A stretch of 64,000 bases of DNA from Hyaloraphidium curvatum SAG 235-1 (GCA_025558095.1 JAIVFI010000021.1:248001-312000), one strand, 5' to 3'. Counted from the first letter of the stretch, positions 1-64,000 are shown. Program-made: numbers and translations. Notes: a model not told the origin generated them from the sequence alone.

Positions 1-351
1 CTGGGCGCCTGCGCCTTTGCCGCCTGCGGGATATGGCTGCTCGTCTCGGACCTCGCCCGCGCCGTCGGCGCGCGGGAACCCCCGCCGCGCGCGCGCCCGG
101 CCGGCGACCCCGCCGGCGGCGGCGTGCCGGGCGCCGGATTCCCGCAGGACAACATCCCCGGCGACCCCGCGCCCGCCGCGGGCGCGGGGGGCGGGTGGCT
201 CGGCGGGCTGGCGGTCACGGGCAGCGCCGGGATGACGGTCTTTGTGCTGCTGATCGTCGGAGCGATCAGGGCGGGGTTGGTGGTGTGGGAGGCGGTGAGG
301 GAGCGGTGCGAGAGGATGCTGCTGGGGCTGGATGTGGACTACTTGGAGTGA
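1..351 (+). CDS. 3' end of a membrane protein (runs off the window start)
   Basis: Frame 1 is open from base 1 (LGACAFAACGIWLLVSDL...GMTVFVLLIVGAIRAGLVVWEAVRERCERMLLGLDVDYLE*), with two hydrophobic segments. Confidence 0.55.
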   Translation: MGACAFAACGIWLLVSDLARAVGAREPPPRARPAGDPAGGGVPGAGFPQDNIPGDPAPAAGAGGGWLGGLAVTGSAGMTVFVLLIVGAIRAGLVVWEAVRERCERMLLGLDVDYLE

Positions 352-776
352 CGGCCGGGTCGTGGGTTTGGGGAAGCGGGGGGGAACTCTGGCAGGGCTG
401 TGCTGCGTCTTGGGGTAGTTTGGGGAATTGTACTGCTGATGCGGCATCCGGATCGTCGTCGTCTGTAGCAACTGATTGGATCGCTGAGAATACGCGTCTA
501 CGACTCGCCGCCCTGCGGTTTGGCGCCCCGGATTCGTGGCAAAGAAGCCCGTCCGATTGGTCCCTTCTGATGCGAAGGGCCGCCCGCCTTGCTGCAGCGA
601 CACTGCGGCCCCTGGAACCCGGCCGCACGCAGCTCCCTTCACAAAGAGCTTAGTCCGAGGCCGACCGAGGGAACATCCCGCCCGATCGCGCGGTGCCGTC
701 GTCGGCCCATCCGGTCGGGCACCGACGTCATCCCCAGCCCCAGGCATCCGCCCGCCCAAATCACCCCGAACCGGCC

Positions 777-1406
777 ATGCTCTCCCTCCCGCGCAGCTTC
801 ACCCGGGCGCCGTCGCCCCTCGCCCCGCCGTCGCCGTCGCTCGCGCCCTCCGCGGCGCCGGGCCCGCCGCGCGGGCTGTCCGCGTCGTGCGGCTCGGGCG
901 CGTCGTCCTCGTCGGGCGGCTGCGCGCACTCGGACGCGGGCGGCGACGACGACGGCGCGTGTTTCCTGTGCCTCGTCGAGCGCGGCTCGATGTCGGGCGG
1001 CGCGGCGCCCTCCGCCCCGCGCGGCCGCGAACCGCGCTACAACTCGCTCCCGCGCCCGTCCTCCTCCGCCCGCGCCGCGTCCCCCGGCCCCGCCTCCCTC
1101 CGCGACCTCAAAAGGGCGCAGACCTCCCCGCCGGCGCAGGAGCCGTCCCGCGGCGGCGGATTCGTCGCCGCCATCGCGTCGCTCCCCCGCGAGGCGGCCA
1201 GGGAGGTGCGGTGGACGCTGGAGGACCTGGACATCGCGGCGCCGCGGCGGCCCGCGACACCCTCCGTCGCGGACGATCCGGGGCCGAGGAGGACTGCGGT
1301 GCCCGCGGTGTACGAGAACTCGCTGCAGGAGGCCGTGCTCGCCGCGCGGAGGAGGGAGCTGGCCAAGGGGCAAACGGCGCAGCAGGCCAAGTACGGGGCA
1401 TTGTGA
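777..1406 (+). CDS. hypothetical low-complexity Ser/Pro/Ala-rich protein
   Basis: GCCATG start, GC3-rich codons, ordered-looking C-terminus (VYENSLQEAVLAARRRELAKG). No family recognised. Confidence 0.45.
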   Translation: MLSLPRSFTRAPSPLAPPSPSLAPSAAPGPPRGLSASCGSGASSSSGGCAHSDAGGDDDGACFLCLVERGSMSGGAAPSAPRGREPRYNSLPRPSSSARAASPGPASLRDLKRAQTSPPAQEPSRGGGFVAAIASLPREAAREVRWTLEDLDIAAPRRPATPSVADDPGPRRTAVPAVYENSLQEAVLAARRRELAKGQTAQQAKYGAL

Positions 1407-2104
1407 GAGTCGTGTGGGCGGGATAGTTGCGTGGATCTGTCGCGATTCTTTGTCCTTCATTGCGGCGGCGCGGTCGGTCGATGGACGGGCGATTCCGCGC
1501 TGGCTTGCCAGGGACGGGCGACTGCAACGATGGTCCAATACGCACACCCAACAGATGGCCGGACCCGTGGCACGCTTCTCCGCCCCGGCGCACCCCTCCG
1601 GCTTGCACACCCTCTTCCCCGACGCCGGGAACCTCTCCAGCGCCGCCGCAGACCTGACGGGCCGCCTCCGCAGCTCTCCCCCGCTGTTCCCGGCCATCCT
1701 GTCCGCGCAGGACCCGCGGAAGGTGCACGCTCGAATCACATCGGAATCACATGGCCTCGATCGAAGCCGGCAGGGGCGCCGAGGAATAAAGCACTTTAAG
1801 CTCATCGAGATTGCGCCTGAATTAGCTACATCGTTGGACAAGGCTGGTGCACGCCACGGCATGGGCGCCACGCCGGCGTGAGGGGAGAGGGAGCCGCCAG
1901 CGGTCCGCCGCGGGCTCCTGCTATCCGCCGACGAGAAGCATGCCGGGTTCCAGCAAGGTGAAAGCGTTCAGGTCCATGACCGGGAAGACGAGCGAAGCCC
2001 CCGCTCTATCCGCAGTCGCCGCTTGGAGCGCAGCCGCGCGAAACGGCTTTGGAAATGAGCGCCACACCACCTCACAGAAATGCTCCATCGTCCCATTTCG
2101 CTGC

Positions 2105-2475
2105 CCGCCAACGCGTTGGTGCGGGGGAGTTTGATCCGCCCTCGCCCGGGTCTCGGCCGCTGCCCGGATCCGAGTTGACGGCCAAACCCAGACGCTTGTC
2201 CAACGGCCCCAGCTCGGATTCCCAGGCCTTGCTCGGGTACCGCTGCGCGCGTGGGAGTTGCTACCCGCCAACCAACCCGCGCGATAGGTGGCCCCGGATC
2301 GAGAATTGCGGGACTGCCGAGAACACTCCGGACATCGGCCGCCACGAGAGGCAATGCACGATTCGGTGCTCAGGCCGCGCTCCGCTGCAACAGTTGGAAT
2401 ACAGCCACGTGCCGCTGTGCTGGCCGCCAACGCTTTGGTGCGGGGGAGTTTGATCCGCCGCCCGCGTCTCGGCCG
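2105..2475. repeat. dispersed ~55-bp direct repeat pair (2105-2159, 2424-2475)
   Basis: Both copies read ccgccaacgc(g/t)ttggtgcgggggagtttgatccgcc...gtctcggccg. Confidence 0.85.
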
Positions 2476-2504
2476 TCCTCCCATAGTAAAGAGGAATAGG
2501 AAAG

Positions 2505-2589
2505 CTAATCCGAAGGAGCAAATCCGGGCGTCGGGGGAGGAGGGGCGGGCGAGGTCGCAGCATTCGCAGGTGGGGCGGAGCTCGAGCAT
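2505..2589 (-). pseudogene. DUF1272-like N-terminal fragment
   Basis: MLELRPTCECCDLARPSSPDARICSF matches the N-terminal pattern of the small bacterial Cys-rich DUF1272 family (MLELRPxCECCD...ICSFECTFC). Similarity stops after ICSF. Confidence 0.6.
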
Positions 2590-2806
2590 CGCGGGCGGCG
2601 GTGTTGGCTTGGAGGGAGGAAGATGGACGGAGGGGGAGCAGGCAGCAGGACGGAGGATAGTAGCCCTCTACATGAAGCGTAGCATCCATTGCGAGCACCG
2701 GGCCTTCCACGGCGGGCCACCCCGTGTTAGATCAGTCGAGTGGGACGCAGCCGAGCTGCTTGTCCGAGCTCCGGCTGCGCGACGGCAGTGCAACTTCCGG
2801 CAGCAG

Positions 2807-4073
2807 CTAGGCCACCACAACCGCCACCCCCGGGTCGCCGTTGATGATCTTGCCCGCCGCCTGCTGCGCGATCCTGGGCGTTGCCGCGCCGAACCCCGAC
2901 ACCGTGTTGAGCCCCCACTTGAGCTGCCCCCTGCCGACGCCCGGCCCGGCCCAGACCAGGGGCACCGCCGGCGACGCGGCCGGACTCCCCCCCCGGTGGA
3001 AGTTGTTGGCGACGAAGAGCACCTGGCGGCCGCCCGCCACGTGCACGTGGGCGCGGTTGGCTGCGGCGCCGCCGCGCCCGCGGGCGGGGGCCGCCATGGC
3101 GCCCTTGAAGGAGCAGCCGACGAAGCGGATGCCCTCGCCGCCCGAGACGCGGACCTGCGCGCCGAAGGTGGGTTCCTCGTCCAGGGTGTCGAACGCGGCG
3201 CCGTCGACGATGAGCGCCTCGCCGCCCTCCACCGAGAGCGCGACCTGCGCCAGCTTGGTGGTGATCATCACCTTGCCGATGCGGGATTTGCTCATCACGC
3301 TGCGGATCACGGGGAGGCCGCGGGCGACGGCGGGGTAGCTGGGGGACGGGAGGTCAGGCCGGGCGGGCTGCGGCGGCGGGGCGCTCCCACGCGGCGGCGG
3401 CGTCGATGAAAGCGTGGCCGGCGCTGGAGAACACGTCGTTCTCGCTGCCGCCGAGGAAGAACGGGGTGTCGTAGAAGCCCTGCACGTGCACGGTGCCGCT
3501 GACGGTGACGCCGTCCCACCAGCCCCACGCGACGGTGTCGAAGTTGGACCAGCCGACGTTGTGGAAGTTGCTCATCCACAGCACCCTGCCGCGGCCGAAG
3601 CGGTCGTACGAGCCGGGGTCGAAGCGCGGCAGGAAGTGCGTGCCCTGGCGGCCGACGAAGAATATGCTCTCCATCTGCACGTCGCGCGGGCTGCCGTCGG
3701 CGGGGTACTCCTGCTCGGGGCCCTGGCGCAGCGTGAACGCGAGCAGCGACGAGCCGGGCGGGCCGTTCCACCGCAGCGTGGTGCCTGTGTGGTACTCGCG
3801 CGCGGCGCGGCCCGTGACCCCGCGCAGGTGCAGGCCCGACCACAGCTCGATCGGCCGCGAGAGGTCGTAGAAGCCCGCGTCGAACACGATCGTGGCGCGC
3901 GGCGCGACGGGGCCGCGCGCCGCCGCCCACGCGTTCAGTTGCGCCACGCGGTCGTCGGTCGTCGGGCCCGCAAAGAAGGCGTCGAAGAGCACCTCGCCGG
4001 CCGCCAGCGCGAGCGTGCCGTCGCAGAGCGCACCCGGCAGCGCACACAGCACGGCCAGTGCAACGAGGCGCAT
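2807..4073 (-). CDS. secreted pectin-lyase-fold (beta-helix)-like protein, 2 exons
   Basis: Signal peptide MRLVALAVLCALPGALC. TIVFDAGFYDLSRPIELWSGLHLRG resembles the N-terminal motif of pectate_lyase_3-type beta-helix proteins. A GT..CAG intron at 3339-3390 joins ORFs 3354-4106 and 2807-3310 in frame. Confidence 0.6.
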
Positions 4074-4585
4074 CGCCTGGTGGGGCCTCGGAATCGCGCG
4101 CGGCATCGGACAATAAGCAATTAGCAGGGATGCCGCTCAGGCACCATCGGAACGGATCGATCAGCCACACACGCAGGGCATGCGCTTCCCGCGGACGGCA
4201 CGGCAAGATGGGCCGCAGCCAAGATGAATCGCGGCCGGCGGAGATCCCTCACAAGTCCGTCAGTCGAGCGGCACGTACCCGGGATGCGTCGGATCGAGCC
4301 ACAGCGCGGCCTCGTCGGCCGGCGACAGCGTCGCCCACCACCTCCAGCACCTCCATCCACCACCACCCCCAGGCTCCGCCTTGTCCGGCCCGTTCAGCAG
4401 CTCCCTCATCACCAACTCCCTCAGCCCCGATGCCTGCCACCCGATACCGAATCCCATCCACACGTGGGCGAAACCATGCGGATCGATCCCCGGGGTTTTC
4501 ATGATTGTATTTGACATCGCAGTACAGCTTCATCTCGCAAAGAGATGCACCAAACGCGGCTGAGCTGCTGACCGTCGAGCAGCAG

Positions 4586-4644
4586 CCCAAAGAGTCCAAT
4601 GAAACCAGTACAACACCCAAAGAGTCCAACGAAACCAGTACAAC
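4586..4644. repeat. 30-bp tandem duplication
   Basis: cccaaagagtccaa(t/c)gaaaccagtacaac occurs twice. Confidence 0.9.
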
Positions 4645-4706
4645 GCTCCCGAAAAGCTGTCATCCGCACTCAAACGTCATCTTGGCGGCGGAAGGGGTCA
4701 GCTGGA

Positions 4707-6422
4707 TTAGATCTCGAGCGAAGCCGAGCGCCTCGCACCCTTCGCAGGCCTCCCGCGACGCCTGCCTCCCCCCCGCGCCGTCGGCTCGTACTCGTCCTCG
4801 GACGAGTCGTCCGCGTCCACCTCGGGCTCCTCCTCGTCCTCGTCGTCATCGTCCCCTTCGCCTCCCTCCCCCTCGAACTCCCCGTCCTGCTCGCTGTCCT
4901 CCACCTCGTCGCTCACCCCTCCGTGCCTCCCCACCCCGCCCGACCCTTGCTCCCCGGCCTCCGACAGCTGCTCGATGGGCCCTTCGGACGACACGCGCCC
5001 GCCCTGAGGGATGTTGAGCCGGATCGGCAGCGGCGGGTGCCGCGGCGCGGCCGGCGACGCCTCCACCGCCCTCCCCGCCTGGCGCCTGACGGTCGGCCGC
5101 GCGGGCTCCGTTTCCTCCTCCTCGTGCGCACCGCCGGCCTTGGACCGGGTGCGACCCGCCGGGGTCTCCTGCGCAGGCGCGAGGCGCGCACCGCCGGTCC
5201 CGAGGATCGGCTCGGGCTTCGTGCGCCGCGTGCGCGTATGCGGGTAGGGCGGGGGCGCTTGGAGCTCGTCACCGTGCAGGGAAGGGGACGTCGAGCGGAG
5301 GCGGGGGATGCCCGATGCGTTGGTGAGGACGCCAGCGGCGGAGTGCGGGGTGGGCTGGTCGATCGGCGAGGCGGGCTTGTCGATCGGGGAGGCGGGCTTG
5401 TCGGTCGGCGAGGCGGGAGGGGCGGGCTTGGGCTTGGGCGGCCGGCCGACCTTGCGCTTGGGCTGCGCCTCGACCTCCTTGGAACCGTTGCCGGGGGCTG
5501 CCTTGGGCCCGCTGGCCGGCTCCGGGGCGGGCGCGGCGTTCTTGGGCGGCCGGCCGCGGGGCCTCTTCGCAGCAGGTGCCCGATCGTCCGCGTACAATGC
5601 ATCCGCGCGTTCGTCCCCGCTGCCCACATGCATGAGTGCGGGTAGCGGGAGCGTCTCGGAGCCTTGGCCGTGCTTGGTGCCGGCGAGCGGAGCGGGCGTC
5701 GCGGGGGGAGCCTTGGCGACCTTGGCGCGGCCACCGGGACCGCGCGGCTCCGGCGGGCGGACCTCGGCTTGCTGGGGCGGGACCGGGTTCTTCCGAGGCC
5801 GACCGGGACCGCGCTTGGCGGGCGCTGCCGGCAAGTCGTCGCCCTGGATGCATCGGTGATCAGTTTGATCAGTGAGTGATCAGCGCACGGACAGCCTCCG
5901 CCTTGCGCCGCGACGCACCTGGAGCAGTTCAGCAATGTCCTCCACATTCCCCAATGCGAGCCCGTCGGCGCCGGAGGCCGCAGGCCCTTTCCCCGGCAGG
6001 GTGTACGCGGCGGGCTGATCGGCGTGAGCCGCGGGCCCCGGCCCCACGGCGACCGTCACGGCGGGGGCCAACGCAAACACGGGAGGCGCCTGGTGCTGCT
6101 GTTGCGGGCCAGGTGCGACCTGGGTTGCCGGGGCGGGGGGCGGGGGCGGCGGGGGCGCGGGGGCGACGAGCCGTCCGTCGGGATACGAGGCGTAGACGGC
6201 CTGCAGCACCTCGTTCGCGGCCCTGGAGCCGTCGCGGGTCGCCTGGAACCAGCCCTGGAAGAACAGCTGGGGCGAAAGGGCGATCTGGTCCGCAATCTGG
6301 GCCCCGGTGAAGCTCTGGCGCAGCGACGCGGCGGCGCCCGCGAGCTCGGGGTTGAGAGGGTCGCGGGAGATGAGAGCGTAGTACGCCTCGTCGGCCGAAA
6401 GGTCGCGGAAGCGGCGCGGCAT
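4707..6422 (-). CDS. multi-AT-hook nuclear protein with acidic tract (at least 2 exons; 3' end uncertain)
   Basis: AT-hook motifs KRGPGRPRK, KRPRGRPPK, KRKVGRPPK and RRRGRPAK. An intron at 5844-5918 joins ORF 5880-6491 to ORF 4707-5834. Confidence 0.65.
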
Positions 6423-7272
6423 GGTTGGAGTGTCGGTGGGGTGAGTCGGAGGAGTGATGTCGTGGCGGTCGGTCGAGTGCAGCCGTGTCACTCGAAATCG
6501 AAAATCGGCAACACCCGGTACACAAACATATCTCGCGACAAAATAGAATGGATAATATGTCCGCTATCTTCAAGTCCTGGATGGATTATTCCGGGGGATC
6601 GGAACCGCGCTGGCGCCCGGCCCGGATTTTGCCGCGGCAACCCATGAACCCCTGCTTTTGAATCAATTTTAGGCCAAGGAGGAAGCCGTTCGATGATTGT
6701 CTCGATGCCATAAGGTCATGATTAATGTTGTTGCCAATTCGAACGGACTGTTAGCGGTCACCTTCGATTTTGAGGCACTGACTTGCCGGACGCAGCCCTC
6801 CTATCATGAAGTAGAGGAAACTGCTCAGAGCGACTTGCTGCTATGCAAAGCATGTTTCCGAACGGTTTCTCCGTTTTCAATAAGGAGAAAGCCTCGTGGA
6901 AGAATCTGGAGATGTATATGTGAAGAGGACGAGCAACCCCTTTCATCTAGTCTTTTTCTTAGCATCACCTGCAGCAAATTCGACACATTGTTGCTGATTG
7001 ATCATTGCGTCGACACCTGGGGGTCCAATGTCGGAGTGACCCCGACCTGCATCAGGTGGCATCGGGCGGACCTGGATACGCCCAAACGAGCGCAAAACTC
7101 CGAGCAGATTTAGAAGTTCTCTTCACCGTCGCTTTTGGGAGTGGCAGATTGTCGGTCGTTTTCCTTTTGCCATTTCCGCGCCAAGTCGCACAGTCCCCAC
7201 CCGTTGATCCCCTTATCCCAAGTTCCTACAACGTGTCCGGCACGCACGAAATGATTTCCTGTCATTCCACCC

Positions 7273-8213
7273 TCACCCCCTCGCTGCCATCCAACCTCCG
7301 TCCACGACCTTGCCGAAAAAGTACGGCGCCATCCTCAACCAGGTCGGCCAATCATGGTCCATATCTTTCCCCCACTCGTCCAACCACGAGTCGACGCCCT
7401 TGGAACGCAGCACCGAGTGGATGAAGTACGAGTCGCGCCGGGCTTCCTCCTCCCAGCGACCACCGCCAATGGCGAGGATGGGGAACGTCCGTCGGAGGCG
7501 TGCCAGCACAGCCTCGTCGGTCAAGTTGGGGAGGTACTGCGACACGGGCAGGTTAGCACTGTGGCCGAAGGCGGCCGAGGAACCCACCCTGGAGGGATCG
7601 TTGAAATAAATCGAGTCGTTGACGAAGTCGGTCCCGAGCACTTCGGTCAGCGAGAGCACGCTCGACATTCCCACGGCGTAGGAAAAGAGGTGCGGGTGCT
7701 TCAGCAGCGAATTGACGGCGTGGTAGCCTTCCCGTCCAAGAGTCAGAGTCAGCTCGGGTCCATGACCGCACCGGCGCGGACCCACCTCCCCACGAGACGC
7801 CCGTGGTCCCGAGCACCCTCCCTGGCCCGCACTTCTCCACGTACGGAACCACCTCCTCCGCCACGTACTTGTCGTACTGCACGTGCCTTCCCGCGCGCTC
7901 CTCGGCCGGTTTCCAGTGCGGACCAAAGAACGACTCGGAGTCTACCGAGTCCACGCAGAAAAGCTGGAGCTTCCCGCCCTCCACGAAAGGCCACAACGAC
8001 GAGACCATTCCCCTGTCCTCGAAATCGTAGAAGCGGCCCTCGCTGGAGGGGAACACGACGCACGCGAACGGCGCCGAGTCGGAGCCCCCTGCGCGGCGAA
8101 TCAGCGGCGCATCCCGGAAACGGAGGCTCGGAAGGGGACGTACAGATATTCATGGCCATCGTGCGGTCCAGATTCGGCGAGTGCCACGAGACATGGCGCT
8201 TGTGCTCGGACAT
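7273..8213 (-). CDS. bacterial-type putative esterase (COG4947-like alpha/beta hydrolase), spliced
   Basis: WHSPNLDRTM..., VFPSSEGRFYDFEDRGMV, LQLFCVDSVDSES, nucleophile elbow GVSWG|GYHA, C-terminal WGKDMDHDWPTW. The pieces lie in different frames separated by short GT..AG introns. Confidence 0.8.
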
Positions 8214-8568
8214 TTCGGCGGTGAATGACGGTTTGGGGCCTCCGTCACGCCTCGGACCCTGACGTTGACTTCCGCCGATCAGTGAACTTTCCCAGCGAAT
8301 GGCAGTGTTGAATGAAGAAATGATCAATCATTCGATTTGCCTTACTGGCGCACTACTGCCGGATGCCGGTGATCTCCTTGGTAGATACCATGTATGTCAC
8401 TCAGGTCACAACGCGCCCCCAACAAGATCCGCCACCAGAAAGCTCGAGTACGGCTATGACAGTGCCAGAACTGAGCCAGCTGGATCCGTCGGATAGCTGA
8501 AGCGAGCTTGGCGCGGCGGGGGCGTACAGACGTCCTGGCTCTCAAACGCCTCACCACAACAACCAACC

Positions 8569-11500
8569 ATGGCCTTCCTGCGGACGCCCAAGGCCGACAG
8601 CGACCTCCTCCGCTCGCTGTCGCTCGAGGACCAGTCCGAGGCCCCCGCCGTGGGCGATGCCGCGCGACCGGAGCCTTCCCCCGCGGTGCCGCCGGCCTCC
8701 GCGCCGGGCCCCTCCGTACCTCGCCCCGCGCCCTCGAAACCCGCCGAACCGCCCCAGCGGGAATGGGCGCACGTGGTCAAGCTCGACGAGGACCCGCCCG
8801 ACTACTCCGAGACGGTGACCAACGCGATGGAGTTCCCCTTCTCGCTGGACCCGTTCCAGCGCCAGGCCGTGTACCGCCTGGAGCGGCACGAGTCGGTGTT
8901 CGTGGCCGCGCACACGTCGGCGGGCAAAACGGTGGTGGCGGACTACGCGATCGCGCTGTCGAGGAAGCACACGACGAGGTCGGCGGGCCCGTGCGGCGCG
9001 GGGAACGCAGCCTGACGTCCCGGGGCGCCAGATCCATCTACACCTCCCCCATAAAAGCCCTTTCCAACCAGAAATTCCGCGACTTCCGGGAGACTTTTGG
9101 CGACGAGTCCGTCGGCATCCTCACCGGCGACGTGCAGATCCGCCCCGAGGCCCCCTGCCTGGTCATGACGACGGAGATTTTGCGGTCGATGCTGTACCGC
9201 GGCGCGGACCTCATCCGGGACGTCGAGTTTGTCGTCTTTGACGAGGTGCACTACATCAACGACATCGAGGTGGGTTTTCGTGGCGCCTGCCCCCCTGCTG
9301 GCCTGACCTCGGCCGGCGCGTCGTGCAGCGCGGCGTGGTCTGGGAGGAGGTCATCATCATGCTCCCCGCCCACATCACCCTCATCCTCCTGTCCGCGACC
9401 GTTCCCAACACCAAAGAGTTTGCCGACTGGGTCGGCCGGACGAAGGAGAAGGACATCTACGTCATCACCACCCCCCGGCGCCCCGTCCCGCTGGAGCACA
9501 GCCTCTTCGTCTCGCGCGCCGGCACGGCGGGGCAGGGAGAGCTGTTCATGGTTGTGGACGCGCAGAAGAACTTCAGCTCCCCGAACTGGAAGAAGGCCTA
9601 CGACGCGGCGTCGGGTGCCAAGAAGGAGGCCGAGAAGCGGGAGCGGCTGGCCAACGAGCAGCGCGGGCGGGGCGGGTACGCGACCCGCGGGGTGCAGGCG
9701 CGTCCCGGGGGCGCGCCGTCGAGGTCGGGCCCGGCGTCGAGCGTGGACAAGAACACCTACACGCACCTCATCTCCCTGTTGCGGAAGAAGGACCTGCTCC
9801 CCGCGGTGGTCTTCACCTTCTCCAAGCGCAAGTGCGAGGAGTACGCAGAGAACCTCTCCAACACGGACCTGACCGTCGGCGCGGCCGAGAAATCCGAGGT
9901 CCACCTCTTCATCGAAAAGTCGCTGGCCAAGCTCTCGGACGCGGACCGGCAGCTCCCCCAGATCCTCCGCATGCGCGGGCTGCTGTCGCGCGGGATCGCG
10001 GTGCACCACGGCGGCCTGCTCCCGCTCATGAAGGAGATCGTCGAGATCCTCTTTGCGCGCGGCCTGGTGCGCGTGCTGTTCGCCACCGAGACGTTTGCGA
10101 TGGGGGTCAACATGCCCGCGAGGACGGTGGTCTTTTCCAGCGTGCGCAAGCACGACGGGCGCTCCTTCCGCGACCTGCTCCCGGGCGAGTACACGCAGAT
10201 GGCCGGTCGGGCGGGGCGGCGCGGGCTCGACACGGCGGGGACGGTGATCATCGCGTGCAACGACCAGATACCCGAGGTGGGCCACCACCGCCTCTCTGCG
10301 GTGCGGGCATGGCTGACGGAGCGCGCGGCGGCAGAGCACGGACCTGCAGAACATGATCCTGGGCCAGCCGACCAAGCTCGAGTCGCAGTTCCGGCTCACG
10401 TACGGCATGATCCTCAACCTGCTGCGGATCGAGTCGATGAAGGTCGAGGACATGATCAAGCAGAGCTTCTTCGAGAACGCGATGCAGAAGTGGGTCCCCC
10501 CTTTGCCGCCCTCCTCGTTTCCGCTCACGGGGACGCCGCGGAAAGGGCCCTGCCGGCGCAACGCCTCCGATTCGAGGAGCTCTCCGTGGCCGTCGGCGAG
10601 CTGCCCCCACTCTCGTGCGCCATCTGCGAGTCCGACCTCGCGCGGTTCCACGCGGCGTCCAAGGAGTGCGAGCGCGACTGGGCGCGGCTGCGGGACGGGT
10701 GGATCCTCAAGAACCCCCTTGGGACCAAGGCGCTCGTCCCCGGCAGGGTGCTGGTGCTGTCGTCGCCGCAGGCGCCCCCGAACACGGTGGCTGTGTTGGT
10801 GAAGAGGGACGGGGAAGCGGCGGTGGTGCTGGCGCTGTGGGACCGCGCGTGGCACCCGCCGACGCCGGAGGCGCCGGGGCTGCTGGCGGCTTCGCTGCCC
10901 GCGAACCGGGTGCACGTGCCGGCGGAGCGGGATCCGCCCGAGGGCAAGCTGCTCACGGTCCCGCAGACCGAGATCGCGTGCATAACCTCGGCGACAGTCA
11001 AACCCGACTTTGATGCGTTGGCGGCGAACAAGCCCGCCGAGGTCGCCAAGGCCGCGGGCACGCTGCTGCAGCAGGCCGAGGCGACCAACCGCGGGCCTGC
11101 GATCGCCGAGGTGGACTTTGCAAAGATCAAGGACCTGGATTTCCAGCTGCTGTACGGGGACAGGCGGAGCACGATCAAGGGGCTGGCGAGGTACAAGTGC
11201 ATGCAGTGCCCCGACCTCCTCGAGCACGTGAGTCCCTCGCTCCCCTTCTCGGGCGGCGTACCGTGCTGACCGCTCTTCCCCTCCGGGGACGCAGTTCGCG
11301 ATCGTGGACCGGCAGGAGCTCTACCACGCGCAGCTCTCCCAGCTGGCGCACGAGCTCTCGGACGGCAACCTCGCCCTCCTGCCGGACTACCACCAGCGGA
11401 TCGAGGTGCTCCGGCGGAAGGAGTACATCGCCGAGGACGGCACGGTGGGGCTCAAGGGGAGGGTGGCGTGCGAGGTGGGTCCCGGTCGGCGGGCGGAGAG

Positions 11501-12023
11501 GGACGGGTCCTGATCTGTGGAGCAGATCAACACGGCCGACGCGCTGGCGCTCACGGAGCTCGTGCTGGACAACTTCTTCGCCGACTTCGAGCCCGCCGAG
11601 GCGGTCGCGCTGCTTTCGGCTTTCGTCTTCCAGGAGAAATCCGACAGCGAGCCGCAGCTGACGCCCAAGCTCGCCGAGGGCGTGCAGCGGATGAAGGCCA
11701 ACAGCCAGCGGCTCGGGGAGCTGCAAAAGTCGTGCGGCCTCGACATCAGCGTCGAGGACTATTTGAAGGAAACGCTCAACTTTGGCCTGGTGGAGGTGGT
11801 GTACGAGTGGGCGCGCGCGGTGCCGTTCAAGGACGTGGTGGAGCTCACGGACGTGCTCGAGGGGACCATCGTGCGGACCATCGTGCGGCTGGACGAGACG
11901 TGCAGGGAGGTGCAGGGGGCCGCCAAGGCGGTGGGCGACGCGGGGCTGGTGGCAAAGATGGAGGCGGCGTCGGCGTCGATACGGAGGGACGTGGTGTTTG
12001 CGACCTCGCTGTACTTTGGCTAG
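8569..12023 (+). CDS. SKI2: Ski2 antiviral/exosome DExH RNA helicase, multi-exon
   Basis: [78 protein letters not shown], and C-terminal [13 protein letters not shown]...[12 protein letters not shown]. Confidence 0.93.
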
Positions 12024-12136
12024 ACGCGGGGCGCACAATGGAATGCCCGGGCTCTTTGTCAAGACCGCCCGCGGTGCTTCCAAGCCTTCCAAGAACCCCA
12101 TCCTCGCCTCTCTCCCGGTCCTCTCCCCTGTCCCGG

Positions 12137-13030
12137 CTAAGTCGCGGAAAACGCGTCCCTCCGGGACGGATCCCCGTTCGGCACCGGCGTCCCCGCGCGG
12201 TACTTTTCCCCCTTCCCCATGCCCGAATGGTGCTTGCAGTACGGCCCGTGGACGTGCTCCTTTTCCCTCTCCGCCCTCGGCATGCGCGCCGGGGCGCCCC
12301 TGGGCGCGGCCGGGTCCGCGGGGGGTTCGGGGGCGGCGCGCGCGGTCCTCGCGTAGGGTCGGAGACCAAAGCACTGCTCGAGGATGCAGAAGAAGCACAC
12401 CCAGTCGTCCGGCAGCGCGCCCGGGCGGACGGGGTTGCCGAGGTCGTCGAAGGCGTCGGCGCCGCCGAGGTCCCTGAACCTTGCCCTGCGCTGCGCCCTT
12501 GACGCGCGCGGCAGCACGACCTGCCTCAAGAAGAGGTCCACCTTGGAGGGCGGCGGGGCGTCCCTCCTGCGCGGCGGCGGGGGGGCGGGGGTGCCGGGGG
12601 GCGGCGGCGCGCGCGGCGCGGGCAGCGGCGCGATCTTGCGCGACGCGATGTGCGGCGGCAGCGGGCGGTCTGTGCGGCGCTCCGCGCGGCGGCGGTCGAG
12701 CGCGGTCTCGACGGCGAGCTCCGGCAGCTCGGCGAGGCAGTGCGGGCGGAAGGGTGTGTGCTCCCCGCCGAGCCCCCCAACACCCCCCCCTTGCGGCAGT
12801 GCGGATGTCGGCACGTCCAGCAGCGCGCCGCCCAGCCGCGCGACGAGCGCCTTTGCCGGCGGCGGTGGCCGCGCCGCGCCCGCGACCGCCGGGAACGCGA
12901 ACGGCGGCGGCGCGCCAAACAGGAACGGCGGCGGCGGCGACCGCGCGGCAGGCGCAGGCGTCACAGGCAGCTCGAAGGTGATGCCGCGCACGAGCGCCTC
13001 CCACGGCGGAGCCGGCGCCGGGGACTCCAT
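12137..13030 (-). CDS. hypothetical Pro-rich protein with DDWVCFFC CxxC motif
   Basis: Long ORF with GC3-biased codons and a conserved-looking DDWVCFFCILEQCFG segment. Confidence 0.55.
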   Translation of the reverse strand: MESPAPAPPWEALVRGITFELPVTPAPAARSPPPPFLFGAPPPFAFPAVAGAARPPPPAKALVARLGGALLDVPTSALPQGGGVGGLGGEHTPFRPHCLAELPELAVETALDRRRAERRTDRPLPPHIASRKIAPLPAPRAPPPPGTPAPPPPRRRDAPPPSKVDLFLRQVVLPRASRAQRRARFRDLGGADAFDDLGNPVRPGALPDDWVCFFCILEQCFGLRPYARTARAAPEPPADPAAPRGAPARMPRAEREKEHVHGPYCKHHSGMGKGEKYRAGTPVPNGDPSRRDAFSAT

Positions 13031-14249
13031 CGCGCGGGTTTGTTGGCGGCAGTGGCAGAGTGACAGATCGATCACGCGCTCCCCGGCCCGCCGAATCCCA
13101 ACGCGATCGCCGGCCAGAGGCACCGGCACGGCAGGGCAGTTGCACTCGATGTGGTTAGTCGGTTCCGGCGCTGGGCGGCGCGGGATGGCGCTGGCGGGAC
13201 CGGGACGGGCACCTGGCCCACCGGGAGCGGACCGTCGCGCTCCTCAGCGAGTACGCCGATGTCATCCCCGCATTCTCCGCCATCCTGGCCGGCACCCTTC
13301 TACGCCGCTATGCTGGGCCGTGATCGGCGCTCCCCCGTGGAGCGGACCCCCTCCCGGCCCGGGCGCGCGCTAACCTCCCGCGTCGGGCGGACCCGGTCCA
13401 CCGGCCCGAGATCCGGGAGCACAAACTGTCCCACGAAACGTGAGATCCGCAAGATCCAGTTTGCCAGGGTGCCGTAAGTGCGGGAGATCCGGCTCGCCAG
13501 GGAGCGCGGAATAGCTCCTGCACTACAAAGTTACTAGAGCTCGTGTGAACCGTATCCGCCGGATCTTGCATAGGGGCAGATGGGCGACCGCGGAGGTTAA
13601 AGCGGGCGCCGCAGGCCCGGGCCGCGGCCGCATTTTTCAGGGGCCACATGGGCCGGACGCCGAACGGCGTCAGGCGCTGGAAGCGCGCGCCTCCTTGGCC
13701 GTGCGGGAAGCTTCGTGCAGTGACGCTGTTGGCTAGTCTCTGTGCACGGTAGTTCGATGTTGCGTTGGTTTCCCGAGCTCGAATGGGCGGCCTGATTGAT
13801 GCCGCCACGGGCTTTCCCGCCCGTCCCGGCCGATCGGCAGCCGATTGCCGCGAAGCGCCCCGAATCGGAGCACGTCGTCGCCGCCGAACGCGTCGCCCAG
13901 CCTCCAAGGTTATTGCGGCCTTGTCGGACTCGATAATCCGGGCTGCGCGGGGCATCGGTGTCGTTCCGCTTGGGGTCCCGCATGCGGCCGCACGGCCTCG
14001 CACCGGGTCTGCGCAAAAGCTCCCTCCTTCGACCCGCCGTGCATGTCCTAATAATCATCCATGGTGATCTCCTGAGTAAGATCGGAGACCGCGGGGAAGG
14101 CCGACCGTCAGCATTGCCGTTTGCGGGAAGTTCGGGCCCTTCTTTGGCGTCGGCTGGCGGTCCACGCCCGCCCCTCATTTCCGCCCTCGCGGCATTGCCC
14201 GCCCCGGCCGACCCGCGTGCGGCCGCGCCTCGGCGGCCGCGGCCCCGCC

Positions 14250-15101
14250 ATGTTCCGCCCGCCCGCCCCCGCGCCCCGCGTGCTCTCGCTGCTCCTCCTC
14301 CTCTCCGCGGCGCTCCTTTCCGGGCAGCGCTTCGCCGCACCGCCCGCCGACGCCCCGCCCCCCGTCCCCGCATGCGCCCCTACGCTGCCCCGCCCCTTCG
14401 TCTTCCTCCACATCGAGAAGTGCGGCGGCTCCACCGTCCGCGCGCAGCTAGCGTCGTACGCCGCAAAGAACGGCGTTCTGGCCTACATCCCCTGCTTCTT
14501 CGGGGTGCCCTGCACCAGCCGCCTGGACCAGCTGACCGTGGAGGAGCTCGTGGGGGGCGCGAGGATATGGGCGAACCACCACGAGTTCTGGCGGATGGAA
14601 AGGCTGCTGGGCCCGGGGGCGGAGTTCGACTGCTTCGCGCTGCTCCGCGACCCGGACGAACGGACCGTGTCGCATTTCCTCTTCTTCGAGGACCTCTCGC
14701 GCTTCGCCAACATGTCCGACGCGCGGTTCGCCGCCGAGCTGGACTCGGGAATCTTCCCCCCCGAATCGGGCAACCTCCTGACGATGAAGCTGCACCGCAC
14801 CGAGGTGCCCTGGGAGGTCCGCAACGCGACACTGGCCAAGGAAACGCTCGACCGGTGCGCCGTGGGCATCCGAGAGCGGTGGAACGAGACGATGCTGGTG
14901 CTGGGGCAGCGCTTCCCGTGGCTGCGGCCGCACGTCTCGCACGCTGTGGAGAACGCGCAGGCCTATTCCGGGGAGAAGAAGCGGCTCGCAAGGGTGCTGA
15001 TGGACAAGATAAAGGAGAGAAACATGAACGCGGTCGACAGGGAGGTGTACGAGTACGCCGTGGGGAGGTTCGAGCAACAGCTAAAGGAGCTTGGCCGATG
15101 A
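14250..15101 (+). CDS. Golgi-type sulfotransferase (Sulfotransfer_2 / Gal-3-O-sulfotransferase-like), intronless
   Basis: N-terminal signal/anchor. 5'-PAPS-binding motif FVFLHIEKCGGST, 3'-PAPS-binding motif LLRDPDERTVSHF, C-terminal NAVDREVYEYA. Confidence 0.85.
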   Translation: MFRPPAPAPRVLSLLLLLSAALLSGQRFAAPPADAPPPVPACAPTLPRPFVFLHIEKCGGSTVRAQLASYAAKNGVLAYIPCFFGVPCTSRLDQLTVEELVGGARIWANHHEFWRMERLLGPGAEFDCFALLRDPDERTVSHFLFFEDLSRFANMSDARFAAELDSGIFPPESGNLLTMKLHRTEVPWEVRNATLAKETLDRCAVGIRERWNETMLVLGQRFPWLRPHVSHAVENAQAYSGEKKRLARVLMDKIKERNMNAVDREVYEYAVGRFEQQLKELGR

Positions 15102-15288
15102 TCGGAGCTCGGCCTGGGGTTGGGGCCAATGTACGAACTTGTAGGGGCAAAGAAGGGGTCGCGACGGACTGGGATCTTTCGCATGGGCTTTGTCTGGAAT
15201 CAATCTGCGCACTGGGTGATGCCGACGACGGCTTTTTCTCCCTCGGGTTCACGATCGGTACACGATCGCCTGGTCCGCTTTCCCGCGC

Positions 15289-18200
15289 TCAGAGCGCCTC
15301 GTCGTCGCCAAACGCGTCGCCGAACCGCCACAGGTTCCTGCGCCCCTTGCGCGCCTCCTCCTGCGCCTCGTCCAGCACCTCGAGCTCCGACTTGGGCCCG
15401 CCGCCGTTCCACGCCGCCTGGCCCGCCTTGGCAGCCTGCTGCTGCTTGCGCCGCTCCTCCTGCAGCAACGGACGGTCAGATGCCGGCAAGATGCCGTCCC
15501 TGCCGAACCACGAACCTGAAGGCGCCGGTTGGCATCCTTGCTCAGCGTCCCCAGCCCCTCGCGGAGCACCTCGGCATTGACGCTCTTCTTTACCGCCGCG
15601 TCCAGCGGCGCCCCCGCCGACTTGACCCGCGCAGGGTCGTACAGCACCACCTCGTGCACCTTGGCCCCCGGCCGGCCGAACGCCACGGCAGCGAGCTCCT
15701 TGCCCTCGGTCTGCGAGCGGAACAGGTCGTACGCGTCCTCGCCGTAGTCCTCGTCCGGCCCCGGGACGCGGATGAAGGCGAGGCGGCACTCGCGCGCCAT
15801 GGCGGCGCGCGAGGAGAGGTCCGCGGGGAGCTTGCGGACCGTGGCGGGCGAGACGGGAAGCTCCTCGGCGTTGCCAAAGTCGACGTAGAGCAGGCTGACG
15901 GTCTTGCCGGGGTTGACCTTGCGCACCCTGGCGCGGTACCTGCGGAGCGCGCGTCAGCGATCGCCGGTCCTGTCCACGCAAAGTGCCACCCACCACTGCC
16001 CGTCGCCCGAGAACTTGGCCGCCACCAGATCCCCCGCCCTCGGCATCCACGCCGCCGCCACCCCCTCGGCCTCCTCGGCGCACGCCACCTTGAGCTTCCC
16101 CATGAGCTCGTTCAGCTCGCGCTCGTAGTCGCCCTCGACGACCTGGCAGAAGAACTCGGAGCCCGAGACGATCTCGCTGACCACCACGCGGGGCCAGCGG
16201 TGCTGCTCCAGCTCGCCGCCGGCGGGGTCGGCGGGCTCCTCTTCGTCGAGCGCGCCCTCGAGGCTCCAGATGCCGGCCTTGGCGGCCTTGGCGGCTTTTT
16301 CGGCGTCGAAGTACTCGCGCGCGTGCGTGCTCTGGTTGGCAGAGTACTCGTTGACTGGAACCGGGCGAGCAGTCAGAGCAAGCAGAGCACCCTCGGCACA
16401 GCAAAACGCACCGGAAGCAAGACCCTCGCGCAGCAGCGCCACGCCGATGTTGAGCGCCGGCTCGCCCGACTTGGGGTCCGCGGGCGGCACCTTGAGCACG
16501 CCGATGAACCCGCCGACCTTGTCTGTGCCCTCGACCTCGATCTCGACGTCGCGCTGCAGGCACCTCCGCGAGACGAACTCTAGCGCCTCCTTGCCGAACG
16601 GCTCGGTCTTTTCCGTCGTCCCGGCGCGGGCCACCCGTGGGGCGCGGATGCCCCCCAGCACGAGCGTGAGCCGCGTCGACTCCTTGGGCACCAGGATGCG
16701 GAACCTCCCCGCGTTGGCCACGTGCTCCACCACGGCGGGGATGCTCTTGGACCTCGACAAGAAGGGGAGGAACTGCTTGGCCTTGGCCGCCGACTCGGAG
16801 GCGTCGCTCCAGCGGGTCTGTGGCGGCTCCTTGCCCCCGTGTGCGCCCTTGCCGGCCTCCTTGGCCTTGGCCTCGGCGACCAGCAGCGCGTCGTAGGCCG
16901 AGGACCGGTCCTCGTCGTCGCGACGGTGCCTGATCACGGTCGCGAGACCCCGCGCGACGAGCGCCTCGGCGACGTTGGTTGACCCGGCGGTGACGGTGGC
17001 CGCCTCGCGCTCCTCGGCGGGGCCGGCGCCCTCCTGGGGCTGCTTGGTGTAGTCCAGCTTGACGTGGACATTCTTGCCGATGAGCCGCGTGCGGAGGTAC
17101 TCCTTTGCCTCGGCCGCCCAACCAGTGGGCTCCCTCCCGCGGGCTTCCGGTCCCGGCGGCGGCGCGCCCTCGGGCCTCGGGATCCGCACGCTGGCCAGCC
17201 ACACCTTTCGCTCCTTGCCGTCCGGCCCCTCGACGATGATGCACTCGCCCGAGACCACGCGCAGGACCGTCCCCGAGAACTCGCCGCGGCTGGCACGGGG
17301 AACGTGGTCCTTCCAGATCCTGACGCGGCGCTCCTTGGCCTTGGCCTCGGCCTGTCGCAGCTTGGCCGGCTCCTTGGTCATGGCGATGGTCCAGTCCACG
17401 GTGCGCGCGAGGCCTTCGGAGACGAGGGCCTCGGCGATGTCGCCCCGCGGGTGGATCACCTCGCAAACGAGCACGCTGCCCTGAGGCGGCGCGCCGGCGA
17501 TGCGGACCTTGACGTCGCGCTGCAGCAGCCTGATCTCGAAAAACTGCTGCGCCTCCTCGCCGAAGGGCTCGACGAGGTCCTCCACGTTGGGCACGCCGCG
17601 GCGGAACGCGGGGCAGCGGATCCCGGCGAGCTGCACGGCGCAGACCTGGTACTCGCCCGGGCCCAGCTGCAGCGTCATCCGCGCCGTGGACCCGTCGCGG
17701 ACCTGCTCAATCACGGCATCGAGCTCCTTGCCCTTCCACGTGTCGGCAAACTCCTTTGCCGAAGGGAGCTCGTAGTTGACGGTGCGCCGGCCGGCCTCGG
17801 CGTCGCCCCACACGCCGAGCTTGGCTGCCTGCGCGGCGGCTTCGAGCTCCGCAAGCTTTTGCTGTTCCCTGGACGACCGGCGGCGCGGAATTAATTCCCC
17901 TGCCCCGTCCGCAAGAGCGCCATTGCGACCCACTCTGTCTTTGCCCTCGCGCCCTCGGCCCGCGTCTTGAGCCACCCCTGCTTGACCAGGATCCGCGCCA
18001 CCGACCGCTCGCCGTCGATCGCGGCCGCCGGCGCCAGCTCGATCCTGCCGAAGTCGCGTCCCGAGGGCACGGTGTACTCGACGGCGTACGCGACCTCGCG
18101 GCCCACGAGCAGCTTCCGCAGCTGCTCCCTGCACGCGTACGCGAACGGCTGCGGGCGGGGCGTCAGCGCGGGATGCGCCGGGCGCGCGCCGCCGCACCTC

Positions 18201-18338
18201 CTCGCGGCCGGGCTCCTTGGCGTTGCCGAGCCGCGGCGCGGTGACGCCGGCGAGCGACAGCAGCGCGCCGCCCTTGAGGACGACGGTGCTGCCGTCGAGC
18301 ACGCTGCGGATAAACGTCCGCTGCGGGGGCGCCGCCAT
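15289..18338 (-). CDS. SND1: Tudor staphylococcal nuclease (SND1), multi-exon
   Basis: Repeated SNase domains (VIEQVRDGST, EPFGEEAQQFFEIRLLQRDV, NVAEALVARGLATVIRHRRDDEDRSSAYD), Tudor domain (AAKFSGDGQW|YRA..., LYVDFGNAE), C-terminal QEEARKGRRNLWRFGD. Confidence 0.93.
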
Positions 18339-18455
18339 GATTGGCTTCGGGGACGCGAGGGGACGGGAAGGATCCCGCGGTGTTTGTTCAGCGGACCGAG
18401 CGGCGAGGCCGCCGAACTTGTCACTCGCGTGTCATTCCGGAGCTCGATTTCGCGA

Positions 18456-20060
18456 TCACTTGCTCCCGCCCACGTGCTGCGACCACACAGCGTACGGGAC
18501 GAACGGCCGCTGCTTGCCGCCCGTCCAGTTTCCCACGACCGGCATCCCGCCCCGCGCCGCCAGCGCCTCCGCGTACGCCTCCTCGATCGCCTCCCAGTCG
18601 AGCCCTTCCTGGAGCTCCGCCAGCCTCCTCCATATCTGGAGGATGTAGCACAATGTCGGACGGAGGGTCAGGTTCCTCGCAGCGAACCGCATGGCGCGCA
18701 GCGCGATCCTTCGCGCGAGGCCGTCCCGGCGCCGGAGGAACGAGACGGCCTCATGGAGCCTCCAGCTCGCAGAGGGAACGAAGTGCACCCAGGGCTTGAG
18801 CAGGGCATAGTAGTGTTCTCGATAGACGTTGTCCGACGGCAGCATGGGCGTCATGCCGGACGAAAGCACCATGAAGAAGCGGAAGGCCGCGGCGAAGCCG
18901 TCCACGTTGACGGCGTACCGGAATCTGTTTGCCTGGTCCTCAAGCGAGATGAAGGACGAGTTCCTGCAGTACTTGTGGAGGATGTGCTGCTTCATTTCGT
19001 CGCTGAAGATGTCGACGGCCATCCCCGGGTCGGCGAGGTCGCACGAGGCATCAACCAAGTCGGGATACGTGGAGCCCTGATGCAACACGCTGACCCGGAT
19101 CTGCTGCAGCGGCACGATGCCGTTGGGCCCAAAGTCGTACCCAGTCATGCCCCCCCGCCAGACCGCCTTGGCCTGCCTCTTTTCCCAAGGCTCGGTGCCG
19201 ACCCACGTGTTCGCATCCCGCTTCCTCCCGAGGTCGATGACAAAGTTGAAGTTTGGGAGGAGGATGTCCTTCAGCCCGGCCGCCTTGGAGGCGACGGTGA
19301 TGGGGTACGTCGGCGCGAGCGACGATGCCCCGTCCACGCATTCGAAAAGGATTCTCACGTCCGGCAGCGCGATTCCCGACGCGTTTGCCATGTCGATTAT
19401 GCGCTGCAGCAGCGGCAGGTACTTTGGCCCTGCTTGCACGCCGCGAGTGCATTTAAAGCAGTTGCGGACGGACAGCTCGTTGCCGACGACTCGGAAAAGG
19501 TCAATGTCCGCGTTCTCCTTCATCACTTCCCGGAACAGGGTTTGTCGCAAGGTCCGCTCGTGGCTCGCATAGTTGATCCAGGCGCCGAACTCGCTGTCGG
19601 CGTGCCGTCCCCCTTCGAAGTCCGAGCCCCGGCACAGGAACGACTCGAGGTCGTCCGCCGAGGCCGCCTTTCCGGGCGTCTGGCCCGTGATATTCCCGTA
19701 CAGAGCAGGCTCGTCGAAACCGAACGCCAGGGTCGCGTTCCGTAACAATGTCCGCAGGAGTTCGTACTCCTCGGAATCCGCGGCCGTCCACTCGCTGTCC
19801 GGGTATCCGTCCTCCGCGAGGGGGTCGGGAGCCACGTCCGGTATCGCAGCCGTTGCCGCCGATGGGCATGTTTCGTTCCCCGCGTCCCCGACGAGCGCGT
19901 CTGTGGCGAGTTGGACCTCGGTCCCGCCGGAGCGTCCCCTCTCCACGGCGTCCGAGGCCGGCCGGAGCAGCACGGCGGCATTCCACGCAAAGAACCAGGC
20001 AAACCCCGCGGCAAGGAAAACATAGTAGATTGGTATTCGCTCTCGGCAGGGCAGCCGCAT
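18456..20060 (-). CDS. glycosyltransferase family 90 (CAP10-like), intronless type II membrane protein
   Basis: N-terminal TM segment, DILLPNF, PWEKRQAKAVWRGGMTG, FRYAVNVDGFAAAFRF, EHYYALLKPWVHFVP. Confidence 0.85.
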   Translation of the reverse strand: MRLPCRERIPIYYVFLAAGFAWFFAWNAAVLLRPASDAVERGRSGGTEVQLATDALVGDAGNETCPSAATAAIPDVAPDPLAEDGYPDSEWTAADSEEYELLRTLLRNATLAFGFDEPALYGNITGQTPGKAASADDLESFLCRGSDFEGGRHADSEFGAWINYASHERTLRQTLFREVMKENADIDLFRVVGNELSVRNCFKCTRGVQAGPKYLPLLQRIIDMANASGIALPDVRILFECVDGASSLAPTYPITVASKAAGLKDILLPNFNFVIDLGRKRDANTWVGTEPWEKRQAKAVWRGGMTGYDFGPNGIVPLQQIRVSVLHQGSTYPDLVDASCDLADPGMAVDIFSDEMKQHILHKYCRNSSFISLEDQANRFRYAVNVDGFAAAFRFFMVLSSGMTPMLPSDNVYREHYYALLKPWVHFVPSASWRLHEAVSFLRRRDGLARRIALRAMRFAARNLTLRPTLCYILQIWRRLAELQEGLDWEAIEEAYAEALAARGGMPVVGNWTGGKQRPFVPYAVWSQHVGGSK

Positions 20061-20119
20061 TTCGCCCCGTCTCTGAGAGTCAATCAGCGCGCACGACCTT
20101 ACTGTAATCGCGGTACGCC

Positions 20120-21679
20120 ATGTCGGCCGTCTACTCGACGGAGCCGGCGCCGAGCGGCAAGGTCGTCGTCAAGACCACGGTCGGGGACCTGGAAGTGGAG
20201 CTCTTTGCCAAGGAGACGCCAAAGACATGCCGGAACTTCATCCAGCTCGCGCTCGAAGGTTACTACGACGGCTGCCTCTTCCACCGCGTGGTGCCCGGCT
20301 TCATCGTGCAGACCGGGGACCCCACGGGCACGGGGGAGGGCGGCGAGTCGGTGTACGGGAGGCCGTTCCCGGACGAGCTCCACAGCAGGCTCCGGTTCAA
20401 CCGGCGCGGGCTCCTGGGCATGGCCACGGTGAAGCAGGGGGAGAACGGGTCCCAGTTTTTCTTTACGCTGGACAAGACAGAGGAGCTGAACAGGAAGCAC
20501 ACCATGTTCGGGCGCGTGGTGGGCGACACGGTGTTCAACCTGCTGCGGATCGGGGAGGTCGAGACCGACGACAACGAGCGCCCCGTGAACCCGGTCAAGG
20601 TCGTCGCGATCGAGGTGCTCAACAACCCTTTCGATGACATTGTCCCGCGGACGACGGCGTTGGAGCGCCGTGCCGAGGAGGAGGCTCGCGCGATGGCCGA
20701 GCGGAGGAAGGCCGAGTCGGAGGAGCGGAAGCGCACTGCAAAGATATCCACCAAGTGGGGCTTGCACGCTGTCGCTTTCGCGGCTCCGTCTGTTGACCGC
20801 TCTCGTTGTCTGCACGGCTCTTAGGAACAAGAACCTGCTGTCTTTCGAGGACGAGGAAGAGCCCTTGGTGGCTCCACTGGTCAAGAGTGCGCACGACATT
20901 GCCGACGACGGAAGGCTGAGCAAGAAAGCGATCGCGATCGAAGCCGATTCCAAAGGTCCCAAAGGAGCAGACACGGATTCCGACGATTCGGATGAGAGCA
21001 GCGAGGATGAAGCGGCGGTTCGGCGGAAAACAGTCGCCAAGGTGCAAGCTTCGCGCGACGCAGAGTCCGGGCGCACGTCGGACGCAAAGCGGCAAACGCT
21101 TCAGGAGATGAAAGACGAGAAGCTGTAAGGCCTCTGGGCTTGCCCGGTGGTCCTTGTTTCTGACCTTGATCACCACGCAGCAAGACGCTCGAGGCCGAAA
21201 TCGCCAGCGTAGAAAACTCGCTCCGGTCAAAGCCTGCAAAGGAAGCGCAGGCTCCCGCGCCGAAAAAGCCTCGTTCTTTCGTCGAGCAGCAGAGAGCACT
21301 TTACCTGAACTCGAAAAAGTCGGTGCCGGGAAAGAAGGACAAGAGAAAGATCGACGAGGATGCGGTGCTGGCGCAGCTCCAGAGCTTCTCGAAGCGGATA
21401 CGTACGACGCAGGAGCCAGCGACAGGGAACGGACAAGCGGCGAAGGCGAGTTCCGCCAACGGCGACGATGATGACGGGGAGAGGTGCAGCCTCCACAACC
21501 GTGCCAACTGCGCATCTTGCCGCCGCGAGGACGTGGCCGTGGCAGACATGGAGGATGAGGATGCGGGCGACGACGAGGGCTGGTTGGGGCATGCCCTGCA
21601 CTTTGACAAGGAGACGGGCGTTCGAGACGTGTTCAAACCCGAGGACTACGAGGTGCTGGACCCGAGGGAAGACCGGTGA
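20120..21679 (+). CDS. CWC27: spliceosomal cyclophilin CWC27, multi-exon
   Basis: MSAVYSTEPAPSGKVVVKTT, FHRVVPGFIVQTGDPTGTGEGGES, RLRFNRRGLLGMA, NPFDDIVPR, KNLLSF, C-terminal WLGHALHF...DYEVLDPR. Confidence 0.92.
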
Positions 21680-21965
21680 GCGGCTCGGACAGGTTGACGC
21701 CGTGCCTACTGACGAAGACCTCCAGGGTCGGCGAGAAGCAGCACATCTCGGGACATCGCGCCGATCGATCGCGGTCGGACCGCAATTCTGTGTACGGATC
21801 GCAGTATGCTCCTCCGGTGCGCGGCAGGGATCGCGCGCCGGACAGGCGAAGATGAGACTGGCTCCCATTGGCCGTGCGAAGACATCGTGGCAGTCGCCGC
21901 TCGTCCGCATATGCTGACTCCACGTTCCGGGGCGGGCGTCCCAAACCGCAAACCCTGCCGAAGGC

Positions 21966-23622
21966 ATGATTGGCTCGGCCGCGGACGGCTCCGCGATGCA
22001 GGCCGCCGGCGATGGCTCTGCCGGCGCCGGGCCCTCGTCGGCGGCGGGTGGCTCCTCCGGCGCGGCCGCGGGGACGCCCGCCGGCGCAGTGCCCGTTCTG
22101 AGCGTTCCCCTCACGGCGGACGACCTCACGTGGATCGCGCAAGTCGGAGCAACTACCGTGGAACGTGTCCGCTCTTTCCTAGCGTCGCAGTACCACTTGC
22201 ACAATGCCACCGTGCCGCAGCTCCAGGCAATCGCGCGCTGCCTGGAACAGCGCCATGGCCAAAGGTGCCCCCACAAGGGCCGGAAGGCAGCGATCATCGA
22301 GAACATTGTCTCCATTCTGTTTCCTCGGCCCGCGCCCCGAGCAGCAGCGGCTGCGCCCGCAACGGTCGCGCCTGCGACGGCCCCCGCACCCCTGCCTGCG
22401 CCTGCGCCGCCGGTTCCCGTCGCCCCGGTCGTCGTGGCCCCCGTTGCTGCCGCACCTGCTGCCCAGGCCGTGACCGAAGTGCGGCTAGACACCGTCCTGG
22501 TGAAGCGTCTCGAGTCGGCCATACCCTCCGGCCACAGCTTGGGATTCTTCCGCCGAACGCCGCTGCACGTGCAGGAGATTTCCGCCGTGGTCGGCCACAA
22601 TCCCTCTTCCCAACTCACACATGCCGTGCGGTTCAAGGTCCCCGCGAGGAATCCGCCGGATGCTAGGCTCCTGCTCTATCTCTTCACTCTCGGAAACGAG
22701 AACCGAACGGTCCTTTACCCGGCGAGGCAGTTTACGATGAACCGAATCAGCGTGAGAAGCGGCGGGCGCCTGATGCCGACGTATTCGACGGATGTTGCTG
22801 TCGACATCACGCCGATGGCATGGAATCCTGAGCAGCAAACGTACCTCACGATCGACCTTCCGCGCTATGCTGTTAACAGGGGATGGTTGATGGTGACCAT
22901 GGCATCGAGGACCACCGATACTCAGGTACAGACGCCCAACGGGTAGTTTCGCGTGCTCATCGGCGTCGCAGATCGTCGAGGAACTGTACCGGCGCGCGTT
23001 CTCGGCCAAGAGCCTTCTCTTGCCCGATGGCGCCCTCGACAGCTTCCGTGCCAGTCTCGGAAGCACGACTCCGACGAGACCCGGGATTTCTGGCCCAGGA
23101 TCCGACGATATCGAGGTCACGGAAGCCCTGGTCAAGTTTATCTGCCCGCTCAGCCTCCAAGTCCCAAAACATCCTGCCAAGGGCTCCCATTGCCCGCACA
23201 TCGAATGCTTCGACGCCCTCAGCTTCATCAGCTTGAACCTGTCGAGCTCGTCCCCTCTCAAGTGTTCCGTCTGCAACCGGCCGCTTGGGATTGAAGTACG
23301 TCTTCCTTCGTGCAGCCTGATTGCAGTTGCGCTCACCATTTGCATCAAGGATCTGACCATAGACCCCTTTTACTGCCATCTGCTGACCGTCTACGGTGGA
23401 TCGAGTGCGTCCTGCGTGGTTCGCGCCGACGGGACCCACGCGCTTCCCGCAAGAGCCTCGGCTGCGGCGATCGATCTGGAAGACACGTCGAACGGGCAGC
23501 AGGCGGACCTCAAGCGAAAGGCTTCTCTGGTGATCGATTTGGACGACGTCGAGGACGATGGGCCGGTTGCTCCGGCGGCCAAGAAGGCCAAGGTTCCTTC
23601 CCTTGTGATTGAGATTGATTGA
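21966..23622 (+). CDS. SIZ/PIAS-like SP-RING (zf-MIZ) SUMO E3 ligase-like protein, spliced
   Basis: SAP-like helix (TVPQLQAIARCL...GRKAAIIENI), SP-RING FICPLSLQVPKHPAKGSHCPHIECFDA...CSVCNR, SIM-like VIDLDD and LVIEID. Confidence 0.8.
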
Positions 23623-23828
23623 CGAGTTGTCGGTGTCACACCGTCGATACCACGACACCCTGATACCCATATGATGATACGCCATGTGGCGACAAGCACT
23701 GTTCAGCAGCAAATGTACAATCGCAGCATGACCTCCTTCCAAAGCTCTATCCCTGGCTCAGCTCCGTTCGTCCGTTCTAGCTCCCTCTTCCCATGATGAC
23801 TTCAGCCCCAATAGACGCAAGCCGGCGA

Positions 23829-24920
23829 TTACATGTCTGCGGTCGAGTCCGGAAGCAGTAAGGAACGGCGGATCTCACGAAGGCGGGGAACACGTACCCA
23901 GCCCGCCGTTGACTCCCCAGACCTGGCCGGTGATGTATCCGGACGCGTCGGCCGCCAAGAAGTGGATCACGCGGGCGATCTCCTCCGGCGTGCCCATCCG
24001 TTTGCACGGGATCTGCGACAGGATCCGATCCTTGACCTTCTCCGGGATGTGATCCACCATCTCGGTCGCGATGAAGCCGGGCGCACAACAGTTGACGGTG
24101 ACGCCGACTGTGTTGCCCTGCAGGAGGCCCGCCTTCTCCAGCATGAAGTTGGCTTCCCTCGCGAGCGTCTTGGTCAGACCGAACAGGCCCGACTTGGAGG
24201 CGGCGTCTGACGTGGAAGGCCGGGCTCAACGTTCGGCGACGCCGCAGTGGGAGCGATCACACTCACAGTTGCTCTGCCCGATGTTGCCGATTTCGCCAAT
24301 GACGGAGGAAACAAAAATGATGCGGCCGTTGCCCTGCTCCACCATGTGCTTGAGGGCCTCCTGCGAGCAGAAGAAGGCGCCGGACAGGTTGACGCTGATG
24401 ACGCGGTTCCAGTCCAGGTCGGTCATCTTGGCGACGGTCTTGTCGATCGTCAAACCGGCATTATTCACAAGAATGTCGATGCGACCGTGCTGCTCGACGA
24501 CCTCGCCCACGACGCGGCGGCAGTCGTCGGGGTTGCCGATGTCGCCCTGGTGGAGTGAAATGGTGCTCCGCGGGAACTCGTGCTGGAACTCGGTCTGGAA
24601 CTGGACCGCGCGCTCCTTGTTGCCCCCGTAGCCGGCAGCGACGATGCAGCCCTGAGCGGCGAGCGACTTAACGATGGCGGCGCCGATTCCGCGGGTGCCT
24701 CCGGTGCTGCCCGAGCACTCAGTGGCGCCACAGGGTCCGAGCACGGGGGAACTCACACGAGCGCCACGCGGCCGCGGAGCTTGGTTCCGTTCGCCACCTC
24801 CACGATGGGCACAACCGAGCTCCGGCGCGAGCGGAGCATGGGCATCGGGGTACCCTCGACGGTCGCGTCGGTCGAGATGTTGCTGGCCTGGGGAGACAGC
24901 ATTCCGTCGTTGGCAGGCAT
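23829..24920 (-). CDS. SDR of the acetoacetyl-CoA reductase / FabG type, spliced
   Basis: RVALV|TGGTRGIG, DILVNNAG, GNIGQSN|YAASKSG, APGFIATEM, YITGQVWGVNGGL|DM*. Three short introns inferred. Confidence 0.88.
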
Positions 24921-25184
24921 GCTCAGCAGCTTCGAATCTCCTGCAACGGTGGGCTCCGCGGACGTTGGTTGCTGTGGCCGGGCCGGTCGCTGCGATTCGT
25001 CGCGAGAATTGCCGTTGGGGTGGTGGTGACGAAGCGGACTCGATCAGCCCGCGGAACGATCCGGGCGCACCCGGTCTCCAAAATCTCATCAGTGGCTTTC
25101 CGGGAGCGATGCTCACTATGCATTCAGATCAACAGATCAACAATACATCCATGACCGTAGATTCAGCTCCCCGCAGTCCTGCGT

Positions 25185-27519
25185 TCAGTCCGCGACCGTG
25201 AAAGTTCTCGGCGGCGCCTTGGCCTGCCGGCTCGCCAGGATGCTCTCGATGTTGTCGTCCTCCAGCTCCGGTACCTCGAACTCCGCCGGAACTTCCACAA
25301 GCGCGGGCGCGGCGGCAGCTCGGGTCGGCTTGGGGGCAAAGAGGCCCTGCAGCCTGGCCGACAGCGACTGCCTCGATTCCTCGGGATTCGCGGACCCGCG
25401 GCCGTTGCGGATCGTCCTTCCGTTCCCCAAGCCGCGTTCGCTCACGGTCGGGCTCCGTCTCTCTTCCGCGTCTTGCTTTGGACGGCGTGCGATGAGCGGG
25501 ATCGCCTGCTAGCCCCGGCCGCGCGGACGCACCAGGAGACGGTCCGTGTCCCTGTCCCGGGCGTAGCCGACCGAGCCGTTCGCCGGGCTGTTATTGCGCC
25601 GTTGCCTCTCCTCGGCCGCCCGGGCCTGGTCGATGTAGCTCTTGCCTTCCTGCACGATAGGGCCGTCCGCCCGATCCTCGCCCGTGAAGAAGTCGGTCCA
25701 GCCGCACATCGCCAGGAGCCGCGAGTGAAAGTGAAAGAAGGTGGCGAGGCAGATAAGGCCAATGGAAAGGGGCACGTAGACCTGGAAAGAGCCCAGGAGG
25801 GGCAAGAGATCGATCTTGCCCATGATGGCCACAAACATGGTGTCCTCCTGGTCCGTCAGCAAGTTTAAGAAGTTGTAACACAGCGGGAAAGTGAGGCGGC
25901 TGCGCCCTTCGTCAGTCTCCTAGCACCATGGTGGACTGTGACCGTCCCTCACCAGAGGTAGGCGGCAACAAAGAGGAGGGAGCCCTCGTCCGTGTGGTGA
26001 TTCGGAACCAAGGCGTAGACGTCGAAGATGCGAACCTTGAACAGGCTCGAGTAGGCGCAGATGCACATGTAGCTCACGGTGATGATGCACATGGCCTGCG
26101 CAACGGGTGGCCAGCAGGAACGACATGAGCCACACTCACCAACGCGGCTCCGCTGAATCCCACCTCGATCCACTCGTAGGAGATGCCGGGTATATGGAAC
26201 AGAAGCCCAAGAATGGTGAGCATCGGCTTCTGAATCTGAAAAGTCATCTCGGACCAAATGAGCGCGGCCGAAAGGAGCGCGCAGCAGGATGCCAGCGCGC
26301 GCTGCAGTGCAGGGCGTATTCGCAGGTACCACCACCAATCTGGTCGCATCGACACCCCGATCAGCTCGTTCCCTGGGGAAGGCGGCGCGCACTAACCGAG
26401 CGACATCCTCCACCCCGGCACGGTGCCGGACCTCGTGACAGCCGTCACCAGCTTCTTCTCCGGGTTCCGCTCCGACTCGACCAGATCCTCGAAGAAAAAG
26501 GCTTCGCGCAGGAGATTGCTCCACTGAGCCTCCCTGCGCTCCTTGGCACGCACCGCCGCCTTCAGGCGAAGATGGAGCTGCACAAGGTGGGCCGACGTGA
26601 CCCCCGAAGCAGGGAGGGACGATGCCTGGCCCAAATTCCTGTCCGTGAGGGCCATGGGGCACTTTTCCAACAGCCTGTCCACAAAGGGCCTGAGCGGGTC
26701 CGCATCCCCGACCCTCCTTGCGGCGGCCGCAACGTCGTTTGCGACGTCGTAAAACTCGATTTCGGCATCGTTTGCAGCCTCTTTCATCCCCGGAGCGAGG
26801 TACTGAAGATGCTTCAGATACAAGTGGTAGTCCGCGCGTCGCCAGAGCTCCCGGGGAACGGAGACGAGGCCATGTCCGAGGAAAAGGACGATAAGCAAAA
26901 GACCCCAGCCGTTTGCCATGGCGATCAAGAAGCTGAGCAGGGCTTGCCTGGCCCCAGGAAAGAATGTTGGCGATTAGACCACATGAAACGGCCGGCTCGG
27001 AGCGCAAACCCACCCCGTCAGGCCCTTTGCCACGGCAATATAGACGATAAAGGCGACGCCGAGCGCCCCGGCAACGGCGTAGTAGATCAAATTCGCGCGG
27101 ACGGCCTCCTTGATCTTGTCCACCGCGGAGAACCGGCCCGAGCGCACGTACGACGTCATTGTGGGGATGACGGCCCACGTGAGCACGAACGAGGTCCAGT
27201 AGATGGCGGTCCAGAACGCGTAGAGGAACGACTCGGAGACGAGCACGAGCGGCGGGGCCGGGCAGTCGCCGCCTTCGGAGCACCGGCGCCGGTACAGCGT
27301 CTGCGCGGGTTCAGCGGGCGCGAAACGGGAGAGCGCGGGCAAACGCACCGAGGTGAGGTCGATAGGCAGCAGGAAGACGATGCAGAACGGGCCGAGCCAG
27401 CCGACGTACGTCGTCGCGGTCACGTACCAGCGGTGCCGCCGCACGTTGCCGTAGCGGTGGACGAGCGCCGCGACGACGACGCCCGTCGCCAGCGCCGCGA
27501 GCAGCACCGGCCACAGCAT
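25185..27519 (-). CDS. LMBR1-family membrane protein (LMBRD2-like), multi-exon
   Basis: VFLLPIDL, YWTSFVLTWAVIPTMTSYVRSG, MANGWGLLLIVLFLGHGLVSVPR, SAALIWSE, YALVPNHHTDEGSLLF. Confidence 0.88.
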
Positions 27520-28938
27520 GGCGTTTGGCCCGCCGGCGCGGGGGGGAGACGGGAGTGCCGGAGCTAGGGGTGTCGTTTTTGGGACAGCAGACTGGCACGC
27601 ACGAGCCGGGTAGTGTCCTCATAGGCCGAGCGGCCTTAGCGGTCGGTCGCGCGGACATAGGGCTGGCGGGTCGTGCGGACATAGGCGACCAAACGCCTAA
27701 CGGGTCGTGCGGACACCGCTTCCCCGCGGCGCAATTGGACTTGGAGCCCCGATTGCCGGCCGCAGAGTGCGCCATAGTACTCGGGAGAGTCGCTGGGCCG
27801 GCGGTCCGGGCGCGCGGAGCTCGTTTGAGGCTGCTGGAGCGCGCTGAAGAGCCTCCCGCCGGAGGGGTCATCGGGACATCGGGGCACCGCTCTCAATTGA
27901 GGGGACTGGAGGCTCCGACGCGACGAGCACTTTTGGTGGTCTATGGACTGCCGCTGAACGGCGTGTCGGTTTTCCGGAAGACTTCGTGCTGGACCGGACG
28001 AGGAGGGATCCGGGTGACCAACGGGCGCGCCGAACCCGTCGGTTTGGCCAGGAAAGCCCGTAAAAGTTGGATCGGCGACGCTTTTGTCAATCGTCATCGT
28101 GATTTGCTACTCGGACGGGCACCTCGCGTCGTCGTACCAGCGTGGGCGGCCCGCCGATACAGCACCTGTCGACCAGACATCGCGGACGCGCTTGTCCCCA
28201 TTCTCTTCATCTTCGGATGCTGCTTTTTGCTTCCAGGAACTTCTCTTTCGAAATGCTCGCGAGCATGGGTCGATGCCAGCATCACTGGGCCCGTCGGCCC
28301 GATTTCAGGTGGGGTATCGAGCGCGACGCTTCTCTTGTCGCTGCATTTCGTCAACATCAACAGCTTCGCTTACGCTTGATTCTGCGTCGGTCGTGTGATG
28401 GCAAACCGGCTCGGAAGAACCACAGTGGAGGACTTCGGCGGGAAACTTCGGTGCTGCCAGGGATCTGGGCCAGCGGCCTCCAATGCCTCCACGAAAGGAT
28501 GGTAACCCAACGAAGCTTCCACTGAATCCGTGGGACGGACGATCGGGCAACAAAGGAGGCTGCTGCCTACATTCGGGGCAGCATTCGCGAGATCGATCGC
28601 GAAATACGTTGGGATTTCGGCTCCGGGCTCCGCAGGCAAGCTTTGGGGTCAATTGCGCACGCCACGCATCGTCCCTAGTCGGTTCTGGCTCTACCTGATG
28701 TAGAATGAGTGCCCGTGACGGTCTACCGCAGCGGCTCCGACCCGAGACATCTGTAGCGCCGCGCACCTCCCCCACGGACCGCGGCGATAAATCAAAGTTG
28801 TCAAAGCTCGAAACATAGCTGGAAATGAAGAATCCCGGGGCCCGCCCCCCGGACCCCCCGGAAATTATTCAAAGTTTGTCACTCGGCCTATGGGTACAAG
28901 GCCACGAGCCGCGCACGCCCGCCGCCGTCCGGCTGCTG

Positions 28939-29006
28939 TCGTATCTAGCTGGCGGGCACCAAAAGTATCATTCGTATCTAGCTGGCGGGCACCAAAAGTA
29001 TCATTC
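28939..29006. repeat. perfect 33-bp tandem duplication
   Basis: tcgtatctagctggcgggcaccaaaagtatcat occurs twice. Confidence 0.92.
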
Positions 29007-29110
29007 ACTTGCCCATGGACACCAACGGATTCCCTGCCCACCGTGCCCATCCCTTCACGGCGCCCGGTTTTGATTGAAGCGGGTCATTTAGTTGTTCCAT
29101 GGCGCTCAAC

Positions 29111-29115
29111 AAAAA
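29111..29115 (-). terminator. RNA polymerase III terminator (T5) of tRNA-Asp
   Basis: TTTTT on the minus strand, 3 nt after the discriminator base. Confidence 0.75.
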
Positions 29116-29118
29116 TTT

Positions 29119-29216
29119 CTCCCGAACCGGGAATTGAACCCGGGTTGCCGCCGGACAGCGTGTCGAAGATGCAAAGTCTTGACAGGGCGGAGTACTAGCC
29201 ACTATACGATTCGGGA
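29119..29216 (-). tRNA. tRNA-Asp(GTC) with 26-nt canonical intron (29154-29179)
   Basis: Acceptor stem TCCCGAA/TTCGGGA, D arm GTAT-AGTGGCTA-GTAC, anticodon stem CCGCC/GGCGG with loop CT-GTC-A^C, T arm CCGGG-TTCAATT-CCCGG. The intron lies between positions 37 and 38 and contains GACA, complementary to the anticodon. Confidence 0.93.
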
Positions 29217-29559
29217 CTGCTAATCGCTGAAGGTATCGGGAACGAGGGCTCCAGAAATGGTCCACATGAGGAGTTCATGGACCGCTCGCAGCGTGTCCGT
29301 CTTGGACGATCGGCATCCTCTGGGGACGGTGGCGCAGGGCGGGGTCAGGATGTGAGGAGCAGGCCGTCCAGGACGTGGGGCTGGCGACGCTCGGTGGAGC
29401 TCGATGGTCGTCAGATGCCCTTTGGCCACCGTTTATGGGCAGGGTCTGTCTTCACCGGGTCCTGTCCGTGCTCAACATCGCCTGCGCAATAGCTTCCGCC
29501 GCGAGTCAATCCCTAGCTGCCATCCGCTTGCACAAGTCCGCCACCTTCAATGAGCGGAG
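29133..29559. repeat. left arm of 427-bp inverted repeat
   Basis: Reverse complement of 32712-33138. The ORF track gives identical translations on opposite strands (MDRSQRVRL..., MAKGHLTTIE...). Confidence 0.95.
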
Positions 29560-29748
29560 ACGAACGGTCCTCGATCTGCGTCCCTCTGTGCCGTGCCCAA
29601 GATTATGCGCTTTCTGATGAGGATAACAAGCCATTCACTGGTCGATCCATCATTCGACTTGGCAGATAGTAGCGTCAGTTTCTTTTAATCACCGTTTCGG
29701 ACGTCGGACAATTCGTTGTTCAATCCGTACGAAGAGACAAATCCAGAA

Positions 29749-29962
29749 ATAAAGGATCCGGTGGGCATAAAGGATCCGGTGGTCGTCCGGGGCCCGGCGG
29801 GGGAGTTCGTCAACCTGGGTGAGGGTTTGCTGTTGCGGTTGCTTTTCGGAGGGCGGTGGAATGAGCTCCCGGTAATAGAGGGGATCGAGTCCGATTGGGA
29901 CCTGGATTATTGAGCTCCCGGTAGGGGATCGAGTCCGCCGATTGGGACGGACCTGGATTATT
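29749..29962. repeat. short tandem duplications upstream of the DUF707-like gene
   Basis: ataaaggatccggtgg occurs twice (29749, 29767). A ~50-bp unit tgagctcccggta...gggatcgagtccg...attgggac...ctggattat occurs twice (29862, 29912). Confidence 0.85.
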
Positions 29963-30026
29963 GGGACGCGAGTCATCCCCGGGCTTGGCGCCGAAATCCC
30001 CGTCAGGCCGTGTCCTTTGGGCCACC

Positions 30027-31088
30027 ATGTCCCCTCGCAGAACACTTCTCGCTGCGGTGGTGCTGCTCACCCTCGCGGGCGCGGGAACGCTGTGCGCGGC
30101 GCCCTCCCCTCCGCGGGCCCTGCTTATCATCAGCACCGACTGCAAAGCGAATCATGATTCCCGCGACGCCTTTTTCGCGTCCAAGGCGCCGCTGTTGGTG
30201 CCGCGCAGCCGCCGGACCTTCGATATCGCAGCCGTGGATTGGTCGCCCGGTGCGCGGTGTACGGGCCTCCCAGTGGACCGAATCTTCAGGATGCCAATGA
30301 CGTACAAATACCCGGGGGTTTACCGGCTTGCGAACGAACTCTGGCCGGGCATGCTAGACGCGTACGACCTTTTCTTGCTCCTGGACGACGACACGGATTT
30401 TGTCGGCGGGGCCGCCGCGGCGGACGCGCTCTTTGCCCTGCACAGGGCCGCAAACTGGACCATCTCCCAGCCAACCCTGACGGCGACATCGGTTGCAAAT
30501 CACAGACAGTTCCTGGTCCGACCGAATGTTCTGGCCCACGGGGCCGTAGGCCGGCGCATGTCTTTCATTGAGCAGCAGGCACCGGTGTTTACGCGGGCCG
30601 CGCTGCAGAGATACCTGCCCCTGTTCCGCAATGTGACGCACGCATGGGGCCTGGATGTATACTGGAGCTGGGATTCGGCGACGCGCCACCTCGCCCCGGG
30701 CGACTGGGAGGCGGGCAGGGGCGAAATTGCAGCGGCCGTCGACGCCATTGTCGTCTCCCACTACAAGAAGATCTCTGCGGCCAACGCGCCTTACAGGGAG
30801 GGGGGTATCGAGGGTGCGAACATGGACATGGCCAAGCTCTTGAACCGTCTCACGGGGAAAACCGGCCAGGAGCTCACAGACTTCATTGCAGGGGTTTTCA
30901 CGCAGTGGGGACACCCCGACGTGGAGCTTTTTGTTCCGGGGGCGGAGGAGATCCTGGCTAAAGTGCCGGGGTGGAGGAACCCGTCCGCAGCCGTGTCCGC
31001 GGATGTGGGGAACGGTCTGACCGCCAAAGGCGCCGAAAAACCGGCGAAGGGGGGCGGGGCTGTGAGCCAGCAGCCCGCTATGCGATGA
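30027..31088 (+). CDS. DUF707-like GT-A glycosyltransferase, intronless
   Basis: GCCACCATG start, signal/anchor, YDLFLLLDDD (DxD), ISQPTL, FIEQQAPVFTRAAL, AWGLDVYW, VDAIVVSH. Confidence 0.75.
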   Translation: MSPRRTLLAAVVLLTLAGAGTLCAAPSPPRALLIISTDCKANHDSRDAFFASKAPLLVPRSRRTFDIAAVDWSPGARCTGLPVDRIFRMPMTYKYPGVYRLANELWPGMLDAYDLFLLLDDDTDFVGGAAAADALFALHRAANWTISQPTLTATSVANHRQFLVRPNVLAHGAVGRRMSFIEQQAPVFTRAALQRYLPLFRNVTHAWGLDVYWSWDSATRHLAPGDWEAGRGEIAAAVDAIVVSHYKKISAANAPYREGGIEGANMDMAKLLNRLTGKTGQELTDFIAGVFTQWGHPDVELFVPGAEEILAKVPGWRNPSAAVSADVGNGLTAKGAEKPAKGGGAVSQQPAMR

Positions 31089-31320
31089 TCGGTGCAGTCC
31101 CGTTGGGCGCCGATTAGATTCCCGTCCTCAACGTGCCACGGCACAGCGCTTCCTCAGTGACACCAAGGTCAGGCAATGGGTAGATGCGCCGGCCGAGAAA
31201 TCTAGGATCGATGCACCTAACCTACACTTAAGTTAGTTCCCCGCTCTGGACTTTGGGCCGGGTTGGGATCCGTCCAGATTCGAGCCGGTGCCCGCTGCCA
31301 TGTGACCGTATGAAAGACCC

Positions 31321-32442
31321 CTAGATCCCCGCCGCCCGCATCACGTTGTACAGCGCCACCGTCCAATGGCTTGCCGGTCCGCAACCCCCAAGTGCGTAGT
31401 GCAGGCAGTCGGAATCATCCGGCACCACCTTCTCGGCCGCGCTGCGATGCAAATCCCCCCTCAGGGCGGTCGCGGTCGCCACGTCCATGTAAACGACCCC
31501 GGGGAATTCCCGCTCCACCATCTCCGCGATCTTCGCGTTCTGCCCCGCGAACTTGCCCCATGCGAAGGGCAAGGCCCACGCTGGCTCCTGCGGAGCCGAA
31601 AGGGGTTCGAAGATTCGGCTGCAGTTTGCGTGCCCAGGTGGGGTATCCCGCCAGACCACCAGCGCCCGGGGGCGGAGCCGCACCGCCGCGGCAATCGCCT
31701 TGCGCGCCCAAGGGATCCGCAGGTTGTCGGGTTGGTAGTGCGCTCCGGCGTTGAGCACCACGACGGCGGGGTCGAGCCCGATCGCGTCGGCCCACGTCCC
31801 GAGGAACTCGTCGATGCCCAGGAATCGGTCGTCGGAGCTACCCGCGACCAGCGAGGGAGACACGCCGGCGCAACCCCGGGCCGAGGCATTGAACAGCGGG
31901 CCGAGGCGGCACAGCTGCGAGACGTGCCGGAAGGGGAGGTCGGCGGCGACGCGCAGCTGGCCGTCGTTGAAGTTGCGGAGGGCCACCACGCGGGCCGGGC
32001 CGGCGGGCGAGGCGCCGCAGATGTGCAGCGGGGGCAGCACGGGCCGATCGAACGGGAAGCGCGCGGCGTCGGGCGGGTCGGCGGCGCCGCGGGCCCGCGC
32101 CGCAAGCGCCTCGCGCATGTGCAGCTGCAACGAGTCGCCTGCGAGGAGGACGTCGCGGCCGCCGAGCAGCCGGCAGAAGTCGGCGGCGTCGAAGGCGCGG
32201 AACGGCCGCGCCGCGCACGCCGCGGACTGCCACCGCCAGTCGTCGGCGGGCCGCGTCGGCGCGCGCGCGCACGGCCCGGCGTTGCGGCGCGCGCGCGCCT
32301 CCGCGTCGAGGCGCACCCACGCGCCGTGCGCCCAGCAGCGCTGCCACCGCCGCCACGGGGGGGCGGGCGGCACCGCGTGGAGGAACGGCAGCAGCGCAAG
32401 GCCGCCGAGGGCGCACGTGGCCGCGACAAACGCCTGCCGCAT
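31321..32442 (-). CDS. TBL/PC-esterase (SGNH-like) polysaccharide O-acyltransferase/esterase, intronless
   Basis: Signal/anchor, C..GAW..C..WRWQSAAC, FCRLLGGRDVLLAGDSL (GDS), VVVLNAGAHY, VWRDTPPGHANC, DCLHY (DxxH). Confidence 0.85.
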   Translation of the reverse strand: MRQAFVAATCALGGLALLPFLHAVPPAPPWRRWQRCWAHGAWVRLDAEARARRNAGPCARAPTRPADDWRWQSAACAARPFRAFDAADFCRLLGGRDVLLAGDSLQLHMREALAARARGAADPPDAARFPFDRPVLPPLHICGASPAGPARVVALRNFNDGQLRVAADLPFRHVSQLCRLGPLFNASARGCAGVSPSLVAGSSDDRFLGIDEFLGTWADAIGLDPAVVVLNAGAHYQPDNLRIPWARKAIAAAVRLRPRALVVWRDTPPGHANCSRIFEPLSAPQEPAWALPFAWGKFAGQNAKIAEMVEREFPGVVYMDVATATALRGDLHRSAAEKVVPDDSDCLHYALGGCGPASHWTVALYNVMRAAGI

Positions 32443-32711
32443 CCACTGGGTAGGCGGCTCGCTCCCGGGCCGAGAATTCGAGTGGGGGTTCGTCAGCCGG
32501 TATAGGGTTCACGCGGTGTAACACAGCGTTCGCAGAACTGCATCAGAGGAAAGAAACCCTCGGCTCGGTATCGTCCATGGTGTCTGGGACCGAGGAAGAT
32601 ACTGCTTGCTCATTCTCATTGGACAGGTGCACGACAAGTCGAGGAACCGCGGCACGCAGAGACCCATCCTGTGGCGGCTGGACCGTGGCCGGATCGGCGC
32701 CGTCATTGAGG

Positions 32712-33138
32712 CTCCGCTCATTGAAGGTGGCGGACTTGTGCAAGCGGATGGCAGCTAGGGATTGACTCGCGGCGGAAGCTATTGCGCAGGCGATGTTGAG
32801 CACGGACAGGACCCGGTGAAGACAGACCCTGCCCATAAACGGTGGCCAAAGGGCATCTGACGACCATCGAGCTCCACCGAGCGTCGCCAGCCCCACGTCC
32901 TGGACGGCCTGCTCCTCACATCCTGACCCCGCCCTGCGCCACCGTCCCCAGAGGATGCCGATCGTCCAAGACGGACACGCTGCGAGCGGTCCATGAACTC
33001 CTCATGTGGACCATTTCTGGAGCCCTCGTTCCCGATACCTTCAGCGATTAGCAGTCCCGAATCGTATAGTGGCTAGTACTCCGCCCTGTCAAGACTTTGC
33101 ATCTTCGACACGCTGTCCGGCGGCAACCCGGGTTCAAT
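32712..33138. repeat. right arm of 427-bp inverted repeat
   Basis: Reverse complement of 29133-29559. It ends inside the T-loop of the tRNA copy. Confidence 0.95.
33055..33138 (+). pseudogene. 3'-truncated tRNA-Asp(GTC) copy
   Basis: Identical to the intact tRNA, including the intron, up to GGTTCAAT. It then reads ACATTTGG instead of TCCCGGTTCGGGAG, so the 3' T-stem and 3' acceptor strand are missing. Confidence 0.92.
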
Positions 33139-33305
33139 ACATTTGGTCGTGCTGCCAGGTAACGTATTCCGGATGTCCCAACTGTTTACAGGTAGTACGC
33201 AGGCGCGATCTCTTGATTGCATTCGACGTTGAGGAACTTCAAGCTCAGTCACGCGCAGCGCCGTCTCGCAACGGATGTACTCGTTTGCAAAAGGAGACAC
33301 TAAAC

Positions 33306-34274
33306 ATGGACGAACCCGCGTCCAATCCCGCCGACGCGGGAGCTGACGCACCTCTCGCCGATGCATCGCCGCCTTCCGTGCCGGTACCGCCGACGCGCGT
33401 GCTGAAGGACGTGTTGTACTGCGGGGTCTGCACGCTGCCGCCCGAGTTCTGCGAGTTCGACGCCAAGACCCTGCCGCGGTGTAAAGCGTGGCTAAAAGAG
33501 CATCATGGCGACGTGTACGATGTGCTGTACGCGGCCGATGGTGTGTGCTTTGGCCATTGGCCGGATTGCTTCTTCAGTTCCGCTGAACGCGTCCCTTCGG
33601 ACATCTCTCTACCGCTGCCGTTGCCGCTGCCGCAATCAGCCGCAGCGGAGCAATTGAGCCGGGCCTCCTTGGCGGAGGGCGAGGAGCCTTCCGGACCGGC
33701 ACCCGAGCAGGCCACGGCGGAGCCCAAGAAGGATTCCGGAAAGTCCAAGGACAAGAAGAAGAAAACGGTTGGGAATGCCACGCCTGCCTCCATTGGAGTT
33801 CATTGACGTGTTTGCGGCCACATGCTCGGCTCTGATTCGCCTCCTTATCGTTCCACCGTCTCGCGTGGCGGCGGGCTCGCAACAGCCAAAGGTCGTCATC
33901 GAGACCGTTTCGCGGAACAAGCGGAAACATGTCACTATTGTAGTTGGCCTTGATGCTTTTGGTGGGTTCCACCGCCCTCCGTAGCCTCGTAGACCGTTCA
34001 TGGGACCAATCTCGTTTTGCCAGACATCGATTTGAAGAAGGCTGCCAAGACCTTTGCCAACAAGTTCGCGTGCGGCTCCAGCGTAACCAAGAACGCAGAG
34101 GGCAAGGATGAGATTGTCGTCCAGGGCGAGTTTGCCGTGGAGATTGCCGAGATGCTCGAGGACCTGTACTCGAACGTGGGTATTCTGCAGCCGATCCAAT
34201 GTACTGTACTCGAACGTCCCTTCCGCTAGGTCCCACCCGAGGCGATTACGATCAAGGAACCGAAAACAAAGTAG
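33306..34274 (+). CDS. TMA22: translation machinery-associated protein 22 / DENR (SUI1 domain), spliced
   Basis: VLYCGVCTLPPEFCEF, RNKRKHVTIVVGL, IDLKKAAKTFANKFACGSSVTKNAEGKDEIVVQG. Confidence 0.92.
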
Positions 34275-34349
34275 ACGGGCGGTGAACGACAACTGGTGCT
34301 AAGTCTTGGCATGATACCCCTCCATGGAAATAAGGCACTTGAACTACAT

Positions 34350-35442
34350 TCAGGCCTCTTCATCGGCCCTATCCCGCTTCTTCTTCTCCTTTTTTGCCTT
34401 CTTCAGCGCCTTGCGCGACGCCTTGTCCAAAAGCTCGTCCGCGGACGCTCCAGATCCGAGAGCAGCCTCCGCTTCGTCCCGCAAGGATGTCTCAAGCTTC
34501 CGTGCTTCGCGCTTCTGCCGCTTCTCCTCCTTCCGAGCCCGTTTTTCGGCTTTCCGGCGCGCCTTCTCGCTGTCGCCACCGTTAGCGACCCCGTCCGAGA
34601 CCGAAGAAAGGGGTCCAGCAACATTCTCCGCCTTGCGCCGCTTCTTGGCCTCCTTCCGATCCACACCTTCGAAGCCGTCATCGGAGCCTTCTCGCAGCCC
34701 GCCAAACCCCAGGCCGGCGGTTGCCTGGTAGCTCGCGGCGTCGGAGGTCGAGACCGAGCCGACGCGGCCCAGGCGCTTCATCTTGTCCGCAAAGTACTCC
34801 GCCGACGTCATCTTCTGGACGACGGTTTTGGGCTCAAACTCTTCGACCGGGGTCGCCGGCCGCGAGTCGTCGGACGCAGCCGCTGGCGACGCCGCGCCGG
34901 CATCCGACCGCTCGTCGCCGGCTTTCCGCTTTCCGAGGATCATGGTGATGTCCTTGGAGTCGTAGTTGGACACCTGCTTGTTCCGGACGAACTTCTTCCG
35001 GTGCAGCAACCGGTGGCCCCCGACGGAAGGGTTGGAGCCCGTCCCCGAGCCCGTCTCGGTGTCGGCGTCGCTCTCTGCGCCCTTCTCCGAGCTCCCCGCG
35101 GCGTCCTGGTTCAGAGATTTCAGGAGGGCGTCGAACGCGTCCGTATTGTCAAGCCAGGCGTCCACGGTCTTCTTGGTCGCGCCGACGCCTTTTGGGAGGA
35201 GGTGATCAGCGAACTTTGGCCGGCAGCAGCTCCTCGCATTTCGGCCTACCGAGGCTGTCCTCCTTCTTCCACAGCTTAATGTGCTCCTTCATGCCCTCCC
35301 CGTTCTTGCCGAGGCCGCGCTCGGCGGACCAGCCCATCTTCTGCATCAGCACGTAGCCGAACTTGCTCTTGTCCCGCGCCCAAGTCTGGTTCTGCGGGTC
35401 CGCGCTGATGCGCTGCCGTCTTCGAGGCTCCGCGAGGCCCAT
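34350..35442 (-). CDS. PXR1: G-patch protein PXR1/PinX1, spliced
   Basis: MGLAEPRRRQRISADPQNQTWARDKSKFGYVLMQKMGWSAERGLG, WLDNTDAFDALLKSLN, Lys-rich C-terminus. Confidence 0.88.
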
Positions 35443-35616
35443 TTTGCGGCGCCCTTCCTGCTCCGCGGGGGAGGGAGCTGCCGAAAGGTTTCCTTTGTTT
35501 TGACGGCGTCGGCAGGAGTTCCTAGCATTTTCGGCGGCGTCGCAATAAATTTTGGTAGCACGGCTGTCGGCAACAACCAGTGCCGAGTCCGGTCCGCGCC
35601 GGGCGCATTCGCCGCC

Positions 35617-36547
35617 ATGGTCGGCCAGGCAAACGGCACGATGGATCCGGCATCGAAAGGCGCCGTGAGACCGCCCGGCTCCGCAACCCCGGCGTCCTCG
35701 GGCGCGCCCGATGTCGGGTCTCCCGCGGGACGCGCCGGCGCCCAAACGGACGGCGCGGGGGTCAAGCGGCTCGTGGACTTTGGCGTCATCGAGCGCGAGG
35801 TGGTGGAGCTGATCGTCGGGCGGGACGACCGCCTGAGCGAGAAGGTGGCCAAGAGCCTCAAGGTGCTCGAGGAAGCCTACGAGCGATACGGGTGGGCAGG
35901 CCGCGGAGGAGGCTCGCCGAGCCCGTGCTGATCCCGCGCTTTCATGCAGGCCCGACGGATTCGCGCTTTCGTTCAACGGCGGCAAGGATTGCACAGTCCT
36001 CCTGCACCTCCAGGCCGCCGCGTTGTACCTTTACGAGCGGAAGCGGCACCCGGACTATCTCGGGGTCGGCCTCGCCGGCGCGCCGATTAAGACCGTCTAC
36101 GTGACGGTCCCGCACTCTTTCCCCGACGTGGACGAGTTCGTGGACGAGTGCCAGGCGCGGTACGGGCTGGACCTGATCCGGTTGCCCAGCCCGATGAAGT
36201 CGGCGCTGCAAAGCTACCTGGACCACGATGCGGGCGTCAAGGCCGTATGCGTGGGCACGCGCAGGACGGATCCGTACGGGTCCGGGCTCAAGCCCTTCCT
36301 GCCGACGGACAACGGCTGGCCGGACCTGATGCGGGTCCACGCCATCGTCGATTGGGACTACAGCGACGTTTGGGACTTTCTGCTGAGCCTCAAGGTGTCG
36401 TATTGCAAGCTCTATGACCAGGGGTATACGTCGCTGGGGGGCACCAACAACACGGAGCCGAACCCCGCCCTCCGGAGGCCGGACGGCACCTACGAGCCCG
36501 CGTACAAGCTCAAGGATGGGGGGCTGGAGAGGGAGGGCCGGCTATGA
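35617..36547 (+). CDS. FAD1: FAD synthase (PAPS-reductase family), spliced
   Basis: SFNGGKDCTVLLHL, GTRRTDPYG, PTDNGWPDLMRVHAIVDWDYSDVWDFL, YCKLYDQGYTSLGG...PNPAL...EREGR. Confidence 0.9.
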
Positions 36548-36680
36548 GCCGCAAGCGGGGTGATTGGATGGCGCTGGGTAGTGGCGCAGCTTCGGGATAT
36601 GCGGCGCGCGGTTCCCGCCCCGTTGCGATGGGATCGGCCGGGATCGCAGCTTCCGGGTAGCGATCCGAGGGTATCCGGGC

Positions 36681-37678
<998 letters not shown>

Positions 37679-37742
37679 TCAGTGGACACGTCGTTGATCG
37701 GCAGAAGGGACAACCAAACACTCCCCCGGGCGCCCCCTCCCG

Positions 37743-38574
37743 ATGTCGCTGTACGCGCCGCTGCCCGACTACGCGGCCGACGCCGGCGCGAAGCCGCCGC
37801 CCGACGACTTTGCGCAGCGGCTCGTGCGCGCCGTCGCCCCCGGCCGCGCCTTCGAGGAGCGCGTGCAGGGCAAGCAGGTGGTGCTCGAGAACAGGCGCAC
37901 CACCGCGGAGGCGCGCGAGGAGCGCAGGAAGCGCAAGGCGGAGCGGCGAAAGTCGGCGCGGGGGAGGATGCCCGCGAAGGAGCGGAGGGCGGCGGCGGTC
38001 TGGGACGTGCTCTCGAAGGACCAGCAGTGCGTTGGCTCCGGACCGGAAATGAACACCGGAACTGACTCTTCCGATCGTTTCGGAGGTACGACGCGTTCCT
38101 GCCGCTCCACGAGCTGTGGAACTCGTACATCGGCGAGCTCGTGGGTACCCGCGTCGACGCCAACGCCCCCGCCAAGCTCATGAAAGCGGACTACCACGGT
38201 GCCATCCTGACTGGTCGGTGGCTGCCTGCTTGCGCGGTGTGGTTGGTCTGATGCCTGTTGCGGCAGTGGTCAAGGCCACGGCGCCGTCACTCGTCGGGCT
38301 CTCGGGGATCGTGATAAAGGAGACGGAAAACACCTTCCAGATTGTCACGCGGCACAACCGGCTCAAAGGTAGGGATGCTCGGCGCCGGCGGACCGCTGGG
38401 AGTTCACCGTGGCGCCGACCCACAGTCGTACCAAAGGCCAACGCCGTCTTCCGCTGCACCCTGCCCATGCCTCCGCACGAAGCCGTGCTCTACGGCAACC
38501 AGCTCCAGTCGCGGCCCGCGGAAAGATCGTCGCGCAAGGCCAAGTACGCCAAAAAGGGCACCGTCGACCTGTGA
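37743..38574 (+). CDS. POP4: RNase P/MRP subunit p29 (Pop4), spliced
   Basis: FLPLHELWNSYI, KLMKADYHGA, PSLVGLSGIVIKETENTFQIVT, VPKANAVF, LYGNQLQSRPAERSSRK. Confidence 0.88.
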
Positions 38575-38684
38575 CCGCCGCAAAGGTTGCTTCCGCCCCA
38601 CGTTGGACCTGCCACGCTGCTGCTCATCGCCATTCACCTATACCCGACGAAGTTCTGTCATTCTTCATACCGAAAAGGCTCTAG

Positions 38685-39688
38685 CTATGCCTTTGTATCA
38701 TCGGCCCGATCCAATACCAGGCACACGTGCACGAAGCTATCGGGGTAGCCCAGGTTTTCGGCCACCCACGGCAGCGGCGCGTCCAGCGGCACCCGCAGCC
38801 CGTGTACGAGGGCCCACGGCGGGGGCCCGGGCGATCCGTCGGGGGGGAAGAGGTCGGGGACGAGCTGCCGGAGCGCGTCGCCGAGCGTTAGCTCTGGAGG
38901 CCGGGAAGGCGGTGTGCGGGGAGAGCGATCAGCTTTGGCTGCGGCAAGGCAGGTTGGGGAAGACGCACCAGGCTGCCCTTCGGCCGGTTTGGGCACGAGG
39001 TCCTGCACGACGCTGCGGTCCGGGAAATGGACCCGGAGCGGGATCCCCCTGCTCTGGCCGTCCTGTTCGCTGACCAGTTTGGAACTGACCGACCAATAGA
39101 GGTCGTGGTCGCCTGTAGACGGTGCCGGCAGGAATGGAAAGGTGTCCAGACGCCGCCAGACCGCTGCTTCCAGCAATGAAGCCCACCAGAGACCACGCCC
39201 CGCCAGATGTCGTCCTGCTCCTGCTTCCCCAGGGTCATGAGCCGCCGCACCGTGCCGTGCCGCATGAACTCCGCCTCCTTGAGCGCGTTCCTGAACAGGT
39301 CCTCGGCCACGTCCTTGACCAGCGGCGCGTGCGGTCTCACGAGGCGGTCCGCGGGGAAGCCCGAGAAGCGCACGCGCAGCGCCCACGGCAGCGGCGGCGC
39401 GGCACCGGCGGCTGCCGTCAGCTGGTCGTACAGCAGGCCGGCGGGCACGTGCCACCTGAGCGGCGCGCCGGCGAACTCGAACCACGCGTCGCGCTCGGCG
39501 TCGGCGGGCGGCAGCGCGCCGCACGCGGCGAGATGCGCGCGCAGCGCGGGCAGCAACAGCGACAGCGCGCCGCACCGCCGCGCGAGCGCGAAGAACGGCG
39601 GCGCGGCCGGCCCGTCGTCCGCCGCGACCGCAATCTCGACCGGCAGCACCGCGTGCCACGTGCGGCGCGTGACGGCCGCATCGGGCAT
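38685..39688 (-). CDS. ATG5: autophagy protein 5, spliced
   Basis: WFEFAGAPLRWHVPAGLLYDQL, PLPWALRVRF, NALKEAEFMRHG, IPLRVH, VHGLRVPLDAPLPWVAENLGYPDSFVHV. Confidence 0.92.
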
Positions 39689-39879
39689 CTCTCGGCCGAC
39701 GTGGTCGTGCCGCGGAGTCAGTGCGGGACGTCGATCCCGCCACACTCGCCCTACCCGCGGACACTGGCAGCGTCCAGCACTGTTCCTCTCGATCATCGCG
39801 CTCGCGGCGGTCGCCTTTGGTGCCGTGCCGCGGCGCCGACATGTTCGCCGTCCAAAGGACTCTGCACCGGCTCCGAGTT

Positions 39880-40174
39880 CCGGCGCGTTGATTCTGGAGA
39901 TGGGCTGGCCCGTCTTCCGGACTTCCTTTCTCAAGGCGTTCCTGGGCCGTTACTCCCCCGTCCTCCCCTCGTACGGGACGGACCTGTGGTACTCCCGCCT
40001 GGCCGCGGACATGGGCCTGGAGCTTACCTCGCGGACCACGTCGCGGTCCGCAACCCGAAACCGGCGGACAAGGGCCTCGGCGGGGGCGGCGAAATGCGGC
40101 AGAAGTTCCCGTACCGCGAGAGGGCGTGGGAGATGCTGCTCAATGCGACGGCTGCGGGCAAGGGGGGCGCGTGA
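39880..40174 (+). pseudogene. frameshifted C-terminal fragment of a DUF707-like glycosyltransferase
   Basis: ILEMGWPVFRTSFL...SYGTDLWYS, then after a frameshift near 40022-40027 YLADHVAVRNPK. This parallels FIEQQAPVFTRAAL...AWGLDVYWS...VDAIVVSH of the 30027 gene. No N-terminal half is visible. Confidence 0.55.
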
Positions 40175-40432
40175 AGGTGCCGGGGACCAGGGATGAGTAC
40201 TGGAAGGCCATGGAGAGGGCGATGAGCTGGAAGGGGGCCTGCTGCGAGGCCGAACGATCGCCAAAACCTGAAAAGGCTGTCAAGCAGATCCCTGGATAGA
40301 CGAGATTACGAAGTACTGGTCGTTTTCGCCGCATCGGATATTGACGCCTCGATAATTTGGAGGTCAGGTCGGGCGGCTCTCCCTTCCCTGCGTCTAATGT
40401 CCTCCTCGCGCGGCAAGTACTTCGCCGCCTCC

Positions 40433-41920
40433 CTACAGCTTCACCCCGCCCATCCCCGCCCAGTACGCGCTCTCGTGCCTCACGTACCGCGGCGCGATCT
40501 CCGCGATGCTCCTGCACCCGGCCAGCGCCATGGTGTTGGTCAGCTCCTCGGCAAAGATCCTGAGCAAAAGGCCATGAGCTTCGGCGCGACGGACCGGCGA
40601 CGACGATCGGGGCACCCACGCAAAAAGCTGCTCCACGCCCGCCTGCCCGCCGCACGTCAGGGACCACAGGCTCGGCCTCCCAACAAAGACGAAGGACGCG
40701 CCCAGCGCGAGCGCTTTGAACACGTCCCCGCCCGAGCGGATGCCGCCGTCGAACAGCACGGGGCATCGCCCCGCCACGGCGGCGACCACCTCGGACAGGG
40801 CCTCGATGGTCGCGGGCGCCGAGTCGAGCTGGCGGCCGCCGTGGTTGCTGACGACGATGCCGTCGACACCCAGCCGCGCGGCCAGGTCGGCGTCCTCGGC
40901 GGTGAGGATGCCCTTGAGGAGGATGGGCATCTTGGTCAGGGAGCGCAGCCAGGGCAAGGTGTCGGACCAAGTGAGCGACGAGTCGTTCTCGGTGAGCAGC
41001 GCGGCGCCCTTTTGCACGCCGGTGATCTCGTTGTGGGCTGTGAAGTTGGCGTGGTTGATGCCGGGAGGGAGCATGAAGCGGTCCCGCACGCTGGAAACAT
41101 TGCTTCCCGTCAGGATCGGCCGGCAGAGGCGGCAAAGCACGCGAGAACCCACTTGTGAAGGCGCCGTCCGAGCTGCGGGGTGTCCACCGTGACGACGAGC
41201 GCCTTGTACCCCGCCTTTTCCGCGCGCCGCACCACGTCCTCGCTCTTTGCCCTGTCCTTGAGGATGTAGAGCTGCATCCACAGCTCGCCCAGCCCGCGGC
41301 CGTCGAGCGGCTTAGGCAGCGCGTCCACGCCCTCCTTGACTTCCTCCAGGCTCTGCGACGCAAAGGTCGAGAGGCACAACACGGTGTTGTTGCGCGCCGC
41401 CGCGCGGGCGCAGCCGACCTCGCCGTCCTCGTGGCAGAATTTCACTGGTAACGAGGGGAAAGGGAAGCGAATGAGAGGGAGGCGCGCGGGCGGGGTGAGA
41501 AGCGGCATCAGCGGCCTCCCGGTCGCGCCCACTCATTGCGGTCGGCGAGATTCCGACGGGCAGATTGAACGAGGTCCCGAACACGGTTGTGAAAAGGCTC
41601 ACGGAGCTGACGTTGACCATGTAGCGCGGCCTGATCCGGATGCTCTCGAAGGCGCGCACGTTGGCGCGCTTGGTGATCTCGTCCATCGCACCCGAGGCAA
41701 AGTACTGCCATGCCGACTTGTTTCGCCGCACCATGATCTTCTCGGCCTGGGCCTCCATGTCCTTGATGCAGACCAGCTTGGGCTGGGTGTCTCCCGCGTC
41801 CTCGTCTTCGGCGGCCACGGAAGCCGGGACGCGGGCAGCGGCCGCCGCAGCGGTGCCGCCGGGCAGGTTAAAGACGAGCTGCAGGGAGACCGGCGCGGCG
41901 CCGGCATTCTTGGCCGCCAT
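40433..41920 (-). CDS. FMN-dependent alpha-hydroxy acid oxidase/dehydrogenase (glycolate oxidase-like), spliced
   Basis: YFASGAMDEIT, PVGISPTAM, WMQLYI, ALVVTVDTPQLGRR, LKGILTAEDA, VSNHGGRQLD, DGGIRSGGDVFKALALGA. Ends in VKL, which is PTS1-like. Confidence 0.92.
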
Positions 41921-42072
41921 CGCGAGCTAGAGGCGTGCGAAAGTGTAAACAATAAAGCGCCGGCGTCGGGCGCGAGGGGCCGGTTGGATCAGCAGCCCGG
42001 AATCCCCCGCCTGAGCACCGCCGCCCATGCGCCGCCGTCGTCGCCCGCGGGCGCGCACCGACCTCCGCTGAC

Positions 42073-43967
42073 ATGGACGCGCACGCTGCGCAGGGCGACC
42101 CCGGCGATGCGGGCGGCGGGCGCGACGGCTTTCCCCCGACGCCGGCGGCCACGCCCCGCGCGCCGCTCTCCGCGTCCGCCGCCGCCGCCCGGCTCGCGCG
42201 CAGGAAGCGGGCCGACCCGCTCCCCGGCGCAGACAGCTTGCACGGCGAGGATTCGCCAGACGGGCGCGGGACGCCCAGCCCGCCGCACACCCCGTTCGCA
42301 CGCCCCCCCGCGGCCCTGCAGGAGCGCTCGCCAGAGCTGGACCCGGCGTCGCCGCTGTCGCGCAAGTACCTGGCGTCGCTGCGGCGCCTGGCAGACGTCG
42401 AGCGCAACCTGGACGCGTCGGAGGACCACGTGGGCCAGGTCACCAGGGAGCTGCAGAGTCTGAAGGTGCGTCGGGCTCCCAGTCCAACTCGACGTCTGCT
42501 CCATCATCGGCATACCTCATCTCCAGGGAGACCTGGCGAGGAAGCGCAAGGAGATTGCGGAGCTCACGGCGGCAAAGGACGAGCTGGCCGCACGGACCGT
42601 TGAGGTGTGCCTTTCACCGGGGCACGCTGCTCCTCTTCCCTGACCGTTCGCGCCATGTGCTTGGGCAGCTGGAGCATTTGGTAGCGGAACTGCAGTCCTC
42701 CAAGAGCGCAGCGCACCAGCAGCTCGCCTCGTCCCGCGCGCAGCTGCGGAGCGCCGCCGGTGGGTCCTCCCAACCCTGTTTCCTATCATACGACCGCTGA
42801 TCATTTCCATTTCGGCAGAGCGGCTGGCTGCTTCGGACGCCGAGGTACAGAGCAGCAGGGCGGAGCTGGACTGTCTGCGGACTCGGGTCGCCTCGCTTGA
42901 GCGCGGCAACGACGAGGTACAGCTTCCTACCTGGCTCCCAGGGCCCCAGCGCTCACTCACAACCGCCTTTCAAACAGGCCGTCAAGCAGATCCAGGAGTT
43001 TTCCGACCTTTTCCGCGACGTGCAGGCCGAGCGGAACCACAAGGACGCCGTCATCGCGGGCCTCAACGACTCGGTCGCTCGGCTCACGGAGGAGATCGGG
43101 CTGCTGAGGCGCTCGACGGCCGCGGTCGAGGACCCGGCGCTGCTCGAGGCGCAGGCCACGCAGGGACCTCCCGTAGGTCCCCGCCGCCGCTGGTCTTTGC
43201 GCGATCCGCTCACGTGCTTGGTGCAGATCGAAGAACGCGTGCCTGTGCCGCCGTCGGCGCCGCAGACCCTTGTTCCCGCAGCCCCAGCGGAGGAGCTCCC
43301 CGCCGCTGAGGTCCTCGCAGACGCCTCCGGGCTGGACGAGCACTCGTGGCTGCCCGAGCTCTCCTTCGAACTACCTCCCCGTGTCTCCGACTCGGTGCTG
43401 GGCGACGCGAGCTTCGCGCACCGCCGCCGCACGAGCGCTGCTTTCGTGCTCGCCGCGTCGCCCGTCGAGGCTCTGGAGCTTTCCCCCGACGTCCCGCTGG
43501 ACGACATTATCGACGAGCTGACGCTCGAGGACGCGGGCGAACCGCTCGTGCGGACTTGGACGGCCTCTTCGCTCGGCGATGACGAGACAGAGGGCGTGGT
43601 TGGCGGTTTGGAGGGGAAGGACGGCCCGCTGGAGCTGCTGCTAGTCGACAGGGGCCGGACTTCCGGCGACGCGCGCCTCCGAGATCGGCCCGTGGCCCTG
43701 ATCCGTGAGCTCCTTCCTTCGGCCCACTCACGCTTCATTTCCTCATCGTCACACAAACTGCAGGCCAGGACAGCATCGTCGTCGACTCCCGGGCCCTCCT
43801 CCCCGCCGGCGGCGACACCCTCCTCCTCTACACCCTCCTGTGCGTCTCCGTCTCGCTCCTCAGCATCCTGGCCGCCGCCCTGGCCGCCGACGAGCCCACC
43901 GCCGAGCACGGATACCACGGGCTGCCGCCGCTGCTGGTTGCGGCAAGGCACGCTCTGCGGCTGGTGA
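42073..43967 (+). CDS. hypothetical coiled-coil protein, multi-exon (structure uncertain)
   Basis: Heptad-rich exons (LRRLADVERNLDASEDHVGQVTRELQSLK; AVKQIQEFSDLFRDVQAER) separated by GT..AG introns. Confidence 0.55.
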
Positions 43968-44227
43968 ACTGGGCAGAGGGGTGGGTGCTGCCGGCGCGGG
44001 AGGAGGGCTAGGACGCGGGCCGGCCCCGCAGTCCGCACGTGTATGTATAGCAGATACCCCCATGTTGTATATTCAATCACGCTTCGTCGCCTGAAAACGT
44101 GCTTGGAGGCTCCCACGGAGCGACTATTTGATTGCCACTCTTCCACTCGGACTCTGCACCTTCACTTTTCGCCTTCATCAATTCGCCCGCATCCCGCGCT
44201 GCCCTCCTCTCCGCACCCGAGCGCGCG

Positions 44228-45067
44228 ATGGCGCTCCCGCGGCAGCTCCGGCAGGGCTTCTCCCCCGCGGAAATCGAGTTCATCGCCGGCTCCGAGATGG
44301 TGACGGTGGTCCCCAACGAGAAGATCAGCAAGCTGGACTGCATCTCGGTCCGTTCCCGCTGCTTCCGGCCGTGCGACGTGGACTGAATCGCGCTCTGCTG
44401 CGTGACGCGGGATTTCGCCGGGGACAGGGGCAGTACGGCCCGTTCCGCCCGCCCATCCGGACAAAGGTCCCCGTGTGGCTGGCAATCACCCTGAAGCGGC
44501 GGAACAAGTGCCGGATAGAGCCGCCGGCGTGGCTCGATTACGGTGGGCTGCGTCGCCGCGCGGACGGCGCCGATTGGACGCTGAGGACGCGCTCCGCGGG
44601 GCAGAGCACCTCAAGGGGAAGCTTGCCAAGGAGGAGGAGTCGCAGGAGCTGTTCAGCGACCTGCCGTTCCACTACTACGAGATTTCGAGGATGCTGCTCG
44701 AGTGGTCGGTGCCTTGTCGCGGCACAGGACGCGCAGCGGCGGCTCTGACATGGTCTGGATCCCCGGTCGCTGCCGTGTCCCCCAGTGCCAGCGACGATAT
44801 CCAGAACGTGGACAAAATTCGCACGGTCCTCAAGGACCTGCAGGAACGGCGGCATAGCAAGGCCCGGCAAGGTCTCGCCAACCTCGACGGAAACGTGCTC
44901 CAGGTGGGTCCCCTCCCTGCTTCGCCGGGCGGGAGGCCGATTCCAAGGCGACTTCCGCGCAGATGGACAACCTCGGCCTCATGGAAATCAACGAGATCCG
45001 GCCCTTCTTCTCCGAAGCCTTCAACAACGTCCGCCGAATGAACGACATCGCCGACCAGGACGAGTAG
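44228..45067 (+). CDS. PSF2: GINS complex subunit Psf2, spliced
   Basis: [86 protein letters not shown]. Confidence 0.93.
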
Positions 45068-45604
45068 CAGCACCGCCGGGATCCGCCTCCTCTCCCGCAC
45101 GTGCCCGCGGAACCGACGCGGTGAAGGCGCGTCACGCAAACTCCATGATGCTCTTGAGCCACGATAGCGTCACTGTTGCGCGGTTGGGCACGGCATCAGC
45201 GTTGGCGCGCGACGCGTGGGGCAGGGGATCCCACCGTGCCTGCCGAGCATGCGGGCCACAATCGGCACGATTACGGGGAGTATGACCTTGTTCCACTGCT
45301 CCGAGAAGCTCGCTATATTGGGCGAAGGGGTGTCAAGTCATGGTGGCCGCGAGGCCGCGAATGTCACCGACCGGAACCGTCTCCGCGCCCGTCCTGCTCG
45401 TCATCGTCGATGTCGGAAATGTCATCTTCGGCATCGCCGACGTCCGGTGGTGCCGGCTCGACGGAATCCGCCATTGTTGTGGCCGGGGAGGAGGACGCGC
45501 GACGCTGGCGACGTAAACACGCCGGCGGCGTGGACTCGACTCTGCCCAGTGTCCTCCGACTCCTCCCGCCTTTCTCTTCCGATTCTTTTACTCTCTGGCA
45601 CACC

Positions 45605-46228
45605 ATGCTGGCCATACCGGCCTTGCGGCGCCTCCCGCTCCGCATCCCCGGCCGGCGCCATCTCTTCGTCGCCGTCGACTCCCCGCCCGTCGATCTGCAG
45701 GCGGCGATCGCGTACCCGTACCCCGCGTGGGTCGTCCGCGTCGGGGACGCGAGCGCCGTCACCTTCCTCCCGCCCTCGGATCTCGTCGCGCGCGACGCCC
45801 CCGAGGAGGCCTTCCTGCTGCTCGGCCCGCGCGCCGAGGCCGCTTCCTCCCAACCGCGGCTGTCGGCGTTCCGGGAGAACCGCGCTTTCCGCGCGTTCCT
45901 CAACGCGTACCTGCGCGCACACGCGTGTGAGGAGCCGCTTCTGGTCGGCATGGCGCGGACGCTTTCCCGGCACGGGTTCGGTGGCCACGTGCACCTCCAC
46001 GACCAGCGGAACCCGCCCCCGCCCAACCGCGTCGGGGACCCGGACGATTTGATCGGGATGGTCGCGTTCGATCGGAAGGGGAGGCTGGAGGAGGGCAGCT
46101 TCGAGCCCGTGGCCGAGCACAGGCTGTACCGCGAGATCGAGGGGATGCAGGGGCTCATGGTGCTGCCGGACCACACGCACAGGGGCCTAGTGGAGGCGCT
46201 GAGGAAGAGGGTCCTGGGGCAGACGTAG
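45605..46228 (+). CDS. conserved-looking uncharacterised protein with mitochondrial-type presequence
   Basis: Arg-rich N-terminus lacking acidic residues. FRENRAF...HVHLHDQRNPPPPNRVGDPDDLIGMV...GSFEP resembles an uncharacterised fungal family (from recall). Confidence 0.7.
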   Translation: MLAIPALRRLPLRIPGRRHLFVAVDSPPVDLQAAIAYPYPAWVVRVGDASAVTFLPPSDLVARDAPEEAFLLLGPRAEAASSQPRLSAFRENRAFRAFLNAYLRAHACEEPLLVGMARTLSRHGFGGHVHLHDQRNPPPPNRVGDPDDLIGMVAFDRKGRLEEGSFEPVAEHRLYREIEGMQGLMVLPDHTHRGLVEALRKRVLGQT

Positions 46229-46244
46229 AATGTCTCTCGCAGCG

Positions 46245-46300
46245 TGCCTCGGCTCCAATCAACGTCTTCTTGCCTGCCTCGGCTCCAATCAACGTCTTCT
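46245..46300. repeat. 30-bp-period tandem duplication covering the BDP1 stop codon
   Basis: tgcctcggctccaatcaacgtcttct at 46245 and 46275. Confidence 0.9.
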
Positions 46301-47850
46301 CCCCCGCGACTTTCGCGGTGGGGGCGGCGGCGTCGGCTCCCGCTCCTCCTCCTCCTGTTCCTCGGGTTCTTCCGGCACCTCTGGCACCTCTTCCGGCTCC
46401 ACCGGCTCGTCCTCCTCGCGGAAATCCCCGTCGCCTCCATCACCCGCCTCCGACCGCCCCAACCGCTCGTCGCCCGCGAACGCCAGCAGGTGGTCCATCG
46501 CATCCAGCTGCAACCCCGTCAGCTCCTCGAACCGCGCCGGCTCGCACCGCGCGCGCTTGGCGACGGCTTCGCGGACCCGGCCCGGGTTCGACTTTTCCTC
46601 GCGCTGGTACTTGAGCTTGATCTGCTTGTGCGGCCGCTGCGGGAAGCACTTGCTGACCATGGTCAAGTCGGTTCCCCAGTACGTCAGGCACTGCAATAGT
46701 GACGGGTGACCGAATGCCGGGGCGAGTGAGCGAGCTGTTAGCGCAGAAGCGTCGCCTGGAAGCCGGGCCGGCGTACCTCGTAGAAGGTCTCGGTCTCCTT
46801 CGGCGTCCACTTCTCGGCGTGGTTCTTCCTCCTCATGTACGTGTACGACGTGACGTGGTGGCGCTTGCCCTCGTCGGCCGCCACCCGGTCCATGTCGTTG
46901 TCCACGCCGCGGAACGGGTCCAGGAACAGCGAGCTCTCGTCGATCTGGATCTGGCCGTCGACGATCCGCAGCTGGGGCGCCGCCGAGCCCGACGGCACAG
47001 GCCGGTCGGGGAGGTCCAGCAGCGAGGTCCGCTTCCGCTTCCTGGCGGCGTCCTTGCCGCCGCCCTCCTCTTCGTCCTCCTCTTTGTCGCTCTCGGGCGG
47101 CAGGTTCTGCAGGTGCGCGGGCAGGCTGATGCCCAGCGACAGCAGCTCGTCGCGCCTCAGGCGCAGCCGCTTGAGCTTGGCCTTTTCTGCCCGGGCCTTT
47201 GCCCTGTCCTTGTGCGATTTGCTCGGGATGGAGCCCTCAAAGTCGTCGATGAGCTCCGTCAGGGTCAGCGTGGAGATGACCTCGTGCGGGTTGGGCGGCG
47301 GCTCCGCGGGGTCGGCGCCCTCTGCACCCTCGCCAGCGTGGTCCGCGGGAAACTGCTCCGCGTCGGCCGGCAGCGGCGCGACCCGGATCTTCTTCTTCTT
47401 CGGCTTGCGCGCGCGGGCGGCGGCGGGGTCGCCCTCGTCTCCCAGCGCGCCGGCCTCGACGGTCTCCTCCCGCTCGGTCCTGCCGCCGTCCGCGTCGTGC
47501 TCGACGGGCGGCAGCTCCTCCGCAGCCGGTGCCGCGGGAGCCGCCTGCGCCTGCCCGCGCCGCGCCCGGCCCTCGCGCGGCCGCGCACTCTGCGGCTCCC
47601 CGCCGTCCTCGTCCCTCGCGGGCGCCTCCCGCGGCGCGGCCTGCGCGTCTGCCGCCCCGGCGCCGCGCGGCACCGACGGGGCCCGCTGCGGCGGCGCGCG
47701 CGGCTCCTCCTCCGCCGCGGCCGCGCCGTCCCTCTCGCGCTCGCGCGGCGCCGGCGTCCTCTCGCGCTGCGGCGGCGCGCCCCCGCGGCGGCCCAGCACG
47801 GGCGCGAACCGCGCAGTGCGCTTCTCGACGCGGACGTTCGTCAGGTCCAT
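46289..47850 (-). CDS. BDP1: TFIIIB subunit B'' (Bdp1), SANT/Myb domain, spliced
   Basis: APQLRIVDGQIQIDESSL, VTSYTY...KWTPKETETFYE|CLTYWGTDLTMVSKCFPQRPHKQIKLKYQREEK. Confidence 0.88.
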
Positions 47851-47983
47851 TGGAGCGCGGAGGACCAAGACGTCGAGGTTGTGTGGGGTGTAATCGAATG
47901 CAGGTTGCAGGATCGATCGTCACAGAGTTGCCGCCGCTACTTGGAGAGGGCATCCGTTTCGCTTCGTCGTCACGCCCGGGTGG

Positions 47984-49360
47984 ATGCGTGCGAAATGGCG
48001 CTCGGAGGCATGGAACGCGCTGCGCGTCACCGCGATCCTGGCCGCCGTCGGGCTCCTCGCGCTGTACACTTCGCTGTCCGCGTCGCCGCAGGTGCGCAAA
48101 GACACTTTCCATGCCGCGGAGCGCGTCTTCCGGCCGCATGCAATTCGCCCGGCCGAAACAAATCCTCCGAATGCGGAGGACTATGCGGCGCGCACGCTGG
48201 CCGAGAACCTGCGGCGCGTCGGGCCGTGCCTCGCGCGCGTGGCCGCCGCTGCCGCCGTGCGGAACAGCACCGCAGGCGCCGGCGCCGGTACGCCGGGCTG
48301 CATGTCGCTCTTCGACGTTGGTCCCGGTGGCGCCGAGATCCGCGCGTCGACCGCCGGCTGCGAGATCGAGGGACGCAGGGCGTGCGCCGTTCTGGCCGTG
48401 ATCCGGGGACTCTTCGACGGAAACCCGCCGCGCCTGCACGTGAGCCGCAACTTCTCCTTCTGGCTTTCGACGGCAGACTCCACGATCCTGTCGACCGAAC
48501 AGTACGACGACCTCGGGCTGCCGACGCTGGTGCCGGGAAAGCCCGAGACGGACGTTTGCGGGATACCCGTGCCGGAATCCTACGCCGTCTTTGCCCTCGT
48601 GGGTTCGGATCCGGACCTCCACGCGGGTCTGCAGAGGATGTGCCCGAAGGCGAGCGACACGGGCGGGCCGATCACCTTCCAGGCGGACCTGTTCCGCAGC
48701 TTTCCCAGCCTGGCCGAAGTGCCGTGGGATTCGAAACAAAACAAGGCCGTGTTCGTGGCGCGCTGCTACTCCACCTACACTGTCGACAACGTGACGCTCA
48801 CCGCCAAACCGTTTCCCACGCGGGGCTACGTGTGTCGCGAAGCCTGGTCGGCACCAAACCGCGCCGACCTCGACGTCGGCCTCCTCGTGGAACCTGCGCT
48901 GCTGACCGGGGCGAACAAGACCTGCGCCCCCGACGGCCCGGGAGATCTGTGCAGAATGTGCTTGCCCTGCCGCCGAAAACGCCTCTTGGACCGCCCCGAG
49001 CAGGCGCGCGGTTACCGTTTCCAGGTCGCAGTGGACGGCTACGGGCCGACGTGGGACGCGATCTACTGGAAGCTGGCCAGCAACAGCACCGTATTTGCCG
49101 TGCAGCACCAAGGGGGGGTGCGTTACGCGCAGTGGTTCGGGCCCCTGCTCGAGGAGGGCGCAAACTACATCGCGACGACCGCGCGGGATTTGCCCCGGGC
49201 AGTCGCGGCATGCGTGCGGGATCCGGAGCGGTGCAGGCGGATCGCCATGGCGGCGGCCCGGACCTTCCGAGCGGCGTTCGATCTCGGCCAGATCGAGCGG
49301 TACTGGACGCTGCTGCTTCAGAAGCTGCATGACGGCGACCTTGCCGGGGAGCCGCCCTGA
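47984..49360 (+). CDS. GT90/CAP10-like glycosyltransferase, intronless
   Basis: N-terminal TM segment, VPWDSKQNKAVF, EQARGYRFQVAVDGYGPTW, WKLASNSTVF, QWFGPLLEEGANYI, CRRIAMAA. Confidence 0.8.
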   Translation: MRAKWRSEAWNALRVTAILAAVGLLALYTSLSASPQVRKDTFHAAERVFRPHAIRPAETNPPNAEDYAARTLAENLRRVGPCLARVAAAAAVRNSTAGAGAGTPGCMSLFDVGPGGAEIRASTAGCEIEGRRACAVLAVIRGLFDGNPPRLHVSRNFSFWLSTADSTILSTEQYDDLGLPTLVPGKPETDVCGIPVPESYAVFALVGSDPDLHAGLQRMCPKASDTGGPITFQADLFRSFPSLAEVPWDSKQNKAVFVARCYSTYTVDNVTLTAKPFPTRGYVCREAWSAPNRADLDVGLLVEPALLTGANKTCAPDGPGDLCRMCLPCRRKRLLDRPEQARGYRFQVAVDGYGPTWDAIYWKLASNSTVFAVQHQGGVRYAQWFGPLLEEGANYIATTARDLPRAVAACVRDPERCRRIAMAAARTFRAAFDLGQIERYWTLLLQKLHDGDLAGEPP

Positions 49361-49694
49361 AGGAAGGCCGCGTTGGAATGGCACCCGCTGCTCTAGGCCG
49401 GCTCGGTGTGATAGGCAATGACAGGGAAGCAGGAAAGTGGATGGTCGCATGAACACTTGTCCACGTCGGAGGCACAAAGTGCTATGTCGGTCGGTGTCCG
49501 TCGCATAGTCTTATACATATTTCAGGGACCGCACTCTTTGCCCGTGATCACACGTTCCGGTGCGGTTGAAGCGCCGCCTCCGTCTACGAGTGATTGGACG
49601 AGCGCAGGCCAGCGCACAGACAGCGTTCCTTTTCCGAGAAAGGTCGCCCTCCCGATGGCCGCGCTGCTCGACCGGGCGACGGCCGACGGCGATG
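48390..49694. repeat. left copy of ~1.3-kb direct repeat
   Basis: Aligns with 52700-53999. It covers the 3' two-thirds of the GT90 gene, the intergenic DNA and the first 13 codons of symplekin (MAALLDRATADGD). Confidence 0.93.
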
Positions 49695-49939
49695 CGCACA
49701 TACAGCCCCAGCTTCTTGATTGCACCCCGGCCGCGCAGGAAAACTTCGACGCCGGTGTATCTCGGCGGTGGCTTAATAGCCTTTGGCGGAGGCAACTCCC
49801 GCGGCCAAAGCAAGCGGTCTTTCCACCTCTTTTCCATCGGCGCCGCACGGACCGTCTGCAACTGGCAGCTGCGTCAGGTGAGGTGGACATCTCTGTTTCC
49901 ATGGAGTTCAAAGAAAGCGAAAGGAGACAGGCGGCGCAC

Positions 49940-51095
49940 TCACACTCTCCGTAATTCGTACTGAAGCACCTGTTGGCCCCGACTTTTCATCTTTGCTGCC
50001 TTCTTTGTCGCTTTGTTGAAGGCCTTTCGCGCCGCTTGGAACGCTTTTGATTCCTGAAAACCTTTGGTGATTTTGAATACGTCGCGAATGAGTGGCGCAA
50101 TGTCATGGGCAGTGCATAGTGCATAATCCCTCGCTGAAGCCGTTGCAGCATGTCCCATCTTGTTTCCGATAAGGACCTCCAGATTTTGCTGGAAAGAAAG
50201 ACCAGTCGGCGTCGGGAATGTCAGAATGAACTCGGCCTCTTCTGCCGTGAAGTAGGTCGAAGACATGTAGAAGGGCGCGGCGAGGTCTGATTCAAGCCTC
50301 TGTTGGGCTTCATCGTCAGCCGCATAGCTCATCAGGTCCACAAGAAAGAATTTCAGCCTGTTGAACAGATCGGTGTTGTTCTGCAAAGCATGGTGTGCCC
50401 CCTCTACGGTTCGGAAACGTGAGCACATGTCAACAAAAAGTGAAACAAATCGATCGGCATCTACAGCGGATCAACGGCGTTAGCAAAGCTATCTGACGCG
50501 CGTGCGGTTATCGTGATATCTTACATTTCTTCTGTCGAAGCAAGCTGGAAGTCCAAACACAAGTGGTGAGGACGAGATTCGCCACCTGAATGTGATCCAG
50601 TGCTTTCCCATTTGCGATTTCGCTCTTCACAAAATCAAAAAGGCGCTCGCCGTGGACTCTTAAGCGAACTGTTCCGTCTGTCAGTTCGACAGCTTCGTCA
50701 CCAAGCGCGTCTACGTCCTCGAGTCTGAAAGGGTCGACGGTGTTGTCACAGTCTCGGACATCGAGATTCGCAAAAGAGTGTGCCAGTTCGGCTGGAGATT
50801 CAGGAGGGGTGGTGTTCGGCGAGGAACGCCCCTTGGGTCTGAAGAGAACCTCGTAGGAGAGCGAATCGCTCGACCAAACCTCCAGTAGGTAGCCCAGCAT
50901 ATCATCGTCTGCTGCCACAACCCAGGGTTCGTTCCTCTTGGTGCCATCGAGAGTGCGAATCCAGCAGCGGACGTTTCTGTCGAGCGTGACCTCTTCTGCC
51001 AGCTTGTGAAGCGAGACGCTTCGTTTGTCCTCATAGGACGTGTTCCTCGAAGACAGTGGAAGTCCCATGTCACAACGAATGAAGAAATCGACCAT
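49940..51095 (-). CDS. hypothetical protein in the lower-GC island, spliced (ends uncertain)
   Basis: Intron 50461-50524 (GTAAG...GCTAAC...TAG) joins ORF 50508-51095 in frame to ORF 49940-50428 (...QKK-Y-ADRFVSLFVDMCSRF...). Confidence 0.65.
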
Positions 51096-51865
51096 TTGGA
51101 AGCGAACGACCGCCGACTACCGACGGAACAGCTACGGTACGGTGAAGGGCGTAGAGAGCGATTTTGCGGTCGTCCTTGTGGAGCAGTTGGCGGAAATGGA
51201 GGCGGATTTCAGTCAACAACGGAGCTGTAGGAAGGAATGTCGAGGAATATGGCCGTTTGGGCAAAGCTTGCCCACCCCAATTTCCGCGAACGAAACGCTT
51301 GCCTAACTGCAACCGCACTCACCCCGTAACCGTTGGAGCGAGAACCAGCTAACCGGCGCGAAAGTTTCATATTTGCCGCTTTCTTTCTGCCGCCGTGGGG
51401 TGTGTGGGACGAAACACAGTGGTTTGCTGCTGGGTCTCGTTGACCGGGTGCCCCTCAGCGACGGCCAGGAAGACTGCTCAAGGCGCTGCTCAGCAGGCCT
51501 GGGTACGGCGAATGCAGTCTGCACATTGTTTTGGGATATGTACGCGGACCAGTGAGGCGCTGTAATCCGAGAACCGCGGGTTGAGCCCAGCACGGTGCTT
51601 TGGGCCTCCCGCCCTCGGCAGTTTTGCAAGCAGACAACGGAACAGATACATAGAGCGCATCAAATATGAAACATTTCCGGGTATTTCCTATTGGTTCCTG
51701 CTTTTGCCGTGGCCTGGGGGATGGGAGATTCGGCGCCCAGTTTTGTGTGCGGGGTGGGGCCGGGTGGGCAAGCTTTGGAGAAACGGCAATGGCCGGTGTG
51801 GTTGGGCTGCTGGAGAAGTAGTTTTGCCTCCCCTTTCCCTTCCCACCCACTTCCCTGTCTCAACC

Positions 51866-52660
51866 ATGATAACAGCGACCTGTCCTTTGCCTGCGTTCCG
51901 GGGCTGCCAAGCTTTGCGTGCCGCGAAGCTCCGAGCGCCAAACTCGTCGCCTCGCAACAGAGGCAACGCGACGTCGACGAAGCAGCCTCTTTCCACGCTT
52001 CCGGGGCCCGTTGCTGCGTCTGCCGAAGCCCTTGCACGCGTACTAAAATCGCAGAACGTGCCGTACGCGATCGCTGGGCCTGTGGCATGCCACGCGCATG
52101 GATATCGGCGGGCAACATACGGCGTCGACGTGCTTGTGAACCGGACAGATCTCAACAAGCTGGTGGCGGCCATCTCGGGCCGCGGGTGGGTGCGGCGCTA
52201 CGCCGGAGCCATGCGGTCATTCAAGGACGGTGAGAACGGCGTCAATCTTGACGTGCTCGTCAGCGGCGACTTCCCCGGCGACGGAATGCCCAAGCCGGTC
52301 TCTTTCCCGGCAATCCAAGCCCCTGTCGAGAATGCCGTCGGTGACACGAAGACCGTTGCCGTCGAGCCCGTCATTGTACCGCCCGGGATTGCCGTACTTC
52401 CCCTCCCGAATCTTATTGAACTGAAACTTGCATCGTCCACCTCCGCCCCGGCGCGGCAGAAGGATGCCGCGGACGTTCAGGAGCTCATACGAGCGAACAA
52501 TCTGCCCTACGAGTTCGTCGTGGAGCTCGACCCAAGCGTCAAGGCCGAATACGTGCGACTATGGGACATTGTCGAAGCGGCACGCAAGGCGGGACGAGGC
52601 TTTAGGACTCGACTCTCACGGAACAGGAATCCTCACTCCGCTACGCTCGAAACGCACTGA
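51866..52660 (+). CDS. bacterial-type Pol-beta-superfamily nucleotidyltransferase (AbiEii/MNT-like), possibly degenerate
   Basis: VPYAIAGPVACHAHGYRRATYGVDVLV, VNLDVLVSGDFPGDGMPKPVSFP, LPLPNLIELKLAS, RQKDAADVQELIRAN. Confidence 0.72.
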   Translation: MITATCPLPAFRGCQALRAAKLRAPNSSPRNRGNATSTKQPLSTLPGPVAASAEALARVLKSQNVPYAIAGPVACHAHGYRRATYGVDVLVNRTDLNKLVAAISGRGWVRRYAGAMRSFKDGENGVNLDVLVSGDFPGDGMPKPVSFPAIQAPVENAVGDTKTVAVEPVIVPPGIAVLPLPNLIELKLASSTSAPARQKDAADVQELIRANNLPYEFVVELDPSVKAEYVRLWDIVEAARKAGRGFRTRLSRNRNPHSATLETH

Positions 52661-52699
52661 ACCTTACCGGCGACGCTGAACGCGAATCGCAAGAGGGCA

Positions 52700-53719
52700 T
52701 TCTGACCGTGATCCGAGGACTCCTCGGCGGAGACCCGCCGCGTCTGCGCATGAGCCGCAACTTCTCCTGGCTTTCGACGGCAGACTCCACGATCCTGTCG
52801 ACCGAACAGTACGACGACCTCGGGCTGCCGACGCTGGTGCCGGGAAAGCCCGAGACGGACGTTTGCGGCATACCCGTGCCGAAGTCCTACGCCGGATTCG
52901 CCCTCGTGGGCTCGGATCCGGACCTCCACGCGGATACAGAGGATGTGCCCGAACGCGAGCGACACATGCGGCCCGAGCCTTCCAGGCGGACCTGTTCCGC
53001 AGCTTCTCAGCCTGGCTGACGTGCTGTGGGATTCGAAAAAGAACAAGGCCGTGTTTGTGGCGCGCTGCTCCTACACCTACACGGTCGACAACGTGACCCT
53101 CGCCGCCAAACCGTATCCCACGCGGGGCCACGTGTGTCGCGAAGCCTCGTCAGCACCGAACCGCGCCGACCTCGACGTCGGCCTCCTCGTGGAACCTGCG
53201 CTGCTGACCGGGCCGAACGGGACCTGCCCCCCCGACGGCCCCGGAAATCTGTGCAGAATGTGCTGGCCGTGCCGGCGAAAACGCCTCCCGGACCGCCCCG
53301 AGCAGGCGCGCGGTTACCGCTTCCAGGTCGCCGTGGATGGCTACGGGCCGACGTGGGACGCGATCTACTGGAAGCTGGCCAGCAATAGCACCGTGTTTGC
53401 CGTGCAGCACGAAGTGCGTTACGCGCAGTGGTTCGGGCCCCTGCTCGAGGACGGCGCAAACTACATCGCGACGAGCGCGCCGGATTTGGCACACGCAGTC
53501 GCCGGATGCGTGCGGGATCCGGAGTGGTGCAGGCGGATCGCCATGGCGGCGGCCCGGACCTTCCGATCGGCGTTCGATCTCGGCCAGATCGAGCGGGACT
53601 GGACGCTGCTACTTCAGAAGCTGCATGACGGCGGCGTTTTGGGAGGGACACGCTGGGCGAAGGCCGCCCAACAACGGCACCCGCTGCACTTGTGCCGGGC
53701 CCGGCGTGTTCGGCAATAG
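52700..53719 (+). pseudogene. 5'-truncated, frameshifted copy of the GT90-like gene
   Basis: Homology to 47984-49360 starts mid-gene and is split across three frames (ORFs 52708, 52863, 52943). Confidence 0.88.
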
Positions 53720-53999
53720 CATCGGAACCTGCGGTCGCAAGAGGCTAGTCGACCCAACGCTCTGCCCGCGTCAGAGGCACAAAGGTCTATCTTGGTCCGT
53801 GTCCGTCGGATAGTCTTATACATATGTCAGGGACCGCACTCTTTGCCCGTGATCACACGTTCCGGTGCGGTTGAAGCGCCGCCTCCGTCCACGAGTGATT
53901 GGACGAGCGCAGGCCAGCGCACAAACAGCGTTCCTTTTCCGAGAAAGGTCGCCCTCCCGATGGCCGCGCTGCTCGACCGGGCGACGGCCGACGGCGATG
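52700..53999. repeat. right copy of ~1.3-kb direct repeat
   Basis: Aligns with 48390-49694 and runs into the intact symplekin start. Confidence 0.93.
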
Positions 54000-56900
54000 T
54001 CGGCGATCGCGTCGCGTCGCTCGACGCATTTATCGGGGCCATTCGGGCAGACAAGGCGATGCTCGTCGCCGAGCCCGGGCTCGCTGCGCGCGTCGCCGCG
54101 ACCGCGCAGCCGCCCGCCGGCCCGCCGCTGCTGCCGCCTGAGATCGTCGCCGCGTCGCTCTTCATTGCCGAGGAGGTCGCGTGCCGGCTGCAGGGCCTGG
54201 GCGACGCGCGTTGGGCCGCGCTGGCCGACGTGGCCCGCGCCGTGGAAAAGTGGCTCAAGCCCGGCATGCCCGAGGAGCTGTACCCCGCTGGTGCCCACAT
54301 CGTCGTCCGCCAGGCGATCCAGTGGGCCGCAAACGCGTATTCCGTGGCGTTCCAGCGAATGTGGGTGACCTCGACTGTCGGACCCCTCGTACCGAATTGC
54401 TCATATTCCTAATCTCGCGAACCGGATTCCGCCGTGTCGCCCTTTCCAGAGCCAGCACGCATCCCGATGGGGCGGACCTATGGGCAGCCTTCGAGTCCAT
54501 TCGGCGGAGCATCCTGGCGCGGTGGGAGGCTGCGTCGGACACGGGCGAGCTGCTTGCCATCAGCAGATGGGCCTGCGAGGCGGTGCAGGTCGAGAGCTGG
54601 GCAAAGCGCAACGTCAACGATGTCGGTAGGCCGTCGACGCGGCACCGGGCTGTCGCTGACCGTCCCGGCAGCAACCTATACCGGGCGAGGTTCCGGGTGG
54701 CGGGGACGTATCGCTGGACATTGCGCCGACCGAGGCGTCATACTTTTCGACCGACGAGCTCGCGTCGCGGTCCACGCAGCTCCTCGAGATGCTCCTGCAC
54801 CGATTGCAGGAGTCGGACCGGGTCCCGGTCGTGGCATCCATCGTCAACTCGATGCTGCTCCTCGTGCGCGGTCGGTACCAGTTCGCCAACATGGTGGCCT
54901 TGGGCATCGTGGAGTACTGGGCGGCGGAGGAGGAGCGCGCGGCAAAGGCCAATTCGCGGTGGACGACGACACAGTACCGCAGCCTAGAGAGGACGATCCG
55001 GAACGCGCTCCTGGGCGTGTTCAGATTCGTCCCGGACCTGGAGTTGCCGCATCCGGCGTCGAGTATGCTGCTGGACAGGCTGGGCGCCAGGCCCAGCGAG
55101 TTTCCGCATCCGTACTATGTGCGGCTGCGCGAGCTGCGGTTCGGGGAGCGACCGGTGCAGAAACGGGCAGGGACGCCCGACGCGGACGCTTCTGCCGCCA
55201 AGCGGCAGCGGATGGACTTGGACATGAGGGCACAGGCGATGCCCGTCCCGGGACCCTCGCCCGCGGTGCCCGTGCCGACAGTGTCGCCGGTGCAGGCCAT
55301 CATGAACCTCCTCCAGTTCGATACCTCCCAGATCCCGTTGGCGTCCGTGATCGAGATGACGCTGCACGTCATGCGAACCACCCCGGATCCGATCTGGAAC
55401 CAGACCATGACGGTAATCGACGAAAGGCCGCTTCTGCGAGCTGGCTTGACGCGCCTCCAATCCACAGGCCGCCCGCCAGATCCCGCAGCTCATCCAGCAG
55501 GAGCTGTCCGCACAGGCAGCGCCGAACGGCCCGCAGGCCCATGCTCCGGGCTACCGCGATCCCCGGCTCGGCGGCCCCGCTGCCGCCCGCGTAGAGGGCC
55601 TCTCCGCCGGCGAATCCGCGGCGGCCCTCGAGGACGCCGACGAGGAAGCCGACGAAGCGGAGGACCTTTCCGCGATGCCTCTGACGGGCCGCGTCATGGA
55701 GCCCGAGGAGTTGGACGAGGCGCAGCTCGCGGAGCTGTGGACGGACATCCTGCAGAAGATGCTGCGGGCGGAATCGGTGCTCGGGGGCCGGTTCAAGGGG
55801 GCGAGGAACGGGTGGGAGGCGCTCGTGGGGCGATTGGTGGCGCACAGCAGCTTGGCCAAGGTGGAGGACGGGGCGGACGAGGGCGCGTCGGCGGAGACGG
55901 ATGCCGTGGTGGATTACGTCGCGGAGGACTTCAGATCGAGGTAAGCTCATTGCGGGCTCGCTGGTGGACGTCGCTGATACCCCGCAGGGCGGAGCTCGCG
56001 GTGGCGTACCTATACCAGCTGTGGTGGCAGGAGACCTCGGGCTCGGACGAGTCGCGCAAGCGGTACTTTTACTGCCTGCACAGGCTCCTTGACCGGATCA
56101 GCACGGCCATCGATCCGCGCGATCGCAACTTTACCAAGTTCCTCCTCGACGCCCCCGCGCTGGACGAGTCGTGCATCGACGACTACGTCCTGAAGCGGTT
56201 CGTCGAGGACAAGGACAGGATGCAGCTCGGGGTCACGACCCTGCGCGACATCATAAACCTCCGCCCCGCAATGCGCGAGCGGTGCATCGAGCTACTGCTG
56301 GAATGCTGTGTCCATCCGGGTAAGTTGCTGGCCGGCGGCCTGAGGAAGCGGTGCTGACACGAAGACCGGCTTCCAGACAAGGCGACGCGCCAGTTCTCCA
56401 TTCAAATGTCCCGACGCTGGGTTCCGGACAACGAGCCCCTCACCGCGCGCCTGGAGAAGCACGCGCTCGACTCCTTCCTCTCCATCGCAGAACTGGACCT
56501 GGTCGCGGACGAGGCCGGGGCCGAGGACATGGAGGACGACCTCTGGGGCATCGATACCGGCTTCCTTGGCATCACCGACGTCACGCAACGCGTGGAGTTT
56601 TTCTTTGCCCTGTGCAGCAAGGACCACGAGATGCTGCGGGAGTGGGTCTTGCCGGCGCTCTTCTCGCGCGCTATCTGATGATATTCACGCAGGATCTTCC
56701 GCGTCTACGCAACGCTCACCCCTTTGGCGCAGCGCGCGGTGCGCCATGACGTCTATCCCCTTGTCCGCAACGTGGGCATGCACTCTCCCATCCTCCTTAA
56801 CCTGCTGCGCGACTTTCCCGAGGGCTCCGAGGGGCTGGCGCTCAAGTGCGTCCTGGACCTCCTTGACCGCGGAGGTTTGTTGTTGCCGCGCTCTCCATAG

Positions 56901-57827
56901 CAGCAGCAAGCTGACGCCGCGCCGCAGCGAAACCCACCAAGGAGCTCCTCGCGACGTGGCGTGCGGCGTACTCGCAGCGGAACATGGAACCGCGCGCAAT
57001 CATCCCCGTCCTCCCCTTCCTCGAAAAGGTTCGTTTGAGGATTCTACCCCACCGCCGCCGTAGCTGACCCGTCCGTCCTGCAGTCCGAAGCCCTCGGCTA
57101 CCTGCCCGACGTGTTCGGCCTCCTACCCGCGGACGCGCCCGAGAAATCCAAGCAGTACGGCGTGATTCAGAGCCTCATCGCTCGCCTCGTCACGCCTCCG
57201 AGCGAGGAGGAGAAGCCGGTGATGACGCCGGCGGAGCTCATGATCGCTCTGCACAATATGGAGGACCGGGTCGGGGTCAAGAAGCTCATTTCTCGTGGGA
57301 GCGCGCGCCGTTGCCCGCCCCAGGCCGTCTATTGACCCCCGCGCCGCCGCAGTGACCCAGATTTGCTTCAACATGTCGGAGCAGTTCAAATCGGAGCAGC
57401 TCGCCATCGTTCTGCAGCAGCTCGTGGACCAGCCCAAGCTGCCGACCATCATGATGCGCACGGTGCTGCAGTGCGTCACGCTCCACAAGGGCATGATCGG
57501 CTTCCTGCAGAGCATCCTCACGCGGCTCATAAACAAGCGCATATGGCAGAACAAGCAGCTCTGGGAGGGGTTCATCCGCGCGTGCAAGGTGCGCCGCGGC
57601 CTCGACGACATCCGGAGAGCCTGGCTGACACTGCTCCGCAACCGCAGATGACGCAGCCGCAGTCTTCGCAGGTCATCCTGCAGCTCCCCAGGCCGCAGAT
57701 GGAGGAGATCCTGGCCAAGCACCTCGAGCTCCGCAAGGCCGTCGCGGGCTACATACAGCAGCTCCCGCCCTCGCAGCGCAACACCCCCCGCATGCAGGGC
57801 ATCCTCGCGGTCGCGTCCCAGGCATAG
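53960..57827 (+). CDS. PTA1: symplekin / Pta1 (cleavage-polyadenylation scaffold), multi-exon
   Basis: QYRSLERTIRNALL, FTKFLLDAPAL, MQLGVTTLRDIINLRP, MTPAELMIALH, LAIVLQQLVDQPKLPTIMMRTVLQ...ILTRLINKRIWQNKQLWEGFIRA (Symplekin_C). Confidence 0.85.
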
Positions 57828-57922
57828 CGCCTGCCACAGTGTACCCTCAAACTCAGAATTCCAGCCCAGATCACATGGATGTACATGGTTCAGCCATTTC
57901 CACGTCCTGTCCCTGGCCTCCG

Positions 57923-59266
57923 TCACCGGGGGGCGGAGCGCCGGTCGCCGGCGTCGGCATCTAGCCGGACGACGCCGCACACAACCGTCGTGTCGTCCTG
58001 CTTGCCGCCCTCGTAAAAGAGGCCCTCTTCCGAGGCCTTGACCTGGAAGGGGCTGGCGCTGGCCATCGGGTCCTCTTGCACTGCAGGGGCGGGGGGCGTT
58101 AGGCCGAACGGCGCTGATCGCGGGACAGGCGGCGCCAACCTTCCCGGCACCGCACCGCCAGCGTGTCGGCAAACTTTTGCGGGTCAAGACCCGCGGCCCC
58201 GCGCGGCGGCTCGGTCATGGCGACGGCGATGTCGAGTATCTCGTCGTCGAACAGGTTGTCGAACAGGCCGTCCGACGCGACAATCACCACGTCGCCCTCT
58301 TTCACCTTGACGGTGAAGGTCTCGGCGTCGCCCGGCGAGTCCTTGCTGCCGGTGCCGAGCTGGAAGGGGAAGTTGAACGAGTGCTGCTGCTCCGCGGTCC
58401 GGAAGATGATCTCGGCGCCGCGGATGACGAGCACGCCGCAGTCGCCCAGGTTTGCTATGCGGAGCTCGTCGTCGCGCAGGATGACGAGGCAGGCGGTGGT
58501 GGAGCCCACGAGGTTCTGGCGGGGCGGCGGTTCGGCGCGCGTCGCGGATGGGCGGCTGTGGGGCCCCACCTCCTTGTCGATGTCGTCCAGCACGGCGGCG
58601 TAGCTCCGCTCCAGCACGACGCGCGGGTCGACCGCGTAGTACTCTTCCGGGTCGTACGAGCTGTCGTCCTCGAACCGCGAGAGGTCCTTGTTGGAGTAGT
58701 GCATGAGCTTCCGCGAGTAGAGGGCCGGGTTCGCGCCTGCGGGGGTGTCAGGGGACGCGCCGGTGCGGGCAGCGCGGACGCACCCTTTATCCTGCTCCAG
58801 CCGCCGACGCCTGTGCCGATGCGGGGAGGCGGTGAGCGCGGGCGCGGGTTGGGGCGTCGCGAGCCTGCCACGCACCGTCCGCGACGCCGATTGCGTCGTG
58901 CCTGCGGAAGTACGCGTCCTCGCCGACGCCGACCGACAGGTAGTCGCCGTCGCCGGCGATCGCGGCCGCGGCGGCCTTCCTGCTCGCGCCCGACAGCGCG
59001 GTCTTCGGGTACGCGGCGACGCCGAGGTCGAGGCGCAGCGACGGGCGCGCGACGGCGTGCTTTCCGATGTCGTCGAAGAACGAGAAGATGTTCGGCGGCG
59101 GCGCGCGCGGCGGCGGGGCGGGCGGCGACGCGCTGAGCGGCCGCGCGGTGTGGCGCACCGGCGCGCCGCGGAGGTGCAGCAGGACGAGCTCGTCGGGCAG
59201 CCGCCACGCGTCCGCCGCCGGCCACAAAGGCGCGCCGCGCCGAATGCCCGCCGCCAGCGCCGCCAT
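57923..59266 (-). CDS. PTC7: PP2C-family phosphatase PTC7, spliced
   Basis: VGEDAYF...IGVADG|VGGW, ANPALYSRKLM, GSTTAC, IANLGDCG, EQQHSFNFPFQLG, ASDGLFDNLFD, GGKQDDTTVV. Confidence 0.9.
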
Positions 59267-59435
59267 CGCGGCTGCGGGCGCGCCGCGGGGCCGCATGATC
59301 CGGGGTCCGATACGGGTCTGCTGTCTAAGGCCGAAATGGTATTCAACCTTTCAACTTTTAAACGATCGAGGCCGCCTCATAGTCTGCCCGATCGTGATCG
59401 GCGTCCCCCACGCTCCCCTCCCGCGATGGCCTGAC

Positions 59436-62400
59436 ATGGCGGCGCCGCCGACGTACTGCGCGCTGCTCAGCGAGGTGTGCCGCCCGGCCCGCCCCGCCGC
59501 CGCGCTGACCCCTCGCAGGTCGCCGCGGCATTCCGCGCGCGGGTGCCGACCGGCACGCTGCTCAAGGACTCGCTGCAGTACGCGGACGCCTTCACCGGAA
59601 AGGCCGCCGTCGATGCGCTGGCGCAGGTGCTGCAGACCACGGACCGCAACCTGGCCCTGCTCGTCGGCCGCGCGCTCGACGCCCAGGACTTCTTCCACGA
59701 TGTGGCCTACGCGCACAGGCTGCGCGACACGCCCAACGAGATCTACGTGTTCGACAACCTGGCGCCGCTGCCGCTGTTGCCCGGGGGCCAGCAGCAGCGG
59801 AGGCCGCAGCCCGAGGGCAGCTACCCGAACGGCGTGTTTACGCTGCTCACGGACTGCTACTCGAGCACCTGCAGCAGGGACAAGCTCTGCTACTCCATCA
59901 GCTGCCCGCGGAGACTGGAGCAGGTGGGCGGCACTCTGTCGGGACGTCGACGGAATCGGTTGACACCGTCCTCCGGCGCCCGTCCCAGCAAACGCGCAAC
60001 AGCGCCATGACAAAGGCGGCAACGCGCGCCTCCGAGGTCGATGTCGACCGCAAGGTTCGTCGTATCGCGCTGGCAGCGTGGTTTCCGTGACGCAGCCCGC
60101 CGCACAGAGGCAGAAGCTCTGGAGCACGTCCGTGGCACCCGAGATCGTCGCCATGGTCTCGGATGAGGAGAAGAAGCGACAGGAGGCCATCTTCGAGGTG
60201 ATCCAGAAGGAGAAGGAGTACGTGGACGACCTGGACCTGGTCCACAAGGTGAGCATCGCGGTGAGGGCTTGGTGATCCACCTGATGCCCCCCAACCCCTC
60301 AGCTCTACATCCAGCCCCTCCGCCTCTCCAACATCATCGAGGAGACGCGCTGCGAGCGCTTCATCCGTGATGTCTTCCTTAACATCGGCCAGCTGTACCA
60401 GATCAACCTGCGGCTCTCTCGGCGCCTCAACATGAGGCGCAAAGAGAACCCCGTGGTCGCGCAGATCGGCGACGTCTTCCTTGGCGTGGTCCATGAGTTC
60501 TACCCGTACGTCGAGTACGGTGCGCGGCAGATCTACGCCAAGCACTTCCTGGCGATGGAGAAGCTCAACAACCCGGAGTTTGAGCACTTTCTCGAGGTCG
60601 GCCTGGAATGCTCGCCCGCCGCTAGGCCTCCTCCTTACCGCCCGTGTTTCGCCAGGAACGCGAGCGGATGGCCGAATGCCGCAAGCTCCCCCTCGAATCC
60701 TTCCTGGCGCGCCCCACCACCCACATGGGCCGCTACCCCCTCCTCCTCGAGGCCGTCCTCAAGCGAACGGACCCCAGCAACCCCGACCGCGCCAACATAC
60801 CCCAGGCCATCGCGGTGATCAAGGACGTCCTGGGCCGGATCAACGCCGAGGCGGGCAGGGCAGACAACCTGCTGAAGCTGAACCAGCTGAACCAGCACCT
60901 GGTGTTTGCCGAGGGGGAGTGGCAGGACCTGCGCTTGACGGACGAGGGGCGGACGATCCTCCGGCAGGGCACGCTCATCGCCCGCAAGACGACCACGGAC
61001 TCGGAGGTCGTCTGCTTCCTCTTCGACCACCTGTTCCTGATGGCCAAGGAGAAGAAGGCCAACTTCTTCAAGGTCCACAAGCGGGTGCGGGTGCTGCGCT
61101 GGCCTTCGTTGACGGCCCGTGATCTAACGCACGTCCCGGCAGCCTATACCACTAGAACTCCTCGTTCTCTCCTCCGCCGCGGCCGATTCTGCGAAGCTGA
61201 ACGGGACCGCGGACCGTGGCGGCAGCACGGGCTCGCGCGGCGTCGCCGCCGTCACCTCCCCAAAGAACGCGCAGCCGTCCAAGCTCCTCCCTGTTGCCAC
61301 CGAGCCCACAAAGTACCCCCTCACCCTCACCCACCTCGGCCGCTACGGCGGCACCTTCACCCTGTACGCCAACTCCCAGGCGGACCGGAGATCGTGGCAG
61401 GACGCGATCGCGGAGCAGAAGCGCGTTACGGCGGAGCGCAAGAGGCGCTTCGAAACGGTCGTGCTCGCCAACAACCCCGTTCCGGGTGGGTCCCGGATCA
61501 ACTGCTCCTGCGCGCTCGGGAGCCGGATCTTCCTGGGGTGCGACGCGGGCGTGTTTGTCAGCGATCCGCTGGGGAGCCACTATACCCAGGTGCTGGATCT
61601 CGAGCGGATTGTGCAGATCGACGTGCTGCGGCAGTACGGGCTCCTCATTCTCCTCGCCGGTGGGCTCTTTCGTCCGGAACCTAAGTGCGATTTGCTGATC
61701 TCCCCTGGCGGTGATCCATTCAGACCGCACCCTCTACACCTTTCCCCTGGAGGCCATGGACCCCACCGAGGCCGATTTCTCCGCGGCCATGCGCAAGGGC
61801 CGGCGGGTCAGCTCCCACGTGTCCTTCTTCAAGGTCGGCACGTGCAACGACCGGACCCTCATCTGCGCCGTCAAATCGACCTCGCTTTCGAGCACTGTCA
61901 AGGCCTTCGAGCCCGTGGCGCCGGGCGGGCCGTCGGCGAAGAAGACGTCCCTCCTGCGTCTTCTCAAAGGATCGCCGGATTCCGTCAGGGTGTTCAAGGT
62001 GCGGCCCTTCCCTTTAGTTCAGGGACCCTACTGACTCGATCACTCTTCGGCAATCAGGAGTTCTACATCCCCTCCGAATCCACCTCCATCCACTTTCTCA
62101 AAACGAAGCTCTGTGTGGGCTGCGCAAAGGGGTTCGAGATCGTCGACCTGGAATCCCTGAACACACAGGGTGCGCCGTCCCCCCGCGACCGCCGCGACCG
62201 CGCTCATTTCCAATCACGCAGGACTCTTGGATCCGAAGGACGAGTCCCTCGAGTTTGTCATGAAGCGCGAGAACCTTCGGCCCATAGCCATCTATCGGCT
62301 ACCCGACGGTTGCTTCCTTCTCTGCTACGACGGTGAGCCGCTGCGACAGTTATTCTCCGTCGGCCTTTTAACGCTCATGACGTTGTGTCCAGAGTTTGGT

Positions 62401-62830
62401 TTCTACGTGGACAAATTCGGACGCCGGACGCGGCACGAGCAACTGATTCAATGGACGGGCTCGCCGTCGTCCTTTTGTGAGCACGAGCTGCCATCCTCGA
62501 CCACTGCCGAGCCCTGATCCACCGTCCCTTCCAGCGCTCGTGTATCCCTACGTGATCGCGTTCGATTCGTCGCTGATAGAGATTCGGAACGCGGAGACGG
62601 GCGACCTGCAGCAGGTGATCGCGACGACGAACCTGCGCAACGTCAGCACGGACCCCGAGCTCCTGCACTGCGTGATGGACTCGCCCGCCGGGGAGACGCA
62701 GCAGCTTGTGAAGCTCAAGCCGTGCTATAGCGGCCCGGAGCAGGCTCCGGGTGGGCTAGATGGGGGCGATTTTGTGATGGGCCAGGCCGCGGGGCGCCAG
62801 GCTCTGGCAGTGAACGGGACGGTGGAATGA
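59436..62830 (+). CDS. ROM1/2-type Rho guanine nucleotide exchange factor (DEP-DH-PH-CNH), multi-exon
   Basis: DRNLALLVGRALDAQDFFHDV, PNGVFTLLTDCYSSTCSRDKLCYSISCPRRLEQ, KRQEAIFEVI, ECRKLPLESFLARPTTHMGRYPLLL, EFYIPSES...LKTKLCVGCAKGFEIVDL. Confidence 0.92.
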
Positions 62831-62859
62831 GGGTTTCTTGCTTTCGTGTTGCAGGTTCA

Positions 62860-64000
62860 CTAATGACTGAGTCCGATCACCTTGCCCATGAAAGCCATGA
62901 GCTGGAGCTGCTCGTCTGCGCCGTCCGTCAGACACTTGTCGATGTGCCCCAGGTGCTGCGTCAGAGCGGCCTTCTGTCGTGTCGTCAGCCTCGGGTCCGA
63001 GATCACAGAGTCATGCAGCTGCGGTGGTAAGCTTAGGGCGCGAAGGTCGTGCGACGTGAGCACGGGCGCACCTGGGAGACGATCTGCCCGACGGAGTATC
63101 CGGCCACGGTGGCCGCATTGACCGCAGCCATCATTTTGTCGAAAGAGTTGCTCCACATGGAGAGCAGCAGGGTCTCGAGGACCGGGGCGGGAACGACCTG
63201 CGATCTGATCTGAGAAGCTTTCGACGGGACGGCGGAGCCGAGACCTACGCCGGCAATCTCAAACAGTGAATCAGCAGTAATCATGTCGGAGCCGTGAAGG
63301 CGATGAGCACTCTGTAGGAAAGTGATGGCTTTGCGCAGATCGCCGTCGGCCACTTTGATCAGCACTTCGATCGCCTGTCAATCCGCGGGCAGCGTCAAGG
63401 CGACGTGGCTAGCTTAAGGTAGCAGCAGCCCACCTGCTCCTCGATGTTGACATTCTCGGACGAGATGACGTGTTTCAATCTCGCGATCATGCTGGCATCG
63501 TCGAGCGGCCGGAACCGGAACTTGGCGCAACGCGAAGCAAGAGGCTCAATGATGCTGGTCGGTGCAGGTTCGCTCAGACGTGGAGGTGCGAGATTTAGGA
63601 TCCCGCTACGCACCGGGAAACATAATTGCAGATGAGGCAGAATCGGGTGATCTTGGAGTAGGTCTCCATCGTTCGCCGCAACGCCGATTGTGCATCGCTG
63701 GTCATGGAGTCGGCTTCGTCAAGGATCACGATCTTGTACGGTGGGCAGGGGTGGCCCCCTTGCGACCTCTGGGTGACGGAGACGCGTGCAAAGTTCTTGA
63801 CCTTTTCGCGCACGATCTCGATTCCGCGCTCGTCGGAAGCATTGAGCTCGAGCACCCTGCTCCTGATCTGCTCGGGACTGAGGAGCAGCCTGGGCGGTGA
63901 GCTTGGAAACGAACTACATGCAGGGCAACGCACCCGTAGAGATCATGGGCGAGGGCCAAAATGGTCGACGTCTTTCCGGTGCCTGGAGGTCCGTAGAACA
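62860..64000 (-). CDS. RFC2: replication factor C small subunit (yeast Rfc2 / human RFC4), 5' end beyond the window
   Basis: [80 protein letters not shown]. Confidence 0.92.

Follow-up and report, generated by a model that had tools for sequence, protein, structure and literature searches.

Segments bounded by inverted repeats or by tRNA genes

In yeasts, the association of tRNA genes with rearrangement consists mostly of breaks in synteny and of Ty/LTR elements next to tRNA genes, and collision of Pol III transcription with replication, or fork pausing, is known to occur at these genes. In bacteria and archaea, islands targeted to tRNA genes are marked by short direct repeats of the 3' part of the tRNA and by an integrase, and in the Hin, Gin and Fim switches, as in the yeast 2-micron FLP switch, inverted repeats bound a segment that can be flipped by a recombinase. 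Yeast tRNA genes are mentioned as sites of replication-fork pausing, fragility and rearrangement (PMC4556013, PMC8998199). Inverted duplications linked to inversions have been described in the Drosophila melanogaster group, with a median length of 321 bp and a range of 46 bp to 1.9 kb, and in 12 inversions a duplication is present at one breakpoint only, the authors themselves noting the difficulty of unwinding DNA between widely staggered breaks (Ranz et al., 2007; PMC1885836).

The stretch of Hyaloraphidium curvatum DNA analyzed here (64 kb, hereafter the window) contains a single inverted repeat of at least 60 nt. Its two arms, at 29133-29559 and 32712-33138, are 427 nt each, 100% reverse complementary and separated by a spacer of 3152 nt, and a search of the whole genome of this early-diverging fungus (31.9 Mb) recovered two copies of the arm, both at this locus. 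Like the fragile sites of yeasts, the locus has a breakpoint at a Pol III-transcribed tRNA gene and is one of many such loci in a single genome; unlike them, it has its boundary inside the body of the tRNA gene, and local duplications of half a tRNA plus its flank occur at about 60% of the sampled loci, a condition of which we know no earlier description. As in tRNA-targeted islands, a segment that carries genes has a partial tRNA copy at one end and lies next to an intact tRNA gene, but the repeat is here inverted, comprises the 5' 84 nt of the gene together with 343 nt of upstream flank, and is accompanied by no integrase that we could find. The resemblance to the Hin, Gin, Fim and FLP switches lies in the inverted repeats that bound the segment and in a flip that is possible in principle; however, no recombinase is present, in place of short recombinase sites there are long segmental duplicates, and a flip would exchange neither promoters nor coding sequence. 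With the inversions of Ranz et al. (2007), the locus shares the duplication, in inverted orientation at the ends of a segment, of DNA that would have been unique ancestrally, an arm length within the range given there, and breakpoints free of repeats and transposons. It differs in that the segment measures about 3.2 kb whereas those are chromosomal inversions, in that one break lies within a tRNA gene, in that the copies are identical rather than about 88% so, and in that the ancestral order is here a reconstruction.

The tRNA-Asp locus and its junctions

The complete tRNA-Asp(GTC) gene lies on the minus strand at 29119-29216 (Rfam RF00005, 47.2 bits; ARAGORN with introns allowed). ARAGORN places a 26-nt intron at position 38, after position 37; introns are present in most tRNA genes of H. 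curvatum. A T5 run follows the gene, and the acceptor and T arms close in a perfect cloverleaf. The left arm runs from position 84 of this gene to position 1 and on through the upstream DNA, and since the tRNA is unbroken across 29132/29133 the left arm is the ancestral copy and the right arm the derived one. The right arm ends in a truncated pseudogene on the plus strand (33055-33138) that retains the first 84 of 98 nt, the cut lying within the B box in the T loop. With the last 14 nt missing it has no terminator, its acceptor and T arms cannot close, and it falls below the Rfam threshold. Thus, the first-pass annotation was accurate in describing the arms as perfect reverse complements built from the 5' 84 nt of an intron-containing tRNA-Asp gene and about 340 bp of its upstream DNA, with both tRNA copies facing outward. 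When up to three mismatches were allowed, the tRNA-Asp 5' exon was present only in the intact gene and in the right arm. The gene at 29119-29216 is apparently, from this search, the only tRNA-Asp gene of the genome, and as apparently the only one of its kind it is presumably essential.

Two convergent genes lie between the arms, preceded on the left by unique non-coding DNA (29560-30026, single copy in the genome) that lies upstream of gene 1. Gene 1 (30027-31088, plus strand) encodes a secreted or membrane-anchored protein of the DUF707 family, probably a GT-A-like glycosyltransferase, with a DDD motif at residues 120-122 that is invariant in the family alignment. Against the DUF707 profile (PF05212) it scores 23.0-23.2 bits and just misses the curated cut-off of 24.1, while in an alignment of gene 1 with 24 relatives (E from 1e-41 to 5e-8) the DUF707 match was obtained for 21 of the 25 sequences (best E 2e-15); gene 1 thus appears to be a divergent DUF707 member or to represent a sister family. 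A profile search of the PDB with the gene 1 family gave no match to a solved structure. Gene 2 (31321-32442, minus strand) carries a signal peptide and encodes a PC-esterase, an acyl-esterase of the Pmr5/Cas1p/TBL type, that passes the cut-off of 27 for PF13839 with 28.2 bits. It corresponds to an annotated 373-aa protein for which, as for its relatives (42-48% identical), the PF13839 annotation is precomputed, and its neighbors in a protein atlas are PC-esterase clusters. Paralogues of gene 1 (38-41% identity) are located on contigs C17 and C9 and those of gene 2 on contigs C43 and C5; overall, these paralogues are 38-47% identical, lie on different contigs and are never paired. In the one gene 2 relative examined for its surroundings, on metagenome contig L027 (41% identical), no DUF707 gene lies alongside, and exact-protein look-ups of both genes returned no second assembly. 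No other ORF of at least 100 aa between the arms has a Pfam domain. The earlier description of this interval as a convergent DUF707-like and TBL/PC-esterase pair lacking a transposase or integrase is in line with the profiles and the Pfam scan. The further statement that both genes are intronless stands in part, as an RNA contig (30008-31898) runs colinearly with the genomic sequence over gene 1 and shows no differences, but the public gene 1 model (335 aa) places an intron at the 3' end, which that contig does not show.

Two of the four junctions are seen in data independent of the assembly. The right outer junction, 33138/33139, is bridged by contigs from two unrelated and independent environmental metagenomes (X3 record 13, 32998-33215; X4 record 16, 32991-33192), so the rearrangement is not private to the sequenced culture. 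The right arm as seen in these metagenomes departs from the reference at one or two positions of low depth, and there is a weak hint that the duplication may be older than some of the divergence among strains. The junction at 32711/32712 is bridged by RNA contig X1 record 5, a spliced plus-strand transcript (32378-32804; GT..AG introns at 32482-32535 and 32567-32625) that starts antisense to the 5' end of gene 2, crosses the junction and enters the right arm; translated in every frame, its spliced form contains no long ORF. The junction at 29559/29560, at the left end of the unique DNA, is one of the two that would be new and is supported by the assembly alone, as no read set covers it. To the right of the repeat, the gene for the density-regulated translation factor DENR begins (33307-33700, plus strand; DENR_N 58.5 bits; intron 33540-33638), and RNA contig X1 record 6 covers it at 33109-33539 and 33639-33700 with a depth of 287. 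This contig extends at least 30 nt back into the truncated tRNA copy and breaks off exactly 30 nt (k-1) past the arm's edge, as would be expected if the same words led on both to the full tRNA and to the right flank.

Partial duplications at other tRNA loci

Partial duplications with a start or an end inside a tRNA gene, direct or inverted, with or without flank and within 5 kb, were found at 12 of the 19 other tRNA loci that the survey covered, a part of the full set, with identities of 80-100%. Random intervals of the same sizes at the same loci gave a mean of 0.77 of 19 and a maximum of 5 in 2000 draws. Genome-wide, tRNA genes are thus recurrent duplication breakpoints. The content of the arms differs at every other locus, each having its own tRNA and its own flank. 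The tRNA-anchored inverted repeats among them are 85-98% identical, and at locus L013 a perfect 847-nt direct repeat has both ends inside tRNA-Arg genes, with a 3.3-kb insert between the copies. The first-pass annotation would have reduced the locus to a one-off inversion scar if no analogous tRNA-bounded cassettes occurred elsewhere. Analogues do occur, but they are scars at breakpoints that vary in geometry and content and make up no cassette family.

Origin of the inverted repeat

Taken together, the data are best explained if a tRNA-gene fragile site recently underwent a small inversion or an inverted duplication, through staggered breaks or template switching, a reading to which we assign a probability of roughly 0.7. 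The first break would have hit the single-copy tRNA-Asp gene in its T loop and would have been staggered, the two strands being cut 427 nt apart, at gene position 84/85 and at 343 nt upstream of the gene, and the second would have occurred about 3.2 kb away, adjacent to DENR. The DNA that lay between them may then have been re-joined in the opposite orientation, and the 427-nt overhang filled in at both ends. With X and W as the left and right flanks, R and R' as the arms, M as the 3152 bp between them and M' as M reversed, the order X-R-M'-W would have become X-R-M-R'-W. Alternatively, template switching by a replication fork that had stalled within the tRNA gene could give the same product. 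By either route, the only survivable outcomes would be those that retain an intact tRNA-Asp, which would account for one complete gene beside one dead 84-nt copy. The ancestral order, the chemistry of breakage and fill-in and the cause of tRNA-gene fragility are what we infer; for the last of these, a collision between replication and Pol III transcription may be responsible, or else pausing of the fork.

Several observations are consistent with this reading. The duplicated arm is otherwise unique in the genome, 427 bp is a usual length for duplications of this kind, and a duplication is present at just one of the two breakpoints, while native context is kept on both sides, the tRNA being whole across 29132/29133 and the spliced transcript continuous across 32711/32712. 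The first-pass annotation had offered such a staggered inversion as one of its options, and it fits everything tested, i.e., the uniqueness of the arm, the duplication of one breakpoint only, the intact tRNA, the lack of a transposon and the 12 of 19 loci. What counts against the staggered-break form of the model is that breaks 427 nt apart would need long unwinding. The claim that the event is very recent is reasonable, given zero differences in 427 nt as compared to 80-98% identity in comparable repeats, although gene conversion could also have left the arms without divergence, and the event might then be older. Exact-pattern scans of metagenome contigs for the right-flank edge (right of 33139) and for the inner end of the arm, as an ancestral or empty site would present them, gave no matches, and no outgroup or sister strain with the ancestral order was found, as the genome collection holds no relatives and the short metagenome contigs show the derived junction. 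Relative to the reconstructed ancestor, DENR would now have new upstream DNA that includes the dead tRNA piece, whose internal promoter is largely intact. With all four junctions intact, the locus may show, before any decay, how small inversions or duplications arise. About 60% of the sampled H. curvatum tRNA loci bear such scars, of all ages, and among the inverted ones this is the youngest. The genome may thereby offer a natural system for studying tRNA-gene fragility and the reshuffling of gene neighborhoods, with a possible bearing on how tRNA introns and tRNA-seeded repeats arise.

An unlikely alternative is that the identical 427-nt arms let the 3.15-kb segment flip by homologous recombination, giving mixed orientations and possibly a regulation that resembles phase variation. 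Inverted repeats of about this size are recombination substrates in fungi, and perfect arm identity could reflect ongoing exchange or gene conversion; in addition, the plus-strand spliced transcript exits through the right arm toward the truncated tRNA and DENR, and after a flip it would enter the intact tRNA. However, no recombinase, integrase or transposase domain was found in the scanned ORFs of at least 100 aa between the arms and in the flanks. Nor is there an obvious way for a flip to switch expression, since genes 1 and 2 hold their own upstream DNA (467 and 269 nt) inside the segment and no promoter would be moved. Further, homogenization does not seem efficient in this genome, because the other tRNA-anchored inverted repeats have drifted to 85-98%. 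As perfect arms give identical junction words in either orientation, short-read contigs are neutral on this point.

It is similarly doubtful, as a broader proposal, that an active, lineage-specific and tRNA-gene-directed breakage keeps producing half-tRNA-plus-flank duplications, small inversions and insertions and relocates neighboring genes. Such breakage might be due to a nuclease or a recombinase that acts on tRNA genes, or to an extreme fragility linked to Pol III. If this were true, filler DNA at breaks in the anticodon loop might be tolerated as tRNA introns, which could help explain how prevalent these are.

An assembly artefact, in which a single arm was duplicated or a fold-back chimeric read was assembled, is highly improbable. 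It would yield perfect arm identity, and the junction 29559/29560 has no independent reads, but at least 141 nt of the arm must occur twice, with the tRNA 3' end on the left and with the DENR flank on the right. The perfect cloverleaf on the left, the right junction in two unrelated metagenomes and the RNA contig across 32711/32712 likewise argue against a single arm, as does the DENR contig that ends k-1 nt inside the arm, as it would at a true branch, and the diverged analogues at many other tRNA loci indicate that such structures are real here.

Least probable of all is that the arms are terminal inverted repeats of a non-autonomous element that captured two glycan genes and was moved by an enzyme encoded elsewhere: inverted termini around cargo with no mobility gene of its own, and repeat-flanked inserts such as that at L013, would fit it, but the arm has no further genome copy, no target-site duplication is present (outer flanks ...CCGGGA on the left and ACATTTGG... 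on the right), the left terminus is part of a resident functional tRNA gene with its native upstream DNA, each tRNA locus uses its own tRNA and flank and so offers no common end for a transposase to recognize, and the cargo is single-copy with paralogues that are old and dispersed. The suggestion of a tRNA-anchored capture or invertible glycan cassette thus found no support in anything tested, neither in the genome-wide search for other cargo-flanking pairs of the arm, which returned only the two copies at this locus, nor in the search for a recombinase, a target-site duplication or paired paralogues. The locus gives no grounds to propose a new class of glycan cassette, be it mobile or phase-variable.

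A transposon-mediated inversion, by alternative transposition, was considered and rejected, as the repeat element closest to the tRNA stops at about 28903, which leaves 215 nt between them, and coincides with no breakpoint. No credible ORF was found in the 1.6 kb downstream of the intact tRNA-Asp gene, the one ORF scanned there (27525-28379) having no Pfam domain, and this region contains a non-coding 1.29-kb repeat element.

The inverted repeat and its assembly support

The window consists of nuclear DNA from a eukaryote with a GC content of about 65% and a genome of 31.9 Mb in 55 contigs. A repeat search of these 64 kb returned one inverted repeat, 29133-29559 / 32712-33138, with arms of 427 nt that are 100% complementary and spaced by 3152 nt, and no second inverted repeat of at least 60 nt. 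The perfect 427-bp repeat described in the first-pass annotation is thus confirmed, and the genome-wide search for further arms that it proposed found two copies only, both at this tRNA-Asp locus. The only complete tRNA reported there by Rfam occupies 29119-29216 of the minus strand, with 47.2 bits; ARAGORN, with introns allowed, assigns it to tRNA-Asp(gtc) and places an intron of 26 nt at position 38, and a T5 run follows the gene. Given this extent, the left arm comprises positions 1-84 of the gene and 343 nt of upstream DNA, and the remaining 14 nt of the gene fall outside it. The right copy (33055-33138, plus strand) breaks off in the T loop, after GGGTTCAAT, and is followed by unrelated DNA; its acceptor and T stems cannot form in a fold test, and it falls below the Rfam threshold. 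As searches of the genome with the 5' exon (up to three mismatches) and with the whole gene (BLAST) matched at these two places only, the intact left copy is apparently the sole tRNA-Asp(GTC) gene of the genome. In the truncated copy (33055-33139) the A box is retained, and 9 of 11 B-box positions happen to agree with the consensus (GGTTCAATAC); this copy lies, without a terminator, within the transcribed leader of DENR and might still be able to bind TFIIIC.

The junctions were compared with read evidence, taken in every run as Logan contigs. The right outer junction (33138/33139) is spanned by contigs from two environmental metagenomes, one of soil and one of fresh water (X3 record 13, 32998-33215; X4 record 16, 32991-33192). 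Among the X1 contigs, which come from RNA of the organism, a spliced one (record 5) crosses 32711/32712 with 86 and 93 nt on the two sides. The DENR contig (record 6) reaches at least 30 nt back into the truncated copy of the tRNA and stops exactly 30 nt (k-1) inside the arm, as expected of a de Bruijn graph where the same words have a second continuation, into the full tRNA. The perfect tRNA cloverleaf backs the left outer junction, and at 29559/29560 the assembly is the sole support. Taken together, the metagenome bridges, the RNA bridge, the k-1 end and the cloverleaf make an assembly artefact with one real arm very unlikely.

Genes and transcripts between and beside the arms

Two genes lie between the arms. 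Gene 1 (30027-31088, plus strand) encodes an N-terminal hydrophobic segment and a match to DUF707 of 23 bits, just under the cut-off of 24.1, and its sole identical database protein is a hypothetical protein from the monoblepharid H. curvatum. An exhaustive search yielded 269 relatives; when gene 1 was aligned with 24 of them, DUF707 was matched by 21 of the 25 sequences and the DDD motif was invariant. On this basis, a divergent DUF707-like protein is a fair description of the product, which is probably a GT-A-type glycosyltransferase, given a presumed link between DUF707 and GT-A. Upstream of gene 1, at 29863-29962, two adjoining copies of about 50 nt share the motif GAGCTCCCGGTA...GATCGAGTCCG...GATTGGGAC...CTGGATTATT. 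Gene 2 (31321-32442, minus strand) corresponds to an annotated 373-aa protein in which PC-Esterase scores above cut-off, and in the protein atlas it neighbours PC-esterase clusters. For each gene, two or three paralogues of 38-47% identity lie on other contigs, where they are unpaired with one another, and no DUF707 neighbour was found beside the one gene 2 relative that was fetched, on metagenome contig L027 (41% identical). No further ORF of at least 100 aa with a Pfam domain is present between the arms.

A spliced plus-strand transcript without a long ORF (32378-32804; GT..AG introns 32482-32535 and 32567-32625) overlaps the 5' end of gene 2 in antisense and continues into the right arm. 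It might represent a long 5' leader of DENR, which starts at 33307 to the right of the arms and has an intron at 33540-33638; gene 1 read-through is another candidate, as is a non-coding RNA whose ancestral course led to tRNA-Asp. On the left, 115 nt beyond the 3' end of tRNA-Asp, a 33-bp unit is perfectly duplicated in tandem (28939-29004), another very young local duplication beside this gene. Between a LMBR1-like gene and tRNA-Asp lies a non-coding repeat element of 1.29 kb (about 27610-28903) that is bounded by short inverted ends, CATAGGCCGAG / CTCGGCCTATG, and has copies elsewhere in the genome at C2:567050-568309 (96%), C14:253919-255191 (87%) and C21:668891-669743 (70-85%), the last about 600 nt from another tRNA gene. 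The element, or paralogues of it, is transcribed (X1 records 1-3). Neither the tandem nor the element reaches a breakpoint.

Origin of the repeat

A model for the origin of the repeat can be built from its junctions, in which the flanks are written X (left) and W (right), the arms R (left) and R' (right), the segment between the arms M, and that segment reversed M'. X|R and M|R' are best taken as ancestral junctions, since the tRNA is intact across the former and the transcript is continuous across the latter, and R|M (29559/29560) and R'|W (33138/33139) as the new ones. This model proposes that an ancestral order X-R-M'-W would have suffered two breaks, one of them staggered across R, where one strand was cut at tRNA position 84/85 and the other at -343, and the second at M'|W; the segment would then have been inverted and both overhangs filled in before joining. 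The observed junction pattern is exactly that expected of such a product. The Drosophila inversions studied by Ranz et al. (2007) belong to the same class as that proposed here: inverted duplications of unique flanking sequence accompanied 17 of 29 inversions, with a median length of 321 bp (range 46 bp to 1.9 kb), and a single breakpoint region was duplicated in 12 (PMC1885836). Alternatively, the same structure may have arisen by template switching of a replication fork that had stalled within the tRNA gene. Yeast tRNA genes are sites of fork pausing and fragility (cf. PMC4556013, PMC8998199). Because the tRNA genes appear to be mostly single-copy, a break inside one would persist only where an intact copy is kept, which would select for duplicative outcomes. 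Of the two readings offered in the first-pass annotation, the better supported is that of an inversion scar at a fragile tRNA site, which fits the intact tRNA, the continuity of the transcript and the survey of tRNA loci described below. The locus is a very clean example of a type of rearrangement already known.

The other reading was that of a cassette, either switching its orientation in a form of phase variation or mobile. A dedicated switch is unsupported, as no recombinase domain occurs in the scanned ORFs of at least 100 aa between the arms and in the flanks, and the upstream DNA of either gene lies with it inside the segment; it is physically plausible that homologous recombination occasionally flips the segment; with perfect arms, both orientations yield identical junction words, and the contigs are mute on which orientation or orientations are present. 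A mobile or gene-capture cassette finds no support in termini that are unshared with other loci, outer arm ends without a target-site duplication and the lack of an enzyme, its left terminus being merely part of the resident tRNA-Asp gene.

Duplications at other tRNA genes and the age of the event

The chief interest of the locus is that it forms part of a striking genome-wide pattern at tRNA genes. In self-comparisons of the 10-kb loci of 19 other tRNA genes, 12 of the 19 held a nearby partial tRNA copy with a homology boundary inside the tRNA gene; same-size random intervals in the same loci gave a mean of 0.77 of 19 with such a boundary, and at most 5 in 2000 draws. The copies are direct or inverted, 30-850 nt long and 80-100% identical, and at most of the 12 loci the homology runs into the flank, as the 5' part with upstream or the 3' part with downstream DNA. 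The boundaries fall chiefly in the anticodon stem-loop/intron region, some in the D arm or T loop, and at no single fixed site. Inverted repeats occur at a tRNA-Met (L014; 357 nt, 98% identity, from tRNA position 42) and a tRNA-Thr (L016; 304 nt, 91% identity), with shorter inverted copies at L010 and L017, and tandem or direct copies of 93-98.5% identity at L012, L013, L023 and L008. L013 also holds a perfect direct repeat of 847 nt (37-883 / 4162-5008) with both ends inside tRNA-Arg genes, the left end 18 nt short of where tRNA-Arg(acg), on the minus strand at 19-145, has its 3' end, and the right end at position 32 of tRNA-Arg(cct) (4977-5050); its 3278-nt spacer contains no Pfam domain and in part matches a stretch of contig C39 at 75% identity.

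The absence of any difference over 427 nt, set against analogous repeats of 80-98% identity elsewhere, points to a recent event at the tRNA-Asp locus, and the spread of identities among those repeats argues against efficient homogenisation in this genome. Occurrence of the new junction in two environmental samples indicates that it is no accident peculiar to the culture. The metagenome contigs show one or two differences at low depth, which weakly hint that the duplication may be older than some strain divergence, in which case gene conversion would be needed to keep the arms identical.

The tRNA gene set is unusual for a fungus: several isoacceptors appear to be single-copy, and of the tRNA genes that Rfam detects in the genome, about two thirds are 81-127 nt long, so that most carry introns. 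ARAGORN, with introns allowed, also proposed a tRNA-Ser(cga) with a 66-nt intron at 37466-37630 (minus strand), absent from Rfam at gathering score, which may be spurious or may represent a tRNA with a long intron. Elsewhere in the window, a direct repeat of 1.3 kb (48390-49694 / 52700-53999) has copies of 89% identity lying 3 kb apart.
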